This document shows, piece after piece, positions 1 to 64,000 of a stretch of 64,000 bases of DNA. Made by a program: the position numbers and the translations under genes. The stretch comes from Candidatus Woesearchaeota archaeon (lineage in GTDB: Archaea; Nanobdellota; Nanobdellia; Woesearchaeales; ARS49). The notes under the pieces are model-generated. The model worked only from the letters and a program-made list of their open reading frames with translations. It did no database searches and was not told where the DNA came from. Position 1 is the first letter of the stretch. Every line of letters begins with the position of its first letter. Where the stretch lies: positions 71,523 to 135,522 of the forward strand of contig JACRKG010000019.1 in NCBI GenBank assembly GCA_016215315.1. Direction: 5' to 3'.

Positions 1-453
1 ATAAACTAGAGTTTTGTTTAAGCTCAAATCTGATTTATTTTTTTTAATTTGCGGTTGTAATTCTCTACTTAAATAATTTGAATAACTTAAAGTATGTAAA
101 TCAACAATTCTGTAACCAAAAGGCCAGTTTAGATCATATCTTTTTGCTGAATCTTCTAAAAAACCTGTATCAAATGAAGGATTCTCTCCTGCAATAGTTT
201 TATCAGCAAACTTTTCAGTCCAGATTAAAAATTCTGAGACTAAATCATTCAAAGATTTTTTACTTAAGTCTTTAACTTGCTCTTCAGTGAATCCATTTAC
301 TTTTAGTGCAAAATCATCAATTTCTGCACCATCCCAAACTTGGCATTCTCCATAGAACTGATTTTCAGGATTGGCAAAATCAACTGCGCCTATGCTTACA
401 ATAGAATTTTTTTCAGGACTGAGTCCTGTGGTTTCTACATCAACAACAATCAT
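1..453 (-). CDS. DEDDh 3'-5' exonuclease (DnaQ/RNase T-like); 3' end runs off the window
   Basis: Not in ORF track; hand translation MIVVDVETTGLSPEKNSIVSIGAV...LKVNGFT...IAGENPSFDTGFL...IVDLHTL shows ExoI (DxETTG) and ExoII (NxxFD) motifs. Confidence 0.88.
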   Translation of the reverse strand, partial: MIVVDVETTGLSPEKNSIVSIGAVDFANPENQFYGECQVWDGAEIDDFALKVNGFTEEQVKDLSKKSLNDLVSEFLIWTEKFADKTIAGENPSFDTGFLEDSAKRYDLNWPFGYRIVDLHTLSYSNYLSRELQPQIKKNKSDLSLNKTLVY

Positions 454-494
454 ATTAAAATAAAAAGGTAAAAGATATAAAAATCTTATTTATT

Positions 495-1496
495 TCAAGT
501 CCAAACCTTCAATTGTGTGTTTTCTCCGCTTTTAACGAATGAGTCTCCAAATCCGCGACCTATGCTGTATCCAAAATCTTTGAATGATGCTCCTAAAGCT
601 CCAAATAGTCCTGGTTGGCCTTTTATTTCTGCAATGCTAGCAGTTATATTTAGTTCTTTTTCTAAGTAAGCAACTGCTTCTTTTCTTCCGCCTAATTCGT
701 CAATTAATCCTAATTCTTTTGCTTCAACACCCAAATAAACAAATCCTGTAGCTAATTCTTTTACTTTTTCAATAGGTATTTTTCTGTTTTCAGAAACTTC
801 TTTAACAAAAGCATCATAAGTTGTGTCTAGAATGTGTTGAAATAATTTTTCTTCTTCTAGAGTCATTTCTTTGTATGGCGATCCTGCATCTTTGTATTTT
901 CCAGCAATTAATCTTTGATAAGTTACGTTATAATCTTTCAAAAGACCTGGAAATGCTAGTTTTGATGCAACAACACCAATACTTCCAGTAATTGACATTG
1001 GGTGAGCATAAATTTTGTCAGTAGCACTAGCAATCCAGTAACCACCACTTGCACCAGTTTCTCTGATTACTGCAACAATTGGTTTGTCTAAATCTTTTAT
1101 TGCTTGTCCTATTTCTGCAGAAGCAACAGGACTTCCACCCGGAGAATTAATTTCCAAAATAACTCCTTTAATATCTTCAGTTTCCTTAATTTTTTCTAAC
1201 AATTTTACAACTTTAGTTGAAGAAACTCCTCCAGAATCAAATACAGAAGCAACTTCGGTACCGGTAGTTATAACTCCATTCAATGGAACTAAAGCAATGT
1301 TACCGCTAGGAATTTTAAATTCCGAAGTTGAAGAAAAAAAGCTTGCAAAAAACATAACAAAAATCAAAAAGAAGAATATACTTACAAGAGCACCAAGTAT
1401 TTTTCCTAAATAATGAAAATAATCAACAAACTTACTTTTCTTGTCCCAAACCGAACTTAATAAAGTAGACTTACTTTTAACAACACTCTTTGCCAT
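495..1496 (-). CDS. sppA: Signal peptide peptidase SppA (S49, short form)
   Basis: N-terminal TM; INSPGGS, GASGGYWIA, TGSIGV, AGKYKD motifs; ATG at 1496 preceded by GAGGTG. Confidence 0.93.
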   Translation of the reverse strand: MAKSVVKSKSTLLSSVWDKKSKFVDYFHYLGKILGALVSIFFFLIFVMFFASFFSSTSEFKIPSGNIALVPLNGVITTGTEVASVFDSGGVSSTKVVKLLEKIKETEDIKGVILEINSPGGSPVASAEIGQAIKDLDKPIVAVIRETGASGGYWIASATDKIYAHPMSITGSIGVVASKLAFPGLLKDYNVTYQRLIAGKYKDAGSPYKEMTLEEEKLFQHILDTTYDAFVKEVSENRKIPIEKVKELATGFVYLGVEAKELGLIDELGGRKEAVAYLEKELNITASIAEIKGQPGLFGALGASFKDFGYSIGRGFGDSFVKSGENTQLKVWT

Positions 1497-1665
1497 CAAA
1501 ACACCTCTTTTCACACTACAAGAGTCTTAGGCGTTTATAAATCTTATCCAATCTTTAGATTGTGGCGATCACCAGACATCAGCAGGCATCAAAATTACTG
1601 GGCTTCGGGAAGTCAACTGTTATCAATACCCCATTCAAACCCCCAACCATGAACCACAAACTTTC

Positions 1666-1941
1666 TTACAGTCCGAACATATCAGTAAATTCTTTTAATT
1701 TTCTGAAATTTGCTAAGAATTCATATCCTTGTGTTGTTAGAACGAAAACGTGTTTGTCTTTATCTTTTATTTCTTCAGTCATTAAAGCTTTGCCTTTAAG
1801 CTCATCAACGTATTCTTTCATTCTTTGATGAGACAAATTAGATTTATATAACAAGTGAGTAGGCTTTATCGTGCCTCCTTTGTCATGGATCGACTTTAAT
1901 ATGTCGTGAATTATCTCCAATTTATTTCTTCTAGATCCCAT
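1666..1941 (-). CDS. Small winged helix-turn-helix transcriptional regulator (archaeal COG3432-like)
   Basis: RRNKLEIIHDIL...KPTHLLYKSNLS...LTTQGYEFL pattern. Confidence 0.82.
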   Translation of the reverse strand: MGSRRNKLEIIHDILKSIHDKGGTIKPTHLLYKSNLSHQRMKEYVDELKGKALMTEEIKDKDKHVFVLTTQGYEFLANFRKLKEFTDMFGL

Positions 1942-1977
1942 TGTGTAGTGGTAAACGACTTGTCTTTTTAAACTTTT

Positions 1978-2682
1978 TTAAGATCGTTTTTTAAAGTTTT
2001 TTCTTTTTAAGGCTAAACGTGCCATAGAAAGCAATAATATAAGATACCCAAATAATATGAACAAATAACCGCCCATGTATAACACAGGCGATAAATAAGT
2101 TAATAATGATCTGGCATAAAGCTGAGCATGACCTACAGCCATACTAGCAAAGGAAATAAATGACAAAAATGTTGTTGTATTTGTTTTTCTAGCAAAGTTC
2201 TCAAAATAATTGCTAGTTACGAAAAGGATTATTAAAAATTGCACTAAAAAGAAGTTTCTCAATAATTGTTCATTTCCTGAAGAAGCAAACACAAAAACAT
2301 TAGCTAATAAAAGTATAAAAAGAACCAATCTTTTATTTCTTAAGTCTGATGAAACTGAAAGTAACAAAGTATATGCAGATAATATTAAGACTACATAAAC
2401 TGATGAAATGGCAAAATCAATTATTTTGAAAAGATCTAACAAATTTTCTTTTAAATTCATGTAAAGCAACAAGTGAACAAATGAACCTGCAAAAAATGAA
2501 ATGGATATAAAGAAAAATGCTAAGCTAAACCAGTAATACTTTCTGTCACTTGCGTAATTGTATACTTTTAATCCAAAAAAGCCCACTAGAAATGCAGCTA
2601 TTGCAGCAAATACTTCAAAAGTAGCCCCCAACGCAAAGAATGTTTGCGGAACTTGAGAAATTAAACCCATACTTAATAACAT
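1978..2682 (-). CDS. Polytopic (~7 TM) membrane protein, sensor-like, unknown function
   Basis: About seven hydrophobic segments, basic C-tail; directly upstream of the wHTH gene. Confidence 0.7.
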   Translation of the reverse strand: MLLSMGLISQVPQTFFALGATFEVFAAIAAFLVGFFGLKVYNYASDRKYYWFSLAFFFISISFFAGSFVHLLLYMNLKENLLDLFKIIDFAISSVYVVLILSAYTLLLSVSSDLRNKRLVLFILLLANVFVFASSGNEQLLRNFFLVQFLIILFVTSNYFENFARKTNTTTFLSFISFASMAVGHAQLYARSLLTYLSPVLYMGGYLFILFGYLILLLSMARLALKRKNFKKRS

Positions 2683-2716
2683 AACTGAAATGTTTTTTAA
2701 ACGTTATGAAGAACTA

Positions 2717-2755
2717 CTCCTTATTGAGTTTCCCTATTGAGTCTCCTTACTCTGA
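2717..2755. repeat. Three tandem 13-nt imperfect direct repeats, possible operator
   Basis: CTCCTTATTGAGT / TTCCCTATTGAGT / CTCCTTACTCTGA in the divergent promoter region. Confidence 0.55.
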
Positions 2756-2794
2756 CTGCATAAGGTTATTTAAAAAGGAAGCAAAAGTTATATC

Positions 2795-2875
2795 ATAACA
2801 CAAATCCGTGTTAAATATTGGCTGCCCGGTTCCTACACCGATTGGGACTGGGTTTTTCTCTTATTCTGATTTGTG
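2795..2875 (+). ncRNA. Candidate small structured RNA or leader upstream of smc
   Basis: Hairpin CCCGGTTCC(2825-2833)/GGGACTGGG(2844-2852) followed by a T tract; CACAAATC(2799-2806) complementary to GATTTGTG(2868-2875). Confidence 0.3.
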
Positions 2876-2923
2876 GTTTGTAAAGGGTAAATATTTAAAT
2901 AATAAAAGCAAAGAACAGGGATT

Positions 2924-5900
2924 ATGACTAAGATTAACCGCTTAGTGCTTAACGGTTTTAAGTCATTTGCAAAACACACCGAGCTAGTTTTTTCCCGAGA
3001 TTTTAATTGCGTAATAGGACCAAACGGATCTGGTAAAAGTAACATATTAGACAGTTTATGTTTCGTTCTAGGAAAATCTTCTTCAAAATCATTAAGAGCA
3101 GAAAAAAGTTCGAACTTAATTTATAACGGAGGAAAGACAAAAAAGCCAGCAAACCAAGCTGAAGTAAGCATTTATTTTGATAATGAACAAAAGATTTTCC
3201 CTGTAGAAACTGGAGAAGTTAAAGTATCAAGAGTTGTCAAGCAAGATGGCGCTAGCAAGTACTTAATTAATGATAAAACCAAAACAAGACAGGAAGTTAT
3301 AGAACTATTATCATACGCGAAAATTGATCCTGACGGATATAACATAATTCTTCAAGGAGATATAGTTAGATTAATTGAAATGTCAACAGTTGAAAGAAGA
3401 CAAATTATTGAAGAAATTGCAGGAATAGGAGTTTACGAAGAAAAGAAAGGTAAAGCACTCAACGAATTAAATCATGTTGATGAAAAAGTAAAAGAAGCAG
3501 AAATAGTTCTGAAAGAAAGAGACGGATACTTAAAAGACTTAAAAAAAGACAAGGAACAAGCACTCAAGTTCAAAGATATAAATGATAAAATCAATTCTTA
3601 CAAAGCCAGCTATTTAAAAAAGAAAATCGATAAAAAAGAAGAAGAAAAAACAAGAATAGACAGCAAAATAAAAGACGTACAAGAAGGATTAAACAAAATC
3701 AACGAAGTAATAAAGAAGTTAAGAGAAGATAAAACTGCAGAACAAGAAAAAATAAAAGCAATAAATGACGAAGTAGAAAAACAAGGAGAAACGGGACATT
3801 CTAATCTGAATAAAGAAATAGAAAAACTAAGAGTAGATACTGCAACAAACAGCACAAAAGTAAACAATCACAAAGATGAATTAGTAAAAATAGAAAAAAG
3901 AGAAAACGAACTTGGAGAAGGACTAAAAGATTTAGAAGGAAAAAGAGGACAATTATTTGCACAAAAGAAAAGTGTAGAAGAAACGAAAACTAACGTTGAA
4001 AAAGAATTAGAATCATTAAATAAAACAATATTAGAATTCAGAAAGAAACATAGACTAGATGAAAGCTCAAATCTAGAAGAACAAATACATGAGTTTGATA
4101 AAAAAATAGAAGAAATACAGAGAGAAACACAAGAACAAAGAGGCGAACACCAGAACTTACTGAGAGAAAAAGACAAGTATGAATACCAATTAGAAACAAT
4201 TGATGAAAAAATAAGAAAAGTTAATACACTCATCAACGAAAACAAACAAGAAATAGAAGACTTAAAAAATAAGAAAAAAGAATTCAAAAGTTCAGTTCTA
4301 GAATTAAACAATTTGTTGAATGAAGACGTAAAAAATGCAAGAAGACTCGCAGATTTAAGAGAAAATTTATTCTCAAAAAGACAAGAAGTATCAAAACTAG
4401 AATTAAGAAGAGATGAATTCAAGGAAAGCATTTCAACAAACATAGCAGTAAAAAAAGTTCTAGAAAACAAAAAAAAATTAGGAGACATAAGAGGAACAGT
4501 TGCAGAATTAGGAGAAGCAGACAAAGAATACTCATTGGCATTAGAAATAGCCGCAGCACAAAAAATTCACAGCATAGTAGTAGGAGATGATAAAACAGCA
4601 GTAAACTGCATAAATTTCTTGAAAACAAACAAACTGGGAACGGCAACATTTTTACCTTTAAACAAAATCAAACCATTCCCAGCAAATGAAGAAATCAAAA
4701 AACTAAAAGACAAACAAGGAATTCACGGACTAGCAATAGAATTAATAAATTATGATTCAGAATACAAAAGTATTTTTAGTTATGTCTTCGGAAACACACT
4801 AATAGTTGATTCTATGGAATTAGCTAGAAGCGTAGGCATAGGAAAAACAAAAATGGTCAGTCTCGATGGAGACGTAGCAGAATTCTCAGGAGCAATGATT
4901 GGAGGCTACAGACACAAAAAAGAAGGAAGCTTCAAAGAGAAAAACATTAACAATTTTTTGGAAAAATCACAAGAAGAATTAGCAAATATCGAGAAAGAAG
5001 TTAGAGAATTAGAAGAAACAAGAAAGAATAACGAAGAAAAAATAACAAAATTAAGAGAACATAAAGCAGAACTAGAAGGAGATATCATAAAACAAGAAAA
5101 AGTACTACATTTAGATACGGATGATTTAGAAGCCGACAAAAACTTCAAAGAAGAAATGTTGACAGGAATAAAAAACACAGAACAAAAACTAAAAGATCAA
5201 GAAGAAAAAATAAACACGAAAACAGAAGAAATCACCCAGCTAAAAATAAAAAAACAACAATTAATGTCTCAAATAATACAACTCAAAAAACCAACACTCA
5301 TAGCAGAACTAAATGCTTTCGAAGGGAAAAAATCACAATTAATTGAAGAAAGAATAAAATTAGAAGCAGAACACAACAATCTTGAAAGCAGAGAAAAAGA
5401 AGTGCTAGGCAAAAGTGGAGAACAAATACTAAAAACAAAAGAAGAACTAGAAAAAGAAAAGGAAGAAATAAACAAACAAATAGTTCTATTAGAAGAAGAA
5501 AACAAACAAAAAAACAAATTTTTAAGCGAAAAAGAAAAAGAACAAGAAAAATTCATGCACCAATTCAAAAAATCATTCGATCAAAGAAAAAAATCACAAG
5601 ATATGATAATGGCAATAGAAACAAGATTATTAAAAGATGAAGAAAAATCAAGAAAAGAAGAACTAGAACTAAACACATACTCAATAGAAAATGCAAGAAT
5701 AAACGCAGAACTAGGAAGTTTCACAAGTGAATTCAGCCAGTACAATAACGTCCCATTAATAGACGACAAATCAGAAGAAGAACTGAAAAAATCAGTACAA
5801 AGCTTTGAAAGAACTCTTGCAACCATAGGAAACGTAAACATGAGATCTTTAGAAATCTATGAATTGGCAGAAAAAGAATACAACAATTTAATAGAAAAAA

Positions 5901-6424
5901 AGAACGGTCTATCAAAAGAAAAAGAAGACATACTGAATTTAATGCAAGAAATAGAAAAAAACAAAGCAGAATTATTCACCAGAACATACGATCAAATAAA
6001 CAATAATTTCCAAAGAATATTCTCACAATTATCCTCAAAAGGACAGGCATTTTTAGAATTAGAAAACCCCCAAAACATTTTCGAAGAAGGACTAAAAATA
6101 AAAGTAAACATAACTGGAGACAAATTCTTAGATATACGAAGTTTAAGCGGCGGAGAAAAAACAATGACCGCGCTAGCATTCTTATTTGCAATACAAGAAC
6201 ATGAACCGGCAAGTTTCTACATTTTAGATGAAGTTGACGCTGCATTAGATAAAAGAAATAGCTCATTGCTAGCAAAACTAGTTAGACAATACTGCGAAAA
6301 AGCACAATATGTAGTAATAAGTCACAACGATAATGTCATTTCTGAAGCAGACGTTATTTATGGAGTATCAATGAAACCAGAATTAGGCGCCAGCCAAGTA
6401 GTGAGCCTAAAAATGAATGCTTAA
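2924..6424 (+). CDS. smc: Chromosome segregation protein SMC
   Basis: GFKSF, Walker A GPNGSGKSN, hinge (G-ATFLPL, VFGNT), signature LSGGEK, Walker B LDEVDAALD, long coiled coils. Confidence 0.98.
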   Translation: MTKINRLVLNGFKSFAKHTELVFSRDFNCVIGPNGSGKSNILDSLCFVLGKSSSKSLRAEKSSNLIYNGGKTKKPANQAEVSIYFDNEQKIFPVETGEVKVSRVVKQDGASKYLINDKTKTRQEVIELLSYAKIDPDGYNIILQGDIVRLIEMSTVERRQIIEEIAGIGVYEEKKGKALNELNHVDEKVKEAEIVLKERDGYLKDLKKDKEQALKFKDINDKINSYKASYLKKKIDKKEEEKTRIDSKIKDVQEGLNKINEVIKKLREDKTAEQEKIKAINDEVEKQGETGHSNLNKEIEKLRVDTATNSTKVNNHKDELVKIEKRENELGEGLKDLEGKRGQLFAQKKSVEETKTNVEKELESLNKTILEFRKKHRLDESSNLEEQIHEFDKKIEEIQRETQEQRGEHQNLLREKDKYEYQLETIDEKIRKVNTLINENKQEIEDLKNKKKEFKSSVLELNNLLNEDVKNARRLADLRENLFSKRQEVSKLELRRDEFKESISTNIAVKKVLENKKKLGDIRGTVAELGEADKEYSLALEIAAAQKIHSIVVGDDKTAVNCINFLKTNKLGTATFLPLNKIKPFPANEEIKKLKDKQGIHGLAIELINYDSEYKSIFSYVFGNTLIVDSMELARSVGIGKTKMVSLDGDVAEFSGAMIGGYRHKKEGSFKEKNINNFLEKSQEELANIEKEVRELEETRKNNEEKITKLREHKAELEGDIIKQEKVLHLDTDDLEADKNFKEEMLTGIKNTEQKLKDQEEKINTKTEEITQLKIKKQQLMSQIIQLKKPTLIAELNAFEGKKSQLIEERIKLEAEHNNLESREKEVLGKSGEQILKTKEELEKEKEEINKQIVLLEEENKQKNKFLSEKEKEQEKFMHQFKKSFDQRKKSQDMIMAIETRLLKDEEKSRKEELELNTYSIENARINAELGSFTSEFSQYNNVPLIDDKSEEELKKSVQSFERTLATIGNVNMRSLEIYELAEKEYNNLIEKKNGLSKEKEDILNLMQEIEKNKAELFTRTYDQINNNFQRIFSQLSSKGQAFLELENPQNIFEEGLKIKVNITGDKFLDIRSLSGGEKTMTALAFLFAIQEHEPASFYILDEVDAALDKRNSSLLAKLVRQYCEKAQYVVISHNDNVISEADVIYGVSMKPELGASQVVSLKMNA

Positions 6425-7079
6425 GATGAAAAAAGAAAAAATTCTAGTTATCTGCGCACATAATGATGACCAAATAATAGGGTGCGGAGGAACATTTGCA
6501 AAATACGTTCGAGAAGGAAAAATAGTAAAAACAATAGTCTTCGCTTACGGAGAAAAAAGCCATCCACACTACAAACCTCAAATCATCCAAAAGCAAAGAG
6601 TAAGAGAAGCAATAGAATCAGATAAAATTCTTAAAGGCAAAGGAATAAAATTTTTAGGTCTAAAAGATGCACAATTCGAAAAAGAAATAAAAGAAAAAAA
6701 CATCAAAGAACTAATTTTTGATTTAATAAAAAAAGAAAAACCCAACAAAATATTCACTCATAGCAATGACGATTTTCATCCAGACCATAATTCAGTATAC
6801 AAATTAATGAAAGAAATGATTTCTGAAAAGAAAATTACTTGCAATGTCTACACATTTGACGTTTGGAACATAATAAAACTAAAAAAAAGAGATCTTCCAA
6901 AATTAGTAGTAGATATTAGTGACACTTACAAAACAAAATCAGAAGCATTGAAAGTACACAAAAGTCAGTACAATCTTCCAGGAATCATAGGATTAAGGTT
7001 CAGAATGTTCATACATGCATTAATAAACGGATTAAATCACGGATACAAATACGCAGAGGTGTTTTATAAAATAAAATAG
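6417..7079 (+). CDS. PIG-L/LmbE family GlcNAc de-N-acetylase
   Basis: AHNDD, GCGGT, HPDH, HKSQ motifs. Confidence 0.9.
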   Translation: MLKMKKEKILVICAHNDDQIIGCGGTFAKYVREGKIVKTIVFAYGEKSHPHYKPQIIQKQRVREAIESDKILKGKGIKFLGLKDAQFEKEIKEKNIKELIFDLIKKEKPNKIFTHSNDDFHPDHNSVYKLMKEMISEKKITCNVYTFDVWNIIKLKKRDLPKLVVDISDTYKTKSEALKVHKSQYNLPGIIGLRFRMFIHALINGLNHGYKYAEVFYKIK

Positions 7080-7082
7080 TTT

Positions 7083-8183
7083 ATGAAAACGATATTAATA
7101 AGTTCAGATTGTTATTTGCCAAGATGGGATGGTATTGCTAGATTTTTATCTCAATTGCTTCCAGAACTCAACAATGAATTTAAAATAATAGTTGCAGTAC
7201 CAGATTTCGGAAAATCTCAAAAATACAAGAATGTTGAAGAACAAAAATTTCCTTTAATAAAAATACAATTCGGAGACATTTATTTATCAAGAGTTAATAA
7301 CAAACGAATTAAAGAGTTAGTTAGCAGATGTGACTTTGTTTTTAACCAAACAATCGGCCCAATAGGAAGAAAAACAATAAAACAAGCAAGCAAACAAAAT
7401 AAACCCATAATTAGTTACGTTCACAGCATAGAATGGGAATTGGCTTCTAAAGGAGTCAAGTATTTTAAAACATTAGTAAGAATTTTTGTAAAAATATTAG
7501 TGAAAAGATTGTACAAAAAATGCAGCTTATTAATTCTTCCTTCAAAAGAAATGGAAGACATACTGACTGTTAAAGGAATAAAAACAAAAAAAGAAGTGAT
7601 AGAACTAGGAGTTAACACAGAAACATTCAAACCTGCAGATAAGAATTTAGCAAAAGAAAGATTAGGACTAAAAAACAAATTTATAATCGGTTATTGCGGA
7701 AGATTAAGCAGAGAAAAAGATCTACCTACACTTTTTAATGCATTCTTAAGAGCTAAAAAAAACCAAGCAAATGTTAAACTACTAATAGTCGGTGATGGCC
7801 CTGCTAAAGAAGAATTAAAACACCCAGACGTTATACTTGTCGGAGCACAAAACAATGTCGTTCCTTACCTTCAAGCAATGGATCTTTACGTACTTCCTTC
7901 ATTGACTGAAACTAGTAGTTTGTCAACAATGGAAGCTATGAGTTGTGAAATACCAGTTATAGTTACACCGGTAGGAAATATTAAAGAATATGTTAGAGAC
8001 AGAGAAACAGGATTGTTTTTTCCTAGAGGAGACTTTAAAAGTTTAGCTAGAAAAATAAGTTTATTATTGAAAAATCCAATTATGCGTGAAAGATTAGCAA
8101 AAGCAGGAAGACAAATAATACAAAAAAGACATGATTGGAAGAACACTGCAGAAGCGATAAAGAAGAGATTTAGAAAATATTAA
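7083..8183 (+). CDS. Glycosyltransferase family 4
   Basis: YLPRWDG, GRLSREK, GDGP, ETSSLSTMEAM (EX7E). Confidence 0.92.
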   Translation: MKTILISSDCYLPRWDGIARFLSQLLPELNNEFKIIVAVPDFGKSQKYKNVEEQKFPLIKIQFGDIYLSRVNNKRIKELVSRCDFVFNQTIGPIGRKTIKQASKQNKPIISYVHSIEWELASKGVKYFKTLVRIFVKILVKRLYKKCSLLILPSKEMEDILTVKGIKTKKEVIELGVNTETFKPADKNLAKERLGLKNKFIIGYCGRLSREKDLPTLFNAFLRAKKNQANVKLLIVGDGPAKEELKHPDVILVGAQNNVVPYLQAMDLYVLPSLTETSSLSTMEAMSCEIPVIVTPVGNIKEYVRDRETGLFFPRGDFKSLARKISLLLKNPIMRERLAKAGRQIIQKRHDWKNTAEAIKKRFRKY

Positions 8184-9249
8184 GTTGGGTGAATTCATTT
8201 AATAAAACAGCATAATTCTTACCAGTCACATTAATAAATTTTGCATTTAAGTTTTGAGCAAGCAAATCATCATCTTCACTGTTGCCAACAACTAAAACTT
8301 CACAATATTGATTCAGATCTGTGTTCATTTTCTGGAGGGAATCATGAACCATGTCAGAGTTTGGTTTTCTTTTTGTTTTTTGTTTAACAAAAGCAGAGTC
8401 AAAAACAAAATTATTTTTTATTTGAGCATAAGTAACATCAACATCAGGACAGTATTGCCAATCATCAATTTTTACTCCCTTTAAAACCAATAAGTTATTG
8501 ACCTGATTGTTAATTTCTTCAACCCGTTCACAAGAGAAATACTTTCTAGCAACGCCTCCTTGGTTTGTTACAACTATTTTTGTTGTCTTGTATTTAGTTT
8601 GCAAATAAGATAAAAAATTCACCACAGGATTATTTAGTTCTAATTTTTCTTTCCAATTATTTTCTTTTCCAAAGAAGTCATCATTTTTTATTATTGTACC
8701 GTCACGATCAATAACTAACAATAAATTTTTCACATCCAACTGATTCTTAACATAATCAATGATTTCCGTAGTTGATAGCTTGGGATCGTTTGTGTACTTT
8801 ATCTCGCCACCAACTCTAGCAATTGCTTCTCTTTCTGAAACAATTCCCGGAGTTGTTTTGCCAATAAAATCAGGTCCTTTAATGTAATAAGAAGGCTTTA
8901 ATTTTTCAATAATTTCAACCCCTTTAGCAAAATCAGTTATTGCAACATAATCAACCGATGCAAGAGAAGCCACAGAATAAGCTCTTAATTTATCCGTAAA
9001 CACAGGCCTGCCAGAACCTTTTCTTGAAGAAACAAAACGATCACTAGTTATTGAAACAAAGAGAAGATCGCATAAACTTTTGGCTGATTCAAAATGCTTT
9101 ATATGACCTGGATGCAATAAATCAAATCCTCCATGACACAAACCAACAGTTTTGTTTTCTTTTTTGAAATTACTAACTAATTCTATTGCTTTTTCTAAAG
9201 AAACAACTTTGTTTGAAGAAAATTCTTCCAATTGATTTGCTTTAAGCAT
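8170..9249 (-). CDS. Fusion of HldE/RfaE-II-like nucleotidyltransferase and GmhB-like HAD phosphatase
   Basis: HGGFDLLHPGH and SRKGSGRP in the N-half; DRDGTI, VVTNQGG, RKPN in the C-half. Confidence 0.87.
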   Translation of the reverse strand: MLKANQLEEFSSNKVVSLEKAIELVSNFKKENKTVGLCHGGFDLLHPGHIKHFESAKSLCDLLFVSITSDRFVSSRKGSGRPVFTDKLRAYSVASLASVDYVAITDFAKGVEIIEKLKPSYYIKGPDFIGKTTPGIVSEREAIARVGGEIKYTNDPKLSTTEIIDYVKNQLDVKNLLLVIDRDGTIIKNDDFFGKENNWKEKLELNNPVVNFLSYLQTKYKTTKIVVTNQGGVARKYFSCERVEEINNQVNNLLVLKGVKIDDWQYCPDVDVTYAQIKNNFVFDSAFVKQKTKRKPNSDMVHDSLQKMNTDLNQYCEVLVVGNSEDDDLLAQNLNAKFINVTGKNYAVLLNEFTQLNIF

Positions 9250-9325
9250 TAAGAAAAAAGACAAAAAAGCCAATTTTAAAGGTTATGAATAAATCAAGTA
9301 ATACTTCTGATGCCAACGTGACATC

Positions 9326-9356
9326 CGCTTTTCTAGAAATGCTTTCTAGAAAAGCG
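9326..9356. repeat. Perfect 14-bp inverted repeat with 3-nt loop over the DUF5989 stop codon
   Basis: CGCTTTTCTAGAAA-TGC-TTTCTAGAAAAGCG. Confidence 0.85.
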
Positions 9357-9498
9357 CGTAAATGAATGGACTTACTGCACTGCTCTGACCAAAGATTATC
9401 AGTATTCCTACAAATACTAACATTAAAATTATTGGCAGCAACCACCATTTCTTTCTTTCATTCAAAAAAGCCCATAAATCGCTCAATAATTGACCCAT
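9346..9498 (-). CDS. DUF5989 / SxtK-like small membrane protein (50 aa)
   Basis: Below ORF-track cutoff; hand translation MGQLLSDLWAFLNERKKWWLLPIILMLVFVGILIIFGQSSAVSPFIYALF has the RKKWWLLP...PFIY.LF signature. Confidence 0.9.
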   Translation of the reverse strand: MGQLLSDLWAFLNERKKWWLLPIILMLVFVGILIIFGQSSAVSPFIYALF

Positions 9499-9536
9499 AA
9501 TCAGATTATTTTGAGGTTATTTTTATAGTTTTCTAC

Positions 9537-9588
9537 CAAACTTTAGCAAAGTTTGATCAAAACCGCGGGATGCGCTGCGCTTACCCGC
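9537..9588. repeat. Two adjacent short palindromes
   Basis: CAAACTTT-AGC-AAAGTTTG, then GCGGG...CCCGC enclosing GCGCAGC on the minus strand. Confidence 0.55.
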
Positions 9589-9605
9589 AAAACTTTTAAA
9601 ATAAA

Positions 9606-10523
9606 TTAGAAATTCAAAGCAACAGTCGGTTCTACCATTTCAAAAATCATTTGACAAATAGTCATCACGTAATGAATCATCATTAATTCTTCTTTAGAGA
9701 ATGATTTGTAATTTTTATTGCTTGTTTGTATTATATCAGTTCGCATTTTATCAATTATTTTTGCTTTTTCATTTTCAAACTTATAAAATAATTCATGGTA
9801 AAGTCTTAACATTTTGCTTAAGTTTTCATATAAATCAAGCATTTGTTTAGAGATCTTCAAATTTTTATTCTGCATTAAGAAATCAAACAAGTACTTATAT
9901 TGATCTGCTACTTGTTCTAATTTTTCAACAATAAAATACATAAAATGCATTCTTTCAGGTTTTTTGTAGCCTAACTTACTTAATGAACGAATGCAAATTG
10001 CAGTAAAACGATTATTGCTTTCTTCTAAAAATCTTAACGGCTTAAGTTCTTCATATTTTTGTGACTTAATCACTTGTAAAGATTCTTCAGCCATTTGAAG
10101 TAATAAATAAAACACTCGTTTTAGTGCTGGATCAAATTTATCTCTATCAACTCCTTCAATATCTTGAAGCACACAAAAATTTCTTGATTGATCAAAAATT
10201 TCTAAACCACTCATTTCTTTACCTAAACAATTCTGAATTTCATTCAAAGATTCTGGATTTTGAAAAGTAACTTTTATTTCATCATAACCAGACTTGTAAA
10301 ATGCTTCAAGAAACCTAGACAAGTAAGGACCGAACTTATTTAGTTCAACAGCCACAGTTTTCTTTTCTGGCACTGCAGTTGAAAAAATATGTAATTGGTT
10401 ACCTTTTTCTTCTACTTCAACCTCATTACCTTTCTTCAAATTATTAAGTTTAGCCCACTGTGAAGGCAAAGATACCATTAATGTAGCTGCTCCTTGTTGT
10501 ACTATCTTACGTCGCATATCCAT
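9606..10523 (-). CDS. phoU: Archaeal phosphate uptake regulator (AbrB-type N-domain plus PhoU domains)
   Basis: RRKIVQQGAATLMVSLPSQWAK...LKKGNEV N-terminus; YKSGYDEI; LEQVADQ PhoU repeat. Confidence 0.85.
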   Translation of the reverse strand: MDMRRKIVQQGAATLMVSLPSQWAKLNNLKKGNEVEVEEKGNQLHIFSTAVPEKKTVAVELNKFGPYLSRFLEAFYKSGYDEIKVTFQNPESLNEIQNCLGKEMSGLEIFDQSRNFCVLQDIEGVDRDKFDPALKRVFYLLLQMAEESLQVIKSQKYEELKPLRFLEESNNRFTAICIRSLSKLGYKKPERMHFMYFIVEKLEQVADQYKYLFDFLMQNKNLKISKQMLDLYENLSKMLRLYHELFYKFENEKAKIIDKMRTDIIQTSNKNYKSFSKEELMMIHYVMTICQMIFEMVEPTVALNF

Positions 10524-10676
10524 AATACAATTAGAACTGATATATAAATATTCTTATTGTTTATACAACTTATACTAATATATATACTATAATAATAAAG
10601 TATATATCACTTATACCCATTCTCTGTGTTATGAAGATAAATGTGATCAAAAAGGTCACAACGGAGGAAAAATAAA

Positions 10677-10982
10677 ATGCCAGACGCAAAACAAATCTAT
10701 ATGGGTTTAGGAATGATAGGAACAAATTTGGTTGCAGGAATTGCAACAATAGGATTCGGTGCTTTAGCAGGCTATAATGCAGCACAAGGTAGAGAAACAA
10801 ATCTAGTACAAGTAGTTCAGTACTCAACAATAAGTCAAGGAGTATTAAACTCTTTTTTCTTAGGAACTTTAGACAACAGTGCAAGTTCTGTACTAAGAGG
10901 AGCGAGTTCAGGAGTAGTACTAGGAGCACTAGAAACGGCAGTAGGATTCAGTGCTGGATATCTAATAGGAAAGGTGAATTAA
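10677..10982 (+). CDS. Small Gly-rich (glycine-zipper) membrane protein
   Basis: GxxxG-rich hydrophobic helices; RBS GGAGGAAAAATAAAATG. Confidence 0.75.
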   Translation: MPDAKQIYMGLGMIGTNLVAGIATIGFGALAGYNAAQGRETNLVQVVQYSTISQGVLNSFFLGTLDNSASSVLRGASSGVVLGALETAVGFSAGYLIGKVN

Positions 10983-10983
10983 A

Positions 10984-11364
10984 ATGAGAAATTTAGTTGA
11001 AAACGCAATAGCTTTTCCAATAGAACACGCACACAAAATAATTGGCGGATTAGGAATTGCAAGCATAGCAATGGGAGTTTATCATGGTTACTGCGATAGC
11101 AAAAACATTCCAGTGGGAGATATGGAAGTTACACTAAAATATTGACCAACAGTAGCAAATGGCGCTTATGGAATTTATTACGGAGGAGCTGTTGGTTTTC
11201 TAGGAAGCGTATTACAAAGAGTAATCAAACACGATAAAAAGAAAAGCGTTATGACTCACATCGGAACAGGAGCAGCAATCGGCGGAGGACTTGGAGCAGG
11301 AATAGGAGCACTAGAAACAGTTTTGGGTTATGGAATGGGATATGCTTTTGGGAGCGTGAATTAA
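10984..11364 (+). pseudogene. Paralogous glycine-zipper membrane protein with an in-frame TGA at codon 54
   Basis: Hand translation MRNLVEN...VTLKY*PTVANG...GAAIGGGLGAGIGALETVLGYGMGYAFGSVN; TGA at 11143-11145; C-terminus matches the upstream gene. Confidence 0.75.
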
Positions 11365-11412
11365 AAAATAATACTCTTAAGTCTTTAAAAGGCTTTAGAA
11401 AAACAGTTAATA

Positions 11413-11447
11413 AAGTTTGCAGTTTGTATTTCACAAACGGCAAACTT
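11413..11447. repeat. Heptamer-based palindrome next to an RBS
   Basis: AAGTTTGCAGTTTGT-ATTTC-ACAAACGGCAAACTT (14/15 match). Confidence 0.75.
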
Positions 11448-11462
11448 ATGGAGGAAAATAAA

Positions 11463-12530
11463 ATGAATTCAGAACAAAAAAATATGGAGACAATTATAGA
11501 GAATGAAGTTAAATTTTCATGGGGTGCAGTATTCAAAGGTTGGGTACAAAACTTAAAGGATGATATTGATCCTGCAATTACAGGAGTAAAAATGGGATTT
11601 TTTGGATTGCATGCAATACCTACTTGGATGAGACAGTCTGATGAAGGAAGAATGCATAGTGACAAGAGAGGATTATCTACTTTGCTAGGTTTAGTTGTTT
11701 TTGGAAGTGAAGCTACTGGATATTATCTTGCAGGAAAATACATTAATCAAACAACAAACAGTGAAATGGGTTATGCTGTTGCAGGAGTTCCACTAGGCTG
11801 TCAAGCAATGTCGTGGGCTTACGAAGCATTCTTGAGAGCAAAAAAATCCGAATTGTCAAAAGTAGTAATGAGCAGACTACAACAATCATTCAACAAAGAA
11901 GCAACAGTACAATACGATTTAACATCTCAAGGATTAGTTACCGAACTTGCAAAACGATTGTACGTTTCGTTTGAGGAACACATAAAACAAGAAAATGAAG
12001 GACAACAAAAAAAAATAGCAACTATTGAAAAAAACACTCCTGATCGAAACGGAGAAAGAATGCATGAAGAAGAAGTAAAGAGTCGTGTTGAACAGTGTAG
12101 AAACCAAATCGAAGGAAACAATAAAAAACTTAAAAAATACGAAACAAAATCAGCAGTTTACGCAAGAAAAGAAATACTTCAAGCAGCCAACGGAGTATTT
12201 AACGGGTTAGTTGCTGATAGGCATTTAGGAAAGAATTACAACATGACTGTTGATTTATTGACTGGTCCTGTAAAGAGAAGATTAGATAGAGAAAAAATAG
12301 ATTTAGGACAATTATTTGATGATTTAGAAGACGATGACGATGAAAGAGAATTTTACTCCAGTTATCAACATGCAGGAAGCATGCTTAGACAAATAATATT
12401 GGATACAGTAAAATCAAAACAAGGAAGTTCAGCAACATTAGAAACATTCGGAACAATAACTCCAGTATACACAAACGCAGGAAAAGACTTAGTGTACCAA
12501 GTCAAACCAAATAATATTTGGAAAGTATAA
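11463..12530 (+). CDS. Hypothetical protein: N-terminal membrane segments, coiled coil, globular C-domain
   Basis: Long ORF; start at ATG after GGAGGAAAATAAA. Confidence 0.75.
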   Translation: MNSEQKNMETIIENEVKFSWGAVFKGWVQNLKDDIDPAITGVKMGFFGLHAIPTWMRQSDEGRMHSDKRGLSTLLGLVVFGSEATGYYLAGKYINQTTNSEMGYAVAGVPLGCQAMSWAYEAFLRAKKSELSKVVMSRLQQSFNKEATVQYDLTSQGLVTELAKRLYVSFEEHIKQENEGQQKKIATIEKNTPDRNGERMHEEEVKSRVEQCRNQIEGNNKKLKKYETKSAVYARKEILQAANGVFNGLVADRHLGKNYNMTVDLLTGPVKRRLDREKIDLGQLFDDLEDDDDEREFYSSYQHAGSMLRQIILDTVKSKQGSSATLETFGTITPVYTNAGKDLVYQVKPNNIWKV

Positions 12531-12532
12531 AA

Positions 12533-12570
12533 AAAGAAGATTAGTTTATTCTAATCTTTTTTTATTTTTT
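12533..12570. terminator. Hairpin with A/T tracts between convergent genes
   Basis: AAGATTAG-TTTATT-CTAATCTT flanked by A and T runs. Confidence 0.6.
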
Positions 12571-12587
12571 TATAAACAAAAATGAGT

Positions 12588-14321
12588 TCAGTCCGTAGCT
12601 AAGCTTTCGCTATCCCAAATGTGTTGCTGGTTGTCTTGTCTTTTTATTAAGAAGTCACCCATTACTAAATAATCTATTCCTGTGCCCATCATGCATTTGT
12701 ATGCTTCGTAAGGACTGCAAACGATTGGTTCTCCTCTGATGTTAAATGATGTGTTGATTAGTATTGGTATTCCGCTTAGTTTTTCAAACTCTTTTATTAC
12801 TCCGTAATATCGAGAGTTTTGTTTGTTATTTATTGTTTGTAGTCTTCCACTTCCGTCAACGTGTGTTACTGAAGGAATTAGTTTTCTTTTATCTTCTTTT
12901 ACGGGATAAACAAATAACATGTATGGTTCTTCGTCTTTATCTATTTCAAACCATTCATGAACGTCTTCTTCAGTTATTACTGGTGCGAATGGTCTGAAGT
13001 GTTCTCGGTGTTTTACTTTTGTGTTTAGTATTTCTTTCATGTTGGGATTGCATGCATTGCTTAGTATGCTTCTTGCTCCTAGTGCTCTTGGTCCCCATTC
13101 CATTCTTCCTTGATACCATCCTATTACGTTGTTGTCGTGAATTAATTGTGCGGTTTTTTTTATTAGTTCTTCATCGTTTTTGAATTTTGAGTGGACTATG
13201 TTATTTTTTTCTAGGAATGCTTGGATGTATTCATTGCTGTATCCTGGACCTAAGTATGGGCTTTCAAAGACTTGTTTTCTTGAATTTCCTAAAATTGTGT
13301 TGTATGCGTAGAGTGCTGCACCCATGCTTCCTCCTGCATCTCCTGCTGCTGGATTGATGAATACTTTTTTGAATGGTGTGTTCTTTGTTATTTTTCCGTT
13401 TGCCACGCTGTTTAATGCTACTCCTCCGGCCATGCATAAATTATCTGTTCCTGTTATTTCGTGTAAGTGGTTTAGCATTTTGAATATTGCTTCTTCGGTT
13501 ATTTTTTGTAGTGATGCTGCTATGTCTTTGTGTCTTTTTGTTACTGGGTCTTCTTTTTTTCTCATTGGTCCTAATAATTCCATCATTTTTTTGCTAGGCA
13601 TTGTTGATTTGTAATGAAATACAAAATAGTCCATGTTTAGTTTGTAGCTTCCGTCATCTTTTATGTCAATTATTTTTTTGAATTCATCATAATAGGTTGG
13701 TTCTCCATATGGTGCTAAGCCCATTACTTTGTATTCTGAATTATTCACTGAGAATCCTAAGAATGCTGTTAGAGTGCTGTATAATAGTCCTAGTGAGTGT
13801 GGAAAGTGTAGTCGTTTTATTATTTTTATATCATTTTCTTTTCCTATGCCTAATGTTGTTGAGTCCCATTCTCCTATTCCGTCAACTGTTAGTATTGCTG
13901 CTTCTTTGAATGGGGAAACTAAGAATGATGATGCTGCGTGGCTCATGTGGTGTTCTGTGTAAAAAACAGGTTTTTTGTATTTTAGTTTTTTCTTTATTGT
14001 GCTTGATATTCTTAGTTTTTCTGAGAGCCAATTCGGCATTGCTTGATAAAACATTGGAAATGAGCGTGGAAACATTTCTATGTGTTGGTTTAGTAGTCTT
14101 TCAAATTTTAGTAGTGGTTTTTCGTAGAATGCAACCCAATCTATTCTATCACTAGTTATACCTGCTTCTTTTAGGCAAAAATTTATTGCGTTTATTGGAA
14201 AGCTAGTGTCATGTTTTTTTCTTGTGAATCTTTCTTCTTCAGCTGCAGCTACAATGATTCCATCTTTTATTAGGCATGCTGAACTGTCATGGTAATAACA
14301 ACTTATTCCTAGTATGTGCAT
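12588..14321 (-). CDS. O-carbamoyltransferase (NodU/CmcH/SxtI family)
   Basis: HDSSA, EEERFTRKKH, EHHMSHAAS, DGIGE, EYKVMGLAPYG, GGVALN, GPRALG, HVDGSGRLQT, NTSFN. Confidence 0.96.
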   Translation of the reverse strand: MHILGISCYYHDSSACLIKDGIIVAAAEEERFTRKKHDTSFPINAINFCLKEAGITSDRIDWVAFYEKPLLKFERLLNQHIEMFPRSFPMFYQAMPNWLSEKLRISSTIKKKLKYKKPVFYTEHHMSHAASSFLVSPFKEAAILTVDGIGEWDSTTLGIGKENDIKIIKRLHFPHSLGLLYSTLTAFLGFSVNNSEYKVMGLAPYGEPTYYDEFKKIIDIKDDGSYKLNMDYFVFHYKSTMPSKKMMELLGPMRKKEDPVTKRHKDIAASLQKITEEAIFKMLNHLHEITGTDNLCMAGGVALNSVANGKITKNTPFKKVFINPAAGDAGGSMGAALYAYNTILGNSRKQVFESPYLGPGYSNEYIQAFLEKNNIVHSKFKNDEELIKKTAQLIHDNNVIGWYQGRMEWGPRALGARSILSNACNPNMKEILNTKVKHREHFRPFAPVITEEDVHEWFEIDKDEEPYMLFVYPVKEDKRKLIPSVTHVDGSGRLQTINNKQNSRYYGVIKEFEKLSGIPILINTSFNIRGEPIVCSPYEAYKCMMGTGIDYLVMGDFLIKRQDNQQHIWDSESLATD

Positions 14322-14322
14322 T

Positions 14323-14580
14323 TTAAAACATCCTGTAATAGTCTTCTTTTGATTGAGTTTTTGATTCTTGTTCTATCCAATGAGACTTTTTGTTTTCTGG
14401 TTTTAAGTTTAAAAATTTGTTTCCGGTTAGTTTTGCAGGTATTGCAGTCATTGCGACTCCAACAAAATAAACTATTAGTAGTAGAATGCAATTTACTACT
14501 TTCTGTACTTGTTTTCCAAACCACTCGAATTTGCTAGTTATTGGATGAAAAAACTCTTTTAGATCAGACCAAAGCCCCAT
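14323..14580 (-). CDS. SxtJ-like small membrane protein
   Basis: Single TM, SHWIE...DYYRMF C-terminus, directly upstream of the carbamoyltransferase. Confidence 0.75.
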   Translation of the reverse strand: MGLWSDLKEFFHPITSKFEWFGKQVQKVVNCILLLIVYFVGVAMTAIPAKLTGNKFLNLKPENKKSHWIEQESKTQSKEDYYRMF

Positions 14581-14664
14581 ATTAAAAAAAAGTGTTGAGT
14601 TGTTTTTAAGATTTATTAAAGTAAGAAATATTTTATATATAGAAAAAGAGATTTCATAAAATTA

Positions 14665-14900
14665 CTCAGATTGATAAGTCTGAACTGATTAGTTACATCA
14701 TGTTTAATTTTCTCAGTTTCAGCCGCCAGCGATGGTGTGCTCGCAGAGTTTTTTACTTCTCTGGCGGCACAGACAGATGATAAAAAAAGGGGAATTGTTT
14801 TTGTAAGTGCACTCTCAAAACTCTTCAATTTTTTTATGGATTGTCTATGTCGCCAAAATCTTTGAAGAACTCGACAAGCAAAAATAACGAGGCGACCCTA
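14665..14900. ncRNA. Candidate structured intergenic element
   Basis: Perfect GC stems GCCGCCAG/CTGGCGGC and GTCGCC/GGCGAC, each closing inner hairpins, in AT-rich context. Confidence 0.35.
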
Positions 14901-14950
14901 GCTCTGAAGTTTTAAAAATTAATAATTAAAGAAGCTCTCTTGAGTAAAAA

Positions 14951-15283
14951 TTACTTTTGGTATTTTTCTAGCCATTCTGTAACCGTGTCTATAGATACTT
15001 TTTCTCCAGTGTCGTTGCGAACTGGCCAGTTCTTAATTAAAGTTACATTTTTGCCTTGGTAGAAATCTTGTAAGAATGCATTTTCTTCTTCGGCACTAAT
15101 TTTTCCGTCTGAATTTGTGTCTGCATGAGTTATTAATGTCTTATTATAGACTTGATCGTATTTTTTTTGATTTCTTATATCAGAATCACTCCAATAAGCC
15201 ACTCCAACAACAGCAATTGAAAAAAGGGTAAATACACCTATACCTATAACAGCTGCATTTTTATCTTCTCTTGTTAATGCCAT
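14951..15283 (-). CDS. Single-pass membrane protein with an EF-hand-like loop
   Basis: N-terminal TM followed by DTNSDGKISAEE. Confidence 0.7.
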   Translation of the reverse strand: MALTREDKNAAVIGIGVFTLFSIAVVGVAYWSDSDIRNQKKYDQVYNKTLITHADTNSDGKISAEEENAFLQDFYQGKNVTLIKNWPVRNDTGEKVSIDTVTEWLEKYQK

Positions 15284-15335
15284 ATCAATTAGTAATTGGA
15301 ATAAATTTAAATAACTTTCTATCAATTAATACTGT

Positions 15336-16397
15336 TCAAACTTCTGCGAGAATTTTTTTATTTTTTCTATCTATTGTTATTCCAGTTATTTCTTCTCCTG
15401 CTTTTACTGCCTTTCTGCCTTTTTCTAGCAGTTGCTCTATTTTTTCGTAGTTTTCGTAAATGTGTTCTGCTTTTTTGTTGTTTTCATCTATTTTCTTTTT
15501 GTATTCAATCAAGGTATTTTCTTGTATTTCTATTCTTTTTTGCAATTGTTTTATTCTGGGATTTTCTTTTGGTGCTTCTTCAAGCACTAATAAGTTTTCT
15601 TCTAGAGCTTCACTAAAAGATTCAACTGGTTTGTTTTCTAGTTTTGAGTATTTTTGTAGTTTTATTGGCGTTATATCTTTCAGTACTCCTGGTTTTTGAG
15701 GATCAAAAACCAGTTGTGGATTTGATTTTTCTCTTAATAATTTTGAGAATTCGCCGAACAATTTTTTCTTTTGTTTTTGGTTTACTTCTACTGTTTTTGG
15801 ATCAATTTCGGATCTTAAACATAATTCTTCTGCAAAGACTCCTCCGAATCCGTAAACTGTTGCTAGTGTTCTTGATATGTTTTCATTTACTTCTAATGCT
15901 CGAAAATCTTTTTCTGTGAATTCAAATATGTTTTTGTTGTTTTCAAACCAATTGTATTTTTCTCCTTTTTTTATCATTCTATCTTTCCATTCTTGAACTT
16001 CTATTGGATAAAATATGGTATTAGTATCATCGCATAAGATTGCGTTTCCTTGGCCGAATAATTCAAAGAAAATCCTTGCGGATTTTCCACCTTTGTCAAG
16101 AACCAGTTCAATTATTCTTTCAGATTTGACTTGATTTATTGAAATTATTTTTGCTCGCTCATAGTGTTTTCTTAAGTACATTGAGAAATTAGATAAGTCT
16201 CCTGGAACTTTTTTGTTTCCTAACCAAAAGAATGGATGATAGTATGTTAAGAATTTTTTTCCAGTGTTTTTTTCGTAAACTTCTATAAATAATTGTTTTG
16301 TTTGGTTGTTAAATGTTTTTCCAAGTATTCCATTTTCTGCTTTTTTTATTTCTTTTATTAAAAAAAATAAATCAATGCTGGATAATTCCGGTTTCAT
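15336..16397 (-). CDS. NFACT/RqcH-like protein (N-terminal, HhH and coiled-coil part only)
   Basis: LSSIDL, FSMYLRK, ERIIEL, ELFGQGNAIL, GFGGVFAEE motifs; no NFACT-R domain seen. Confidence 0.85.
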   Translation of the reverse strand: MKPELSSIDLFFLIKEIKKAENGILGKTFNNQTKQLFIEVYEKNTGKKFLTYYHPFFWLGNKKVPGDLSNFSMYLRKHYERAKIISINQVKSERIIELVLDKGGKSARIFFELFGQGNAILCDDTNTIFYPIEVQEWKDRMIKKGEKYNWFENNKNIFEFTEKDFRALEVNENISRTLATVYGFGGVFAEELCLRSEIDPKTVEVNQKQKKKLFGEFSKLLREKSNPQLVFDPQKPGVLKDITPIKLQKYSKLENKPVESFSEALEENLLVLEEAPKENPRIKQLQKRIEIQENTLIEYKKKIDENNKKAEHIYENYEKIEQLLEKGRKAVKAGEEITGITIDRKNKKILAEV

Positions 16398-16468
16398 TTT
16401 ATTATTTTTAATATCGTGCTTGCATTTATGCTTTCAGAGTTAGAAAATTTTATTTATAAAAAATTTTC

Positions 16469-16663
16469 TTAGTAGTGTTTTACGGCGTGAAATATAAAGT
16501 AGATTCCTAGAGCAACAAATAGAATTGACCAGACTGAAAGGTTTGCTGGAAGCCAGCCAGTTTCTTGACCAAGCCAGAAAAGACCTATAACTAGTAAGAA
16601 CGCACCAAAACTAAGACCACTTCTAATATACCATCCGTGAACTTTTTTTATCATAATATACAC
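16469..16663 (-). CDS. Small two-TM protein (LiaF-TM/DUF5668-like)
   Basis: FGAFLLVIGLFWL...GWL...WSILFVALGI pattern. Confidence 0.6.
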   Translation of the reverse strand: MYIMIKKVHGWYIRSGLSFGAFLLVIGLFWLGQETGWLPANLSVWSILFVALGIYFIFHAVKHY

Positions 16664-16769
16664 TATTGTTATAACTTATATAAAAACTTATCTTTAAATC
16701 AAATAACTCTGCAACCCTCTGACAGCCAGTAAAATTTACGACACCAACCGAAACCATCTGAAACCTTTA

Positions 16770-17123
16770 CTACCTGCTTCCTAAGCCTATCAAAGATACT
16801 CCGCAAAGAATTAGAAATATGCCAAACCATTTGGTGTAATTCATTTTTTCTTTTAAAATAAACATAGATAGAAGAGATACCCAAACGTATGATAATGAAA
16901 CTAGCGGATAAAGTAATGATAAGTCTCCTCCTTTGAGTGCGGGAATGAACATTGCTGCAGATAAAATGTAAATAAGTATTCCTAGAATCAATTTGTAATT
17001 TTTGAATTGAGATAACAAATTTTTATTTAGACCTGCAGAACCTAGTTTAAGAAATATTGGACCAAATGATCCTATTATGCCGCCAGTTATTACTAAAAAA
17101 ACAGCCCATAGTTCAGTTTGCAT
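16770..17123 (-). CDS. EamA/SMR-family small transporter (ArnE/F-like)
   Basis: ALKGGDLSLLYPLVSLSYVW...LKEK...GIFLILCGV. Confidence 0.85.
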   Translation of the reverse strand: MQTELWAVFLVITGGIIGSFGPIFLKLGSAGLNKNLLSQFKNYKLILGILIYILSAAMFIPALKGGDLSLLYPLVSLSYVWVSLLSMFILKEKMNYTKWFGIFLILCGVSLIGLGSR

Positions 17124-17493
17124 TTTTTCCTCCTAATCCTACAAATGTTATTCCTACAAATATAACAAAAACTCCAAGCCATTTTAAGTTATCAATTGTT
17201 TCTCCTAAGTATATTTTTGCTAATAATGTAACCCAGAAATAGCTAGTTGCAATGATTGGATAAAGTACTGAAAGTTCTCCACCTTTAAGAGCCACAACAA
17301 ATATCAATGCTGCCAGTCCGTACAAAAAGCATCCTATAAGCAAAGAATAATTTGTCATAATTGTGCTTAATAAAACTAAAACGTTTTTGCTTAATATTAG
17401 ATTGGTTGCTCCTTTTTTTAGAAATATTTGTGCAACAGAGGTAAATAGAGTGCATAGAAGCATCAAGAATATCGAGAATGGCTTAGCTCTCAT
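17113..17493 (-). CDS. EamA/SMR-family small transporter (ArnE/F-like)
   Basis: AQIFLKKG, ALKGGELSVLYPIIATSYFW...LGE; paralog of neighbour. Confidence 0.85.
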   Translation of the reverse strand: MRAKPFSIFLMLLCTLFTSVAQIFLKKGATNLILSKNVLVLLSTIMTNYSLLIGCFLYGLAALIFVVALKGGELSVLYPIIATSYFWVTLLAKIYLGETIDNLKWLGVFVIFVGITFVGLGGKNAN

Positions 17494-17495
17494 TA

Positions 17496-19088
17496 CTAGT
17501 CCTCTAGTACTATTTTGAGTATTTCTGAGTAAGCAGGTCTTGTTATGAATACTCCTAAGCTTATTCCTAGAATTGTTGTTATTGCAAATCCTTTAAGCAG
17601 TCCTGCTCCGAAATACCATAGTGGTAACATTGCAACAAATGTAGCAAAGTACGCTGCAAGAATAATGAAGAATGCTCTTTTTATTTTTGCTTTCCAACTT
17701 TGTTCGTAAACTTGTGTTTCTTTTCTCAAAAATTCATCTGTAACAACGATTAAGTCATCAACACCAGTTCCTACTGATGCTAGTATTCCTGCTATTGCTG
17801 CAAGATCTAAATTCCAACCAATAAATGCAGCCATTCCTATGATTAAGAAAACTTCTGCACAATTAGTTATTATTAAAGGGAATAAAATTTTGATTTTTTT
17901 GTATGCAATTATTACTACTGTATTTACTGCAAGTATTGCAATCAAGCCCATGAATAAAGCATTATTGATGAATTCTTCTCCTAAGACTGGAGAAACTGTG
18001 TCTATTTTTACTATTTCTAGTTTTGTTGGTAAACTACCCGTTTGAAGAACTGTTTGTAGTTTTTTCATACTGGTCAAAGCATCGTCACGTGCTTGTTGGT
18101 AATCTCTGCCTTTACCACTTCCAGATATTGCTATTCTTGTTTCTGCTCTTCCTCTTAAACCTGAAGCTATGCTTAGCCTGTCTACTTCTTTGTCGTCTAA
18201 ATACAATACTATTGGTTGGCTCAAGTAATTCTCCGTACCTGATTTAACGATTGATAAATTTTTGGTTAAGCTTGCTTGTTGTTCTGCCGATTTAACACTT
18301 AATGTTATTTGAAAATAAAATCCGCAAGCCCAACCATCTTGAGAAGGCTGACATGGTCTGTTTGGATCTAAACCGCTGCATTGAGGGAGTCCTGCACAGA
18401 CATAATTAATACTGTCTTGTCCTCCAGTGAATGCTGTTTCGTTTCCTATTTTTGCTTCAAATTTACCTTGACTTTCTACTAAGTCTTTCATTTCTTCTTC
18501 GCTAGCACCAGCAATTTCTAAAAGAATTAATTGTTCACCACCAGTTAAAGAAGAAACTTTTGAAATACTGATATCCGATAAACCGTAAACGTTTAATCTT
18601 TGCTTTAAGTTATCTATTATATACGTTACTTGTTCATCGCTGACTTTATCTTGAGGTCTGAGGATTGCTCTAGAACCTCCTTGTAAATCTAAGCCTTTTC
18701 TTATGTTGCTTCTTGGGGCATTAATAATTCTAAATCCTAAATCTTCTACTTCTGTAGAATTCGCTTTTGATTTGGTAGTAACCAGGTATAGTCCTTTATT
18801 TGTTTTAATTCGTATTGATTGATTTAAAGTGAGGGTACTGACAAAAGAGTAATAATCTTGAACGGTATTTATTTGTTTTTCGTCAATTTTTATTATTCTT
18901 TCAAGATTTACGGGTAATGCATTTTTTTCTGTGGTAATTCCTGCCTGTCCTGCAGCACTTTCTCTTATGACTGCTTTTATTGCAACACCATCGTTTAAGT
19001 TAGGTCTTATTGCTACAAGTGCAAGAATAATAAAAACTAATAAAACTATTACTCTGACATTTTTTATTAAATTCTTAATTTTTCCCAT
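17496..19088 (-). CDS. secD: Protein translocase subunit SecD (archaeal type)
   Basis: GLDLQGGS, RLNVYGL, TGSLP, VSPVLG, GTGVDD, LKGFAITT. Confidence 0.95.
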   Translation of the reverse strand: MGKIKNLIKNVRVIVLLVFIILALVAIRPNLNDGVAIKAVIRESAAGQAGITTEKNALPVNLERIIKIDEKQINTVQDYYSFVSTLTLNQSIRIKTNKGLYLVTTKSKANSTEVEDLGFRIINAPRSNIRKGLDLQGGSRAILRPQDKVSDEQVTYIIDNLKQRLNVYGLSDISISKVSSLTGGEQLILLEIAGASEEEMKDLVESQGKFEAKIGNETAFTGGQDSINYVCAGLPQCSGLDPNRPCQPSQDGWACGFYFQITLSVKSAEQQASLTKNLSIVKSGTENYLSQPIVLYLDDKEVDRLSIASGLRGRAETRIAISGSGKGRDYQQARDDALTSMKKLQTVLQTGSLPTKLEIVKIDTVSPVLGEEFINNALFMGLIAILAVNTVVIIAYKKIKILFPLIITNCAEVFLIIGMAAFIGWNLDLAAIAGILASVGTGVDDLIVVTDEFLRKETQVYEQSWKAKIKRAFFIILAAYFATFVAMLPLWYFGAGLLKGFAITTILGISLGVFITRPAYSEILKIVLED

Positions 19089-19989
19089 GTCTTCCTTCCA
19101 TGTGCCATCTTAGTATTCCTGCGTTTAAAAGCCAAGTATTGTAAATGTCTGCAATTAAACCAATTGATAAAATAAGCATTATTTCTTGAATTGTTGATGA
19201 TTTGGTTAGGAAATAAGAAATTACTACTGCAACGAAAGAAGTCAAAGACATGGTTATACCAGTTCTCATAGCACCTAAAGTGTGGTCTAATACTTTTCCT
19301 TCTTCTTTATTTTTCAAAACTCGAGTGGTTAGTAATATGTCTGTATCAACTGAATAACCTAAAAGCATTAAGAAAGCAGCAACTCCTGCAATACTTAATT
19401 TAACGCCTAAAAGTGAAACAACAGCAAAAGCAGTAGTTACGTCAGCAAAAGCACAAAGTACTACGAATGCAGAAGGAACTAGATCTCTGAAAGTTATGTA
19501 AATAACTATTGCCATTGCTGCAAATGCGAATAGTACTGCAAAAATAGTTTGTTTAAAAAATGCTTCTCCTAGTTTGCTACCGATTTGTTGAGATGTGTAT
19601 TCTCCATTTTGAAGAACTATTCCTACTTCTTTTAATCCCGCTAAAATCGCTTCAGAAGAAACATCCGATGCTTCAACAATCACTTCTTTTTGTACTCCAT
19701 AATCATTAGTACTTCTAACGCTTAAATCTTTTGAGTTTAGTTTTTTAATAAGCTCGTCTTGAAGTTTTACGAGATCGACTTTCTCTTTAGTAGCAAAAGA
19801 AAATTCAACTCCTCCTTTAAGAGTTATTCCTCTATCAATTACTTGACCAGTCATTAAGTATTTAACACCTATAAACGATACTGCTAGAACTAAAATCAAC
19901 AAAGTAACAATCATCCAAGTAAAATAGTGTTCATCATAAATTTTTATTAATTTTTCTTTTATTGGCAAAACATCCACCAAATAAGCCAA
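19075..19989 (-). CDS. secF: Protein translocase subunit SecF
   Basis: GITLKGG, LMLLGYSVDTDILLTTRVLK, DIYNTWLLNA. Confidence 0.95.
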   Translation of the reverse strand: MAYLVDVLPIKEKLIKIYDEHYFTWMIVTLLILVLAVSFIGVKYLMTGQVIDRGITLKGGVEFSFATKEKVDLVKLQDELIKKLNSKDLSVRSTNDYGVQKEVIVEASDVSSEAILAGLKEVGIVLQNGEYTSQQIGSKLGEAFFKQTIFAVLFAFAAMAIVIYITFRDLVPSAFVVLCAFADVTTAFAVVSLLGVKLSIAGVAAFLMLLGYSVDTDILLTTRVLKNKEEGKVLDHTLGAMRTGITMSLTSFVAVVISYFLTKSSTIQEIMLILSIGLIADIYNTWLLNAGILRWHMEGRHGKN

Positions 19990-20021
19990 ATACTGATTGT
20001 TTTAAAAAGTTTTTGGAAAAA

Positions 20022-20561
20022 TTACCCGAAAACAAGCTTTATTAACGCATTTAACATATTTCCGCCATCAAAGAACGGTAGAGGAATTATGTTAAAAACA
20101 AACAGAAATCCATTTATGTGTTTTGTAAAGCAAAGTATTGAAAAAAATTTTTTATTAGTTATTTCTTTGTAGGCTAGCAAGTATCTGCTTATCAGGTAAA
20201 GAGCTAAGTTTGTTCCTGGCCCTGCAAAAGATATTAATAATTCTTGAAGTGGTGTTGAAATTCCAGAAGTGCTTACATATCCTGGAACGAAAAAAACAAA
20301 TCCTCCAATAAGTTTGAGCACAATTCCTAGAACTAACCAATTGTATGCAGCGTGAAATGTTGCTTGCAAACCAAAAAATACTGCAACTAATTTATGCATT
20401 AATTCGTGCAGAATAATTGCTGGTGCTGTAACCAAGCAAGAAATTTTAAAATCTTCAAAACTAAAACCAGAAATATTCTTAGGCCTGAATACATCCATAA
20501 AAATAAATCCAACAGCAATAGTCATTACGATTACATCAAAAAGTTCGTACAGGGTAAACAT
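20022..20561 (-). CDS. Site-2 protease / M50 membrane metalloprotease
   Basis: HELMH, AGPGTN, NIIPLPFFDG. Confidence 0.9.
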   Translation of the reverse strand: MFTLYELFDVIVMTIAVGFIFMDVFRPKNISGFSFEDFKISCLVTAPAIILHELMHKLVAVFFGLQATFHAAYNWLVLGIVLKLIGGFVFFVPGYVSTSGISTPLQELLISFAGPGTNLALYLISRYLLAYKEITNKKFFSILCFTKHINGFLFVFNIIPLPFFDGGNMLNALIKLVFG

Positions 20562-20593
20562 AAAAATCAAAAGAGCGCTTTTGATTTATAAAA

Positions 20594-20726
20594 TTAGCGA
20601 ATAGCTAGCAAAGAACTAATCAGCCATCTGACGTCATTAAACTTTGACACTGAAAGAAACCGCGTGAAATCCCGGAGAAAAAAGGGCACTGCCCCGAAAA
20701 CCGAGGCAGCCAAAGCTTTAACCGCC
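20594..20726 (-). ncRNA. Candidate structured RNA directly 3' of the basic-protein gene
   Basis: Terminal pairing GGCGG.TA..GCT..GGC with GCTAGCTATTCGCT; hairpin CTGCCTCGG-TTT-TCGGGGCAG; G-U pairs favour the minus strand. Confidence 0.4.
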
Positions 20727-20852
20727 TTATAATCTCTTCTTTCTTGATTTTCTGGAAGATTTTCTAGAAGGCTTTCTTGAAGATTTTCTTGATTTACCTC
20801 TTCTTGAAGATTTTCTAGCGCCTCTAGCTGATTTCTTTCTTTTTTTTGCCAT
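20727..20852 (-). CDS. Protamine-like very basic 41-aa protein
   Basis: Hand translation MAKKRKKSARGARKSSRRGKSRKSSRKPSRKSSRKSRKKRL; GAGGTG RBS upstream of ATG. Confidence 0.8.
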   Translation of the reverse strand: MAKKRKKSARGARKSSRRGKSRKSSRKPSRKSSRKSRKKRL

Positions 20853-20987
20853 ATAACGCACACCTCTTTATTTTTTTACCTATTTTAGATAATTGTGATG
20901 ATTAATATTTAAATGTTTTGAAAAAAAATTTTGGTTTCCAAAATTTTTTAGAAAAAAATGACAAAAATTAGCAAAATAGAAAAATCT

Positions 20988-21587
20988 TTACGATTTTTCA
21001 CTGATATAAATTCTGTAACCACCTTGTTTCGCAAATGATCTTACATTACCAAATAGTTCTTTCATTTTATTTTCTAGAACTTTTCCTCCTTTATTATGTC
21101 TTGCAACCATTTGTAGCAATCCACCTCGAATTAAGTATTTTTCCGACGAGGTTATTAAATCAAAACAAGTTTCTTTTCCTGCGCTTTGTGGAGGATTTAG
21201 TAGTATTGTGTTAAATTTTTCTTCACTTAAATTTTTAATCACGTTTACTTCTACTTTGTTTTGTTCTGCATTCTTTTTCGAGTAAACGAGCGCACGCTCG
21301 TTTATGTCCAATAAAGTTACTTCTGTGTTTGGAAAAGATTTTTTTAGTGCAATTCCAACAGGTCCATAACCACAGCCTAAATCTAAAATTTTCCAGTTTG
21401 GTTGTATTATTGCATTTTCTATTAATAATTTTGTTCCTTCATCAATTTTTTTCGGAGAAAAAAGTCCTGATGCAGTTGTAAATGTTAATTCTTTTCCTCT
21501 CAAGAAATCTGTTATTAGTTGCTCTTTTATTTTTGATGTTGGCTTTTCAGTGTAGTAATGTTCAGTTATTTCATTATTTTTAGCCAT
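20988..21587 (-). CDS. RsmC/MTS-family SAM methyltransferase (16S m2G-like)
   Basis: EHYY, GLFS...IDEGTKLL, LDLGCGYG, NPP, GGYRI. Confidence 0.88.
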   Translation of the reverse strand: MAKNNEITEHYYTEKPTSKIKEQLITDFLRGKELTFTTASGLFSPKKIDEGTKLLIENAIIQPNWKILDLGCGYGPVGIALKKSFPNTEVTLLDINERALVYSKKNAEQNKVEVNVIKNLSEEKFNTILLNPPQSAGKETCFDLITSSEKYLIRGGLLQMVARHNKGGKVLENKMKELFGNVRSFAKQGGYRIYISEKS

Positions 21588-22192
21588 TGGTATAGTATTC
21601 TGTCAATTGATTTCAATAATTCAAATCCTTCTCCCTGAATTATTATACAAGAATCTTCTAAAACTAATTTTGTTGGTGCGTTCGGTTTTAGTAATATTAC
21701 ACTTTTTTCTGGGTCGCAATTAATTATTGGACGACCTACACATGCGTCATTATCTTGTTGTGTGCATGCCATTTCTACATTTTTGTTTAAAGCTCTTTTT
21801 AGGATTAGTAATAATTCTCCTGATCCTAAAGCTACATACTTGAATTGTTTTGAGTCAGCCAAAGGATCAAATGTGACATAAATTACATCTCTGTCATTAA
21901 ATGAGGAGTTTAGTTGTCCTGTTAATTGAACACTTTCTGCTTCAAAAGGATTAAATCTGAAACCTAACTCGAAAATGCCTTGTTTACTTTGCCAGTCAGT
22001 CATCCAATGAGTGTCTTTTTTTATGAAATTAAAATAATTATAAGTTACTTGTTCTGGTTTGTAAGGATTAATGTACTTGAATACAAAAAATATCAATAAT
22101 ATGATCAGTATTAGAGCACCAACACCTATTGCTAAATATTTCAAGGAGTCTTTTTCACTCATTGAACTGGTTGGTTGCTCTTCTTGGTTCAT
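21566..22192 (-). CDS. Hypothetical membrane-anchored protein (paralog of next gene)
   Basis: N-terminal TM; FRFNP, PIINC, CIIIQG. Confidence 0.75.
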   Translation of the reverse strand: MNQEEQPTSSMSEKDSLKYLAIGVGALILIILLIFFVFKYINPYKPEQVTYNYFNFIKKDTHWMTDWQSKQGIFELGFRFNPFEAESVQLTGQLNSSFNDRDVIYVTFDPLADSKQFKYVALGSGELLLILKRALNKNVEMACTQQDNDACVGRPIINCDPEKSVILLKPNAPTKLVLEDSCIIIQGEGFELLKSIDRILYQWLKIMK

Positions 22193-22755
22193 ATCATTCC
22201 TGCCAAAGTGTAAAATATTGCGTCTCCTTGTTGTAGTACTTCTAATTGTGTTGTGTATTTTAATTTAATGCAATTATTTTCTAGTTCGATTGAAGCGTTA
22301 AAATCGTTTTCTTCGAAAATAAGGACTGGATTTTCTGCAGAAGCATTATTGCAAGTTATTAGAGGTAAATCATATCCGGTGTTGTTTGTTAAGCCAAAAT
22401 TTATTTTTGTTTCTTTTATTTTAGGCAAGTCTTGATATAATTTGAGCGCTACTTCTGTTATTGCGGATGAATAAAAATCTTTTGGGTTGTAAGATAGTGT
22501 TAATTTTTTTTTGTCTTTTAAGAATTGTTTAATTTCTTCCTTAATAAAAAAGTCTACTTCTTGAGGATTAAATGAAAAAAATAAACGCTCATCGTTAATT
22601 ATGCTTAACCATCCTTGAGGTGTTTTAACAAATTTGTGACCTTGGTACTTGACAGATTCTTCCCCTAAAGTGTAACTTAATATGAAGCCAAATATACTAA
22701 ACACCATTATGAATGCAATAAATAGTGAAGCGAAAATTTTCTTTTTATCTTTCAT
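22189..22755 (-). CDS. Hypothetical membrane-anchored protein
   Basis: N-terminal TM; FSFNP, PLITC, NNCI. Confidence 0.75.
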   Translation of the reverse strand: MKDKKKIFASLFIAFIMVFSIFGFILSYTLGEESVKYQGHKFVKTPQGWLSIINDERLFFSFNPQEVDFFIKEEIKQFLKDKKKLTLSYNPKDFYSSAITEVALKLYQDLPKIKETKINFGLTNNTGYDLPLITCNNASAENPVLIFEENDFNASIELENNCIKLKYTTQLEVLQQGDAIFYTLAGMI

Positions 22756-23768
22756 GCTGAGATGCTTATTTTTTGTTTATTTAAATTTCTTTCTATGGAA
22801 TTTAAGTAAATTCTTAATTTTTCTCTAACTTGCACTTGTAATTGTTCTGGTAAGCAAGAAAGATCGACGTTTGTTAAAGGAGTGTATTTTGTTAGTGTTC
22901 CTTCAAAAGTTCTTCCTGCTTCTTCTGCTTGTTTTTCTACTTCGAAAGCTTCTTTTAGTCCGAATCTTTTTAGTACTGGAAATTTAGATACTGAATTAGC
23001 TCCTGCTTTTAGCAATATACTGACGTGGTCTGCTTTTGTTGACCAAATTCCACACTCTATTTGGCATGTTGGAAAATTAATTCTTGTTTGTGCAATCCAC
23101 CAAGCGTGATATTCTTTTGGTGGAGGACTTTTTTCTTCGAAAAAAGTCCCTTTAACTGGATTAAGACCATACAAATGAATTTTTTCTATTCCATACTCTT
23201 CCATTAGATTTTTCAAGTTTGAAAAATCTTCTTTTGTTTCCCCTAAACCAAGAATTAAAGTCATTGCTCTTCTTATTCCTAATTCTTTTGCTTGCTCGAA
23301 CATTCTTTTTACAGGCAGTAATGGTTTTGATGGGCAGACAAATTCATGAACTTTTTCGTTAACACACTCAACTGTGCCAACAACTCCATGAATGTAAGGT
23401 TTGACTCGTTCCATAAAACTTTTTCCTACAGTGCCTATGTTAATCCATACTTTGTCGCCATATACTAACGTGATGTATTTTAGTAATTCTTCTAGTTTAG
23501 GTAATGGTATTGCTCCAACTCCTCCTGAAACAAAGCCTAATTTCCAACCAAAATGCTTGCACAAGATTACTTCTGCAAGTATTGATGCAACAGTTCTAAC
23601 TGAATTAAAATCTTTCACTGGAGGCTTTGTAGACATGTAACAAAATTTGCAATCATTAATTTGACAAGACCAACTATAGAATAATGCTCTTTCAAAATAA
23701 GTAGTTGGAGGAAAGTTTTCTAAATAAACTTTGTTTGCAGTATTGATTAATTCATCAAAGTCTTCCAT
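22752..23768 (-). CDS. Radical SAM protein, BioB-like fold, Cx4Cx2C motif
   Basis: SWSCQINDCKFCYMST; ILGLGET; LNPVKGT; AGAN. Confidence 0.85.
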   Translation of the reverse strand: MEDFDELINTANKVYLENFPPTTYFERALFYSWSCQINDCKFCYMSTKPPVKDFNSVRTVASILAEVILCKHFGWKLGFVSGGVGAIPLPKLEELLKYITLVYGDKVWINIGTVGKSFMERVKPYIHGVVGTVECVNEKVHEFVCPSKPLLPVKRMFEQAKELGIRRAMTLILGLGETKEDFSNLKNLMEEYGIEKIHLYGLNPVKGTFFEEKSPPPKEYHAWWIAQTRINFPTCQIECGIWSTKADHVSILLKAGANSVSKFPVLKRFGLKEAFEVEKQAEEAGRTFEGTLTKYTPLTNVDLSCLPEQLQVQVREKLRIYLNSIERNLNKQKISISA

Positions 23769-23840
23769 ACAATAAGTAAAGAAAGAACATTTTTAAAAGT
23801 ATGTGTTGGAGATGATAAAAAAAGAAAAAGAAAAAAAAAT

Positions 23841-24941
23841 TTATCTTCCTGTGTTTGTGTTGCCGCTTGTTGCAGGTGTATTGTTGTGGTTGTTTTCTTG
23901 TTGTTCTTGAGCAACCATAGACTTCAATCCTGAAACTTCCAATAATTGATTAATGTCTGTGCTCCTTAAGTTCATACCACCACCGTTTGGCATTCCTATA
24001 ATTACTCTGTGCCCTTCAGTCATTATTTCGTAATACCTTAGTTTAATTTGAGTCAATCCACCTTCTCCTGAAAGTGCTTCTCTTAATTTTGTATTACCTG
24101 CAGCAACTGCTTCAGCTTCTTTTAATTTAGCAGCAGCGTCTTGTTGTCTTGCAAAATATTCTGCATCTGCTATCTGGTGTATTTTTTGTGATTCACCATT
24201 TGCTTGAGCAATTATTGTATTATATTGACCTTGTGCTGTTGCTAGCTCTCTTTCTCCTTGATTTTTTGCGGTTGCTATTCTGTCGGTTTCTCTTCTCATA
24301 TCTTGAGGTGCAATTCTTCTAGCTTCAATAGCTTCTCTGTATGCCTCATTGTTGAATTGGTAGTTTGTTACTGATACTCCTTCAACAAGTATTCCTAAGG
24401 GATTCAAGAATTTTTCCATTTCAGTCTTAACTATTCCCGTATACTCGTTTCTTTTAGCGCTGTCATAAAAGCTTTCTGAAGGTAATTCTCCTAGAACTTT
24501 TCTAGTAATACTTCTTATTGCGTTCATAACAACTAGTTCTCTTATTTCTTCATCCGATCCAGCAACATACTCTAAAATGAATGGTGCTTTTGCAGGATTT
24601 ATTTTGTAAGAAACTGTTAACGCAACCCAAATGTCGTTTCCTTCGTTTGTTTTTAGAGGAAGTGCGTGATTGTTTCCATATTCTTTAGGAGTTCCTCCTT
24701 TTGTTTGATCCATTGCAGCCATGCTAATTGTTTTAGTTGCTGTGTCAAATGTAGTCCAGTCATTAATTATTGGCATGAAAAAATATGTTTGCCCTGGTTC
24801 GTAAACCATTTGTTCTACTCCTTTGCCGAACCATTTTTTTGTTCTTACTCCTACTTCATTGGAGCCTGTTGAAGAACAACCTGAAAAAGCCATTGATGCT
24901 GCAAGTAATGCAGCTAGTCCTGTTAGTTTTAATAATTTCAT
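23841..24941 (-). CDS. SPFH/Band 7 protein with lipoprotein-like signal peptide and long coiled coil
   Basis: MKLLKL...MAFSGC; EVGVR..., YEPG...P, AQ/AE-rich coiled coil; GGAGG RBS. Confidence 0.88.
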   Translation of the reverse strand: MKLLKLTGLAALLAASMAFSGCSSTGSNEVGVRTKKWFGKGVEQMVYEPGQTYFFMPIINDWTTFDTATKTISMAAMDQTKGGTPKEYGNNHALPLKTNEGNDIWVALTVSYKINPAKAPFILEYVAGSDEEIRELVVMNAIRSITRKVLGELPSESFYDSAKRNEYTGIVKTEMEKFLNPLGILVEGVSVTNYQFNNEAYREAIEARRIAPQDMRRETDRIATAKNQGERELATAQGQYNTIIAQANGESQKIHQIADAEYFARQQDAAAKLKEAEAVAAGNTKLREALSGEGGLTQIKLRYYEIMTEGHRVIIGMPNGGGMNLRSTDINQLLEVSGLKSMVAQEQQENNHNNTPATSGNTNTGR

Positions 24942-24942
24942 T

Positions 24943-26094
24943 TTAGTTACCTCCTTGAGAAGGTTGACTTGTTTTCTTAGTTTTTCCTTCCAATTTCTCA
25001 ATTATGCTTGCTGTATCAAAAATATCTGTGTTACTTGAATCAAAAATGAATACATCAAGATCTCTTAACATTTCTACTGCTTTTAGTGCAGCAACTCTTT
25101 CTCCACCCTCTCCGTTTAAAGACTGACTTATCATTTCTTTTCCTGTAGCTTCTGCTTGTTTTACTACTAGGTCTCCTTCAGCTCTCTTTTGTCTCTGATA
25201 ACTTTGAGCTTGTGCAATTATTTTTTGACTTTCAGCTTCAGCTTCTTTAACTTTTACTTGTGCTGTTGCAAGCCATTCTGCTGTTTTTTGATCAGCAAGA
25301 GCTTTTTGCTCAGCAACTTTCACTTGTTGTGCAGCAGTCAATTTTAATTGTTCTTGTAAAATCTTTTTCTCTATTGAGTCTTGATATTGGTCCGAATAAC
25401 GGAAAAACCTAAAAAGAACTTCAATAACATCTATGCCTAAATCTTTAAGCTCTGTTTTCAAAGCTACTTTTGCTTCCTGAATTTTACTTTCTCTCAAAGG
25501 AGTTTTATCCATTTCACTTTCAGGCACATTAGGATCACCTTCTGGAACCTTATAAAATTCTTCTGCTTTTAATTGTCCTAAATATTTTCTTAATAACTCT
25601 GTTGCTCTTGGCGCAACATAAGTTTGTTCAAAAAGTTTTCCAGGACCTATTTTTTGTAATACTTCTAAAGCTGCTTTTCTTTCTTTTGTTTCAGCAGTCA
25701 TTTCTCCTATTCTATAAACAATAGTATAGTCGCACTCAACTTTACCTCCGTCAGATAAGTCTACTGTTAAAGGAGGTAAATAATTCAAGCTATCAAAATC
25801 GCTATCACTACCCCCATTTCTTACTCCCGAATCTAAAAATTGTAATCTGTTTGGAAATCTTTTAAATTCATGAACTCCGGGAATCGCTAAATAAACTCCA
25901 GGACCATAAACTTTTTGTTCTATACCGCCGCCCATTTTATTTATTTTTACTGCAACTTCTCCAGGTCTCACATAAGTTGTGCATATGTTATATCCGAGAA
26001 TTGATCCTACAAATAATACTCCTGCTACAATTCCTGCTTTTGCCAATCCCCCTAAACCGCTATTTCCTCTTGAACTTCTCATAAAGTCTGTCAT
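24943..26094 (-). CDS. SPFH/Band 7 protein (HflK/C-like) with N-terminal TM and coiled coil
   Basis: TYVRPGEVAVK, GPGVYLAIPGV, LSDGGKV, AEAE/AEGD coiled coil; GGAGG RBS. Confidence 0.88.
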   Translation of the reverse strand: MTDFMRSSRGNSGLGGLAKAGIVAGVLFVGSILGYNICTTYVRPGEVAVKINKMGGGIEQKVYGPGVYLAIPGVHEFKRFPNRLQFLDSGVRNGGSDSDFDSLNYLPPLTVDLSDGGKVECDYTIVYRIGEMTAETKERKAALEVLQKIGPGKLFEQTYVAPRATELLRKYLGQLKAEEFYKVPEGDPNVPESEMDKTPLRESKIQEAKVALKTELKDLGIDVIEVLFRFFRYSDQYQDSIEKKILQEQLKLTAAQQVKVAEQKALADQKTAEWLATAQVKVKEAEAESQKIIAQAQSYQRQKRAEGDLVVKQAEATGKEMISQSLNGEGGERVAALKAVEMLRDLDVFIFDSSNTDIFDTASIIEKLEGKTKKTSQPSQGGN

Positions 26095-26095
26095 T

Positions 26096-26932
26096 TTATT
26101 TTCCTCCATTGTTTTGATTTTTATCATATTGTGCAGCATCATTTTCAGCTGCATCTAGTTGTTTTTGAGCTTCATTTTTTGCTCTAAAAATTTCATCAGC
26201 AGAAGATGTATAACTTCCGATGACTAAACTAGAAATATTAATTCCTACCGATTTAAGAACTGTGTAAAACTCTTCAGTTCCTTCTCTCACTTTTGCTTTT
26301 CTCAAAGCAGAATCGTAAAATTCACTAGTTTGTAATAAACTTAAATATCTGCTTAAACTTTCAGTCAATCTTGGTTTTATGTAGTTTTGCTTAAGTGTTT
26401 CTGTGCTAGGATCACAGAAAAGTTCAAGAAAGAGTGAATTAGGTAATTCTTGACCTTCATCAGTAGCGCTACTTAAAGAGCTTGCTAAATCACAAACCAA
26501 ATTATACTTATAATTAACAACAGTTCCATCGGCCAATAATGCTGATGCTTCATCAGATATTTCTAATTTTGCTGGAATTGCTTTAACTTCTGAAAATCCA
26601 GGGATAGAAAGGTAAACTCCGGGAGCTACTGCCGAAACGTTTTCTTGAGTATGCTTAACTCCAAATTTTCCTTTTTCTACAGTTGTAGTTACAAAAGGAT
26701 AAGCAAGTACTGTGCCTAATAATAATGTTCCTGCAGCCATTAAGGTTTTTTCTAAAACACTCAAACCTTTATTATTAACTTGTTTATTAAAAGGAGTTTT
26801 TTGTTTTCCAGAACCAGTTTCATCTGATTGAACAGTGCTTTCAGTTTCTTGTTCATTGTTACCTGAACTAGCTCCGTGTCTTCTATGACTTCCTCTTGAA
26901 TGAAACATTATGTGATGTATTGCAGGATGCAT
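26096..26932 (-). CDS. Short SPFH-like protein with His-rich N-terminus
   Basis: TM, then VEKGKFGVK, APGVYLSIPGF, ADGTVV, SEFYD; paralogous to neighbours, short coiled coil. Confidence 0.78.
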   Translation of the reverse strand: MHPAIHHIMFHSRGSHRRHGASSGNNEQETESTVQSDETGSGKQKTPFNKQVNNKGLSVLEKTLMAAGTLLLGTVLAYPFVTTTVEKGKFGVKHTQENVSAVAPGVYLSIPGFSEVKAIPAKLEISDEASALLADGTVVNYKYNLVCDLASSLSSATDEGQELPNSLFLELFCDPSTETLKQNYIKPRLTESLSRYLSLLQTSEFYDSALRKAKVREGTEEFYTVLKSVGINISSLVIGSYTSSADEIFRAKNEAQKQLDAAENDAAQYDKNQNNGGK

Positions 26933-26941
26933 TTTGCGTAA

Positions 26942-27631
26942 TTATTTACCCTCCGTTTTTTTATCATACTGTCTTGCTTCTTTTACTAGTGTGTTTAATT
27001 TTCTATTGTAAGCTTTATCTACAAACCATCTTTTTGCTTCAGGATAAACCAAGCCACCCACTGCAATACCTAAGTCTACAGGTATTTCAAAAATCCAGAA
27101 TGGTGGTGTTTTTAGCAATAGCCAACCAGCTGCTGCGCCTGTTGCAAAATAACCTGCTCTTCCAACACCTCTGCCAAATACTAATTTGTATTTTTGATCT
27201 TCAATTTTTGTTTGCTCAAAAGAATCTTCAACGTATTGTGGGAAGAACCAAGAATTAATTTGTTCTTCAATTTGATCGAACTTATCTTGGCTCGTCATAG
27301 GTTCTAAAGCATTAATATCATCTGCACTTTGAGTTGCTCGAAATTTGTTTTTAACTTCTCCGAGTTTTTTCTCTACAAAATTTCTGCACTTTTTTTTGTA
27401 TTCAGCTCTTAAGTCTTTTTCATCATAATCAGCATAAACTTCTTTAGTTGCAAATGGATTAAATTTACCTAAAAAACTAGGTTTTTCTGAAGACAATTCA
27501 TTAATATTAATTGGAGCGCCTCTCAATTCATCTCTAACAGTAATAAAAAAAGCACGTCTATTTCTTTCTAAGTCTAGAATTAAATCTGTACTTAATTGTT
27601 CCAACGAAAGTTGACTCGAATTATTTTCCAT
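26942..27631 (-). CDS. Hypothetical helical protein with C-terminal hydrophobic hairpin; first gene of SPFH operon
   Basis: Long ORF; GRGVGRAGYFATGAAAGWLL...LGIAVGGLV; start after GAGGGT. Confidence 0.72.
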   Translation of the reverse strand: MENNSSQLSLEQLSTDLILDLERNRRAFFITVRDELRGAPININELSSEKPSFLGKFNPFATKEVYADYDEKDLRAEYKKKCRNFVEKKLGEVKNKFRATQSADDINALEPMTSQDKFDQIEEQINSWFFPQYVEDSFEQTKIEDQKYKLVFGRGVGRAGYFATGAAAGWLLLKTPPFWIFEIPVDLGIAVGGLVYPEAKRWFVDKAYNRKLNTLVKEARQYDKKTEGK

Positions 27632-27854
27632 GATATTAAAACCCTCAATTTTACTAGTAGACAACATAACAAGTATATAAATGTTTTGTTTTTTCACCAT
27701 TGTTTAGTGGTGACAAGATGAATTAACAGTTCACAAAAGGCTTTAAAGAGAATTATTACTAGTAACTCTACAAACACATACTCACTGCGTGTTTTGAGCT
27801 TTTTTCCCAAAACACACCGAAAGTCTTAAAAATAAATCAATACTTCTTATCCTT

Positions 27855-27962
27855 GGACGGCCATAGGGGAGTGGTCCTACCTGTTCCCATTCGAACACAG
27901 AAGTCAAGCACTCTTCCGTGCTGGCGTGTACTCCGCTACGGGGGAAAACCGGTAAGCTGTCC
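27855..27962 (+). rRNA. rrf: 5S rRNA, stand-alone
   Basis: GGACGGC/GCTGTCC helix I, CCATAG, CCCATTCGAACACAGAAGTCAAG, AGTA/GAA-type loop E region; upstream TATA-like element and downstream T tract. Confidence 0.93.
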
Positions 27963-28026
27963 GCCTTTTTTTGCTACGCAAAAAAAAATGTTGGTAAATG
28001 TTTCTGGATTTTTTCTGTCTTTTTCT

Positions 28027-28078
28027 ATCAAAAACTGTATTTGAAACGAACGAAGTGAGTTCAAATACAGTTTTTGAT
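28027..28078. repeat. Perfect 19-bp inverted repeat with CGAACGAAGTGAG cap
   Basis: ATCAAAAACTGTATTTGAA ... TTCAAATACAGTTTTTGAT. Confidence 0.88.
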
Positions 28079-28117
28079 TCGTAAGCTTTTTATTAGAACT
28101 ATTTCAGCAAGAATAAA

Positions 28118-28747
28118 ATGAATGAAGAAAGCATATTAAATCAATTAACTAGAGATAAACAAAGCAGAATTATTAAATTAATAGAAAAAAATCTTCCCGA
28201 AAATAAGGACATCAAAATATTAGACATGGGTTGTGACAAAGGATACCTACTAAAAAGATTTCAAGAGCTAGGATACACAAATTTGTTTGGAGTAGATTTA
28301 GTTGATAGCAGAATATACAAGCACTTTAAGTTTGCAGAAGCAAACATGAATTCTGAACCTATACCTTTCAAAGAAAAGTTTGATTTAATAACTTGTACGG
28401 AAGTAATTGAGCACACTGAAAATCCTTACAACTTAATAAGAAATGCACACGATTCATTGAAAGATAATGGTTTGTTACTGTTGTCAAGACCTCACATGAG
28501 CAACATATTTAACAGAATTAGTTTTTTATTTAGAGGAGAAGTAATGAGATGGGTGAACAATAAGAATAATTATAACTTAATCACGCAAAAGATTTTTGAT
28601 TGGATAATTAAAGACAAATTTCAAATAATTCACAAACAAGGAGATAAAACAGTGCTTCCTTTGTTAAGACTTAAATTACCTCCCACAATTTTGGGAGCGA
28701 ATAGTTTGTTTTATGCTTTGAAGAAGACAAACAATGGAAAAGAATAA
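28118..28747 (+). CDS. Class I SAM-dependent methyltransferase
   Basis: ILDMGCDKG, FDLITCTEVIEH, LKDNGLL. Confidence 0.88.
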   Translation: MNEESILNQLTRDKQSRIIKLIEKNLPENKDIKILDMGCDKGYLLKRFQELGYTNLFGVDLVDSRIYKHFKFAEANMNSEPIPFKEKFDLITCTEVIEHTENPYNLIRNAHDSLKDNGLLLLSRPHMSNIFNRISFLFRGEVMRWVNNKNNYNLITQKIFDWIIKDKFQIIHKQGDKTVLPLLRLKLPPTILGANSLFYALKKTNNGKE

Positions 28748-29522
28748 GCCCAAAATAATTGCGGTTCTAATTGCGTATAATGCTGAAAAAACTCTTGAAG
28801 AGTTTTACAAGGATTTCCCAAAAAATTTGGTGGATGAAATTATTCTAGTTGATGATGCATCAAAAGATAACACTTTTGAGTTAGCAAAGAAGTTAGGAAT
28901 TAATGCTTACAGAAACCCAGTAAATTTAGGTTATGGCGGAAACATGAAAAGAGCATTAGGAATTGCACTTGCAAGAGGAGGAGATATTTTAATAGACATA
29001 CATCCTGATGGAGAATATAAGCCTTCAGCAATACCTTTAGCAATAAAAAAAGTTCAAGAAGGTTCTGAATTTGTTTTAGGTAAACGTTTTGATTCCTTCA
29101 AAGAATTATTAGCTAAAGGAATGTACTGGTGGAAAATTCCTCCATTATTTTTAATGACTTCAATCAATCAAGTTGTACTAGGAACAAAAATAAAAGATTT
29201 ACATCAAGGTTTTAGAGTTTATACAAAGAAACTTCTCGAAAATGTTAGTTTTGAAGAAAACTCAGATAAATATCTTTTTAGTTTTGAACTAATTGCTCAA
29301 GCTCTACATCACGGAATAAAAATCGATCAAGTACCAGTTGAAACAGAATACTCTGGAAAAAAAAGAGGAGCGAGCTTTAAAAGCAGCATAATTTATTTTT
29401 CAGGAACTTTTAAGGTTTTAAGTTATTTCTTACTGAGAAAAGTTGGTTTAGGGAACAAATTATTTAAAAAACCTACCGAAGATGTATTAAAAAGAGCTGA
29501 AAAGTTGGCAAATTTAGTATAA
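28734..29522 (+). CDS. Glycosyltransferase family 2 (DPM1-like)
   Basis: AYNAEKTL, VDDASKD, NLGYGG, HPDGEY, HQGFRVY. Confidence 0.9.
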   Translation: MEKNKPKIIAVLIAYNAEKTLEEFYKDFPKNLVDEIILVDDASKDNTFELAKKLGINAYRNPVNLGYGGNMKRALGIALARGGDILIDIHPDGEYKPSAIPLAIKKVQEGSEFVLGKRFDSFKELLAKGMYWWKIPPLFLMTSINQVVLGTKIKDLHQGFRVYTKKLLENVSFEENSDKYLFSFELIAQALHHGIKIDQVPVETEYSGKKRGASFKSSIIYFSGTFKVLSYFLLRKVGLGNKLFKKPTEDVLKRAEKLANLV

Positions 29523-29566
29523 AAGCCTCACAAATTTTATAAAACGGCGTACTTACTTTCTTGCGT

Positions 29567-30028
29567 ATGAAAATTGAAGGAGTTAGAGAGAAAAAGTTAG
29601 TTGTAAATGGACATAATAGAGGAAATCTTACTGAACTATTGCGTGATGATGAAGGATTGCTTGAAAAGTTTGGCCAGGCCTCATTATCCGTCACTTACCC
29701 CAGAATTATCAAAGCATTTCATTGGCATGAAAAACAAGATGATTTGTGGTTTATGCTTAATGGAAATGCTCAAGTAGTTTTGTATGATTTGAGAAAAAAT
29801 TCCAAAACGCACAAAACAACGCAAGTTGTTTATATGGGCGAATTATATGAACCAATACTTTTATTGATACCAAAAGGTGTTGCTCACGGATATAGAGTTT
29901 TAGGAGAAAAGCCTGCAACATTATTATATTTTACAACACAATCTTATGACCCAAAAAATCCTGACGAAAAAAGAATTCAGTTTGATGATCCAGAAATAGG
30001 ATTTGATTGGACTACAAAAAACAGATGA
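29567..30028 (+). CDS. rmlC: dTDP-4-dehydrorhamnose 3,5-epimerase (RmlC-like cupin)
   Basis: RGNLTE, AFHWHEKQDD, DLRKNSKT, IPKGVAHGY. Confidence 0.85.
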   Translation: MKIEGVREKKLVVNGHNRGNLTELLRDDEGLLEKFGQASLSVTYPRIIKAFHWHEKQDDLWFMLNGNAQVVLYDLRKNSKTHKTTQVVYMGELYEPILLLIPKGVAHGYRVLGEKPATLLYFTTQSYDPKNPDEKRIQFDDPEIGFDWTTKNR

Positions 30029-30037
30029 TAGATAGAG

Positions 30038-32164
30038 GTGTTAAAAATAAATAAAAAAGTACTAATTGTTGGTGCAAATGGCTTTTTAGGAAATAAATTG
30101 GTCAAAGTCTTTTCTAAAGAGTTCGCAGTAGAAGGTACTTATCACTGTCAATCTAAAGAAAATTTAATTCAATTAGACATAACAAACAGTGAACAAACCA
30201 GAGAACTAATAAAAAAATTAAATCCAGAACTCATTCTTCTGACTGCGGCAGAAACAAATGTTGATTTATGCGAAAAAAATCCAGAATATGCCAAAAAATT
30301 CCATGTTTCAGGCATAAAAAACGTGGTTGACAATTGTAACGACAGAAAATTAGTTTATTACTCTACTGATTCTGTTTTTGATGGAGAGAAAGGGGATTAT
30401 GTTGAAACAGATACGCCTAATCCGATAAATGTTTATGCAAAAACAAAACTTGAAGGAGAAAAACATGTCAAAAGTTTAGAAGATCATTTAGTTTTAAGAA
30501 CTTGCATGTTATACAGTGATCAACCAGATAGTCCTAAATTTATTAATTGGCTTATAAAAAATTTATCAGAAAATAAAGAAGTTAAAGTTGCAACAGACTT
30601 GCATGGAACTCCTACACTGATAGATGATTTGGCAAATGCCACTCTTGAATTAATAAAAGAAGAAAAAAAAGGAACATATCATGTTGCTGGAAGTTCCGCG
30701 CTCAGTTGTTATGATATGGCTTTACGAGTTGCAGATGTTTTTAATTTTGATAAAAACTTAATTCTTCCGGTAAAAAATAAAGATCTCAAAAGAGCAGCGC
30801 CAAGACCCGAGTATGGAACTTTAGATATTTCAAAACTAGCAAGTGAAGGAATAAAAATGTCAACACTTTTAGAAGGTCTTCTAAAAATCAAAGAGTCTAT
30901 TGGAACAAAAGTAGCGCCATCTCAATATAAGAATTTAGAACAATGCAGAATTTGTAGCAGTAAAAACCTTGAAGAGTATTTAGACTTAGGAAATATGCCT
31001 TTAGTCAATAGCTATGTAAAACAAGAACAGTTACATAGAGAAGATCAAAGATTTCCATTAAAAATAAGATTTTGCAAGGATTGCTCACTCTCTCAATTAA
31101 GTATAGTTGTTAATCCAGAAATAATGTACAAAAATTATTTTTACAGATCTTCCGTATCAAAGACGTTCACAAATCATTGTTTTGAATTTGCAAAACAATC
31201 TGTAGAAAATTTCAAGCTTTCACAAAATGACTTAGTTGTAGATATAGCCAGTAATGACGGATGTGCTTTAGGTGAATTTAAAAAATTCGGAGTAAAAATA
31301 TTAGGAATTGATCCTGCAGAAAACTTAGCAAAAATCGCAAACGAGAAAGGAGTTCCAACATTGCCTAAGTTTTGGAATGAAGAAACTGCTAAAGAAGTTT
31401 TAGATAAATATGGAGAAGCTTCACTTATCAATGCCTCAAATGTTTTTGCTCACGTTCACGATTTAGATTCATTTCTTAGAGGAACAAATTATTTATTAAA
31501 AGGAAGCGGCGTTTTCACAATAGAAGTTCCTTATATGCTTAATTTTGTCAACAAAACAGAATTTGATACCACATATCATGAACACTTGTCTTATTTCTTA
31601 GTAAAACCATTAACTGTTCTTTTTAAAAAACACAATTTAGAAATATTCAACATAGAAAAATTCACAATACATGGAGGTTCGATGAGAGTTTACGTAAAAA
31701 AAGAAAGCGACAAAACACTCAAAGTCAATAAAGATTCAATAAAATGGCTTCTAGAATTAGAAGAAGACTTAGGTCTTCATGATATTAGCACTTACCTGGA
31801 GTTTTCAAAAGATGTAGAAAGAATAAAAAGTGATCTATCCGGACTGCTCACAAAACTAAAAAAACAAGGAAAAACAATTGCAGCATACGGAGCATCAGCA
31901 AAAGGAACAGTTTTATTAAATTATTGCGGCATTGGAAAAGATTTGATAAACTACGTTGTAGATGACACTCCTGAAAAACAAGGAACTTACACTCCAGGAC
32001 AACACGTACCAATAGTTAATTCTTCAATGCTAAGTGAACAAAAACCTGATTACTTGCTTTTATTGGCATGGAATTTTGCAGAAGAACTCATGAACAAAAC
32101 TCAAGACTACAAAAATAAAGGAGGAAAATACATAGTGCCGATACCTAGTGTTAGAGTTATTTGA
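30038..32164 (+). CDS. Fusion of RmlD-like 4-ketoreductase and NDP-sugar C-methyltransferase
   Basis: GANGFLG, YSTDSVFDG, YAKTK, AAPRP; then CRIC..C..C Zn site, DIASNDG, HEHLSYF, HGGS, YGASAKG, LAWNF. Confidence 0.9.
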   Translation: MLKINKKVLIVGANGFLGNKLVKVFSKEFAVEGTYHCQSKENLIQLDITNSEQTRELIKKLNPELILLTAAETNVDLCEKNPEYAKKFHVSGIKNVVDNCNDRKLVYYSTDSVFDGEKGDYVETDTPNPINVYAKTKLEGEKHVKSLEDHLVLRTCMLYSDQPDSPKFINWLIKNLSENKEVKVATDLHGTPTLIDDLANATLELIKEEKKGTYHVAGSSALSCYDMALRVADVFNFDKNLILPVKNKDLKRAAPRPEYGTLDISKLASEGIKMSTLLEGLLKIKESIGTKVAPSQYKNLEQCRICSSKNLEEYLDLGNMPLVNSYVKQEQLHREDQRFPLKIRFCKDCSLSQLSIVVNPEIMYKNYFYRSSVSKTFTNHCFEFAKQSVENFKLSQNDLVVDIASNDGCALGEFKKFGVKILGIDPAENLAKIANEKGVPTLPKFWNEETAKEVLDKYGEASLINASNVFAHVHDLDSFLRGTNYLLKGSGVFTIEVPYMLNFVNKTEFDTTYHEHLSYFLVKPLTVLFKKHNLEIFNIEKFTIHGGSMRVYVKKESDKTLKVNKDSIKWLLELEEDLGLHDISTYLEFSKDVERIKSDLSGLLTKLKKQGKTIAAYGASAKGTVLLNYCGIGKDLINYVVDDTPEKQGTYTPGQHVPIVNSSMLSEQKPDYLLLLAWNFAEELMNKTQDYKNKGGKYIVPIPSVRVI

Positions 32165-32188
32165 TGTTTATTTCTGAAATTAACAAAA

Positions 32189-33076
32189 ATGAGTAAATGC
32201 AATATATGTAATCATATGGGAGAGCAAAGTAAGACTTATGAAGAACTGTTATTTTGCAAAAATTGCGATTTATACTGGAAAAAAGAGTTTCCTTCAATGA
32301 ACAAAATTGTTGAATCTTATAATAAATTTTATTCGGGAGAGGATGGAGCTAGATTTGATGAAAAAAGCGAAACCTTGATAAGATTTTTCAGAAGACTGAG
32401 AAGACTTGATGTTGAAAGATTTTGCAAAAAAGGAAAACTTTTAGACGTTGGTTATGGCAGACCAATAGACTTAGAAATTTTTAATAAAAATGGTTGGAAA
32501 GCAACCGGAACACAAATATCTGAGACATCTTATCAAGTAGCAAAGAAAAAAGGACTAGATGTTTTGTATGGTGAATTAACTAATTTAAAGATTAATAAGA
32601 AGTTTGATATAATCACCTTTTGGTGTGTGTTGGAGCACGTTAAAGATCCAAACGCATACTTGAGAAAAAGCAGAAATTTGTTAAATAAGAATGGAAAGAT
32701 AATAATTGAAGTTCAGAATGTGGGTAGTTGGTTGGCAAAAAAGACAACAAAGAAATGGTTTAATCTGGATTTAGACAATCATTTATACCAATTCTCCAAG
32801 AAATCATTAACAAAACTGCTAGAAAAAAATGGATTTACTATAAAGAGAATCTCATACTTCTCCCCAGAAATAAGTCCTTTTTCTGCACTTCAGACATTCT
32901 TGAATCTTTTTTCAAAAAAACAAAATTTATTGTTCAAAATGATGAAAAAAGAAGAAAGAGCACATCCAATTTATCTACTGACTGCTTTTTTGCTTTATCC
33001 TCTTTCATTTGCTTTTTTTCTAATATTCGCTTTTAAAAAACAAGGAGATATGATTAAAATCTACGCACAAAAATGA
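32189..33076 (+). CDS. Class I SAM methyltransferase with N-terminal Zn ribbon
   Basis: CNIC...CKNC, LLDVGYG, VLEHV, HLYQFS. Confidence 0.85.
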   Translation: MSKCNICNHMGEQSKTYEELLFCKNCDLYWKKEFPSMNKIVESYNKFYSGEDGARFDEKSETLIRFFRRLRRLDVERFCKKGKLLDVGYGRPIDLEIFNKNGWKATGTQISETSYQVAKKKGLDVLYGELTNLKINKKFDIITFWCVLEHVKDPNAYLRKSRNLLNKNGKIIIEVQNVGSWLAKKTTKKWFNLDLDNHLYQFSKKSLTKLLEKNGFTIKRISYFSPEISPFSALQTFLNLFSKKQNLLFKMMKKEERAHPIYLLTAFLLYPLSFAFFLIFAFKKQGDMIKIYAQK

Positions 33077-34932
33077 AAAAAAAAGGTTTGTTTATAATAG
33101 TATTTTGTTTGGTGATCGTATTCATTATTCCGCACATTTTAGGTTACTCAACTCTAAAAAATTATTACCCTTGTAACGCGTATGTAATGACTAATGATTG
33201 CGTCTGGTATACTGCAAGATATGTTGACTTTTATGATGGAAATTTTTTTGTTGAAGACAATCTGATTTACGAAAATAAACAAGTCAACATATCAGCACTT
33301 CCGCTTATAGACCCAATAATTTATGGCTCTTTATTGATTTTAATTATGCCTTTTACAAATATAAACATAGCACTCATAATCATTAAGACAATGTTTTTTG
33401 TTATAAATTTTCTTCTATTAAAAAGATTAGGTGACAAAGTATTTAAAGATGAACTTTACTCGCTGTTTTTTTCAATCACAATAGTCACACAGATGTTATG
33501 GAATGAATTTCTTTTAGTGGCATTTTATATCTTGTCGTTAATTTCAAAAAGTTTCACTACATACATCTTATCATTCTTTGGTCGCGGCATAGATGATCTC
33601 GTGTTTACAGTTCCTCTTATCTTCGAAAGAGCTCCCAGACCTAATTTGATTTTTATTTTTCTAACTTTATCAATCCTGTTGCTTTTAAATATATTAGAAA
33701 ATAAAAAAATAAAAAAATCCGTTTTGATTCTGTATGGTTTAGGCTGGAGCACTTTATTTTACGCATATTTGTTTTTCTATGTGCCATTTTTCATTTCAAT
33801 AATTTTTCTTTTATTAATTTATTTTTTTAAGAACAGAAGTGTTTTCAGAAAATTAAAACTTGCCTTTTTCTCTTCATTGATCTTTTCTATTCCATACTGG
33901 ATTAATTACTGGAATTTTAAAAATTCTGTGTTTTACGCAGATTACGTTATGAGACTTGGAATTGAATCGGGGCACTTTTTCAGAGTGCTGGATGTCTACT
34001 TTTTATGGTTGGGAATAATAGTTGTATTTTTTTTACTTAGAAAAAAGATCAAAACAGAATGGTTTTATTTTTGCTTAACTTTTTTTATCGGTGCATTTAT
34101 CGGACTAAATATTCAATTAATAATTGGATTTAATCCTCAACCAGATCATTGGATGAGAAAAGTGATATATTTTATACTGACATACATGTTTTTCACAATC
34201 AGTTACGTTTTAATCTGTAAATTAAAAAAAATGCATAAACAAACAATAATTGCCAGTTTAATACTGCTCATTTTTATTTTTGCATCCGTGTGGCAAATAG
34301 AATTCTTTGAAATGAGAAAACCTTCATTATCTCTTCCTTATGAAGAAATAGAAGTATATGATTGGCTCAACAATAAAGAAAATATTTCAGTAGTATTAAC
34401 TGATGATATAGTTATGAATTATCACATTCCATTTTATACAAAGCATGATATTTTCTTTCCTCAAGGAGCGTTCACTATTTTAACAAACAAAGAAATAATC
34501 AATAGAACACTAAAAACATATGCACTCCTCAATTATTCTGATGATAAATTGGAGTCACTGTTGGATAATGACCAAAAAATTTACAAAAACAACAAGGAAT
34601 TGATTGAAGACCTAAATTCGGGAGTGCACGAAAATTTTTACAAAACCTCCATACATATGGATATATTAGGAATGAATTATACAAAAAAAGGTTGGTTTTT
34701 CAAAGGATTTGAAGAAATGAATGTATATTTTAACAAAGAAGATCTAAATAAATTTATGACAGAATACCAAAAAATGAGAATTAATAATACAATATATTTA
34801 CCTGAAAAAATCGATTACATAATAACAAAACAAAATTTAAACAATAAAACACCTTTTAAAAATATAGATATAAAAGAAAAATTTAAAAACAAGCGATATT
34901 TCATATATGAAGTAAAAAAATTAAACAAATGA
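33073..34932 (+). CDS. Polytopic membrane protein, probable GT-C glycosyltransferase
   Basis: About 11 TMs plus a soluble C-domain; inside glycosylation cluster. Confidence 0.6.
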   Translation: MKKKGLFIIVFCLVIVFIIPHILGYSTLKNYYPCNAYVMTNDCVWYTARYVDFYDGNFFVEDNLIYENKQVNISALPLIDPIIYGSLLILIMPFTNINIALIIIKTMFFVINFLLLKRLGDKVFKDELYSLFFSITIVTQMLWNEFLLVAFYILSLISKSFTTYILSFFGRGIDDLVFTVPLIFERAPRPNLIFIFLTLSILLLLNILENKKIKKSVLILYGLGWSTLFYAYLFFYVPFFISIIFLLLIYFFKNRSVFRKLKLAFFSSLIFSIPYWINYWNFKNSVFYADYVMRLGIESGHFFRVLDVYFLWLGIIVVFFLLRKKIKTEWFYFCLTFFIGAFIGLNIQLIIGFNPQPDHWMRKVIYFILTYMFFTISYVLICKLKKMHKQTIIASLILLIFIFASVWQIEFFEMRKPSLSLPYEEIEVYDWLNNKENISVVLTDDIVMNYHIPFYTKHDIFFPQGAFTILTNKEIINRTLKTYALLNYSDDKLESLLDNDQKIYKNNKELIEDLNSGVHENFYKTSIHMDILGMNYTKKGWFFKGFEEMNVYFNKEDLNKFMTEYQKMRINNTIYLPEKIDYIITKQNLNNKTPFKNIDIKEKFKNKRYFIYEVKKLNK

Positions 34933-35660
34933 ATCAAGTCAAAGATTATTCAGATATTAATTTGGGCGTACTCAAAAATATCCCTAATAAAAGCACTGTT
35001 CTCGATCTTGGTTGTGGAACTGGTTTTCAGGGAGGTAATTTACGCAAAGAAAAAAACTGCACAGTATTTGGCGTGGATAGTAACCCAGATATTCTCAGAA
35101 TTGCAGCAAAAAATATGGACCGAGTCTTTTTGGCAAATTTAGAAGAGCCAACATTTAAATTACCGATCAAAAACTTTGATATTTTATTAATGGCAGGAAT
35201 TCTTGAACATCTACGTAACCCAGATCAAGTACTCAAAAACATTGTAAAACAGCTCAAACCAGGATGTTGTATGGTTATAACTCTTCCAAATATTGCTTGC
35301 TGGGAAATGAGACTTCGTTTACTCTTAGGAAATTTTACTTACACACCAACAGGATTACTTGATCATACACATTTGAGGTTTTTTACTTTAAAAACAGGAA
35401 AACAACTCATAAATGCAACCGGGCTTAAGATAAAAAAAATAGATGTTACACCTCATTTCACAAGAGCATTTCTGCCGCTCTTCCGTCGCTTTTATGGATC
35501 TCCTGATGGAACTTCAGCCAATAACAGTAATTCACTAATTCTCCAATCACCTTTATTCAAGATTTATAGAAAATATATTTATCCAATCGAAACCATAGTT
35601 GCAGGAATTAGAAAACAATTATTTTCACTTGAATTTATTTTTGTAGTAGAAAAAAAATAG
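34929..35660 (+). CDS. Class I SAM-dependent methyltransferase
   Basis: VLDLGCGTG, ILEHL, LPN, GLLDHTHLRFFT. Confidence 0.88.
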   Translation: MNQVKDYSDINLGVLKNIPNKSTVLDLGCGTGFQGGNLRKEKNCTVFGVDSNPDILRIAAKNMDRVFLANLEEPTFKLPIKNFDILLMAGILEHLRNPDQVLKNIVKQLKPGCCMVITLPNIACWEMRLRLLLGNFTYTPTGLLDHTHLRFFTLKTGKQLINATGLKIKKIDVTPHFTRAFLPLFRRFYGSPDGTSANNSNSLILQSPLFKIYRKYIYPIETIVAGIRKQLFSLEFIFVVEKK

Positions 35661-35773
35661 ATTTTTAAACAGTTTGCTTTATTATTTTATGATGTTCCTC
35701 TCAATGATTGATCTAACCGTCCATCTTAAAGTAAAGAATTCAAAAAAGAATCTATTTCTTTGCAAACACACAC

Positions 35774-36895
35774 CTAATCAAGTATTTCTTTATTTGTGAT
35801 AAAGTTGTAAAGTAAATCTGCAAAAAATTTATTTCCTTTAGAATTCATATGCCCATCTTTTTCCAAAAATAATCCCTCAATCTTTTGTTGGGCAACTAAT
35901 TCGGGGAAAGGATCGAAACAAATCAAATTCGCACTTTTACAGAAATCTAATATTTGTTTTTGAGGTTGAAATCTATCAAGGCGATGACCCCTAAAGTGCT
36001 CTTGATAATTTTCCCATAATTCATTTTCTGTTTGTTCTTTATCTGGAAAAATTACGAAAATCGATTTATTTAAAGAAAGTTCATTCATTTTAACTAGCAG
36101 ATTTTTTAATTTATCAAAAGACTCAGAATATTTTTCTAAGTAATAATAACTGTGAACTGGTTCCCTGCGCATAGACCACCAATTAACAAATCTATTATAA
36201 ATAAAAAAATAAAGCCTAGAAAATTTTGATAGTTTCTCATTAAGCGTTCCAAAACCAAAAATAATTCTTCTTTGTCTGAGACGATTATCTTCATTAACAT
36301 AAATTTTTGTTGAACTCACTTTGACGGGCAGACCTTCGTTAGTTTCTTCCCAAACATTTTCACTAATATCCTCAAGATCGTTGCCAACAAAAATCCCCAC
36401 GATTACTAAATCAGGAGATAGTTTCAATCCTTCTTTTATCAAATAAAGATATTCTGAATCGGGAGAATATCCGTCAGTATATCCTGCATTTATGACGCGA
36501 GTGTCGTTAAATCGTTTTTGTAAGAAGAATGGATAAGTTTCGTTGTCGTTAACTCCATAACCAAAAGTAAAAGAATCTCCTAAAGTTAGTATGGTTTTGT
36601 TAAAATCATTCAATATGGGCATAGTTCTGAAACCATTTTTATCTATTTTAATAAATACATCAAAACCGTCCTTTGCAAATCTTACTGAAGTGTTTGGTTT
36701 TAATGAAAAATGAGAATATTCTGTATTTATAAAAATAGGCGGATCGCTTAAGAAAGGGTCATCTGGTTGAGAAAATTTTGAATATAAAAAGAATAAGCCA
36801 GAATCTTCATAATAAAAATATCTCAAAAATACTTCTAAAAAAACAAGACACATAAATATTGATAAACCGAGCAAAATGACCTCTTTGAAATTCAT
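35774..36895 (-). CDS. Membrane-anchored SGNH/GDSL hydrolase
   Basis: GDSFTFG, NAG, GND, DGH blocks; N-terminal TM. Confidence 0.88.
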   Translation of the reverse strand: MNFKEVILLGLSIFMCLVFLEVFLRYFYYEDSGLFFLYSKFSQPDDPFLSDPPIFINTEYSHFSLKPNTSVRFAKDGFDVFIKIDKNGFRTMPILNDFNKTILTLGDSFTFGYGVNDNETYPFFLQKRFNDTRVINAGYTDGYSPDSEYLYLIKEGLKLSPDLVIVGIFVGNDLEDISENVWEETNEGLPVKVSSTKIYVNEDNRLRQRRIIFGFGTLNEKLSKFSRLYFFIYNRFVNWWSMRREPVHSYYYLEKYSESFDKLKNLLVKMNELSLNKSIFVIFPDKEQTENELWENYQEHFRGHRLDRFQPQKQILDFCKSANLICFDPFPELVAQQKIEGLFLEKDGHMNSKGNKFFADLLYNFITNKEILD

Positions 36896-36911
36896 TCATG
36901 ACACCGTGCCA

Positions 36912-37835
36912 CTATGCAGACATCTCTTTTACTTTATAATACCTTCCATTAGGACCACTTCTCAGCATTATTTCGAACATAAACCCGAATAGAAATGTCA
37001 CTGTTGCGTTTAAAAATAACAAAACCCCTAAAACTAAAATAGGTCCTAAGTCAAACTTAGAAATAATTATTGCCTTAAAGATTTGCTCAATAAAAATAAA
37101 AATTGCAAGAAAATACTGAAAAAAGGATAAATTGCCAAAAAAATGCAACGGTCTGGGAGAAGAATCATTCCAAAACTTAATGAACAACAAATCAAGAAAG
37201 CCATTAATTAACCTTTTCGCACCATACTTAGTTTTACCTGAGTGTCTTTTTTTATGTTTAACAACATATTCACCAACTTTATAACCATTCAGTTGAAGAA
37301 TTGTAGTAATGAATCTGTGAGATTCACCATAAAATTCAAAATCATTGAAACAGGATCTTTCATAGATTTTTAATGTACACCCCGCATCGTGTATTTTGTC
37401 ATTAAATAGAAGCTTTCTCACAATAAAAGAAAGTTTCGAAAAAAGTATTTTTTTAAAATTATCTCGTCTATTTTTTCTCCAGCCAGAAACACAATTATAA
37501 TTTCCTTTTTTTAATTTATTTATTAGTCCCGGTATTTCCTCTGGGGGATTTTGTAAATCTGCATCAAGCGTAATAATGTGCGTCCCTTTTGAAAAATCCA
37601 CCCCTGCAGCAATAGCCTGTGTCTGGCCCGAATTTTTTGCAAAGGAAATATACTTAACAATTTTGTCTTTTTTAGAAAGTTCTTTTATTGTTCTTAACGT
37701 ACCATCTTTACTTCCATCATCAATGAATATGATCTCATAATTACCAATATTTTTAAGAGATTTTTTTATTTCATCATATAAAGGAACAATATTCTCTTCT
37801 TCGTTATAAGCAGGAATTATTACTGAAAAATTCAT
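36912..37835 (-). CDS. GT2 polyprenol-phosphate glycosyltransferase (ArnC-like)
   Basis: PAYNEEEN, DDGSKD, DADLQN, GWR, HRF; two C-terminal TMs. Confidence 0.9.
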   Translation of the reverse strand: MNFSVIIPAYNEEENIVPLYDEIKKSLKNIGNYEIIFIDDGSKDGTLRTIKELSKKDKIVKYISFAKNSGQTQAIAAGVDFSKGTHIITLDADLQNPPEEIPGLINKLKKGNYNCVSGWRKNRRDNFKKILFSKLSFIVRKLLFNDKIHDAGCTLKIYERSCFNDFEFYGESHRFITTILQLNGYKVGEYVVKHKKRHSGKTKYGAKRLINGFLDLLFIKFWNDSSPRPLHFFGNLSFFQYFLAIFIFIEQIFKAIIISKFDLGPILVLGVLLFLNATVTFLFGFMFEIMLRSGPNGRYYKVKEMSA

Positions 37836-37945
37836 AAGTTTACCCCAATAAAGAGTGCTTTAAGTACTTTTTAAAACCTTGTGAACTTGCAAAATCAAAA
37901 CAATGTTCCAAATGTTTTAAAAAGGCAACATTATGAACTGGTAGA

Positions 37946-39412
37946 ATGAATCATAAAAAGAGCCTTTTAGAAGGTACTTTTTACATTTTAGTGACTTCTC
38001 TTGCTGCCGGGGGTGTAAGCTATTTTATCAGACTTCTACTTGCCAGAAATCTCTCTTTAGAAAATTATGGGCTTTATTATTCTGTTTTTAGTTTTGTGAG
38101 TGTTTTCTTATTATTCCGAGATTTAGGATTAAGTAATGCACTTGTTAGAACCATTGCAAAGTTAAAAGTTGAAAATAAATTTTGGGACATTAAAACCGCA
38201 ATAATGGCAGTTTTAACGATGCAAACCATTTCATCTTCTATTATTTTTCTCGGTTTGTTTTTTTCTGCCGATTATTTGAGTGTTTATTTTTTTAAAAAAC
38301 CTGAAGCAGCTATACTGATCAGATTATTTTTCTTATACATTTATGCCAGCATAATATCTTTATTAGTTAAAAATGTATTATTAGGACTACAAAAAAATAA
38401 GACCTATTCTTTATATGAACCACTAAAAAACATTGCAACTTTGCTAACAATATTTACGGGAATATATTTAACAAAAGAAGTCTACTTGCCACTAATAGGC
38501 TATTCTGTAGGTTGGATTGTTGCAGCATTTCTTGTATTCTCTATTTGGAAAGAAATTAACTTATTTAAATATCCTCTAATTACTTTTTTTCTGAGGGCAA
38601 AAAAGTTGTTCTTATTTGGCGTACCTTTATTTCTTTCTGAAGTTGGAGGTAAATTAATAGAAAACATAAACACTTTAATGCTTACATATTATACAAATTT
38701 AGAGCTTGTTGGCATATACCAAATTGCTTTTCCTTCCGCAATGCTTTTTATGTTTTTATCAAATGGCATAAGCACGTTAATTCTACCAATATCTTCAACT
38801 CTTTGGGCTCAAAAAGATAACAAAACAATGAGTAATCTCATTGAGGAAATATATAAAGCAACATTTTTGTTAATAATACCCTTTTTTGTTGTTGCAATTA
38901 TGAACTCAAAATTGCTATTATATTACCTGTTCGGAGAGAAATTTTTGTCAGCAACTATTCCGTTGCAGATTTTACTACTCGGCGCGCTTTTCTTATTCAT
39001 TTCTGACGTAAATAGTAGAATAATATTGGGCTTCGGCAAATCTAAACTAATTTTTTTTATAACCCTGATTTCAGCAGCAATAAATATTCCGCTCAATTAC
39101 TTTTTAATTAAAGAATTAAACATAGTTGGCACATCAATTGCAACTACCGTGAGCTACGCGATTATCTTTATCGCATCTTTTTATTACTTGAAAAAATTTA
39201 TTAATATCCAAATAAGCACTCTTTGGTTTGTTAAATCAATCTTCATCACACTATTAATAATTGTGCTTTCTAGCTACATCTCAATATCAATCGAGACAAA
39301 TCTTTTAAGATTAATTTTAAGTTTTACTGCTTGCTCAGCAGTTATTTTATTGGCCAATATTACATACTTGAAAAAACTTGCTTTTTTATTTTTTCAAAGA
39401 CAGGTAAACTGA
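37946..39412 (+). CDS. Wzx/AglR-type oligosaccharide flippase
   Basis: About 14 TMs; LARNL...YGLY, DLGL, VGIYQIA. Confidence 0.88.
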   Translation: MNHKKSLLEGTFYILVTSLAAGGVSYFIRLLLARNLSLENYGLYYSVFSFVSVFLLFRDLGLSNALVRTIAKLKVENKFWDIKTAIMAVLTMQTISSSIIFLGLFFSADYLSVYFFKKPEAAILIRLFFLYIYASIISLLVKNVLLGLQKNKTYSLYEPLKNIATLLTIFTGIYLTKEVYLPLIGYSVGWIVAAFLVFSIWKEINLFKYPLITFFLRAKKLFLFGVPLFLSEVGGKLIENINTLMLTYYTNLELVGIYQIAFPSAMLFMFLSNGISTLILPISSTLWAQKDNKTMSNLIEEIYKATFLLIIPFFVVAIMNSKLLLYYLFGEKFLSATIPLQILLLGALFLFISDVNSRIILGFGKSKLIFFITLISAAINIPLNYFLIKELNIVGTSIATTVSYAIIFIASFYYLKKFINIQISTLWFVKSIFITLLIIVLSSYISISIETNLLRLILSFTACSAVILLANITYLKKLAFLFFQRQVN

Positions 39413-40456
39413 TAGAAACTTTTTAGAAATCGATTTTAAGTCATAATTTTTTATTTTCAAGAATGCTTTTTCAGTTAATTTATTTAGATTTTTACTATTT
39501 AGTGCATAAATCAATTTTACTATTAAACTTTCTTTATTTTTAGGACTAAAAAACAACAATTCGTTTTCATCAAACATTTCTTTAATTTCTGGCAAATCCG
39601 ATGTTAAAACCGGAGTTTTACATGCAACACATTCAAGTATGCTTAAGGGATTAGTTTCAGTGGCAATTAAGTCAGGATAAGGAAAAACTGCCAAGTAAGC
39701 ATTATTTATTTCATCAACCAAATTATTAGTTTTTCCGAATTTAATTAATACGTTTTTTTCTTCTTTTAAATCTTCTATTAACGGTTGATAAAGTTGTTCA
39801 TCATAATTTTGATCTTTACACAAAAACTTAAATTCTATGCCTTTTACGAGTTTGTTTATTTTCGGTATCGCGTTCATCAAAAGTTCCACACCTTTTCTTT
39901 TGGAAAATGGACCGTAGTAAAGAATTGTTTTTTTGTCAGAATTCTTCTTTTTCTGTAGCTTGAATTTGGTTAAGTCAATGTGAGAGTTTATCAAATTTAT
40001 TTTTTTTTTGCAACCATTTTGCATGAGTTTTGTTTTTATTATGTTTGAGTTAGTTATTATTGCATCAGCAAGGTTGAGCAAAAATGCAAATTTATAACTA
40101 CCTAACCAGTGTTTTGAGTGTGATTTTACATTATGAACTATTTTCGTGCGCGAAAATAGTCTAACAAATAATAAATCTAGAATCTTTATTGGTGCTGAAC
40201 TAAATGATTGAACAATGTCAAATTTTAAGTTCTCCTTTTTTTGGCACAAAAAAAGGCCAAAGGGATAAAATAATTTATTAAATCTAAATATTTTAATCCC
40301 TTCTAAAATTTCTTCTTTTTTGCTATTTTTAGTGTGCCTGGCAATTATTACAACTTTATTTTCTTTGCTGAGTTCTTTAGCTAGGCTTAACACACTTATT
40401 TTAGTTGCTTCGGGTATTTCTGTATCTATAAAATTAGTGTAAAACGCAATATTCAT
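39386..40456 (-). CDS. Glycosyltransferase family 4
   Basis: RKGV, ETNPLSILECVACKTPV. Confidence 0.85.
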   Translation of the reverse strand: MNIAFYTNFIDTEIPEATKISVLSLAKELSKENKVVIIARHTKNSKKEEILEGIKIFRFNKLFYPFGLFLCQKKENLKFDIVQSFSSAPIKILDLLFVRLFSRTKIVHNVKSHSKHWLGSYKFAFLLNLADAIITNSNIIKTKLMQNGCKKKINLINSHIDLTKFKLQKKKNSDKKTILYYGPFSKRKGVELLMNAIPKINKLVKGIEFKFLCKDQNYDEQLYQPLIEDLKEEKNVLIKFGKTNNLVDEINNAYLAVFPYPDLIATETNPLSILECVACKTPVLTSDLPEIKEMFDENELLFFSPKNKESLIVKLIYALNSKNLNKLTEKAFLKIKNYDLKSISKKFLSVYLSLKK

Positions 40457-43410
40457 TTTTTATTGTTGAACCCCAAAGTAGAGTAATTTATGCCATTTTC
40501 AGAAAAGCTTTTGTGAGAAAAAATATTCCATGCATCAAAAAACAAACCATTTGGTTTCATTAGTTTTGTTAAATTATGAATTTCAAGATTGGAATAAGCC
40601 GGATGATTGTTCATTATTAATACACAATCTGCATCCTTAAACCCTTCTTCAGGATTTGCGAACTTTACGTTTAATTGTTCTATTTTTTCTTTTGGAACTA
40701 TAGGATCATAACCGTAAATATTCCCGGTGTGCTGGCTCAGTAAGCCTACCACATCAATAGTTGTGGAGTCTCTCATATCTGTTGTTTCCGGATGTCCTTT
40801 GAATGCGAACCCTAAAATAAAAATTTTGCTTTCAGCAAAATTTTTCCCTCTTGATTCAAAATGCGCCTTTATCTTATCAACTACATGATGAACCATTTTT
40901 TCATTTATTTCTCTTCCAAAAGAGACTAGTTGTGGAGAAAAACCTACTTTTTTTGCGCTTTCACAAAAAATATGAGGATCTTTTTTCAGGCAAGTACCTC
41001 CAACACCAGGACTCGGATAAGGTACTTTGCCTCTGGAATATCCTTCATTAGCAGCACGAATAACATCCGAAGTATTTATGTTAAACCGATCGCAAATAAG
41101 CGCCAACTCATTAGAATAAGCAAAAGTCACATCTCTGAAAGTGTTATTGATTAATTTTACCATTTCTGCTTCTTCTAAGGAATTTACCGTTATTATTTGA
41201 TGTGTTAGTGCTCTGAAGAAATTTGATGCTAAATCAACACTTCTTTGTTCTAACCCGCCAACAATTTGAGGAAGAGTTCTTAGTTCATGCAAAGCATCAC
41301 CTTCAATGGTTCTTTCGGGTGTGAATGCTAAAAAGAAGTCAGTTCCTGCAGTTAGTTTGGACACTTCTTCAAGTAATGGGACTGCAAGTTCTCTGCACGT
41401 ACCTACTGAAACTGTTGATCTTAGAACAACCAAATCATCTTTTTTCAAAACTTTTCCAACTTCATTTAATGCATCTTTAAGAAATTGGTTGTTCAATTTA
41501 CCTTCTTTAACTGGAGTTCCAACACAAACCACATAAATGTCTTGAGAATTATCTGGAATTTTTTGGTGAACTAAAAAATTACCACCAATATGTTTTTCCA
41601 GCAAAGGAACTATTCCTTTTTCATGAACGTGAGATTTTTTTTGTTTAAGCAAATTTACTACGCTCTCATTAAGGTCGATTCCTAAAACATGAAATCCTTC
41701 ATCAGCAAGTGTAAGTCCTAAAGTTAGACCGACATAACCTAAACCAATAATGCAAACATTTCTCATTTTTGTTTCTTTTAATCTGAACAAGTCATAAAAG
41801 TTCAAAACTTCTTTTACCTGATTTTTTTCGTTAACTGCTATTATGCGTTGTATTTGACTGTTAGGTATTCGATTCTTTTTTTGATATTCTTTTATTTTGT
41901 TTCGCACAATTTGTAGCATTTCTAAGTAAGGAGTTTTGTGAGGAACAGTTATTGGATTTGTAGTCATTATTTTTTCAACAGGATAAGTTAATGGAACATA
42001 ATTCAGTATTGCCCTTCTAATATCCCCATCAGTAACTATCCCTTCAAGAATGTCATCTTCAGATGTTACTAAGCACAAACCAGGAGGTGCTCCTTTTTTT
42101 GGAGCTTCATTAATTAAACGCATAACATCTATTATGGACGTATCTTTTTTGCATTTAATTTGATCTATAACACCAGACATATTATCATCCTTTTTATCAT
42201 TAAAAGTTATTTCAGTATTTTTTAAGGTTTGTGTATTACTGACTTTGGTGAAATCTGGATTCATTCTTATGACTGGCTCTGAATCATTTTGAAGATATTT
42301 GCAAATTTTCTCAGCAGTATAACTAAACGCATCAGTCGTACCAAAAGTAGTTTTTAATTCATTTTTTAGTGCTGAATAATTTTTTTTAATTTTCTCGCCT
42401 TGAACAAATAATTTGCTCGTATCAAAATCAGGATCAAGAAATATTGCCAAATCTAATTCTTTCAGAGTTTTATTATTAAAATAAATTTCAGGGTCATCAC
42501 CTTTTTGGTATGGTAAGGTTATTATTGGTTTTTCAGTTATTATCGATTTAGCAATTGATCCCCAGCCAGATCTGCAAAAATGGAATAAAATATTATCATT
42601 CTGCAACACGTTTGGAAGTTGAACTTCACTATCTATATTTTCAACTTTTTTCGAAGAGTAAACTTTCAATCCTGATTTTGTTACATCATCGTAAAACTTC
42701 TCCAAACCCGGAATTCCCGTTATTGTTGCATATATGCCTCGTTCTATATTTACATCTGTTGTCTTATCAAGCTCATAAAATGGAGGTACATCTAGTTTAT
42801 TGCTTTTTTCAATTGTTTTTTTTCTATAGCTAAAACTATTTGGTTGTTGCATAAAGCATAAAGATTGTGAATTCTCTATTTCTTCAAAAAGTTCAGCAGA
42901 TTCATTTAAAAGTTCTTCATCTATTTCTATTTCTGAATTATTTTTAGACTCTTCCAATATTTCAGAATAAAAAGCAAAATTTGTGTAAAATGTTGGTTTT
43001 ATGGGTGTTTTTATTTGTGGATTTCTGCTTATTTCACAAATAATATCAGAACAATTTATTGTGTGCTTATCGCCGTTAAAAGTTTCTACTTCTATCTCAT
43101 TTTTGAAATGGTCTTTTAGCTCTTTTTGTTTTTCCGAGTGTATTTCAACAAATTTTTTTAAGTGTTCTTCAAAATTACTTCCAGAATAAAAAATAGAATT
43201 TAGAATTTCTCCGAATTTTTTATCAAAAAAAACATTTCTAGTAAAGTCGCCCAGTTCTTCCTGAAGAATTTTTTTTTGTTTTTCTCCATAAACTAATGGA
43301 AAGATAACCCCTAAATCTTTTTTGCTCAGCTCTGCTATTTTTTTTGATAAATGCCCGCACAAAATAAAAGGAGCATTGCCTTGAGCAAAATTAGTTAATA
43401 TATATTTCAT
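40453..43410 (-). CDS. Triple fusion: GT-B-like domain, CBS pair, WecC-like nucleotide-sugar dehydrogenase
   Basis: RSGWGSI..KPIITLP..DDPE; GIVTDGDIRRA; IGLGYVG, PER, KLINNTFRD, GGTCLKKD, GFAFKG. Confidence 0.85.
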   Translation of the reverse strand: MKYILTNFAQGNAPFILCGHLSKKIAELSKKDLGVIFPLVYGEKQKKILQEELGDFTRNVFFDKKFGEILNSIFYSGSNFEEHLKKFVEIHSEKQKELKDHFKNEIEVETFNGDKHTINCSDIICEISRNPQIKTPIKPTFYTNFAFYSEILEESKNNSEIEIDEELLNESAELFEEIENSQSLCFMQQPNSFSYRKKTIEKSNKLDVPPFYELDKTTDVNIERGIYATITGIPGLEKFYDDVTKSGLKVYSSKKVENIDSEVQLPNVLQNDNILFHFCRSGWGSIAKSIITEKPIITLPYQKGDDPEIYFNNKTLKELDLAIFLDPDFDTSKLFVQGEKIKKNYSALKNELKTTFGTTDAFSYTAEKICKYLQNDSEPVIRMNPDFTKVSNTQTLKNTEITFNDKKDDNMSGVIDQIKCKKDTSIIDVMRLINEAPKKGAPPGLCLVTSEDDILEGIVTDGDIRRAILNYVPLTYPVEKIMTTNPITVPHKTPYLEMLQIVRNKIKEYQKKNRIPNSQIQRIIAVNEKNQVKEVLNFYDLFRLKETKMRNVCIIGLGYVGLTLGLTLADEGFHVLGIDLNESVVNLLKQKKSHVHEKGIVPLLEKHIGGNFLVHQKIPDNSQDIYVVCVGTPVKEGKLNNQFLKDALNEVGKVLKKDDLVVLRSTVSVGTCRELAVPLLEEVSKLTAGTDFFLAFTPERTIEGDALHELRTLPQIVGGLEQRSVDLASNFFRALTHQIITVNSLEEAEMVKLINNTFRDVTFAYSNELALICDRFNINTSDVIRAANEGYSRGKVPYPSPGVGGTCLKKDPHIFCESAKKVGFSPQLVSFGREINEKMVHHVVDKIKAHFESRGKNFAESKIFILGFAFKGHPETTDMRDSTTIDVVGLLSQHTGNIYGYDPIVPKEKIEQLNVKFANPEEGFKDADCVLIMNNHPAYSNLEIHNLTKLMKPNGLFFDAWNIFSHKSFSENGINYSTLGFNNKK

Positions 43411-43421
43411 TCTGCCTTGCT

Positions 43422-44372
43422 TTATTCTTCCCAATTATACTTGAATGTTCCATCATCTTTTTTGCTTGCAAATCTCCCACGATAATAAGCGCGGTTTAAG
43501 AGTTCTTCATGGGATAATTCTCTTACTTCTTGTCCTAGCATCAAGTTGTATTCTTCTTCGGAAACGTATTCTTTTAATTTTTGTTTTCTTTGATCAACTG
43601 GAAGTCTTCCAAAATCGACTAAAGTTTTTAATTGCTCCGGGTTAATTGATACGGGTCCATCTTTTGTCTCAGTTTTACCCAAGATGGTAAAATGTTTTTC
43701 AATGAAATCTGCTCCGTATGAAAGAGCCGCTAGTGAAGCTTTTAAGCCATCTCTTTCAACCAGAGTATGATCGCTGAATCCAACCTTAGATGTTAAAGTT
43801 CTCAAATAATTCATTCGTCGCAAATGTATTTCTTTAAGTGGTGTTGGATAAATTGTTACACAATGAAGAAATGCGTAATCTTTTCCTTCTAAAACTTTTG
43901 CTGCTGCTTCTATTTCTTTTTGGTAAGATGCTCCTGTTGAAACAACGGCAAAATCAAAGTTTTCTTTTGCATCTTTTAATAAAGGCACACTGCCACAATC
44001 ATAACTTGCAATTTTTATGTGTTTAAAACCTATTTCTTTAAGAAATGGTATTTGTGCGCGGGTAAATGCAGTTACCATGGGGATTACATCGAGTGATTCA
44101 CATTTATCAACAAACAATCCATAAACACCTTCGTCCAAATCTAAACTACTTAATCTTTCAACTTCAGGTTGGTATGGTCTTTTAATCATTCTGATTTCTC
44201 CGCCATGGCTTATCCCATTATCAAATTCTGGTCTGTGTGTTACTTCAGAAGAGCGTACACATTGCATTTTGAGATATTTAGCTCCCGCTTGCGCTGCTGC
44301 ATTGATCATATCTTCAAGAAGATACAAATCACCTTTGTGATTTTGACACATTTCAACTATAATTTCACTCAT
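43422..44372 (-). CDS. NeuB-family nonulosonic acid synthase (no obvious SAF domain)
   Basis: E.CQNH.GD, KIASYD, VSTGA, LHCVTIYPT, GFSDHT, IEKHFT. Confidence 0.9.
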   Translation of the reverse strand: MSEIIVEMCQNHKGDLYLLEDMINAAAQAGAKYLKMQCVRSSEVTHRPEFDNGISHGGEIRMIKRPYQPEVERLSSLDLDEGVYGLFVDKCESLDVIPMVTAFTRAQIPFLKEIGFKHIKIASYDCGSVPLLKDAKENFDFAVVSTGASYQKEIEAAAKVLEGKDYAFLHCVTIYPTPLKEIHLRRMNYLRTLTSKVGFSDHTLVERDGLKASLAALSYGADFIEKHFTILGKTETKDGPVSINPEQLKTLVDFGRLPVDQRKQKLKEYVSEEEYNLMLGQEVRELSHEELLNRAYYRGRFASKKDDGTFKYNWEE

Positions 44373-44440
44373 AATATCACCAGTTTTTAAGTTCTACTTT
44401 TCTTTTAAAAGGGTTGTGTATGAGTTATTCGGACCCATAA

Positions 44441-44521
44441 TAGTTTATAGTTCATAGTTTGCAGTTTATAGTACGTACTGTGAACTGTAAACTTCCAACT
44501 ACAAACTAGAGACCGCAAACC
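44441..44521. repeat. Palindrome of tandem heptamers
   Basis: AGTTTAT AGTTCAT AGTTTGC AGTTTAT AGTAC|GTACT GTGAACT GTAAACT TCCAACT ACAAACT AGAGACC GCAAACC. Confidence 0.85.
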
Positions 44522-44530
44522 AAATATTTA

Positions 44531-45289
44531 TTATTTATCCAGAGAAAAATCTAATTTTACTTTATTGGTTTTTAACAAGTATTCTGCGTATTCAAAATCT
44601 TCAAGACTATCAATATTTGCTAAACGTTCAGAAGGTATTATTATTGATCTGCAATCATTTCCATATCTATTACCTATGTTCATAATGGTGTTGTAAGTAA
44701 AAAGATAAATAGCTCCATTCTTCCAATAATACTTTCCAGGCAACTCTTGTCTGTTTCTAAATTTCTTTTTTTCAAAAAAATCAACTTCAGTTTCTTGTGC
44801 ATGATCTAAAGCCATCTTTATAGACTGCAATTGGTCATTAACTATTTCTTTTTGCCAGTAAGGATGAAAGTGAGATGGAGTTTCTGAAACACTCACAATA
44901 CTATCACATTTAGTTTCTAATTGTTTTTTAATTGCATTATCAATATCTTCCGATAATCTTAAAGGAGAAGTACATTGTATTAGAAGCACAACATCTGGCT
45001 TAAATCCTTTTTTTTCTTGATCTTTAATAGTTAACTGAATAGCAAGCTCCACGTGTGCAGTATCTGTTGCTGTTTCGGGAGGTCTCATAAAAACATTCAC
45101 TTTATGATCACGCGCAATTTGAGCCATTTCTTCACTATCTGTGCAAACGACTACTTTGTTAACTAGTTTGGCGTTTTTTGCGCTGCAAATACCGTAAGAA
45201 ACCAAAGGATATCCGTTGAGCAGCTTCAGATTTTTTCCAGGAACACCTTTTGATCCTTTTCTAACGGGTATTATTGCAAGAACATTCAT
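44531..45289 (-). CDS. neuA: NeuA-family acylneuraminate cytidylyltransferase
   Basis: IPVRKGSKGVPGKN, QCTSPLR, NGAIY, NIDS.EDF. Confidence 0.9.
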   Translation of the reverse strand: MNVLAIIPVRKGSKGVPGKNLKLLNGYPLVSYGICSAKNAKLVNKVVVCTDSEEMAQIARDHKVNVFMRPPETATDTAHVELAIQLTIKDQEKKGFKPDVVLLIQCTSPLRLSEDIDNAIKKQLETKCDSIVSVSETPSHFHPYWQKEIVNDQLQSIKMALDHAQETEVDFFEKKKFRNRQELPGKYYWKNGAIYLFTYNTIMNIGNRYGNDCRSIIIPSERLANIDSLEDFEYAEYLLKTNKVKLDFSLDK

Positions 45290-45335
45290 AAAAGTTAGAT
45301 CCCTTTTGGAGTTTTTAAAAATTGTTAAACAAGCA

Positions 45336-46937
45336 TCAAGATAAGCTGGAATTAGAATATTCTTTCTTGAAATAAATCTCTAAATTATTGTCTTCAGATC
45401 TTATGAGTTGTTCAGGTATTGCATCTTCTATTATTACTGGTTCTTTGAATTTTCCTGCAATTCTTGCGTCTTCAAATACTTGATAAGATAATGGCTCTCT
45501 TTCTTTGAGAAATTCTTTGTCTTCAGGAATAAGAACTAAATCGGATTCATCAATCCAAGCTTTTAACATGGGAACATTGTAGAAGCCGAATCTTTTGACT
45601 TGTTCTGAATCAGGACTATTAGTAAATACAAAATAAGAGTGTGACAGAGGTGCATATGTCTTTCTGTTTGATTCAAACAATACATGCAAGGTTCCTTCAC
45701 CAAGAATCACAATTTTATCATTTTCTCGTGTTAATTCATTCAGAAAATTTGAAACTTGGTCTATTCTTGAAAGATCTGTTTCTCCGGTAAAAGGATTTGT
45801 TATTACGCTTCTATCCATTAAAAAAAAGCCAGAAAAGACTAATGTTATCAAGAAAAGAAAAAATATCTTTTTTGATGAGAAATTGTTTAATGAATCATAA
45901 ATGGCTTTTAATAAAACAGAAATAATTATCACCCACAAAATCACAGAATACATAACATATTTTGTAGTGCTGGCATTCCATCCAAATTTATGGAGCAAAT
46001 AATTTAGTACGAACATAAAAAATATTAAAAGAACTTCTTTTCTTGAAAGCAGAGTTTTTTTGAATAACTGAAAATCAAAAAAGAAGAAAAAAAATAAGAA
46101 AACTGACAAGACAAAAAACAAAGGAAGTCTGTTTACATCACTAATAAAATAATAAATAAAGTGCAAAAATGAAAAATAACCCGGATAACTTCCGGTGTTG
46201 GGATGATTTTGAGAAAACTCCACCAATCTAGGAAATACTATGCCTAAAACTTGAGAAAAAAACACTCTCCAGTCTTTAAATAAAACATTGCTTAAAATAA
46301 ACAACCCAGTAAAAAAAGAAAGGAAGATTGAAATTATTTTATTTTTAAGCGAGGTTTTCTCAAATAGAACATAAACTAATAAAACCAAAAACAGAAGTAC
46401 CAAATTTTGCCTAGTAAGAACTGCAATAGTCATAACCAAACAAGAAAAATAGTAATTGAAAGGATTTCTAAACTTAATAATACAATAAAGTGAAAAAACT
46501 ATAAATAGATTGGGAAGAGCCAATGAAAGTCCTGAAGAAAATATTTGAAGAATAAAATTTGTAGAAGTTAGTATGAATAAAGAAAGCAATCCAAACCATT
46601 TGGATTTAGTCAGTTCTTTGATGATTTCATAAGTAAAAAACAAAACAAAACAAGACAATAATACTGAGAAAAGACGACCATACAAAATTCTAGGGCCAAA
46701 AAAATAAAAAACGGGTCCGTAAACGTAATAAATTACTTGAGGAATTCTTGAAAAAGTATCTAAATGTATTCTTTCACCACCTTCATATAATCTGTATGAA
46801 GAATAGAAAAATTCAACTTCATCGTGATCTGTGTTTAGAATGAAAGCGTAAATTATTGAAAGCGATAAAAAAATAAGAAATACAAATGATAACATAAGAT
46901 AAAACGCCAAATTTTCTTTTTTGTGTATTTGTGCCAT
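45336..46937 (-). CDS. GT-C (ArnT/PMT-like) membrane glycosyltransferase
   Basis: First-loop DHDE, GRLFS, TRQ, multiple TMs. Confidence 0.75.
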   Translation of the reverse strand: MAQIHKKENLAFYLMLSFVFLIFLSLSIIYAFILNTDHDEVEFFYSSYRLYEGGERIHLDTFSRIPQVIYYVYGPVFYFFGPRILYGRLFSVLLSCFVLFFTYEIIKELTKSKWFGLLSLFILTSTNFILQIFSSGLSLALPNLFIVFSLYCIIKFRNPFNYYFSCLVMTIAVLTRQNLVLLFLVLLVYVLFEKTSLKNKIISIFLSFFTGLFILSNVLFKDWRVFFSQVLGIVFPRLVEFSQNHPNTGSYPGYFSFLHFIYYFISDVNRLPLFFVLSVFLFFFFFFDFQLFKKTLLSRKEVLLIFFMFVLNYLLHKFGWNASTTKYVMYSVILWVIIISVLLKAIYDSLNNFSSKKIFFLFLITLVFSGFFLMDRSVITNPFTGETDLSRIDQVSNFLNELTRENDKIVILGEGTLHVLFESNRKTYAPLSHSYFVFTNSPDSEQVKRFGFYNVPMLKAWIDESDLVLIPEDKEFLKEREPLSYQVFEDARIAGKFKEPVIIEDAIPEQLIRSEDNNLEIYFKKEYSNSSLS

Positions 46938-46975
46938 AAGCCAACTTAATTTAACTGAATCATTTAAAATCTTTA

Positions 46976-48208
46976 TTAAGGATTTTCCAAAACTCCTCCA
47001 ATTAATGATTGATAATTCTTCTCAAAACCAAATTTATCCTCAATTTTCTTTCTCGCGAATTCACACAAAGGCTTATCTTTTCCTTTCAGCCACAAATCGT
47101 GACATAAGTCTATTTTGTTTTTGACTTCTTCCAGATTTTCAGGATCTACAAGAAATCCATCTTTTCTATCAGTGATTACTTCAATAGGACTTCCATTATT
47201 TGATGTAATGCACATATTTTTTGCATACATAGCTTCTATAAGTGTTAATGGCCCAGCAAGATGTTTTGAGCCTAGAAAAACAAACATGTTTCCTGAACAA
47301 TAAAAAGAATTCATTAATTTATCTGGAATAAAACCCAATAAATGAACATTCTTGAATTTTTTTGCTTTATTCTTGAAATGATTAAAACGTTTGCCTGTGC
47401 CACCAATCAATAATTTGACTGAAATCTTTTTTTCGCAATTGATTTTTTTAATAATGCTAAACAGTTCATCCAATCCTTTTGTTTTTTCAATTCTACCTAG
47501 CGAAAGAATTATGAAATCAGAATCTTTGAGTTGAAGATTGAACTGTTTGTTTAATGCTTTTCTTGCTTCACTTCTCGAAACAAGTTGCGTTTTAGCAGCA
47601 TATACTTCAGTTATTTTTTTTACTGATTTATCAGGATAAATTTTTTTTGTTACATCAACTAAAACATTGCTCAGGGTAGTTATTTTTGTAACATATTTGT
47701 TAATCACTTTCTGATCAACTTTTCGCAATTTACTAATCAAATGGTAAATTAATTGAAGTTTTTTTGATCGTAGATCAGAGGGTAGTATTCCCTCATCATT
47801 CAATTCTTTATAATATAGAAGTCTATCTGGTTCAAAGCAGTGAAAAATAACTTTATTTTTTTTAAGCAAGGGATTAAATTTGATCGCTTCATATAAAATA
47901 AGTGTGGCGGGAAAATTAGATAAAAAAATAATATCATCTGGTTTGACATTGTCTGCGATCTTTTTCGAGAGGGTCAATAGCGTTTTTCTATAAAAAAAAG
48001 GAAAAACTTTCAAAGGTAAGAATTTTGAGATCCCTGGCAAAGTTTTCTTTGCAAAGAAAACATTTTTCAAACTATTTAGGTGGTAATCATCAAAAAGAGT
48101 ATACAACTCCGCAGAGCAATCTTTCTGCATTCTAACAAACCAATCAATAATACACTTCTCAGCACCGCCGTATACGTAGAAAAAAGGGTGTATTAGAACT
48201 ATTTTCAC
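46976..48208 (-). CDS. Glycosyltransferase family 4
   Basis: GGAEK, GRIEKTKG, PLTLIEAM, DGFLVDP. Confidence 0.88.
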   Translation of the reverse strand: MKIVLIHPFFYVYGGAEKCIIDWFVRMQKDCSAELYTLFDDYHLNSLKNVFFAKKTLPGISKFLPLKVFPFFYRKTLLTLSKKIADNVKPDDIIFLSNFPATLILYEAIKFNPLLKKNKVIFHCFEPDRLLYYKELNDEGILPSDLRSKKLQLIYHLISKLRKVDQKVINKYVTKITTLSNVLVDVTKKIYPDKSVKKITEVYAAKTQLVSRSEARKALNKQFNLQLKDSDFIILSLGRIEKTKGLDELFSIIKKINCEKKISVKLLIGGTGKRFNHFKNKAKKFKNVHLLGFIPDKLMNSFYCSGNMFVFLGSKHLAGPLTLIEAMYAKNMCITSNNGSPIEVITDRKDGFLVDPENLEEVKNKIDLCHDLWLKGKDKPLCEFARKKIEDKFGFEKNYQSLIGGVLENP

Positions 48209-48311
48209 TTTACCACCACAAGCCACTCTTAAAGAATGCTTTATAAAAATTATTCATGACAACTCCACACAAAATTTTCAATAGTTAAAAAATCTTTTTT
48301 GTTTTGTTCAC

Positions 48312-48343
48312 GATCGAAAATAAGCGAAGCTGATTTTCAAATC
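48312..48343. repeat. Short palindrome capped by AGCGAAGCT mini-hairpin
   Basis: GAAAAT-A-AGCGAAGCT-G-ATTTTC. Confidence 0.55.
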
Positions 48344-48380
48344 ATAATTTTTAAAAAAGAAAAAGAAACCTTCCTTTTGA

Positions 48381-49634
48381 ATGTATAACGAGATAAAAAG
48401 GTGTAGAGTATGCAAAAGCAAAGAATTAACTGATGTTCTTGATTTAGGAGAACAATTCTTAACAGGAGTATTTCCTAAAGACAAATATCAAAAAGATTTG
48501 CCTTCTTTTCCTTTAAAGCTTGTTAAGTGCTCTGAAGAAAATGAAGGATGCGGCCTTTTACAATTAAAAGGAGGCATTGAACTTTCTCAAATGTACGGAG
48601 ATAATTACGGTTACAGATCGGGATTGAACAAATCAATGGTGGATCATTTAGGCAAAAAAGTAGAAAAAATATTAAGCCAAGTAAATACTTCTGAAGGAGA
48701 TTTGATTATTGACGTCGGAAGTAATGATGGAACACTCCTAAGTTTTTATCCTAAAAATTTGAATTTGGTAGGAGTAGATCCTACAGGAAGCAAGTTTAGA
48801 AAATATTACCAACCACATATTCATTTAATCACCGAATTTTTTCCAACACCAAAATTACAAGAAAAATTTGGCAATAAAAAAGCTAAAGTAATAACTTCTA
48901 TTGCAATGTTTTATGACTTGGAAGAACCAGCTAATTTTGTAAAAGATATCCGTGATTCTTTAGCAGATGATGGAGTTTGGGTTTTTGAACAAAGTTATAT
49001 GCCTAAAATGCTAGAAGTTAATGCATATGACACCGTTTGTCATGAACATATTGAATATTACAGATTAAAACAGATAAAGTACATGGCTGATCAAGCAGGA
49101 TTAAAACTATTAGATGTTGAGTTTAATAATACTAACGGAGGAAGTTTTTCAGTAACAGCTGCAAAAAAAGAATCAAAATACAAAGAAAATAAAGACCTAA
49201 TAGATTCAATTCTTGAAGAAGAAAAAAGAAAAGAATTAAGCACATTAAAACCCTATCAAGAATTTGAAAAAAGAGTGAAAGATCAAAAAGAACAACTAAT
49301 AAATCTTCTTAATCAATTAAAGAATGAAGGAAAACAAATACATTGTTATGGCGCTTCAACTAAAGGAAATGTAGTTCTTCAATATTGCGGAATAACTCAA
49401 GATTTAGTTCCTTTTGTTGCAGAAGTTAATGAGGATAAATACGGAGCTTACACTCCCGGAACAAAAATTCCAATTATTTCAGAAAAAGAAGCCAGAGCAA
49501 AAAAACCAGATTATTTTTTAGTACTGCCTTGGCATTTCAAAGAGTTTATAGTGAAAAAAGAACAAGAATACTTGAATTCTGGCGGAAAATTAATTTTTCC
49601 ATTACCATACCCACACGTTGTAAGCAATTCATAA
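48381..49634 (+). CDS. NDP-sugar C-methyltransferase (TylC3/EryBIII/NovU-like)
   Basis: CRVC Zn site, DVGSNDG, HEHIEYY, NGGSF, YGASTKGN, LPWHF. Confidence 0.9.
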   Translation: MYNEIKRCRVCKSKELTDVLDLGEQFLTGVFPKDKYQKDLPSFPLKLVKCSEENEGCGLLQLKGGIELSQMYGDNYGYRSGLNKSMVDHLGKKVEKILSQVNTSEGDLIIDVGSNDGTLLSFYPKNLNLVGVDPTGSKFRKYYQPHIHLITEFFPTPKLQEKFGNKKAKVITSIAMFYDLEEPANFVKDIRDSLADDGVWVFEQSYMPKMLEVNAYDTVCHEHIEYYRLKQIKYMADQAGLKLLDVEFNNTNGGSFSVTAAKKESKYKENKDLIDSILEEEKRKELSTLKPYQEFEKRVKDQKEQLINLLNQLKNEGKQIHCYGASTKGNVVLQYCGITQDLVPFVAEVNEDKYGAYTPGTKIPIISEKEARAKKPDYFLVLPWHFKEFIVKKEQEYLNSGGKLIFPLPYPHVVSNS

Positions 49635-49636
49635 TT

Positions 49637-49684
49637 GGTTTACAGTTCATGGTCTACAGTTTACAGTACTGCAAACAGTAAACT
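49637..49684. repeat. Second heptamer palindrome, between convergent genes
   Basis: GGTTTAC AGTTCAT GGTCTAC AGTTTAC AGTACT GCAAACA GTAAACT. Confidence 0.8.
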
Positions 49685-49689
49685 AATTT

Positions 49690-50967
49690 TTAGATTTGTA
49701 TCCTATTAAACATTTCACTCAAAATTAGTCTTTTCGATTCTTTTAAGTCATCATTCTTGATTTTTATCGGATTGATCTTTCTGTTTATTTCTTCAAATAA
49801 CTTTTCTTGTCTTTGAAGGTCTTCAAAAGGATGATTGGGTTTTCTTTGGTGAAGAATGTTTATCTCAGTATAAACATAAAAAACAAGTGAAGGTTTTGGC
49901 AGTATTGAGAAATAAATATTTTTTAAGAACATCGGAACATTTTTCATGAGAAGCATATCACTCCCGTACCTGTCTGTTAAAACAATATCATTTCTTACTC
50001 GGGCAGGATAAATTACGAAAAGGTATCTTATTAAAAGATCTAGAAAAAAGAAAACAGAAGCAAAAGTATGAATGATTTTTAAAAAAGTGCTGCTCAGATT
50101 AAAATAACCCTCTAATTTTTTGTAAGGCTTACCTATTTTTTGTATTGGAAGAAGGTTCTTTTTTCCTCTGCCAGAATATATTAAATCTGCTTTAATTTTG
50201 TTTTCTTCAAGAACTTGTTTTATTTCTTTCGTAAGAGTTGTTTTTCCAGCACCATCCATGCCGATGAAAGACACAAGTGGTGCTCCTAGAATTAGAACTT
50301 TCATTTTCCAGAATGCACATAGCATTCTTGTTAAACAAAAAGAAAAAAAGCTCTTGAAAAAGAATGAGCGATTTATTTTGTTTCTTAGTAGGTCCAATTT
50401 TTCAAAATCTCTTGAGTAAAGTGCTCTTAAGATATCTTGTCCATTTTGGAAACCGAACTTTTTTTCAAGCGTTGAGCGAATATATTTCTTGTCAAAATCT
50501 TGATCAAGAATGCTTTCTACAGAGAGAAGATATTTTTCTTTTCCTTTTCCTTTGCTCAAATTAGAATGAAAAATTAAAGAAATGAGTAAATCTTCATTAG
50601 AAATCACCGGAAAACCTTTGAAAAGTCTTTTTTTCTTCAGCACTTCACTCGCCGAAAGATATGGCGAATAACGACCTGCAATACCTCCAATATGAAAATG
50701 AAATTTTAAAAGTTTAAAATCGGCAGAAATGAATTTGTAAAAGCCGAGATGAGCAGAATAGGGACATATTTTTTGAGGAAAAAACCCTTTTTGAATCATT
50801 AAATCTTTTATTTTCTCAGCATCGCCTAAATTTATTACTACATCAATATCTTTTCCGGGGTTTTTTCCCAGTAAAAAGTCATAGTTTCTTATTAAAGCAT
50901 AAGAAACATCATTAGCAGATAATACTTCGAGAACAGCTTTAGCTTCGTTAGATGAATTTTCAGACAT
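49690..50967 (-). CDS. Fusion of nucleotidyltransferase-like and thymidylate-kinase-like P-loop domains
   Basis: RNY...GKDIDVVI in the N-half; GMDGAGKTT and TDRY in the C-half. Confidence 0.78.
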   Translation of the reverse strand: MSENSSNEAKAVLEVLSANDVSYALIRNYDFLLGKNPGKDIDVVINLGDAEKIKDLMIQKGFFPQKICPYSAHLGFYKFISADFKLLKFHFHIGGIAGRYSPYLSASEVLKKKRLFKGFPVISNEDLLISLIFHSNLSKGKGKEKYLLSVESILDQDFDKKYIRSTLEKKFGFQNGQDILRALYSRDFEKLDLLRNKINRSFFFKSFFSFCLTRMLCAFWKMKVLILGAPLVSFIGMDGAGKTTLTKEIKQVLEENKIKADLIYSGRGKKNLLPIQKIGKPYKKLEGYFNLSSTFLKIIHTFASVFFFLDLLIRYLFVIYPARVRNDIVLTDRYGSDMLLMKNVPMFLKNIYFSILPKPSLVFYVYTEINILHQRKPNHPFEDLQRQEKLFEEINRKINPIKIKNDDLKESKRLILSEMFNRIQI

Positions 50968-50980
50968 TTTCTTTTCAACT

Positions 50981-51019
50981 AGTTTTTATAATCCGACCAA
51001 AGGGAGGATTATGAAAACT
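50981..51019. repeat. Dispersed hairpin repeat, copy 1
   Basis: AGTTTTTATAATCC-GACCAAAGGGA-GGATTATGAAAACT. Confidence 0.85.
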
Positions 51020-51058
51020 TCATAAGTCTTTTAAAAAGTTACACGTTTTTTAAAACTA

Positions 51059-52471
51059 GTGAAAAAAGACTCCGAAATAAGGAAAATAGTGGTTTTTGAT
51101 GCAAATGCCATGGCTTTTGCAAGAGCAAGATTTGCAGTAGCTAAAAAACTAGAAGAAGCAGGAATAGACAGCATATTTATTTCATATTCAAAAGAATGCA
51201 GCAAATACTTAACAGAAAAAGGAGCAAAGGTAATAGATATAATAAATTATTTTGATAAACTAAGCTTATCGGGTAATGCAGAGAAATTATTAGAAGAATA
51301 CGAGAAAAAATATGACATATTAAGCGCAAACTTATTAATATTGGGCGACTTAAATTATACTTGGCAAGGAAGAAAAACAGCTCTCGAAGGTTTAGCTAAA
51401 CATTTTATTTTTTGGGAAGATTTCTTGAGCAAAAACAAAGTTGACTTTATTGTTGGAGGAACAGAAAGATTCATTCATGAAGTTCCTAGAATAGTTTCAA
51501 AAAAATTTGGAGTACAATTTTATATTTGGAAATTTCCTCCAGTAAACAATCATTTTTTGTTAATAAAAGAACACAATGGCAGATGGGACAATTTAAATGA
51601 TTACTGGGAAAAGAACAAAGACAGACCACTAACAAAAGAAGAAGAAACAAAAGTGGCAGAATTCACAGATGGAATTAAAAATAGAAAAGAAAGATCATAC
51701 TTATTTAACAGAAATCCCGTAATTACTTTCAAAGAAATAAAATGGTTCTTAAAAAGAGCATACGCAAACATATTTGTAGATAAAATGAAGAATCCTTACG
51801 GAAAAAATTTTATGAAAATTGCAAAGATAAAAGCAGCAATGGCGTTCAGAAAAAAATTAGCCCCCTATCTTTATGATTTACCAAAATTTGAAGAAAAATA
51901 CCTTTTTTATCCATTACATATACCTTCTGATGCTCAAATTTTAGTTAAAGCACCACAATTCAGAGATCAGTTAGGCTTAATAGATAACTTATGCCATCAT
52001 TTACCTATAGGTTACAAAATTTATGTAAAAGAACACCCTAATGACACAGGTGGAACAAAACTGCGTTTGCTCAGAAAGATAAAAAATCTTCCGAATGTTA
52101 GACTTATCGATGCAAAAGTCAATAGTCATGATTTAATCAAAAACGCTCAAGCAATAATAACAGTTAATTCAAATGTTGGCTGGGAAGGATTACTTTATGA
52201 AAAACCAGTAATTGTTTTAGGGAGAGCATTTTATGATATTTCAGGTTTAACGCACAATTTGAGAGATTTTTACAAATTACCTGAAACTTTTCAAAAAGCT
52301 TTAAACCAAAAAGAGTTTGATAAAGAAAAATTACATCGCTTCGTAAATGCCGTGCTAAACTCTGTACTTCCGGGATATGAATTCCACGCTGAAGGATTTG
52401 TTGACAAGTTTTGTGAAGAAGAAAACTTGAACAAAATAGTTGAAGGATTCAAAAAAGTTCTAATACAATGA
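51059..52471 (+). CDS. KpsS-like (capsule synthesis/GT107-like) ulosonic-acid transferase candidate
   Basis: FYPLH..D, KEHP, TVNSNVGWEGL, GRAFY. Confidence 0.8.
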   Translation: MKKDSEIRKIVVFDANAMAFARARFAVAKKLEEAGIDSIFISYSKECSKYLTEKGAKVIDIINYFDKLSLSGNAEKLLEEYEKKYDILSANLLILGDLNYTWQGRKTALEGLAKHFIFWEDFLSKNKVDFIVGGTERFIHEVPRIVSKKFGVQFYIWKFPPVNNHFLLIKEHNGRWDNLNDYWEKNKDRPLTKEEETKVAEFTDGIKNRKERSYLFNRNPVITFKEIKWFLKRAYANIFVDKMKNPYGKNFMKIAKIKAAMAFRKKLAPYLYDLPKFEEKYLFYPLHIPSDAQILVKAPQFRDQLGLIDNLCHHLPIGYKIYVKEHPNDTGGTKLRLLRKIKNLPNVRLIDAKVNSHDLIKNAQAIITVNSNVGWEGLLYEKPVIVLGRAFYDISGLTHNLRDFYKLPETFQKALNQKEFDKEKLHRFVNAVLNSVLPGYEFHAEGFVDKFCEEENLNKIVEGFKKVLIQ

Positions 52472-53511
52472 ATAAAACCAAAGTAACTATTGTGAGTATT
52501 TTTCCAAAATATTCTGCTTTATGGAATTATGCTTTCTTTTTAAACAATGAATTATCTAAAAATAAAAATTTTGAAATTACTTTTTTAGATTTGTACAAGG
52601 ATTATCAAAATAAAATAGTGCGTGCTTTTGCATTGCTGAGGGGAATATCCGTCAAACAATCGGATGTGCTAATCTGCGTAGCTCCTTTATTATCAAATAC
52701 ATTAAAAAAATCTAAATCAAAACTTAAAATATTAATTGCGCATGATTTTTATCCAATAACAGTAGGTGAAGGAGTTTCACTTTTTGAAAAAGCAATAATT
52801 TCTCAAATTTACAATAATCTCGACTTGGCAGACATAATTCTTCCTGTTTCGGATTTTTGCAGAAGAGAAATAATTGAAAAGTACCAAATTCAAAAAGAAA
52901 TGCAAGTTCTGCCGGGAGGAATCGATCATTCAGTTTTTAAAAAATTAAAAATAACCAAGCAAGAACTCAGAGAAAAATATGATCTGCCAAAAGATAAAAA
53001 AATATTACTTCATGTTGGGAGAGATGATAAAAGAAAGAATTTCGGGTTTGTATTAAGACTGCTAAAAATATTGAAAGAGGAATTCTTTTTAGTCAAAGTT
53101 GGAAACTTATCGGGAGATGATAAGAAATTTATCGAGAATAGTTCGCTTAAGACAAGATTGACAATTTTAAAAAATTTAGATGAAAAAAAATTGTGCGAAA
53201 TTTACAACGCTTCCGATATCTTTTTGTTCCCTTCAACATACGAGGGCTTAGGATTACCTCCTATTGAGGCCATGGCTTGCGGATTGCCAGTGATTGCTGC
53301 AAATAATACTGGATTGAAAGAAGTTTGCACAAAAGAAAGCTTAACTGAGTTAAATGAAGAAATTTGGTTGGAAAAAATACATAAAATACTGAAAGATAGT
53401 AAAACAAAAAATGATATGATCCAAAAAGGTTGTCGAATCGCGAAGCGATTCGATTGGAAAAAGTATGCAAAAGAAATTGAAAAAATAATAAATTTTAATC
53501 AACTAAAATAG
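52468..53511 (+). CDS. Glycosyltransferase family 4
   Basis: RKN, FLFPSTYEGLGLPPIEAMACG. Confidence 0.92.
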   Translation: MNKTKVTIVSIFPKYSALWNYAFFLNNELSKNKNFEITFLDLYKDYQNKIVRAFALLRGISVKQSDVLICVAPLLSNTLKKSKSKLKILIAHDFYPITVGEGVSLFEKAIISQIYNNLDLADIILPVSDFCRREIIEKYQIQKEMQVLPGGIDHSVFKKLKITKQELREKYDLPKDKKILLHVGRDDKRKNFGFVLRLLKILKEEFFLVKVGNLSGDDKKFIENSSLKTRLTILKNLDEKKLCEIYNASDIFLFPSTYEGLGLPPIEAMACGLPVIAANNTGLKEVCTKESLTELNEEIWLEKIHKILKDSKTKNDMIQKGCRIAKRFDWKKYAKEIEKIINFNQLK

Positions 53512-54115
53512 TTACAACAGTTAATACTTTTTTATTTCTTACTAAATTCCAAATTGTTAAGAAAGGCATGTTTTTTCTTAAAAAGTATTGATAATCAAAA
53601 CTGTAAACTTTTTTACCGGTTAATCTTTTTAACAAATTTTCCCAGCTTTTTCCAGTTAGCAATCTTTCATTGCCTACTTCTTTTATTGAGTAATAATTAT
53701 TTGGAACACTAACTACTACTGCTTTTTTGGAAACACGCATTTGTTCTTTAAGCATTTTTTCAATGTCTGCATTGGAAAAATGCTCTATCAAACCTTGAGA
53801 AAATGTCACGTCAAAACTTTTGTCTGAATAAGGTAGTTTAAATGTGTCTGCTTTTTCAAATTTTACTTTGCCATTAAATTTTTCACTATTCTTTTTAGCA
53901 TTATCTAATACTTTCTGATCATTATCAATTGCAGTAGTTTGGTATCCTAAATGAGAAAGAAGAATGCTCATTACCCCCGTTCCAGTGCCTACTTCAAGTA
54001 TTCTTTTTGGGCTGTGTTTTATTATTTCTTCAAATAGTTCATAACTGTAATAATTTCCTAAAAAGTCTTTCAAACTTGCAGTATTTTTGTAAAAATCAGC
54101 CCATTTTTGTATCAT
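53495..54115 (-). CDS. Class I SAM-dependent methyltransferase
   Basis: ILEVGTGTG, LPYSDKSFD, QGLIEHF, VPN. Confidence 0.88.
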   Translation of the reverse strand: MIQKWADFYKNTASLKDFLGNYYSYELFEEIIKHSPKRILEVGTGTGVMSILLSHLGYQTTAIDNDQKVLDNAKKNSEKFNGKVKFEKADTFKLPYSDKSFDVTFSQGLIEHFSNADIEKMLKEQMRVSKKAVVVSVPNNYYSIKEVGNERLLTGKSWENLLKRLTGKKVYSFDYQYFLRKNMPFLTIWNLVRNKKVLTVVTILVD

Positions 54116-54190
54116 GATTTTTGCAAGCAAAAATCATCTTTTTATTATTTGTGAATTGCAGATTTAACCTCCCAAAACCATCTTCACCTA

Positions 54191-54237
54191 ATAAAATTTT
54201 TATAATCCGATCAAAGAGAGGATTATGAAAATTTTAT
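54191..54237. repeat. Dispersed hairpin repeat, copy 2, overlapping a stop codon
   Basis: ATAAAATTTTTATAATCC-GATCAAAGAGA-GGATTATGAAAATTTTAT. Confidence 0.85.
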
Positions 54238-55968
54238 CTTGTAAATTTTAGTAGTATTATCAAAATTAAAAACCTCTTCCAAATAATTATTTAAATCATC
54301 ATTCCAGGGTTGTTCTAAACTTTTGTAATTTGGGACGATCAACAGAAGGTCAAATTTTCTATAAGTATCACCTGCTAAAGCAGGATCAACCCAGGTATGT
54401 TGAGGTTGATATGATATGTTGAGTTTTGTAAGAAAATTTCTTTTTTCTTCGTTGTCAAATAAATTCAAAGGGTCAAAAGGAAGTATTTTGCCATTTTCTG
54501 ATCTATATTCAGTTGGCACCCAATCTTGATCCCATAGCAAATACTTAATCTGGTATTTTTCTATTAGATTTTTTCTTACATTAGTGTCATTTCCATACAA
54601 GATCGCTGCTGAAGCCAGAATTCTCTCATCCATATCAAGGTAAGGACTGTTTTGTGCTCTTCTTGTATTAAGTAATTTTCTTCCAGTTAATGCATTGAGA
54701 GCAAAACTTAGTTCGTTTGAACTAATAAAAACATCATTAACGTCAGTGTTTTCTAGAGCAAATTTTTGTAGTTGTAAAAATTTGTCCGGAAGTTTTTCAC
54801 GAGCTGAATCATACCATTTATCTGTATTTTTTCTTTCTTTAAATGCGTTAAAAGAGAAAAAAACTAGCAAACAAATTAAAATTATAGATACATGCTTTTG
54901 ATAATTTTTTGTTTTTTTTAACAAAAAATTCAAGCCAAAACCTGCCAATAGTATTGCATTAAAAAAGAAGAGAAAGTCATTAATTCTTATAGGATAAAGA
55001 TCCATTCCCAATATCGGTCTGGTAATTATATAGCTAAATAACAAAAAAAACGAGCTTATGTTAAAGATGTGCAAAAAGTTCAGGTTGTAATTTGCTTTTT
55101 TTGCCAAAAAAAGAAGTATTAATCCCAATAAAGATAAAATTGAAGGAAGAATCGAGAAAACATCCCAAGTAAAAAAATTAAAAAAATAACCTTTAATTGC
55201 ATCTTTTAAATAATTTATTTGTACTGAAAAGCTCGAAAAATCTTCATTATTCCAATCTAAGTAGTGTTCAGAAGATTTCATGTGGTGGACAAAAATTGGT
55301 TCAAACCAGTAAAGTTGCGCTATTAAAATTCCTACAAGAAATATAATGCCAACTTTTTTCAAGGAAGCAGAATCTGTTTTTTTAAAGTAAACAGTAAAAA
55401 TTACTAACATAATGCTAGCAATAATAAAACTTATTGGATGGGCAAGCCCTAAAAGACCATATGTTATCGCAAGCCAATACTTGTTTTTTTCAGATTCATA
55501 AAAATTATACAAGAGCAAGAAAAAGAGAGGCATTATAATAAATTGTGAAAAAATACTATACTTCATCACTAATAATCTTGAAACAGGAACAAATAACAAA
55601 ATCAAAATTATTGGAACATATTCATTATCAAAAAATCTTTTGAAGAAATAATACAATACAAGTATGGATAAAATTGTTGATAAAAGAGAGGAATACAACA
55701 CTGCGCTTATTGCTTTCATACCCGTAATTTTAGCAATGAACGCAGCATAAATTGCAAATAAAGGAGAGTATCCTGGTGAATTTTTGGGAATATTGTAGCC
55801 AGAAAACCAATTTCCTCCAGACAAAATGTGTTGCACTTGCCCTAATTGATGGTATGCATCCCCGCCATAAATCGGAGAAGGTAGCTGATTGAACTCATTG
55901 ATTAGCAAAGTTAAGTTAACTAAATAGAACAAGATTACTGCGAAAAATACGATTTTTGGTAATTTCAT
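54223..55968 (-). CDS. Polytopic GT-C-like membrane protein
   Basis: GGDAYH first loop, YSPLF, H in TM, soluble C-domain. Confidence 0.65.
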   Translation of the reverse strand: MKLPKIVFFAVILFYLVNLTLLINEFNQLPSPIYGGDAYHQLGQVQHILSGGNWFSGYNIPKNSPGYSPLFAIYAAFIAKITGMKAISAVLYSSLLSTILSILVLYYFFKRFFDNEYVPIILILLFVPVSRLLVMKYSIFSQFIIMPLFFLLLYNFYESEKNKYWLAITYGLLGLAHPISFIIASIMLVIFTVYFKKTDSASLKKVGIIFLVGILIAQLYWFEPIFVHHMKSSEHYLDWNNEDFSSFSVQINYLKDAIKGYFFNFFTWDVFSILPSILSLLGLILLFLAKKANYNLNFLHIFNISSFFLLFSYIITRPILGMDLYPIRINDFLFFFNAILLAGFGLNFLLKKTKNYQKHVSIILICLLVFFSFNAFKERKNTDKWYDSAREKLPDKFLQLQKFALENTDVNDVFISSNELSFALNALTGRKLLNTRRAQNSPYLDMDERILASAAILYGNDTNVRKNLIEKYQIKYLLWDQDWVPTEYRSENGKILPFDPLNLFDNEEKRNFLTKLNISYQPQHTWVDPALAGDTYRKFDLLLIVPNYKSLEQPWNDDLNNYLEEVFNFDNTTKIYKIKFS

Positions 55969-56020
55969 TTTTTATCACTCTTTGTTTTTATTCTTTAAAG
56001 ATCCTTTTTTAGCTTCTTTT

Positions 56021-57913
56021 TTATTCTTCCATTACCTTTTTATGCCATAAATTGAAGCATATTAAGTTCCAGACCTGTCTAGTATAAAATATTTCTCCTT
56101 TTTTGTAGTTATCAAAGATTTTTTCCAGTTCTGTTTTGTTAAAAAATTTGTTTACTTGCTTGTTTTGCAAAATAGATGAACGTTGTTCGTCTAGCATGTT
56201 TTTTATCCAGTTTTCTACAGGAACTTGAAACCCTTGTTTTTGTCTCCATAATAAATCTTTAGGCAGTCTTCCTTTCATTGCTGTTCTGAAAATGTATTTT
56301 GTTTGTCCTAGAGAAACTTTGTATTTTGGAGGTATCCTGTAAGAAAATTCTAAAAGTCTATAATCCAGTAATGGTTCTCTGGCTTCTAACCCTACGGCCA
56401 TAGTCATTCTATCTGTTTTATTCAAATAAGAATCCGGCAACAAAACATTTTGGTCATAATACAGAAATTTGTTTAGCAAATTGTTAGGTCGTATGAAGTA
56501 TTGGTTGAATTCTTCAGGCAGTTCTTCAAAATATTCTTCTTTCAATAATTTTTTCCTTTCATTGTCTGCAATTATTCCAACTAAACTAGTGTATGCTTTA
56601 AAGTAATTTTTATTTTTAATATTGTTTAGCACATAATTTATTCTTCTGATTATTGCATTTCTATCCATGTCTGAACTATTTTTGTGAATTTTCTTAAGTA
56701 AAAAATTTGGCGCAACTTTTAATAAAGAAGAACAAATATTTTTGCTGAATGGAATTTTCGAAATTGTGTTCAAGTGATTGAAGATTTTATAATAATCATA
56801 ACCTCCAAATACTTCATCTCCACCATCCCCAGTAATTACTGTTTTAACATGACTTCTTGAATTTTTAGCTAAAAAATATAATGGAATTATTGCAGGATCT
56901 GCCATTGGTTCATCTAAGTGCCACAAAAGTTTACTCAAAACATCAACAGTATCAGGACCTATCAAGAATTCAGTATGCTTTGTATTGAACTTTTTCGCAA
57001 TTTTATTTGCCCGAGGCAATTCATTAACTTTTTCTCCTTCCTCAAAAGCTAGTGCATATGTTTTTATCTCAGTATCTTTATCTGCTTCACGCATTAATGC
57101 AACTATTGCGCTAGAATCAATTCCCCCAGACAAAAATACTCCTACAGGAACATCTGCAATTAGCCTCTTCTTGATAGAGTCTTTCATTAGTTCTATTATT
57201 TTGTTGTGAATAAATTCTTTATTTGTAGTTAATTTGTTATTTGTATTGTTACTCCAATATTTTGTTATCGTTAGTTTTTTATTTGTTAAGTTAAAAATCA
57301 AGTTATGTCCTGGTTGAAGTTTTTTTATTCCTTCAAATATTGTTTCATTACCGAAACAATAGCGCATCGTAAAAAAACCATTCAAAGATTGTAAATTTAT
57401 TGTTTTTCTCATACCTGGAATTATGAGAAGAGATTTTATTTCGCTTGCAAAAGCAAATCTTGATCCGTCATAAAAATAGTGAAGAGGTTTGACTCCTAAT
57501 CTGTCTCTGGAAAAAAAGAGGATCTTTTTTTCTTCATCATAAATGCAAAAACTCCACATTCCGTTAAAATAATTGACGCAATTTTCTCCCCACTCTAAGT
57601 ATGAAGCAAGGATTACTTCAGTATCTGTATTTGAATTAAATTTGTGACCTTTGTTTTCTAGTTCTTGCCTTATTTCTTGAAAATTATAAACTTCCCCATT
57701 AAAAATAATAACTGCTTTTTTTCCTTTAAACTTATACTCCATGGGCTGATGACCTTTTTTTGATAAATCAATAATAGAAAGTCTGACATGGCCTAATGAG
57801 CATCTCGTATCAGTATAAACTCCTTTATCATCAGGACCTCGGTGATTTTGAGCTTTATTCATTAATTGAACTAAGTTCTTATCATTCCAATTAAATCCAG
57901 TAATTCCGCACAT
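56021..57913 (-). CDS. asnB: Asparagine synthase-family glutamine amidotransferase (probably glycan amidation)
   Basis: MCGI, HRGPD, RDRLGVKP, LSGGIDSS, GDGGDEVFGGY, KQGF. Confidence 0.93.
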   Translation of the reverse strand: MCGITGFNWNDKNLVQLMNKAQNHRGPDDKGVYTDTRCSLGHVRLSIIDLSKKGHQPMEYKFKGKKAVIIFNGEVYNFQEIRQELENKGHKFNSNTDTEVILASYLEWGENCVNYFNGMWSFCIYDEEKKILFFSRDRLGVKPLHYFYDGSRFAFASEIKSLLIIPGMRKTINLQSLNGFFTMRYCFGNETIFEGIKKLQPGHNLIFNLTNKKLTITKYWSNNTNNKLTTNKEFIHNKIIELMKDSIKKRLIADVPVGVFLSGGIDSSAIVALMREADKDTEIKTYALAFEEGEKVNELPRANKIAKKFNTKHTEFLIGPDTVDVLSKLLWHLDEPMADPAIIPLYFLAKNSRSHVKTVITGDGGDEVFGGYDYYKIFNHLNTISKIPFSKNICSSLLKVAPNFLLKKIHKNSSDMDRNAIIRRINYVLNNIKNKNYFKAYTSLVGIIADNERKKLLKEEYFEELPEEFNQYFIRPNNLLNKFLYYDQNVLLPDSYLNKTDRMTMAVGLEAREPLLDYRLLEFSYRIPPKYKVSLGQTKYIFRTAMKGRLPKDLLWRQKQGFQVPVENWIKNMLDEQRSSILQNKQVNKFFNKTELEKIFDNYKKGEIFYTRQVWNLICFNLWHKKVMEE

Positions 57914-57914
57914 T

Positions 57915-58826
57915 TTACAATTTTGTTCTTTTTATTATCAAATCAGCAAGTAGTCCTAGAAATGCAGTTTGAACTGCAAAAATAAAAACTAAAGCAGAAA
58001 ATACTCCTATTCTACAAGTAAAAAAGTTAGTACTACAATAATTTACCAAATCTTTCATTGAAAGCACAATACTTAATAAAAAGAAAAAGAAACTAATTGG
58101 CAAAAAAACATTTAAAGGTTTAAAATAAAGCGCAAGTCTTATTATTAATTGTGTGAAACCCATAAAATCCTTTAATGGTTTTATAGATGACTTTCCTTCT
58201 CGTTTATAGTACTCAATTGGAATAAATTTTACGGAATATTCATTAGTCAAACAGGACATAGTTATTGTTGTCGTAAATGAAAAACCATCAGGAAAAAGAG
58301 GCTCAAATCTTTGAAATATTCTTTTGTGAAATACCCTCATGCCAGAATTTAGATCGGGAATTTTTCTTCCAGTTAAATATCTGGCTAATTTTGTTAAAAA
58401 CAATTTTGCAGGCCTTCTTAGTAAAGGAATGCTTGCATTTTTTGTTCTTGCTCCAACAACCATATCATAAGCAGGAATGAATTCTAACAAACTTTTGAAA
58501 TCTTCAATCGGATAAGTTCCATCAGCGTCAACGATTGCAATCCAATCATATTTAGAAATAGATATGCCTTTTTTTAGAGAAGCACCATATCCTTTATTGG
58601 GATGATTTGTTGCAATTTTTATTTTGCCAGAATAATTTTCTAATACTTGAGCGGTGTTATCTTTTGATCCATCATTAACTACAATTACTTCAAAATCCAC
58701 AGTTGATTTTTTGAAGATCTCATTAATCCTGTCAAGAGTTTGACTTACAGATTTTCCTTCATTATAGCAAGGAACAATCACCGAAATTGATTTTTTTTCT
58801 TCAGAAAGTTTTGATTGTTGCATCAT
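57915..58826 (-). CDS. Glycosyltransferase family 2 with C-terminal TMs
   Basis: PCYNE, NDGSKD, DADGTY, DLNSGMR, GFSFTTT. Confidence 0.9.
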   Translation of the reverse strand: MMQQSKLSEEKKSISVIVPCYNEGKSVSQTLDRINEIFKKSTVDFEVIVVNDGSKDNTAQVLENYSGKIKIATNHPNKGYGASLKKGISISKYDWIAIVDADGTYPIEDFKSLLEFIPAYDMVVGARTKNASIPLLRRPAKLFLTKLARYLTGRKIPDLNSGMRVFHKRIFQRFEPLFPDGFSFTTTITMSCLTNEYSVKFIPIEYYKREGKSSIKPLKDFMGFTQLIIRLALYFKPLNVFLPISFFFFLLSIVLSMKDLVNYCSTNFFTCRIGVFSALVFIFAVQTAFLGLLADLIIKRTKL

Positions 58827-58884
58827 TGGTTGGGTAATTTATTTGTTTTATAAATATTCTGAAGGATTTTGCTCACGCAAAATT

Positions 58885-59973
58885 CTACTTGATTAACTTT
58901 GTTATTTCTTCAACAGTTATTAGCTTCATGCAAGCATATCTATCTTTCTTTCTTAAGCAATCTGGCATGCAGCCTTTATCGTTTATTATGCATGGAGAAC
59001 AAGGTAAATTTTTGTATATTGAAATATTTTCTTTTCCATAAGGTGCCCATAATGTCGGCGTGTTTGGCCCAAAGAGCCCTATTGTTTTAACACCTTGTGC
59101 TGCTGCTAAATGCATCGGTCCCGTATCTATACTAATAAACAAATCAAAATTTCTCATAATTTCTGCTGTTTGAAGTATGTTAAATTTTCCAGCAATATTC
59201 AACGCATTTTTTTTCATTAAATTTATCACTTGATTTATGCTAGCTTCTTCACTTTTAGCACCCATAAAAAACACAGTGTATCCTTGATCAGATAGCTTAT
59301 CTGCTAATTCTGCCCATTTTTCATTCTGCCAAACTCTTGTTTTTGATGCAGATTCTGCAGTTCCAATACAAAGTCCTGCTTTTCTTTCTTTAATGTTTTT
59401 TAAAAAATCTGTTGCAATTTTTTTGTCTTCCGCAGAAGATTCAACTGGTATCAATTTGGCATAATTTGTTTTTATCCCAATTATTCTGGCCATACTCAAA
59501 TAATTTTCTACCATGTGTTGGTCTTTTTTGTGAGCAACAACATGATCATACAATACAGATCTTATTTGGTTGCTGAATCCGATTGCTTGTTTTCCCAACC
59601 AAAAAGAAATTAATGCAGAAATATTTAGGTAAGGTTCCGTATCAAAAACCAAATCATACTTATTAAACATCCCGAATAATTTAAAATACTGTTTAGGTTC
59701 ATACAAATGTATTTGATTTATATCTTTGTTGTGCTTAAAAATATCTTTGTTACGATTTCTTGCCAAGACATCAATTACTGCATCAGGATGAGTTTTTCTT
59801 AAAGAGTTAATTAGCGGCAAAATAACCACTGAATCACCTAACGCCCATAATTTTATAATTAAAATCTTTTTAGTGTTCAAATTTTTTTGAGCTGTGTTTT
59901 TAAAAATACTTAAAAGATAACACAAAAATCCCCCAAAAAAATTATCGATTTTTTTGTAAAAATCTATCTTCAT
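58885..59973 (-). CDS. Glycosyltransferase family 9 (heptosyltransferase-like)
   Basis: ALGD, DTGPMHLAAA, GLFGP, CSPC. Confidence 0.92.
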   Translation of the reverse strand: MKIDFYKKIDNFFGGFLCYLLSIFKNTAQKNLNTKKILIIKLWALGDSVVILPLINSLRKTHPDAVIDVLARNRNKDIFKHNKDINQIHLYEPKQYFKLFGMFNKYDLVFDTEPYLNISALISFWLGKQAIGFSNQIRSVLYDHVVAHKKDQHMVENYLSMARIIGIKTNYAKLIPVESSAEDKKIATDFLKNIKERKAGLCIGTAESASKTRVWQNEKWAELADKLSDQGYTVFFMGAKSEEASINQVINLMKKNALNIAGKFNILQTAEIMRNFDLFISIDTGPMHLAAAQGVKTIGLFGPNTPTLWAPYGKENISIYKNLPCSPCIINDKGCMPDCLRKKDRYACMKLITVEEITKLIK

Positions 59974-60296
59974 TTTTTTCTTAATGCTAATTCTCTAACC
60001 AATTCAGTAATTTCCTGTTCTGTTTTTTCTTGCTTAACATAAATCCTGAAATTAAGATAAAACAATAATAGTACACTAGAATAAACAACTAAATCTACCG
60101 GTCTCTCTATACCTAATTTGAATGAAATTAATCCTGCAAGTTCAGGATTTAATGACAGCACCAAAACACTAAGCCAAATAAGAGTCCAAAAAGAAAATTC
60201 AGAACCTTTTATTTTTTTATCTTTAAACCTGAGCAAAGCTCTACTCCACGCAAAAAGAGCAAAAATAATTATTATAACACTTATTGCTTCAACCAT
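59970..60296 (-). CDS. DUF2304 membrane protein
   Basis: FW..IW, LGIERPVD, ITELVRELAL; follows a GT2 gene. Confidence 0.85.
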   Translation of the reverse strand: MVEAISVIIIIFALFAWSRALLRFKDKKIKGSEFSFWTLIWLSVLVLSLNPELAGLISFKLGIERPVDLVVYSSVLLLFYLNFRIYVKQEKTEQEITELVRELALRKK

Positions 60297-60970
60297 TATC
60301 TTATCAACCTTCTAAAAAGCATTCGGTAAAGTATTCTAAAAGCGTCCCAAGATTTTTGTCCGTGATTTAAAGAATACTCTGTGTATCTTATTGTTACAGG
60401 AATTTCTTTATAACTAATATTTTTTTTACTTATTTGTTCTAGTATTTCTGATGCATGCTCCATTCTATCTGCAGTTAGATTAATTTTTTCTGCAGCACTT
60501 TTAGAAATTGCTCGTAAGCCATTATGGGAGTCAGTGAGATTTAGTTTGTACATTCTTGATAATAATAAAGCGCCTCCACGCAAAAAAAGTCGTCTAACAA
60601 AAGGTGCATTGGTTGTGTTTTTCAAGAAACGACTGCCGATGCATATTTCTGTTTCTCCATTAATTATCGGTTCTACAAGTTTGCTTATTTCTTCTGGAGA
60701 GTGCTGGTCATCAGCATCAAAAGTAACAATAATATCAGCACCGTTTCGTAAACAATATTTTATCCCCGTTTTGAGCGCAGCGCCTTGACCTCTATTAATC
60801 ACGTGGTATAATGCTTTTGCACCTTCTTTTTCAGCCACTATTCCAGTTTTATCCTCGCTTCCATCATCTATGACTACAACATCACCATAGCCTTGCGCCT
60901 TTAATTTTCTAACCACTTCCCCGATCTTTTTCTCTTCGTTAAAAGCAGGAATCAAAACAGATATATTCAT
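60296..60970 (-). CDS. GT2 dolichol-phosphate glycosyltransferase (DPM1-like)
   Basis: PAFNE, DDGSED, NRGQGAAL, FDADDQH, GSRF, DSHNGLR. Confidence 0.92.
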   Translation of the reverse strand: MNISVLIPAFNEEKKIGEVVRKLKAQGYGDVVVIDDGSEDKTGIVAEKEGAKALYHVINRGQGAALKTGIKYCLRNGADIIVTFDADDQHSPEEISKLVEPIINGETEICIGSRFLKNTTNAPFVRRLFLRGGALLLSRMYKLNLTDSHNGLRAISKSAAEKINLTADRMEHASEILEQISKKNISYKEIPVTIRYTEYSLNHGQKSWDAFRILYRMLFRRLIR

Positions 60971-61020
60971 AGAGCGTGTGTATTTTTTTGTATTAAAAAG
61001 CTTATGGAACAGAGTTTGGT

Positions 61021-63999
61021 TTATCTTATCTCAATGACTTTTATTCTGAAATAAATATCACTATCGCCAAATTCTGCTTTTTTGTCGTCAGGAAGAGGAG
61101 TGTCTTTAATATTTATTTTTATTACTTTTTCTTCTCCTTTTTTAGCGCCTAATATTGCATTAAAAAAGTCTTTTTGCAATTGTTCCTTCACGGGCAGAGG
61201 AATTGGGATTGTTTCGTAATCCTCAAATTTTGAATCTTTGGTTGCATTTTTTGCTTCCCAATCTTTTATTGAAGTTGCAAGTATTCCTTTTTCATTCCAC
61301 ATCACGTAATTAATAAGAACCGTGTCACCTTTTTCTGCTTTCTCTTTTTCTACTGTTCCAGAGAGCACATTATTTTGTTCTCCTTTCCAGTCTACTTCCC
61401 AAACCAGAATTTTTCCTCCTATTATTTGTCGCGTTTCTTTAACGAGTTTAAAATGCTTCAATCCATGACCATTAAAAAAGAATAGTTTTGTAAATATGCT
61501 GCCTGCAAGAGGTGACTGAGCTACAATGCTAGAGTATTTTCCTCCTTGATTTACCAAGATTGCATCTATGCCTGTTTTTTGTTCTGAAGTTTTTACCTGC
61601 CAATTTCCTTTTGAATCTAATGATTGAAAGCTTTCTAAAGGAACAACATTGTTTTCCTGAGCAAAAAAGTAAGGAGTTTCATTTACCATAACTAATCTGT
61701 TTTCGCAAACAAGATTCTCTTTCTGTTCATTACAATTGGCAAGAGGATTGCCTGTGTTCACATAAGAAACCCAATCTCCAATCCAAGAATTAGCTTCTTT
61801 TTCAGGATCTGATGCATTTTGAACTTTTTTAAGTTCTCCATACAAATTTTCTGCTTGTGAATCAGAAAAAGCATATCCTGAAGTCAAGTAAGCAATAATT
61901 TCTTTTTCGTCTTTCTTTGCATAGTTATTCCATAAATCAGATTTAACAAAATCCCAATTACCAAAATGAGACCAAACACCTGCTTTGCCTATCATATCTT
62001 CAGAAGTTATCACAAAAGCTTGCGGAGGGTTGCAGTGAGTAAAGTTGAGTACTTTGGAAGCTTCAGCTTTATCAAAGCCTTTAGCTAATAATACTTTTTC
62101 GGCATCATCTTTTTCTTTTTTTATAACGTCATAAATTAGTTTTATTGACTTGGGAGTGTCATTTAATTTTTTATTTATTTCTTCAAAAGCAGAATTACTG
62201 CCGCAATCTAGCATCCTCAAGATTCCTATTGATTCATTTTCATCATTTGTTAACAATAATTTTCCCACCCAGTGAGCCATTGGAGAGTTCTGTGATGCTC
62301 CATCAAAAGTAACTGCACGATCAGCAATAAACTTAAAATGGTGACCAAAGTCCCACCAAGAAGTAATAATTGCATTTTGTTCGCTGTTCTCTTTAATGTA
62401 AGTCAGCGCATCCCACCATGCATCATTAACTAAAGGAAGTTCGCCTATGGAATTAGGAGGATCGCCTAGAACTATTTTATAAGATAATGTTACTGAAGGC
62501 GTGAATAAAAACATTACAATAATAAACAACAAAGTGCTGATCAAAAAACGATTAGTTTTAAGATATTTTTGCAAAATTCTAGAAGTAAAGTTTATCACAA
62601 AATATGATCCAATACCAAAAAGTATGCTTACTGAAGAAATTAGCAATAACAAAAATCTAACTCCCTTTGTACTTGCGTAAAGAGTTGCTAAAAACCAAAG
62701 AATTAAGTAAAAAGAACCCATTATTGTTTGAGGTTTTCTTTTTATCAGCAAAAAGAAAACCCCTATTGCTGAAATAACCATCACAAATAAGCCTATATCA
62801 AATATTACTTTTTCTGCTGATTGTTCGCTAAGTTCTGCAACAGTAGTATAAACATTAGGCCACAAATCTTGTTGAGAGGCCTCTTTAATTAATTGAAAAT
62901 TAAAAGGTGCTCTTAATGGTGTTAAAAAATCTTGAGGACCGGTAAAAATACTCATAAAAATAAATGAGAAAAGTAAAAAAGAACCCAACAAAAGCATTAT
63001 TTTCTTTGCTTCGATAAAATTCTTTATTACAAGTTTATAACATATTGTAAGTATACTACTAATTATCAATAAATCAAAAACAAACCACCAACCCAACCAC
63101 GTTCTGCCAAATACAGTAATTAATAAAGCAGATGCTGCACTTAATAATAATTTATTTCGCCATTCTTTTGCCATAACTGCTTCAAAGAATACCCAAGAGA
63201 TAACTAAAGGAAAAAACACATTATAAAAATCAGTATCTGCATAACCCCAAGAAGTTCTTGATAAAAACATAAAATGAGTTAAAAGAAAACTTGTTGCAAC
63301 AAAAGCACCCAAATTATTACTCAATCTTCTCGTAAAAAAGAATAATGGAAAAATAGATAAAAAAACAAAAATTACTGGCAAGTAAGAAGTTGTGTATAAT
63401 ATATTGATTGAACTGTTAAAAAAAGACCAAAATTTATAGAAGTACGCAATAACTAGAACATGTACTTTTGTGTAAATATCTGCATCCCTGCCTAAAGGTG
63501 CTATTGCGTGATTATCCCAAGGCACTCCATCCTTCAGTTCATCACCGAAATGTCCTCGTTCTAAATAATTTTGTGCATATCTAACATAACTATAAGGGTC
63601 AATATCGGGCATGTAAGGATATTCTCTTCCTTTATACTCAAAACGGTAGTGATCTTTGAATTGTTTTTTTTGCTGACTTAGCGCTTGCTCATATTCATTC
63701 TTATTATTCTTTTTCCAGTCATCAATTTGTTCTCGTATTATTTGTTCTTTTTTTTCCTTATTTAAATTAGGCCATTGTTTTTCAACTTCTTGAATTATTT
63801 GATTTCTAACTTGTAAGTTAACGCTATTTTCTATGACTAAATCTCCCGCAGTTAAGTCTCTTGATTGCATTCTCATCCAAATTCCACCCCAAGGCAAGAA
63901 ACCTAAGTTTGGAAGGAACTGTAATAAAATAACTAAAAGCAAAACACAAAGAGTTTTATGATTCTTAACAAAATCCAGAACTGGATTTACTTTAGTTTT
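61021..63999 (-). CDS. aglB: Oligosaccharyltransferase AglB (STT3) with C-terminal FKBP-like domain; 5' end outside the window
   Basis: DIDPY, DTD, TVAE, WWDFGH, DMIGK; frame stays open to the window edge. Confidence 0.94.
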   Translation of the reverse strand, partial: KTKVNPVLDFVKNHKTLCVLLLVILLQFLPNLGFLPWGGIWMRMQSRDLTAGDLVIENSVNLQVRNQIIQEVEKQWPNLNKEKKEQIIREQIDDWKKNNKNEYEQALSQQKKQFKDHYRFEYKGREYPYMPDIDPYSYVRYAQNYLERGHFGDELKDGVPWDNHAIAPLGRDADIYTKVHVLVIAYFYKFWSFFNSSINILYTTSYLPVIFVFLSIFPLFFFTRRLSNNLGAFVATSFLLTHFMFLSRTSWGYADTDFYNVFFPLVISWVFFEAVMAKEWRNKLLLSAASALLITVFGRTWLGWWFVFDLLIISSILTICYKLVIKNFIEAKKIMLLLGSFLLFSFIFMSIFTGPQDFLTPLRAPFNFQLIKEASQQDLWPNVYTTVAELSEQSAEKVIFDIGLFVMVISAIGVFFLLIKRKPQTIMGSFYLILWFLATLYASTKGVRFLLLLISSVSILFGIGSYFVINFTSRILQKYLKTNRFLISTLLFIIVMFLFTPSVTLSYKIVLGDPPNSIGELPLVNDAWWDALTYIKENSEQNAIITSWWDFGHHFKFIADRAVTFDGASQNSPMAHWVGKLLLTNDENESIGILRMLDCGSNSAFEEINKKLNDTPKSIKLIYDVIKKEKDDAEKVLLAKGFDKAEASKVLNFTHCNPPQAFVITSEDMIGKAGVWSHFGNWDFVKSDLWNNYAKKDEKEIIAYLTSGYAFSDSQAENLYGELKKVQNASDPEKEANSWIGDWVSYVNTGNPLANCNEQKENLVCENRLVMVNETPYFFAQENNVVPLESFQSLDSKGNWQVKTSEQKTGIDAILVNQGGKYSSIVAQSPLAGSIFTKLFFFNGHGLKHFKLVKETRQIIGGKILVWEVDWKGEQNNVLSGTVEKEKAEKGDTVLINYVMWNEKGILATSIKDWEAKNATKDSKFEDYETIPIPLPVKEQLQKDFFNAILGAKKGEEKVIKINIKDTPLPDDKKAEFGDSDIYFRIKVIEIR

Positions 64000-64000
64000 A

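Follow-up and report, generated by a model that had tools for sequence, protein, structure and literature searches.

Organization of the operon

Within the window, that is, the whole stretch of 64,000 nucleotides that was analysed, the ORF reading gave four genes, all running along the minus strand, at positions 23841-27631, in the order g1-S1-S2-S3. These genes and the signals read at both ends of the operon were as follows.

27674-27681, minus strand: TATA-box-like TTTATATA, about 43 nt upstream of the start at 27631, read from the sequence
26942-27631, minus strand: g1, ORF of 229 aa, all-helical, with a predicted C-terminal hydrophobic hairpin at about residues 155-197
26096-26932, minus strand: S1, 278 aa, with a His-rich N-terminal tail, a transmembrane (TM) segment, an SPFH domain and a short C-terminal helix
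24943-26094, minus strand: S2, 383 aa, with a TM anchor at the N-terminus followed by a long coiled coil; Band_7 75.2 bits
23841-24941, minus strand: S3, 366 aa, with a lipoprotein-type signal peptide; Band_7 72.4 bits
23817-23840, minus strand: T-rich tract immediately past the S3 stop codon, read from the sequence

The intergenic spacers along the operon are exactly 9, 1 and 1 nt, and both the ORF coordinates and the sequence bear out the tightly spaced four-gene operon proposed in the initial annotation. The GGAGG-type ribosome-binding sites that it had also reported stand for S2 and S3, whose starts are each preceded by GGAGG at 8 nt; the S1 start has a GGAGGG at the long distance of about 16 nt upstream, and that of g1 a TGAGGG 10 nt upstream. 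Two alternative in-frame starts of g1 (27667 and 27700), together with a similar 12-residue extension borne by its close ortholog P0002, make the g1 start at 27631 provisional. As for the T-tract terminator, the tract is present and is probably an archaeal-type terminator; no hairpin terminator was found on the operon strand with a bacterial-type scan, as expected because the host is an archaeon (its SSU rRNA scored 1143 bits against the archaeal model). Upstream, TTTATATA is a possible operon promoter. The operon is flanked by a radical SAM gene, a 5S rRNA and glycan-synthesis genes, and neither phage nor mobile genes adjoin it. Its GC3 (14-22%) is in line with the archaeal background of 22.7% and differs from that of the bacterial loci described below. 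Judged by GC3, the operon is native to its contig.

Fold and predicted membrane anchoring of S2 and S3

Membership of the SPFH/Band_7 family was defined by the Pfam PF01145 gathering cut-off (23.6 bits), which both S2 and S3 pass with the scores given above. Their scores with phrog_200, the top library match for S1, S2 and S3, were higher still (104 bits for S2 and 114 bits for S3). In the AF2 model of S3, strands and helices at residues 21-196 lead into a helix of 93 residues (199-291), after which come C-terminal elements; pLDDT falls below 50 after residue 294, and the cap contacts lie outside the reliable part of the model. Foldseek matched this model to erlin1/2, prohibitin and HflK/C over about 320-330 columns with E values of 3e-14 to 5e-13, the best matches being erlin (3.4e-14) and prohibitin (1.3e-13). 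By sequence search the best PDB match was prohibitin-2 (E 5.7e-4). S3 is thus modelled as a full cage-type SPFH protein, and the length and layout of S2, read from alignment A5 alone, agree with the same type. The GEGG motif common to both proteins falls on invariant positions, namely G328 and G330 of S2 in 16 S2-type sequences and G295 of S3 in 14 S3-type sequences.

The N-termini of the two proteins point to different anchors. S2 begins with a basic tail followed by a TM segment, an arrangement also seen in bacterial S2-like proteins. S3 begins with MKLLK, a hydrophobic stretch and AFSG, followed by Cys22; the F at -3 deviates from the strict consensus for a lipobox given in PMC12462473. The lipobox Cys is aligned with a Cys of 13/13 bacterial homologs (alignment A6), and all 17 bacterial S3-like N-termini carry a signal peptide and a lipobox Cys followed by TPHTT. 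Because the archaeal genome encodes Lgt (235.8 bits) and LspA (101.4 bits), lipid anchoring of S3 is plausible; the lipidation would have to take place in an archaeal ether-lipid membrane. Of the 41 genomes counted from the order, 38 have Lgt, a count that includes the unpublished genome G010. Taken by sequence, then, S3 has the marks of a bacterial-type lipoprotein (signal peptide, Cys, Lgt/LspA in the genome), the F at -3 being atypical. The initial annotation had read a TM segment and a long coil in S2, and FSGC and a long coil in S3. All of them were recovered; FSGC closes the signal peptide of S3, and the coil of S3 is modelled as the 93-residue helix. The outward-facing SPFH domains that it proposed are likewise predicted from the basic tail and TM segment of S2 and the conserved lipoprotein signal of S3.

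The short paralog S1

With 22.1 bits, S1 lies just under the Band_7 cut-off; it was assigned to SPFH because of its match to S2 (28% identity over 253 residues, E 3e-21) and its match to phrog_200 (42 bits, E 1.2e-10). On these comparisons S1 is classed as a truncated S2 paralog. The His-rich tail, TM segment and short coil described for it are all there, the N-terminal tail holding 7 His before a TM segment identified by hydropathy. S1 lacks the long coiled coil that makes up the wall helix, so that a cage-type layout was not found in it. No counterpart of S1 was detected in the bacterial loci, none of which has a third SPFH gene, and its supposed conservation with the S2/S3 pair was not borne out.

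Relation to HflK/HflC and FtsH

SPFH cages, among them HflK/C, prohibitin, erlin, flotillin and stomatin, have been solved recently. The E. coli HflK/HflC-FtsH complex (PDB 7VHQ, 7WI3, 9CZ2) resembles S2/S3 in having tandem paralogous SPFH genes whose products have N-terminal anchors, outward SPFH domains and a long wall helix each, and the S3 model matches the 7vhq chains with an E value of 4.5e-13 over about 329 columns. In contrast with HflK/HflC, S3 is a predicted lipoprotein, the pair has g1 as a conserved partner and FtsH was not detected in the genome.

With equivalog cut-offs of 159.4 bits for hflK (TIGR01933) and 134.4 bits for hflC (TIGR01932), S3 reached 27.7 bits against hflK and S2 37.3 bits against TIGR01932, both far under the cut-offs. 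A true HflK/HflC pair was found elsewhere in the archaeal genome (C39), with 275.9 and 221.5 bits, above the cut-offs, and it groups in trees with HflK and HflC of E. coli. The phylogeny against HflK/C that had been suggested was run as quick trees, in which long branches were flagged: S1-S3 group with their bacterial relatives in a clade of their own (support 96-98), apart from the HflK group of E. coli and own-genome sequences (99-100) and the HflC group (97). The identification of S2/S3 as canonical HflK/HflC was ruled out by the TIGRFAM scores and the separate clade. Nesting within HflK/HflC with an FtsH client elsewhere, and lack of conservation of the first two genes with the pair, had been named as grounds for abandoning the initial reading; the pair lies outside and g1 stays with it, S1 being the one that is not conserved with it.

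The absence of an FtsH or NfeD partner was confirmed both in the operon and in the genome (94.8% complete), where searches with Peptidase_M41 and PF01957, respectively, gave no match. A Peptidase_S49 protein at 495-1514, 23 kb off, had a marginal match to NfeD1b_N (41.4 bits, cut-off 40). Lon-type proteases (Lon_C proteins) are present elsewhere in the genome, and their presence makes another client for S2/S3 possible.

The membrane protein g1

The Gly/Ala hydrophobic hairpin that had been noticed in the helical product of the first gene is present in g1, at about residues 155-197, with a short turn containing Pro. No family was found for g1 in Pfam, NCBIfam or PADLOC, and it shows no similarity to YjeT, which is encoded after hflC in E. 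coli. Its AF2 model (pLDDT 72.8) has five helices and gave no significant or convincing fold match with Foldseek; alpha-pore-forming toxins are among the non-significant rows (E 2.7-7). The g1 family has at least 604 proteins, annotated as "hypothetical", and on these comparisons g1 founds an uncharacterised protein family. A signal peptide is absent and R/K residues lie on both sides of the hairpin; these two features favour g1 as a protein that resides in the membrane and has cytoplasmic domains, rather than one that is secreted to insert elsewhere. The "membrane-inserting client" of the initial annotation fits them less well.

Distribution and origin of the module

A neighbourhood survey located g1 loci in 21 bacterial genomes of Thermoanaerobaculia (Acidobacteriota). 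In 17 of the 21 loci, TM-anchored S2-like and lipobox-bearing S3-like genes adjoin g1-like, lying directly upstream of it in the same orientation; the stop codon of one gene often overlaps the start codon of the next, and protein identity across module homologs is about 25-30%. In an even sample of 301 Acidobacteriota genomes, which shares at least genome G045 with the 21 loci, a g1 family member was present in 6, and in each of the 6 the S3-family gene lay no more than about 1.4 kb away in the same orientation. The divergent genome G090 has the overlapping genes ordered g1-S2-S3, as in the archaeon. The idea that the hairpin protein travels with the SPFH pair therefore holds by synteny in bacteria and archaeon. 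The remaining 4 of the 21 genomes have g1-like alone, with no S3-family gene anywhere in them (628 bits in the positive control genome), and 4 of the 301 have a TM-plus-lipoprotein SPFH pair and no detectable g1, so neither strictly requires the other.

These exceptions bear on the possibility that S2/S3, with or without S1, are a general outward-facing scaffold for other clients, such as a membrane-bound Lon-type protease or transporters, and that g1 was co-transferred with an unrelated function. The Lon_C proteins speak for this, and so does the HflK/HflC pair that persists here without FtsH, since it indicates that SPFH pairs can do without their textbook partner. However, g1 and the pair keep same-strand adjacency, overlapping codons and two gene orders at such low identity, and the g1-associated pairs are one clade in both subtrees; adjacency in two orders and a single clade make a hitch-hiking g1 hard to argue. 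We regard the general scaffold as rather unlikely.

The subtrees of S2 and S3 have the same topology, (pairs without g1, (archaeon, (G090, Thermoanaerobaculia))), with support for the g1-associated clade of 96 and 95, respectively. The archaeal S2 is sister to the bacterial S2-like genes (support 96-100) and is identified by these trees as the ortholog of the S2-like gene in the Thermoanaerobaculia module. Searches of 40 close archaeal relatives and of 400 further genomes from the order did not find the module; in a second archaeal genome, for which g1 and S2 alone were covered, orthologs of both were seen. Because the trees are congruent, the archaeal copies lie among bacterial ones and the 400 genomes did not yield the module, transfer of the whole module is likely, the direction from bacteria to the archaeon being that suggested by the same data.

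The initial annotation had seen in the operon a candidate host-attachment or membrane-remodelling machine, that is, a cage by which a symbiotic archaeon would deliver an inserting g1 to its host. The predicted outward orientation, the small genome, its groundwater origin and the toxins among the g1 Foldseek rows could be read in that sense. Nevertheless, the genomes that carry the module are mainly large ones of Acidobacteriota (4.5-8.3 Mb), and this and the failure to find it in the 400 order genomes argue that it is no feature of a symbiont lifestyle. The close relatives, in which the module was not found either, the signal-peptide-free g1 with positive residues about its hairpin, and fold matches that are all non-significant also speak against the machine. 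No support for a host-attachment role was found, and we consider it highly improbable.

A phage or mobile-element derivation was also considered, in which the genes would be a membrane module for superinfection exclusion or defence, for example, akin to the phage SPFH-lipoprotein pair. All three SPFH proteins score above Band_7 on phrog_200, a family named "lipoprotein", and the N4-like Xanthomonas virus PB119 (OP562166.1) encodes a lipoprotein-anchored SPFH protein like S3 that falls in the same clade (support 96-98); a small gene overlaps the start of its SPFH gene, and the distribution of the module among archaea is patchy. On the other hand, PB119 has a single SPFH gene with a 64-aa two-helix partner, whereas the module described here is chromosomal and has an SPFH pair, and the g1 profile showed no detectable similarity to that partner (hhalign probability 0.3%). 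Among 50,697 phage records, only 2 gave a match to S3, in both cases a weak one; none of the four proteins matched a PADLOC-DB family at E <= 0.01; and the operon has no phage or mobile neighbours and a GC3 ameliorated to the host. A phage origin thus appears improbable.

Proposed model

On balance, we favour a horizontally acquired bacterial-type module in which an outward-facing S2/S3 cage has g1 as its dedicated membrane partner. Its core would be the three genes g1, S2 and S3. S2 would be anchored by its N-terminal transmembrane helix and S3 by a lipid-modified cysteine, and both most likely form a hetero-oligomeric HflK/HflC-like cage on the outer surface of the cytoplasmic membrane. The helical N-terminal domain and the basic C-terminal helix of g1 would lie in the cytoplasm, with the hairpin dipping into or spanning the membrane, so that g1 may be the client or the organiser inside the membrane patch fenced by the cage, filling the place that FtsH has for HflK/C and NfeD for stomatins and flotillins. 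S1 would be an archaeon-specific duplicate of S2 minus the cage-wall helix, probably serving as an accessory subunit or as a cap, with its His-rich tail in the cytoplasm. The hetero-oligomeric cage enclosing a client, as initially proposed, agrees with the linkage of g1 and with the cage-type fold modelled for S3; the assembly itself and the contact of g1 with the pair are predicted from them.

More tentatively, g1 could represent a new class of SPFH-cage partner, non-homologous to FtsH and NfeD, that makes up with the cage a transmembrane unit moved whole. A cage of TM- and lipid-anchored subunits may in that case enclose the g1 hairpin, the cytoplasmic helical domain of g1 may report or act across the membrane, and the unit may serve signalling, or channel or curvature control.

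An outward-facing SPFH pair is a known kind of system, and what is undescribed here is the dedicated membrane partner g1; a literature search by titles and abstracts, with subscription journals and bioRxiv supplements outside its scope, found no description of the module or of g1. The TM- plus lipoprotein-anchored SPFH pair gains in this way a dedicated, unnamed partner family, and the linkage of g1 with the pair holds across the divide between bacteria and archaea in two gene orders. The module also offers a small three-protein system in which to ask what an outward-facing SPFH cage does without FtsH, and it indicates that a bacterial module which depends on lipoproteins can become established in an archaeon of a lineage with Lgt/LspA homologs.

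Comparison with other SPFH systems

The SPFH-NfeD operons (stomatin/QmcA-YbbJ, flotillin-YuaF/YqiJ) resemble the module in joining one or two SPFH genes to a gene for a small membrane protein. According to Hinderhofer et al. 2009 (PMC2636767), the NfeD-type small membrane protein co-evolves with the SPFH gene or genes of its operon, a conserved partner was seen in that survey only for the NfeD-linked SPFH subfamilies, and stomatin-type SPFH proteins face the cytoplasm. S2/S3 are, unlike the stomatin type, predicted to face outward. Unlike NfeD, which has TM helices and an OB-fold, g1 is all-helical, and neither the operon nor the genome gave an NfeD domain. Finally, prohibitin PHB1/PHB2 and erlin1/2 (PDB 8RRH, 9VVJ) are hetero-pair cages, as proposed for S2/S3; they differ in being non-lipoproteins of eukaryotic organelles, with 15-17% identity and without a g1-like partner.

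Organization of the four-gene operon

Four co-directional genes are encoded on the minus strand with intergenic gaps of 9, 1 and 1 nt, which match the figures of the initial annotation and confirm that the operon it had described is real. The first gene (g1) encodes a hairpin membrane protein, and it is followed by three SPFH genes (S1, S2 and S3):

26942-27631, minus strand: g1, hairpin membrane protein, 229 aa
26096-26932, minus strand: S1, SPFH protein, 278 aa
24943-26094, minus strand: S2, SPFH protein, 383 aa
23841-24941, minus strand: S3, SPFH protein, 366 aa

The sequence GGAGG was located 8 nt ahead of both the S2 and S3 starts, GGAGGG about 16 nt ahead of S1 and TGAGGG 10 nt ahead of g1, and a T-rich tract was found after the S3 stop codon. 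A scan for sigma-70 promoters and hairpin terminators is uninformative for an archaeon. The start codon giving the 229-aa g1 product should be regarded as provisional; further in-frame starts were present at 27667 and 27700, and one close ortholog from a second archaeal genome (P0002) carries a similar 12-residue extension.

Families and anchors of the SPFH proteins

The Pfam Band_7 family was matched by S2 (75.2 bits) and S3 (72.4 bits), S1 reaching 22.1 bits, below the cut-off of 23.6. S1 shares 28% identity with S2 over 253 residues (E 3e-21); the aligned stretch includes both TM helix and SPFH domain, and S1 stops at the point where the coiled coil of S2 starts. The best library match of the SPFH proteins was phrog_200, annotated as "lipoprotein". 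Hydropathy and composition upheld the previously described anchors, namely a His-rich tail and TM in S1, an N-terminal TM in S2 and a signal peptide with an AFSGC end in S3, together with the hairpin of g1. The S3 model consists of the SPFH domain, a 93-residue helix and C-terminal elements, its C-terminal third being poorly modelled, and over most of its length it matches cage subunits of erlin1/2, prohibitin, HflK/C, stomatin and flotillin (E 1e-14 to 1e-10).

Lipid anchoring of S3 in this archaeon is plausible, since its genome encodes strong homologs of bacterial Lgt (235.8 bits; contig C43, 28972-29682, locus L049) and signal peptidase II (101.4 bits; contig C26, 30725-31111, locus L050). 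Among 41 genomes of the order, 38 had Lgt, a count including the unpublished genome G010, and none of four archaeal control genomes matched. A 2025 paper states that homologs of Lgt or Lsp had not been identified in archaea before (PMC12462473).

The g1 protein family

Neither a Pfam, NCBIfam or PADLOC family nor a meaningful PHROG family was found for g1, which has a hydrophobic hairpin rich in Gly and Ala close to the C-terminal end. When 5.8 billion proteins were searched by word index, only g1 itself and one 83%-identical protein were returned. An exhaustive phmmer search of 1.84 billion representatives yielded four distant relatives of its C-terminal half, and the query of these four gave 21 loci, all in Thermoanaerobaculia/Acidobacteriota MAGs. 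The profile of 24 family members retrieved 604 proteins (E <= 0.001) in a word-indexed search, which carries no genomic context; among the best 120 of them, every source name was "hypothetical protein" and the organisms named were Thermoanaerobaculia or Acidobacteriota. Pfam analysis of all 24 alignment members gave one marginal DUF7797 match only (E 0.0088).

The family alignment revealed a conserved N-terminal helix, followed by a PQY motif and an invariant Arg ahead of the hairpin, which is formed by two hydrophobic helices with a conserved Pro-containing turn between them. A basic helix with an invariant Asn constitutes the C-terminal end, and about 45 additional residues are inserted in the archaeal protein. 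In its AlphaFold2 model, g1 is all-helical (pLDDT 72.8), with helices at residues 10-37, 71-103, 114-147, 154-174 and 178-228. Foldseek against the PDB gave no match at E <= 0.001, the top rows being Efg1, CorA and alpha-pore-forming toxins (E 2-7); the best VIA-align wide result (CcmC, Z 7.9) is inside the noise range stated by the tool for helical proteins, and the best ESM Atlas feature score (0.89), to unnamed clusters, is under the lead threshold. A relationship with YjeT of E. coli was also considered and discarded, as no similarity appeared in the comparison. Because g1 has no signal peptide and its hairpin is flanked by Arg/Lys on both sides, both of its soluble parts are most likely cytoplasmic according to the positive-inside rule.

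A conserved module in Acidobacteriota

At 17 of the 21 bacterial loci, genes resembling S2 and S3 were located directly upstream of the g1-like gene and on the same strand. All 17 S3-like proteins have a signal peptide with a terminal lipobox Cys followed by TPHTT, and the S2-like proteins show a basic N-tail, in which the motif PRF[KR] is conserved, and then one TM helix in 16 of 17 cases, the other being cut by the contig end. Both observations show the differently anchored pair to be a conserved design and no quirk of the window. In an even sample of 301 Acidobacteriota genomes, which shares at least G045 with the 21 loci, six contained a g1 family member, and each of these also had an S3-family gene on the same strand, no more than about 1.4 kb away. 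These data, together with the 17 loci, bear out the proposal that the hairpin protein is a conserved partner of the pair. In the divergent genome G090 the genes overlap in the order g1-S2-S3, which is the archaeal order without S1. No third SPFH gene corresponding to S1 was found in any bacterial locus, so that S1, initially counted as part of the system, lies outside its conserved core.

The remaining four g1-like loci (L016, L018, L019 and L035) have no adjoining pair, and no S3-family gene was detected anywhere in their genomes in a search in which a positive-control genome scored 628 bits. The real neighbours of these stand-alone genes are mutually unrelated (AdoHcyase, SDF symporter, HEAT protein, SNF2 helicase and permease), and the ORFs upstream are without Pfam matches or resemble antisense artefacts. 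At L035, a flotillin-type SPFH protein (3233-4960; Band_7 96.6 bits plus Flot domain) is encoded about 3 kb upstream of the g1-like gene and separated from it by the SNF2 helicase gene on the opposite strand; this proximity may be a coincidence. Conversely, four of the 301 genomes (G124, G063, G227 and G237; loci L052-L055) harbour an SPFH pair of the TM-plus-lipoprotein type; g1 was not detectable in the surrounding 6.3-7 kb that were retrieved, and the genomes as a whole gave no g1-family match. They belong to smaller Acidobacteriota (2.3-2.8 Mb), and the pair is always in the same neighbourhood. Therefore, the pair family extends beyond the g1 family, and g1 can occur by itself.

Comparison with known SPFH systems

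S2 and S3 scored 37.3 and 27.7 bits against the HflC/HflK equivalog models, and in the trees S1, S2 and S3 formed a clade separate from HflK/HflC (support 96-98). With such low scores and a separate clade, the proteins do not nest within canonical HflK/HflC; such nesting was what the initial annotation had named as speaking against its proposal. The operon stands as a system distinct from canonical HflK/C. The module is also a tandem paralog pair, predicted here to face outward, as HflK/HflC is, but it falls outside the membership of those families. Like the SPFH-NfeD operons of a 2009 survey (PMC2636767), it joins SPFH genes and a small membrane protein that evolves together with them; however, it has no NfeD domain. 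The SPFH lipoprotein of the N4-like Xanthomonas virus PB119 joins the S1-S3 clade, and its gene has a small overlapping gene upstream. A comparison of g1 with this phage partner showed no similarity, and nothing phage-like surrounds the archaeal operon. A literature search by title and abstract returned no description of the module or of g1.

Neither the FtsH protease domain nor NfeD was matched in the archaeal genome (1.79 Mb, 94.8% complete), which contains further SPFH genes, one of them stomatin-like and without an NfeD neighbour. A tandem pair on contig C39 (approximately 24612-26355; 1357-2478 and 2462-3517 of locus L002) passes the HflK/HflC equivalog cut-offs (275.9 and 221.5 bits) and clusters in trees with HflK and HflC of E. 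coli, although the FtsH protease domain was not found in the genome. Of 41 genomes of the order, 3 had HflK above the cut-off; the 2009 survey gives HflK/C as absent from archaea (PMC2636767). In addition, a 583-aa protein on contig C36 (493-2244 of locus L006) shows a weak Band_7 match (28.8 bits), a repetitive-looking N-terminal half, a C-terminal coiled coil and no NCBIfam family. At window positions 495-1514 on the minus strand, a Peptidase_S49 protein (163 bits), whose match to NfeD1b_N is marginal (41.4 bits, cut-off 40), is encoded 23 kb from the operon and adjoins no SPFH gene.

Evolution and distribution

The tree contained 31 rows; S1 was omitted because of its long branch, and 6 of 15 and 6 of 13 members of the Thermoanaerobaculia sets were kept. 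The topology (pairs without g1, (archaeon, (G090, Thermoanaerobaculia))) is shared by the S2 and S3 subtrees, with support of 96 and 95 for the g1-associated clade and the g1-less pairs as its sister group in both. This agreement indicates that the module evolved and moved as a unit, and the archaeal copy sits within the bacterial diversity. The operon genes were not detected in 40 close relatives, nor g1 in 400 other genomes of the archaeal order; scanning contigs of close-relative genomes with g1 revealed no further archaeal operon. A metagenome-contig match to g1 (L037) was dismissed as a spurious low-complexity hit without SPFH genes.

The SSU rRNA of the genome is archaeal (1143 bits), the genomes of its relatives measure 0.7-1.7 Mb, and the probable source is a groundwater metagenome, the only dataset with a full match to the DNA. 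The GC3 of the operon (14-22%) is not above the archaeal background (22.7%), hence composition carries no signal of recent transfer and gives neither date nor donor. As its GC3 is that of the background, the operon is an ameliorated, resident set of genes rather than a binning artefact. The most economical reading is a transfer from bacteria into this archaeal lineage.

Proposed arrangement of the module

Given the TM anchor of S2 and the lipid anchor of S3, their SPFH domains would be located on the outer side of the membrane, which is also the arrangement of HflK/C. S2 and S3 may build a hetero-oligomeric cage, with g1 as a dedicated membrane partner inside the patch fenced by it; the cytoplasmic helical domain of g1 could take part in oligomerisation or touch the conserved N-tail of S2 in the cytoplasm. 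S1, an SPFH domain without the wall helix, might be an accessory subunit peculiar to the archaeal form. When full-length S2, S3 and g1 were submitted together to complex prediction, with their own alignments and without controls, the scores were 0.00 and 0.00, giving no answer. Of the original interpretation, the outward-facing hetero-pair, the conserved hairpin partner and the separation from canonical HflK/C were retained; the inclusion of S1 in the core was abandoned, as was the host-attachment role, for which no support was found. The three proteins offer a compact conserved system for asking what an SPFH cage associated with neither FtsH nor NfeD encloses.

Genomic surroundings of the operon

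A stand-alone 5S rRNA gene (27853-27965, plus strand, 69.1 bits), the sole rRNA or tRNA gene in the window, is situated some 220 nt upstream of g1 and oriented divergently to the operon. Beyond it, a large glycan-biosynthesis cluster extends over positions 28118-50967 and includes NeuB and cytidylyltransferase genes as well as two long ones:

30038-32164: RmlD-like reductase/C-methyltransferase fusion, 708 aa
40453-43434: protein with CBS and UDP-glucose dehydrogenase domains, 993 aa
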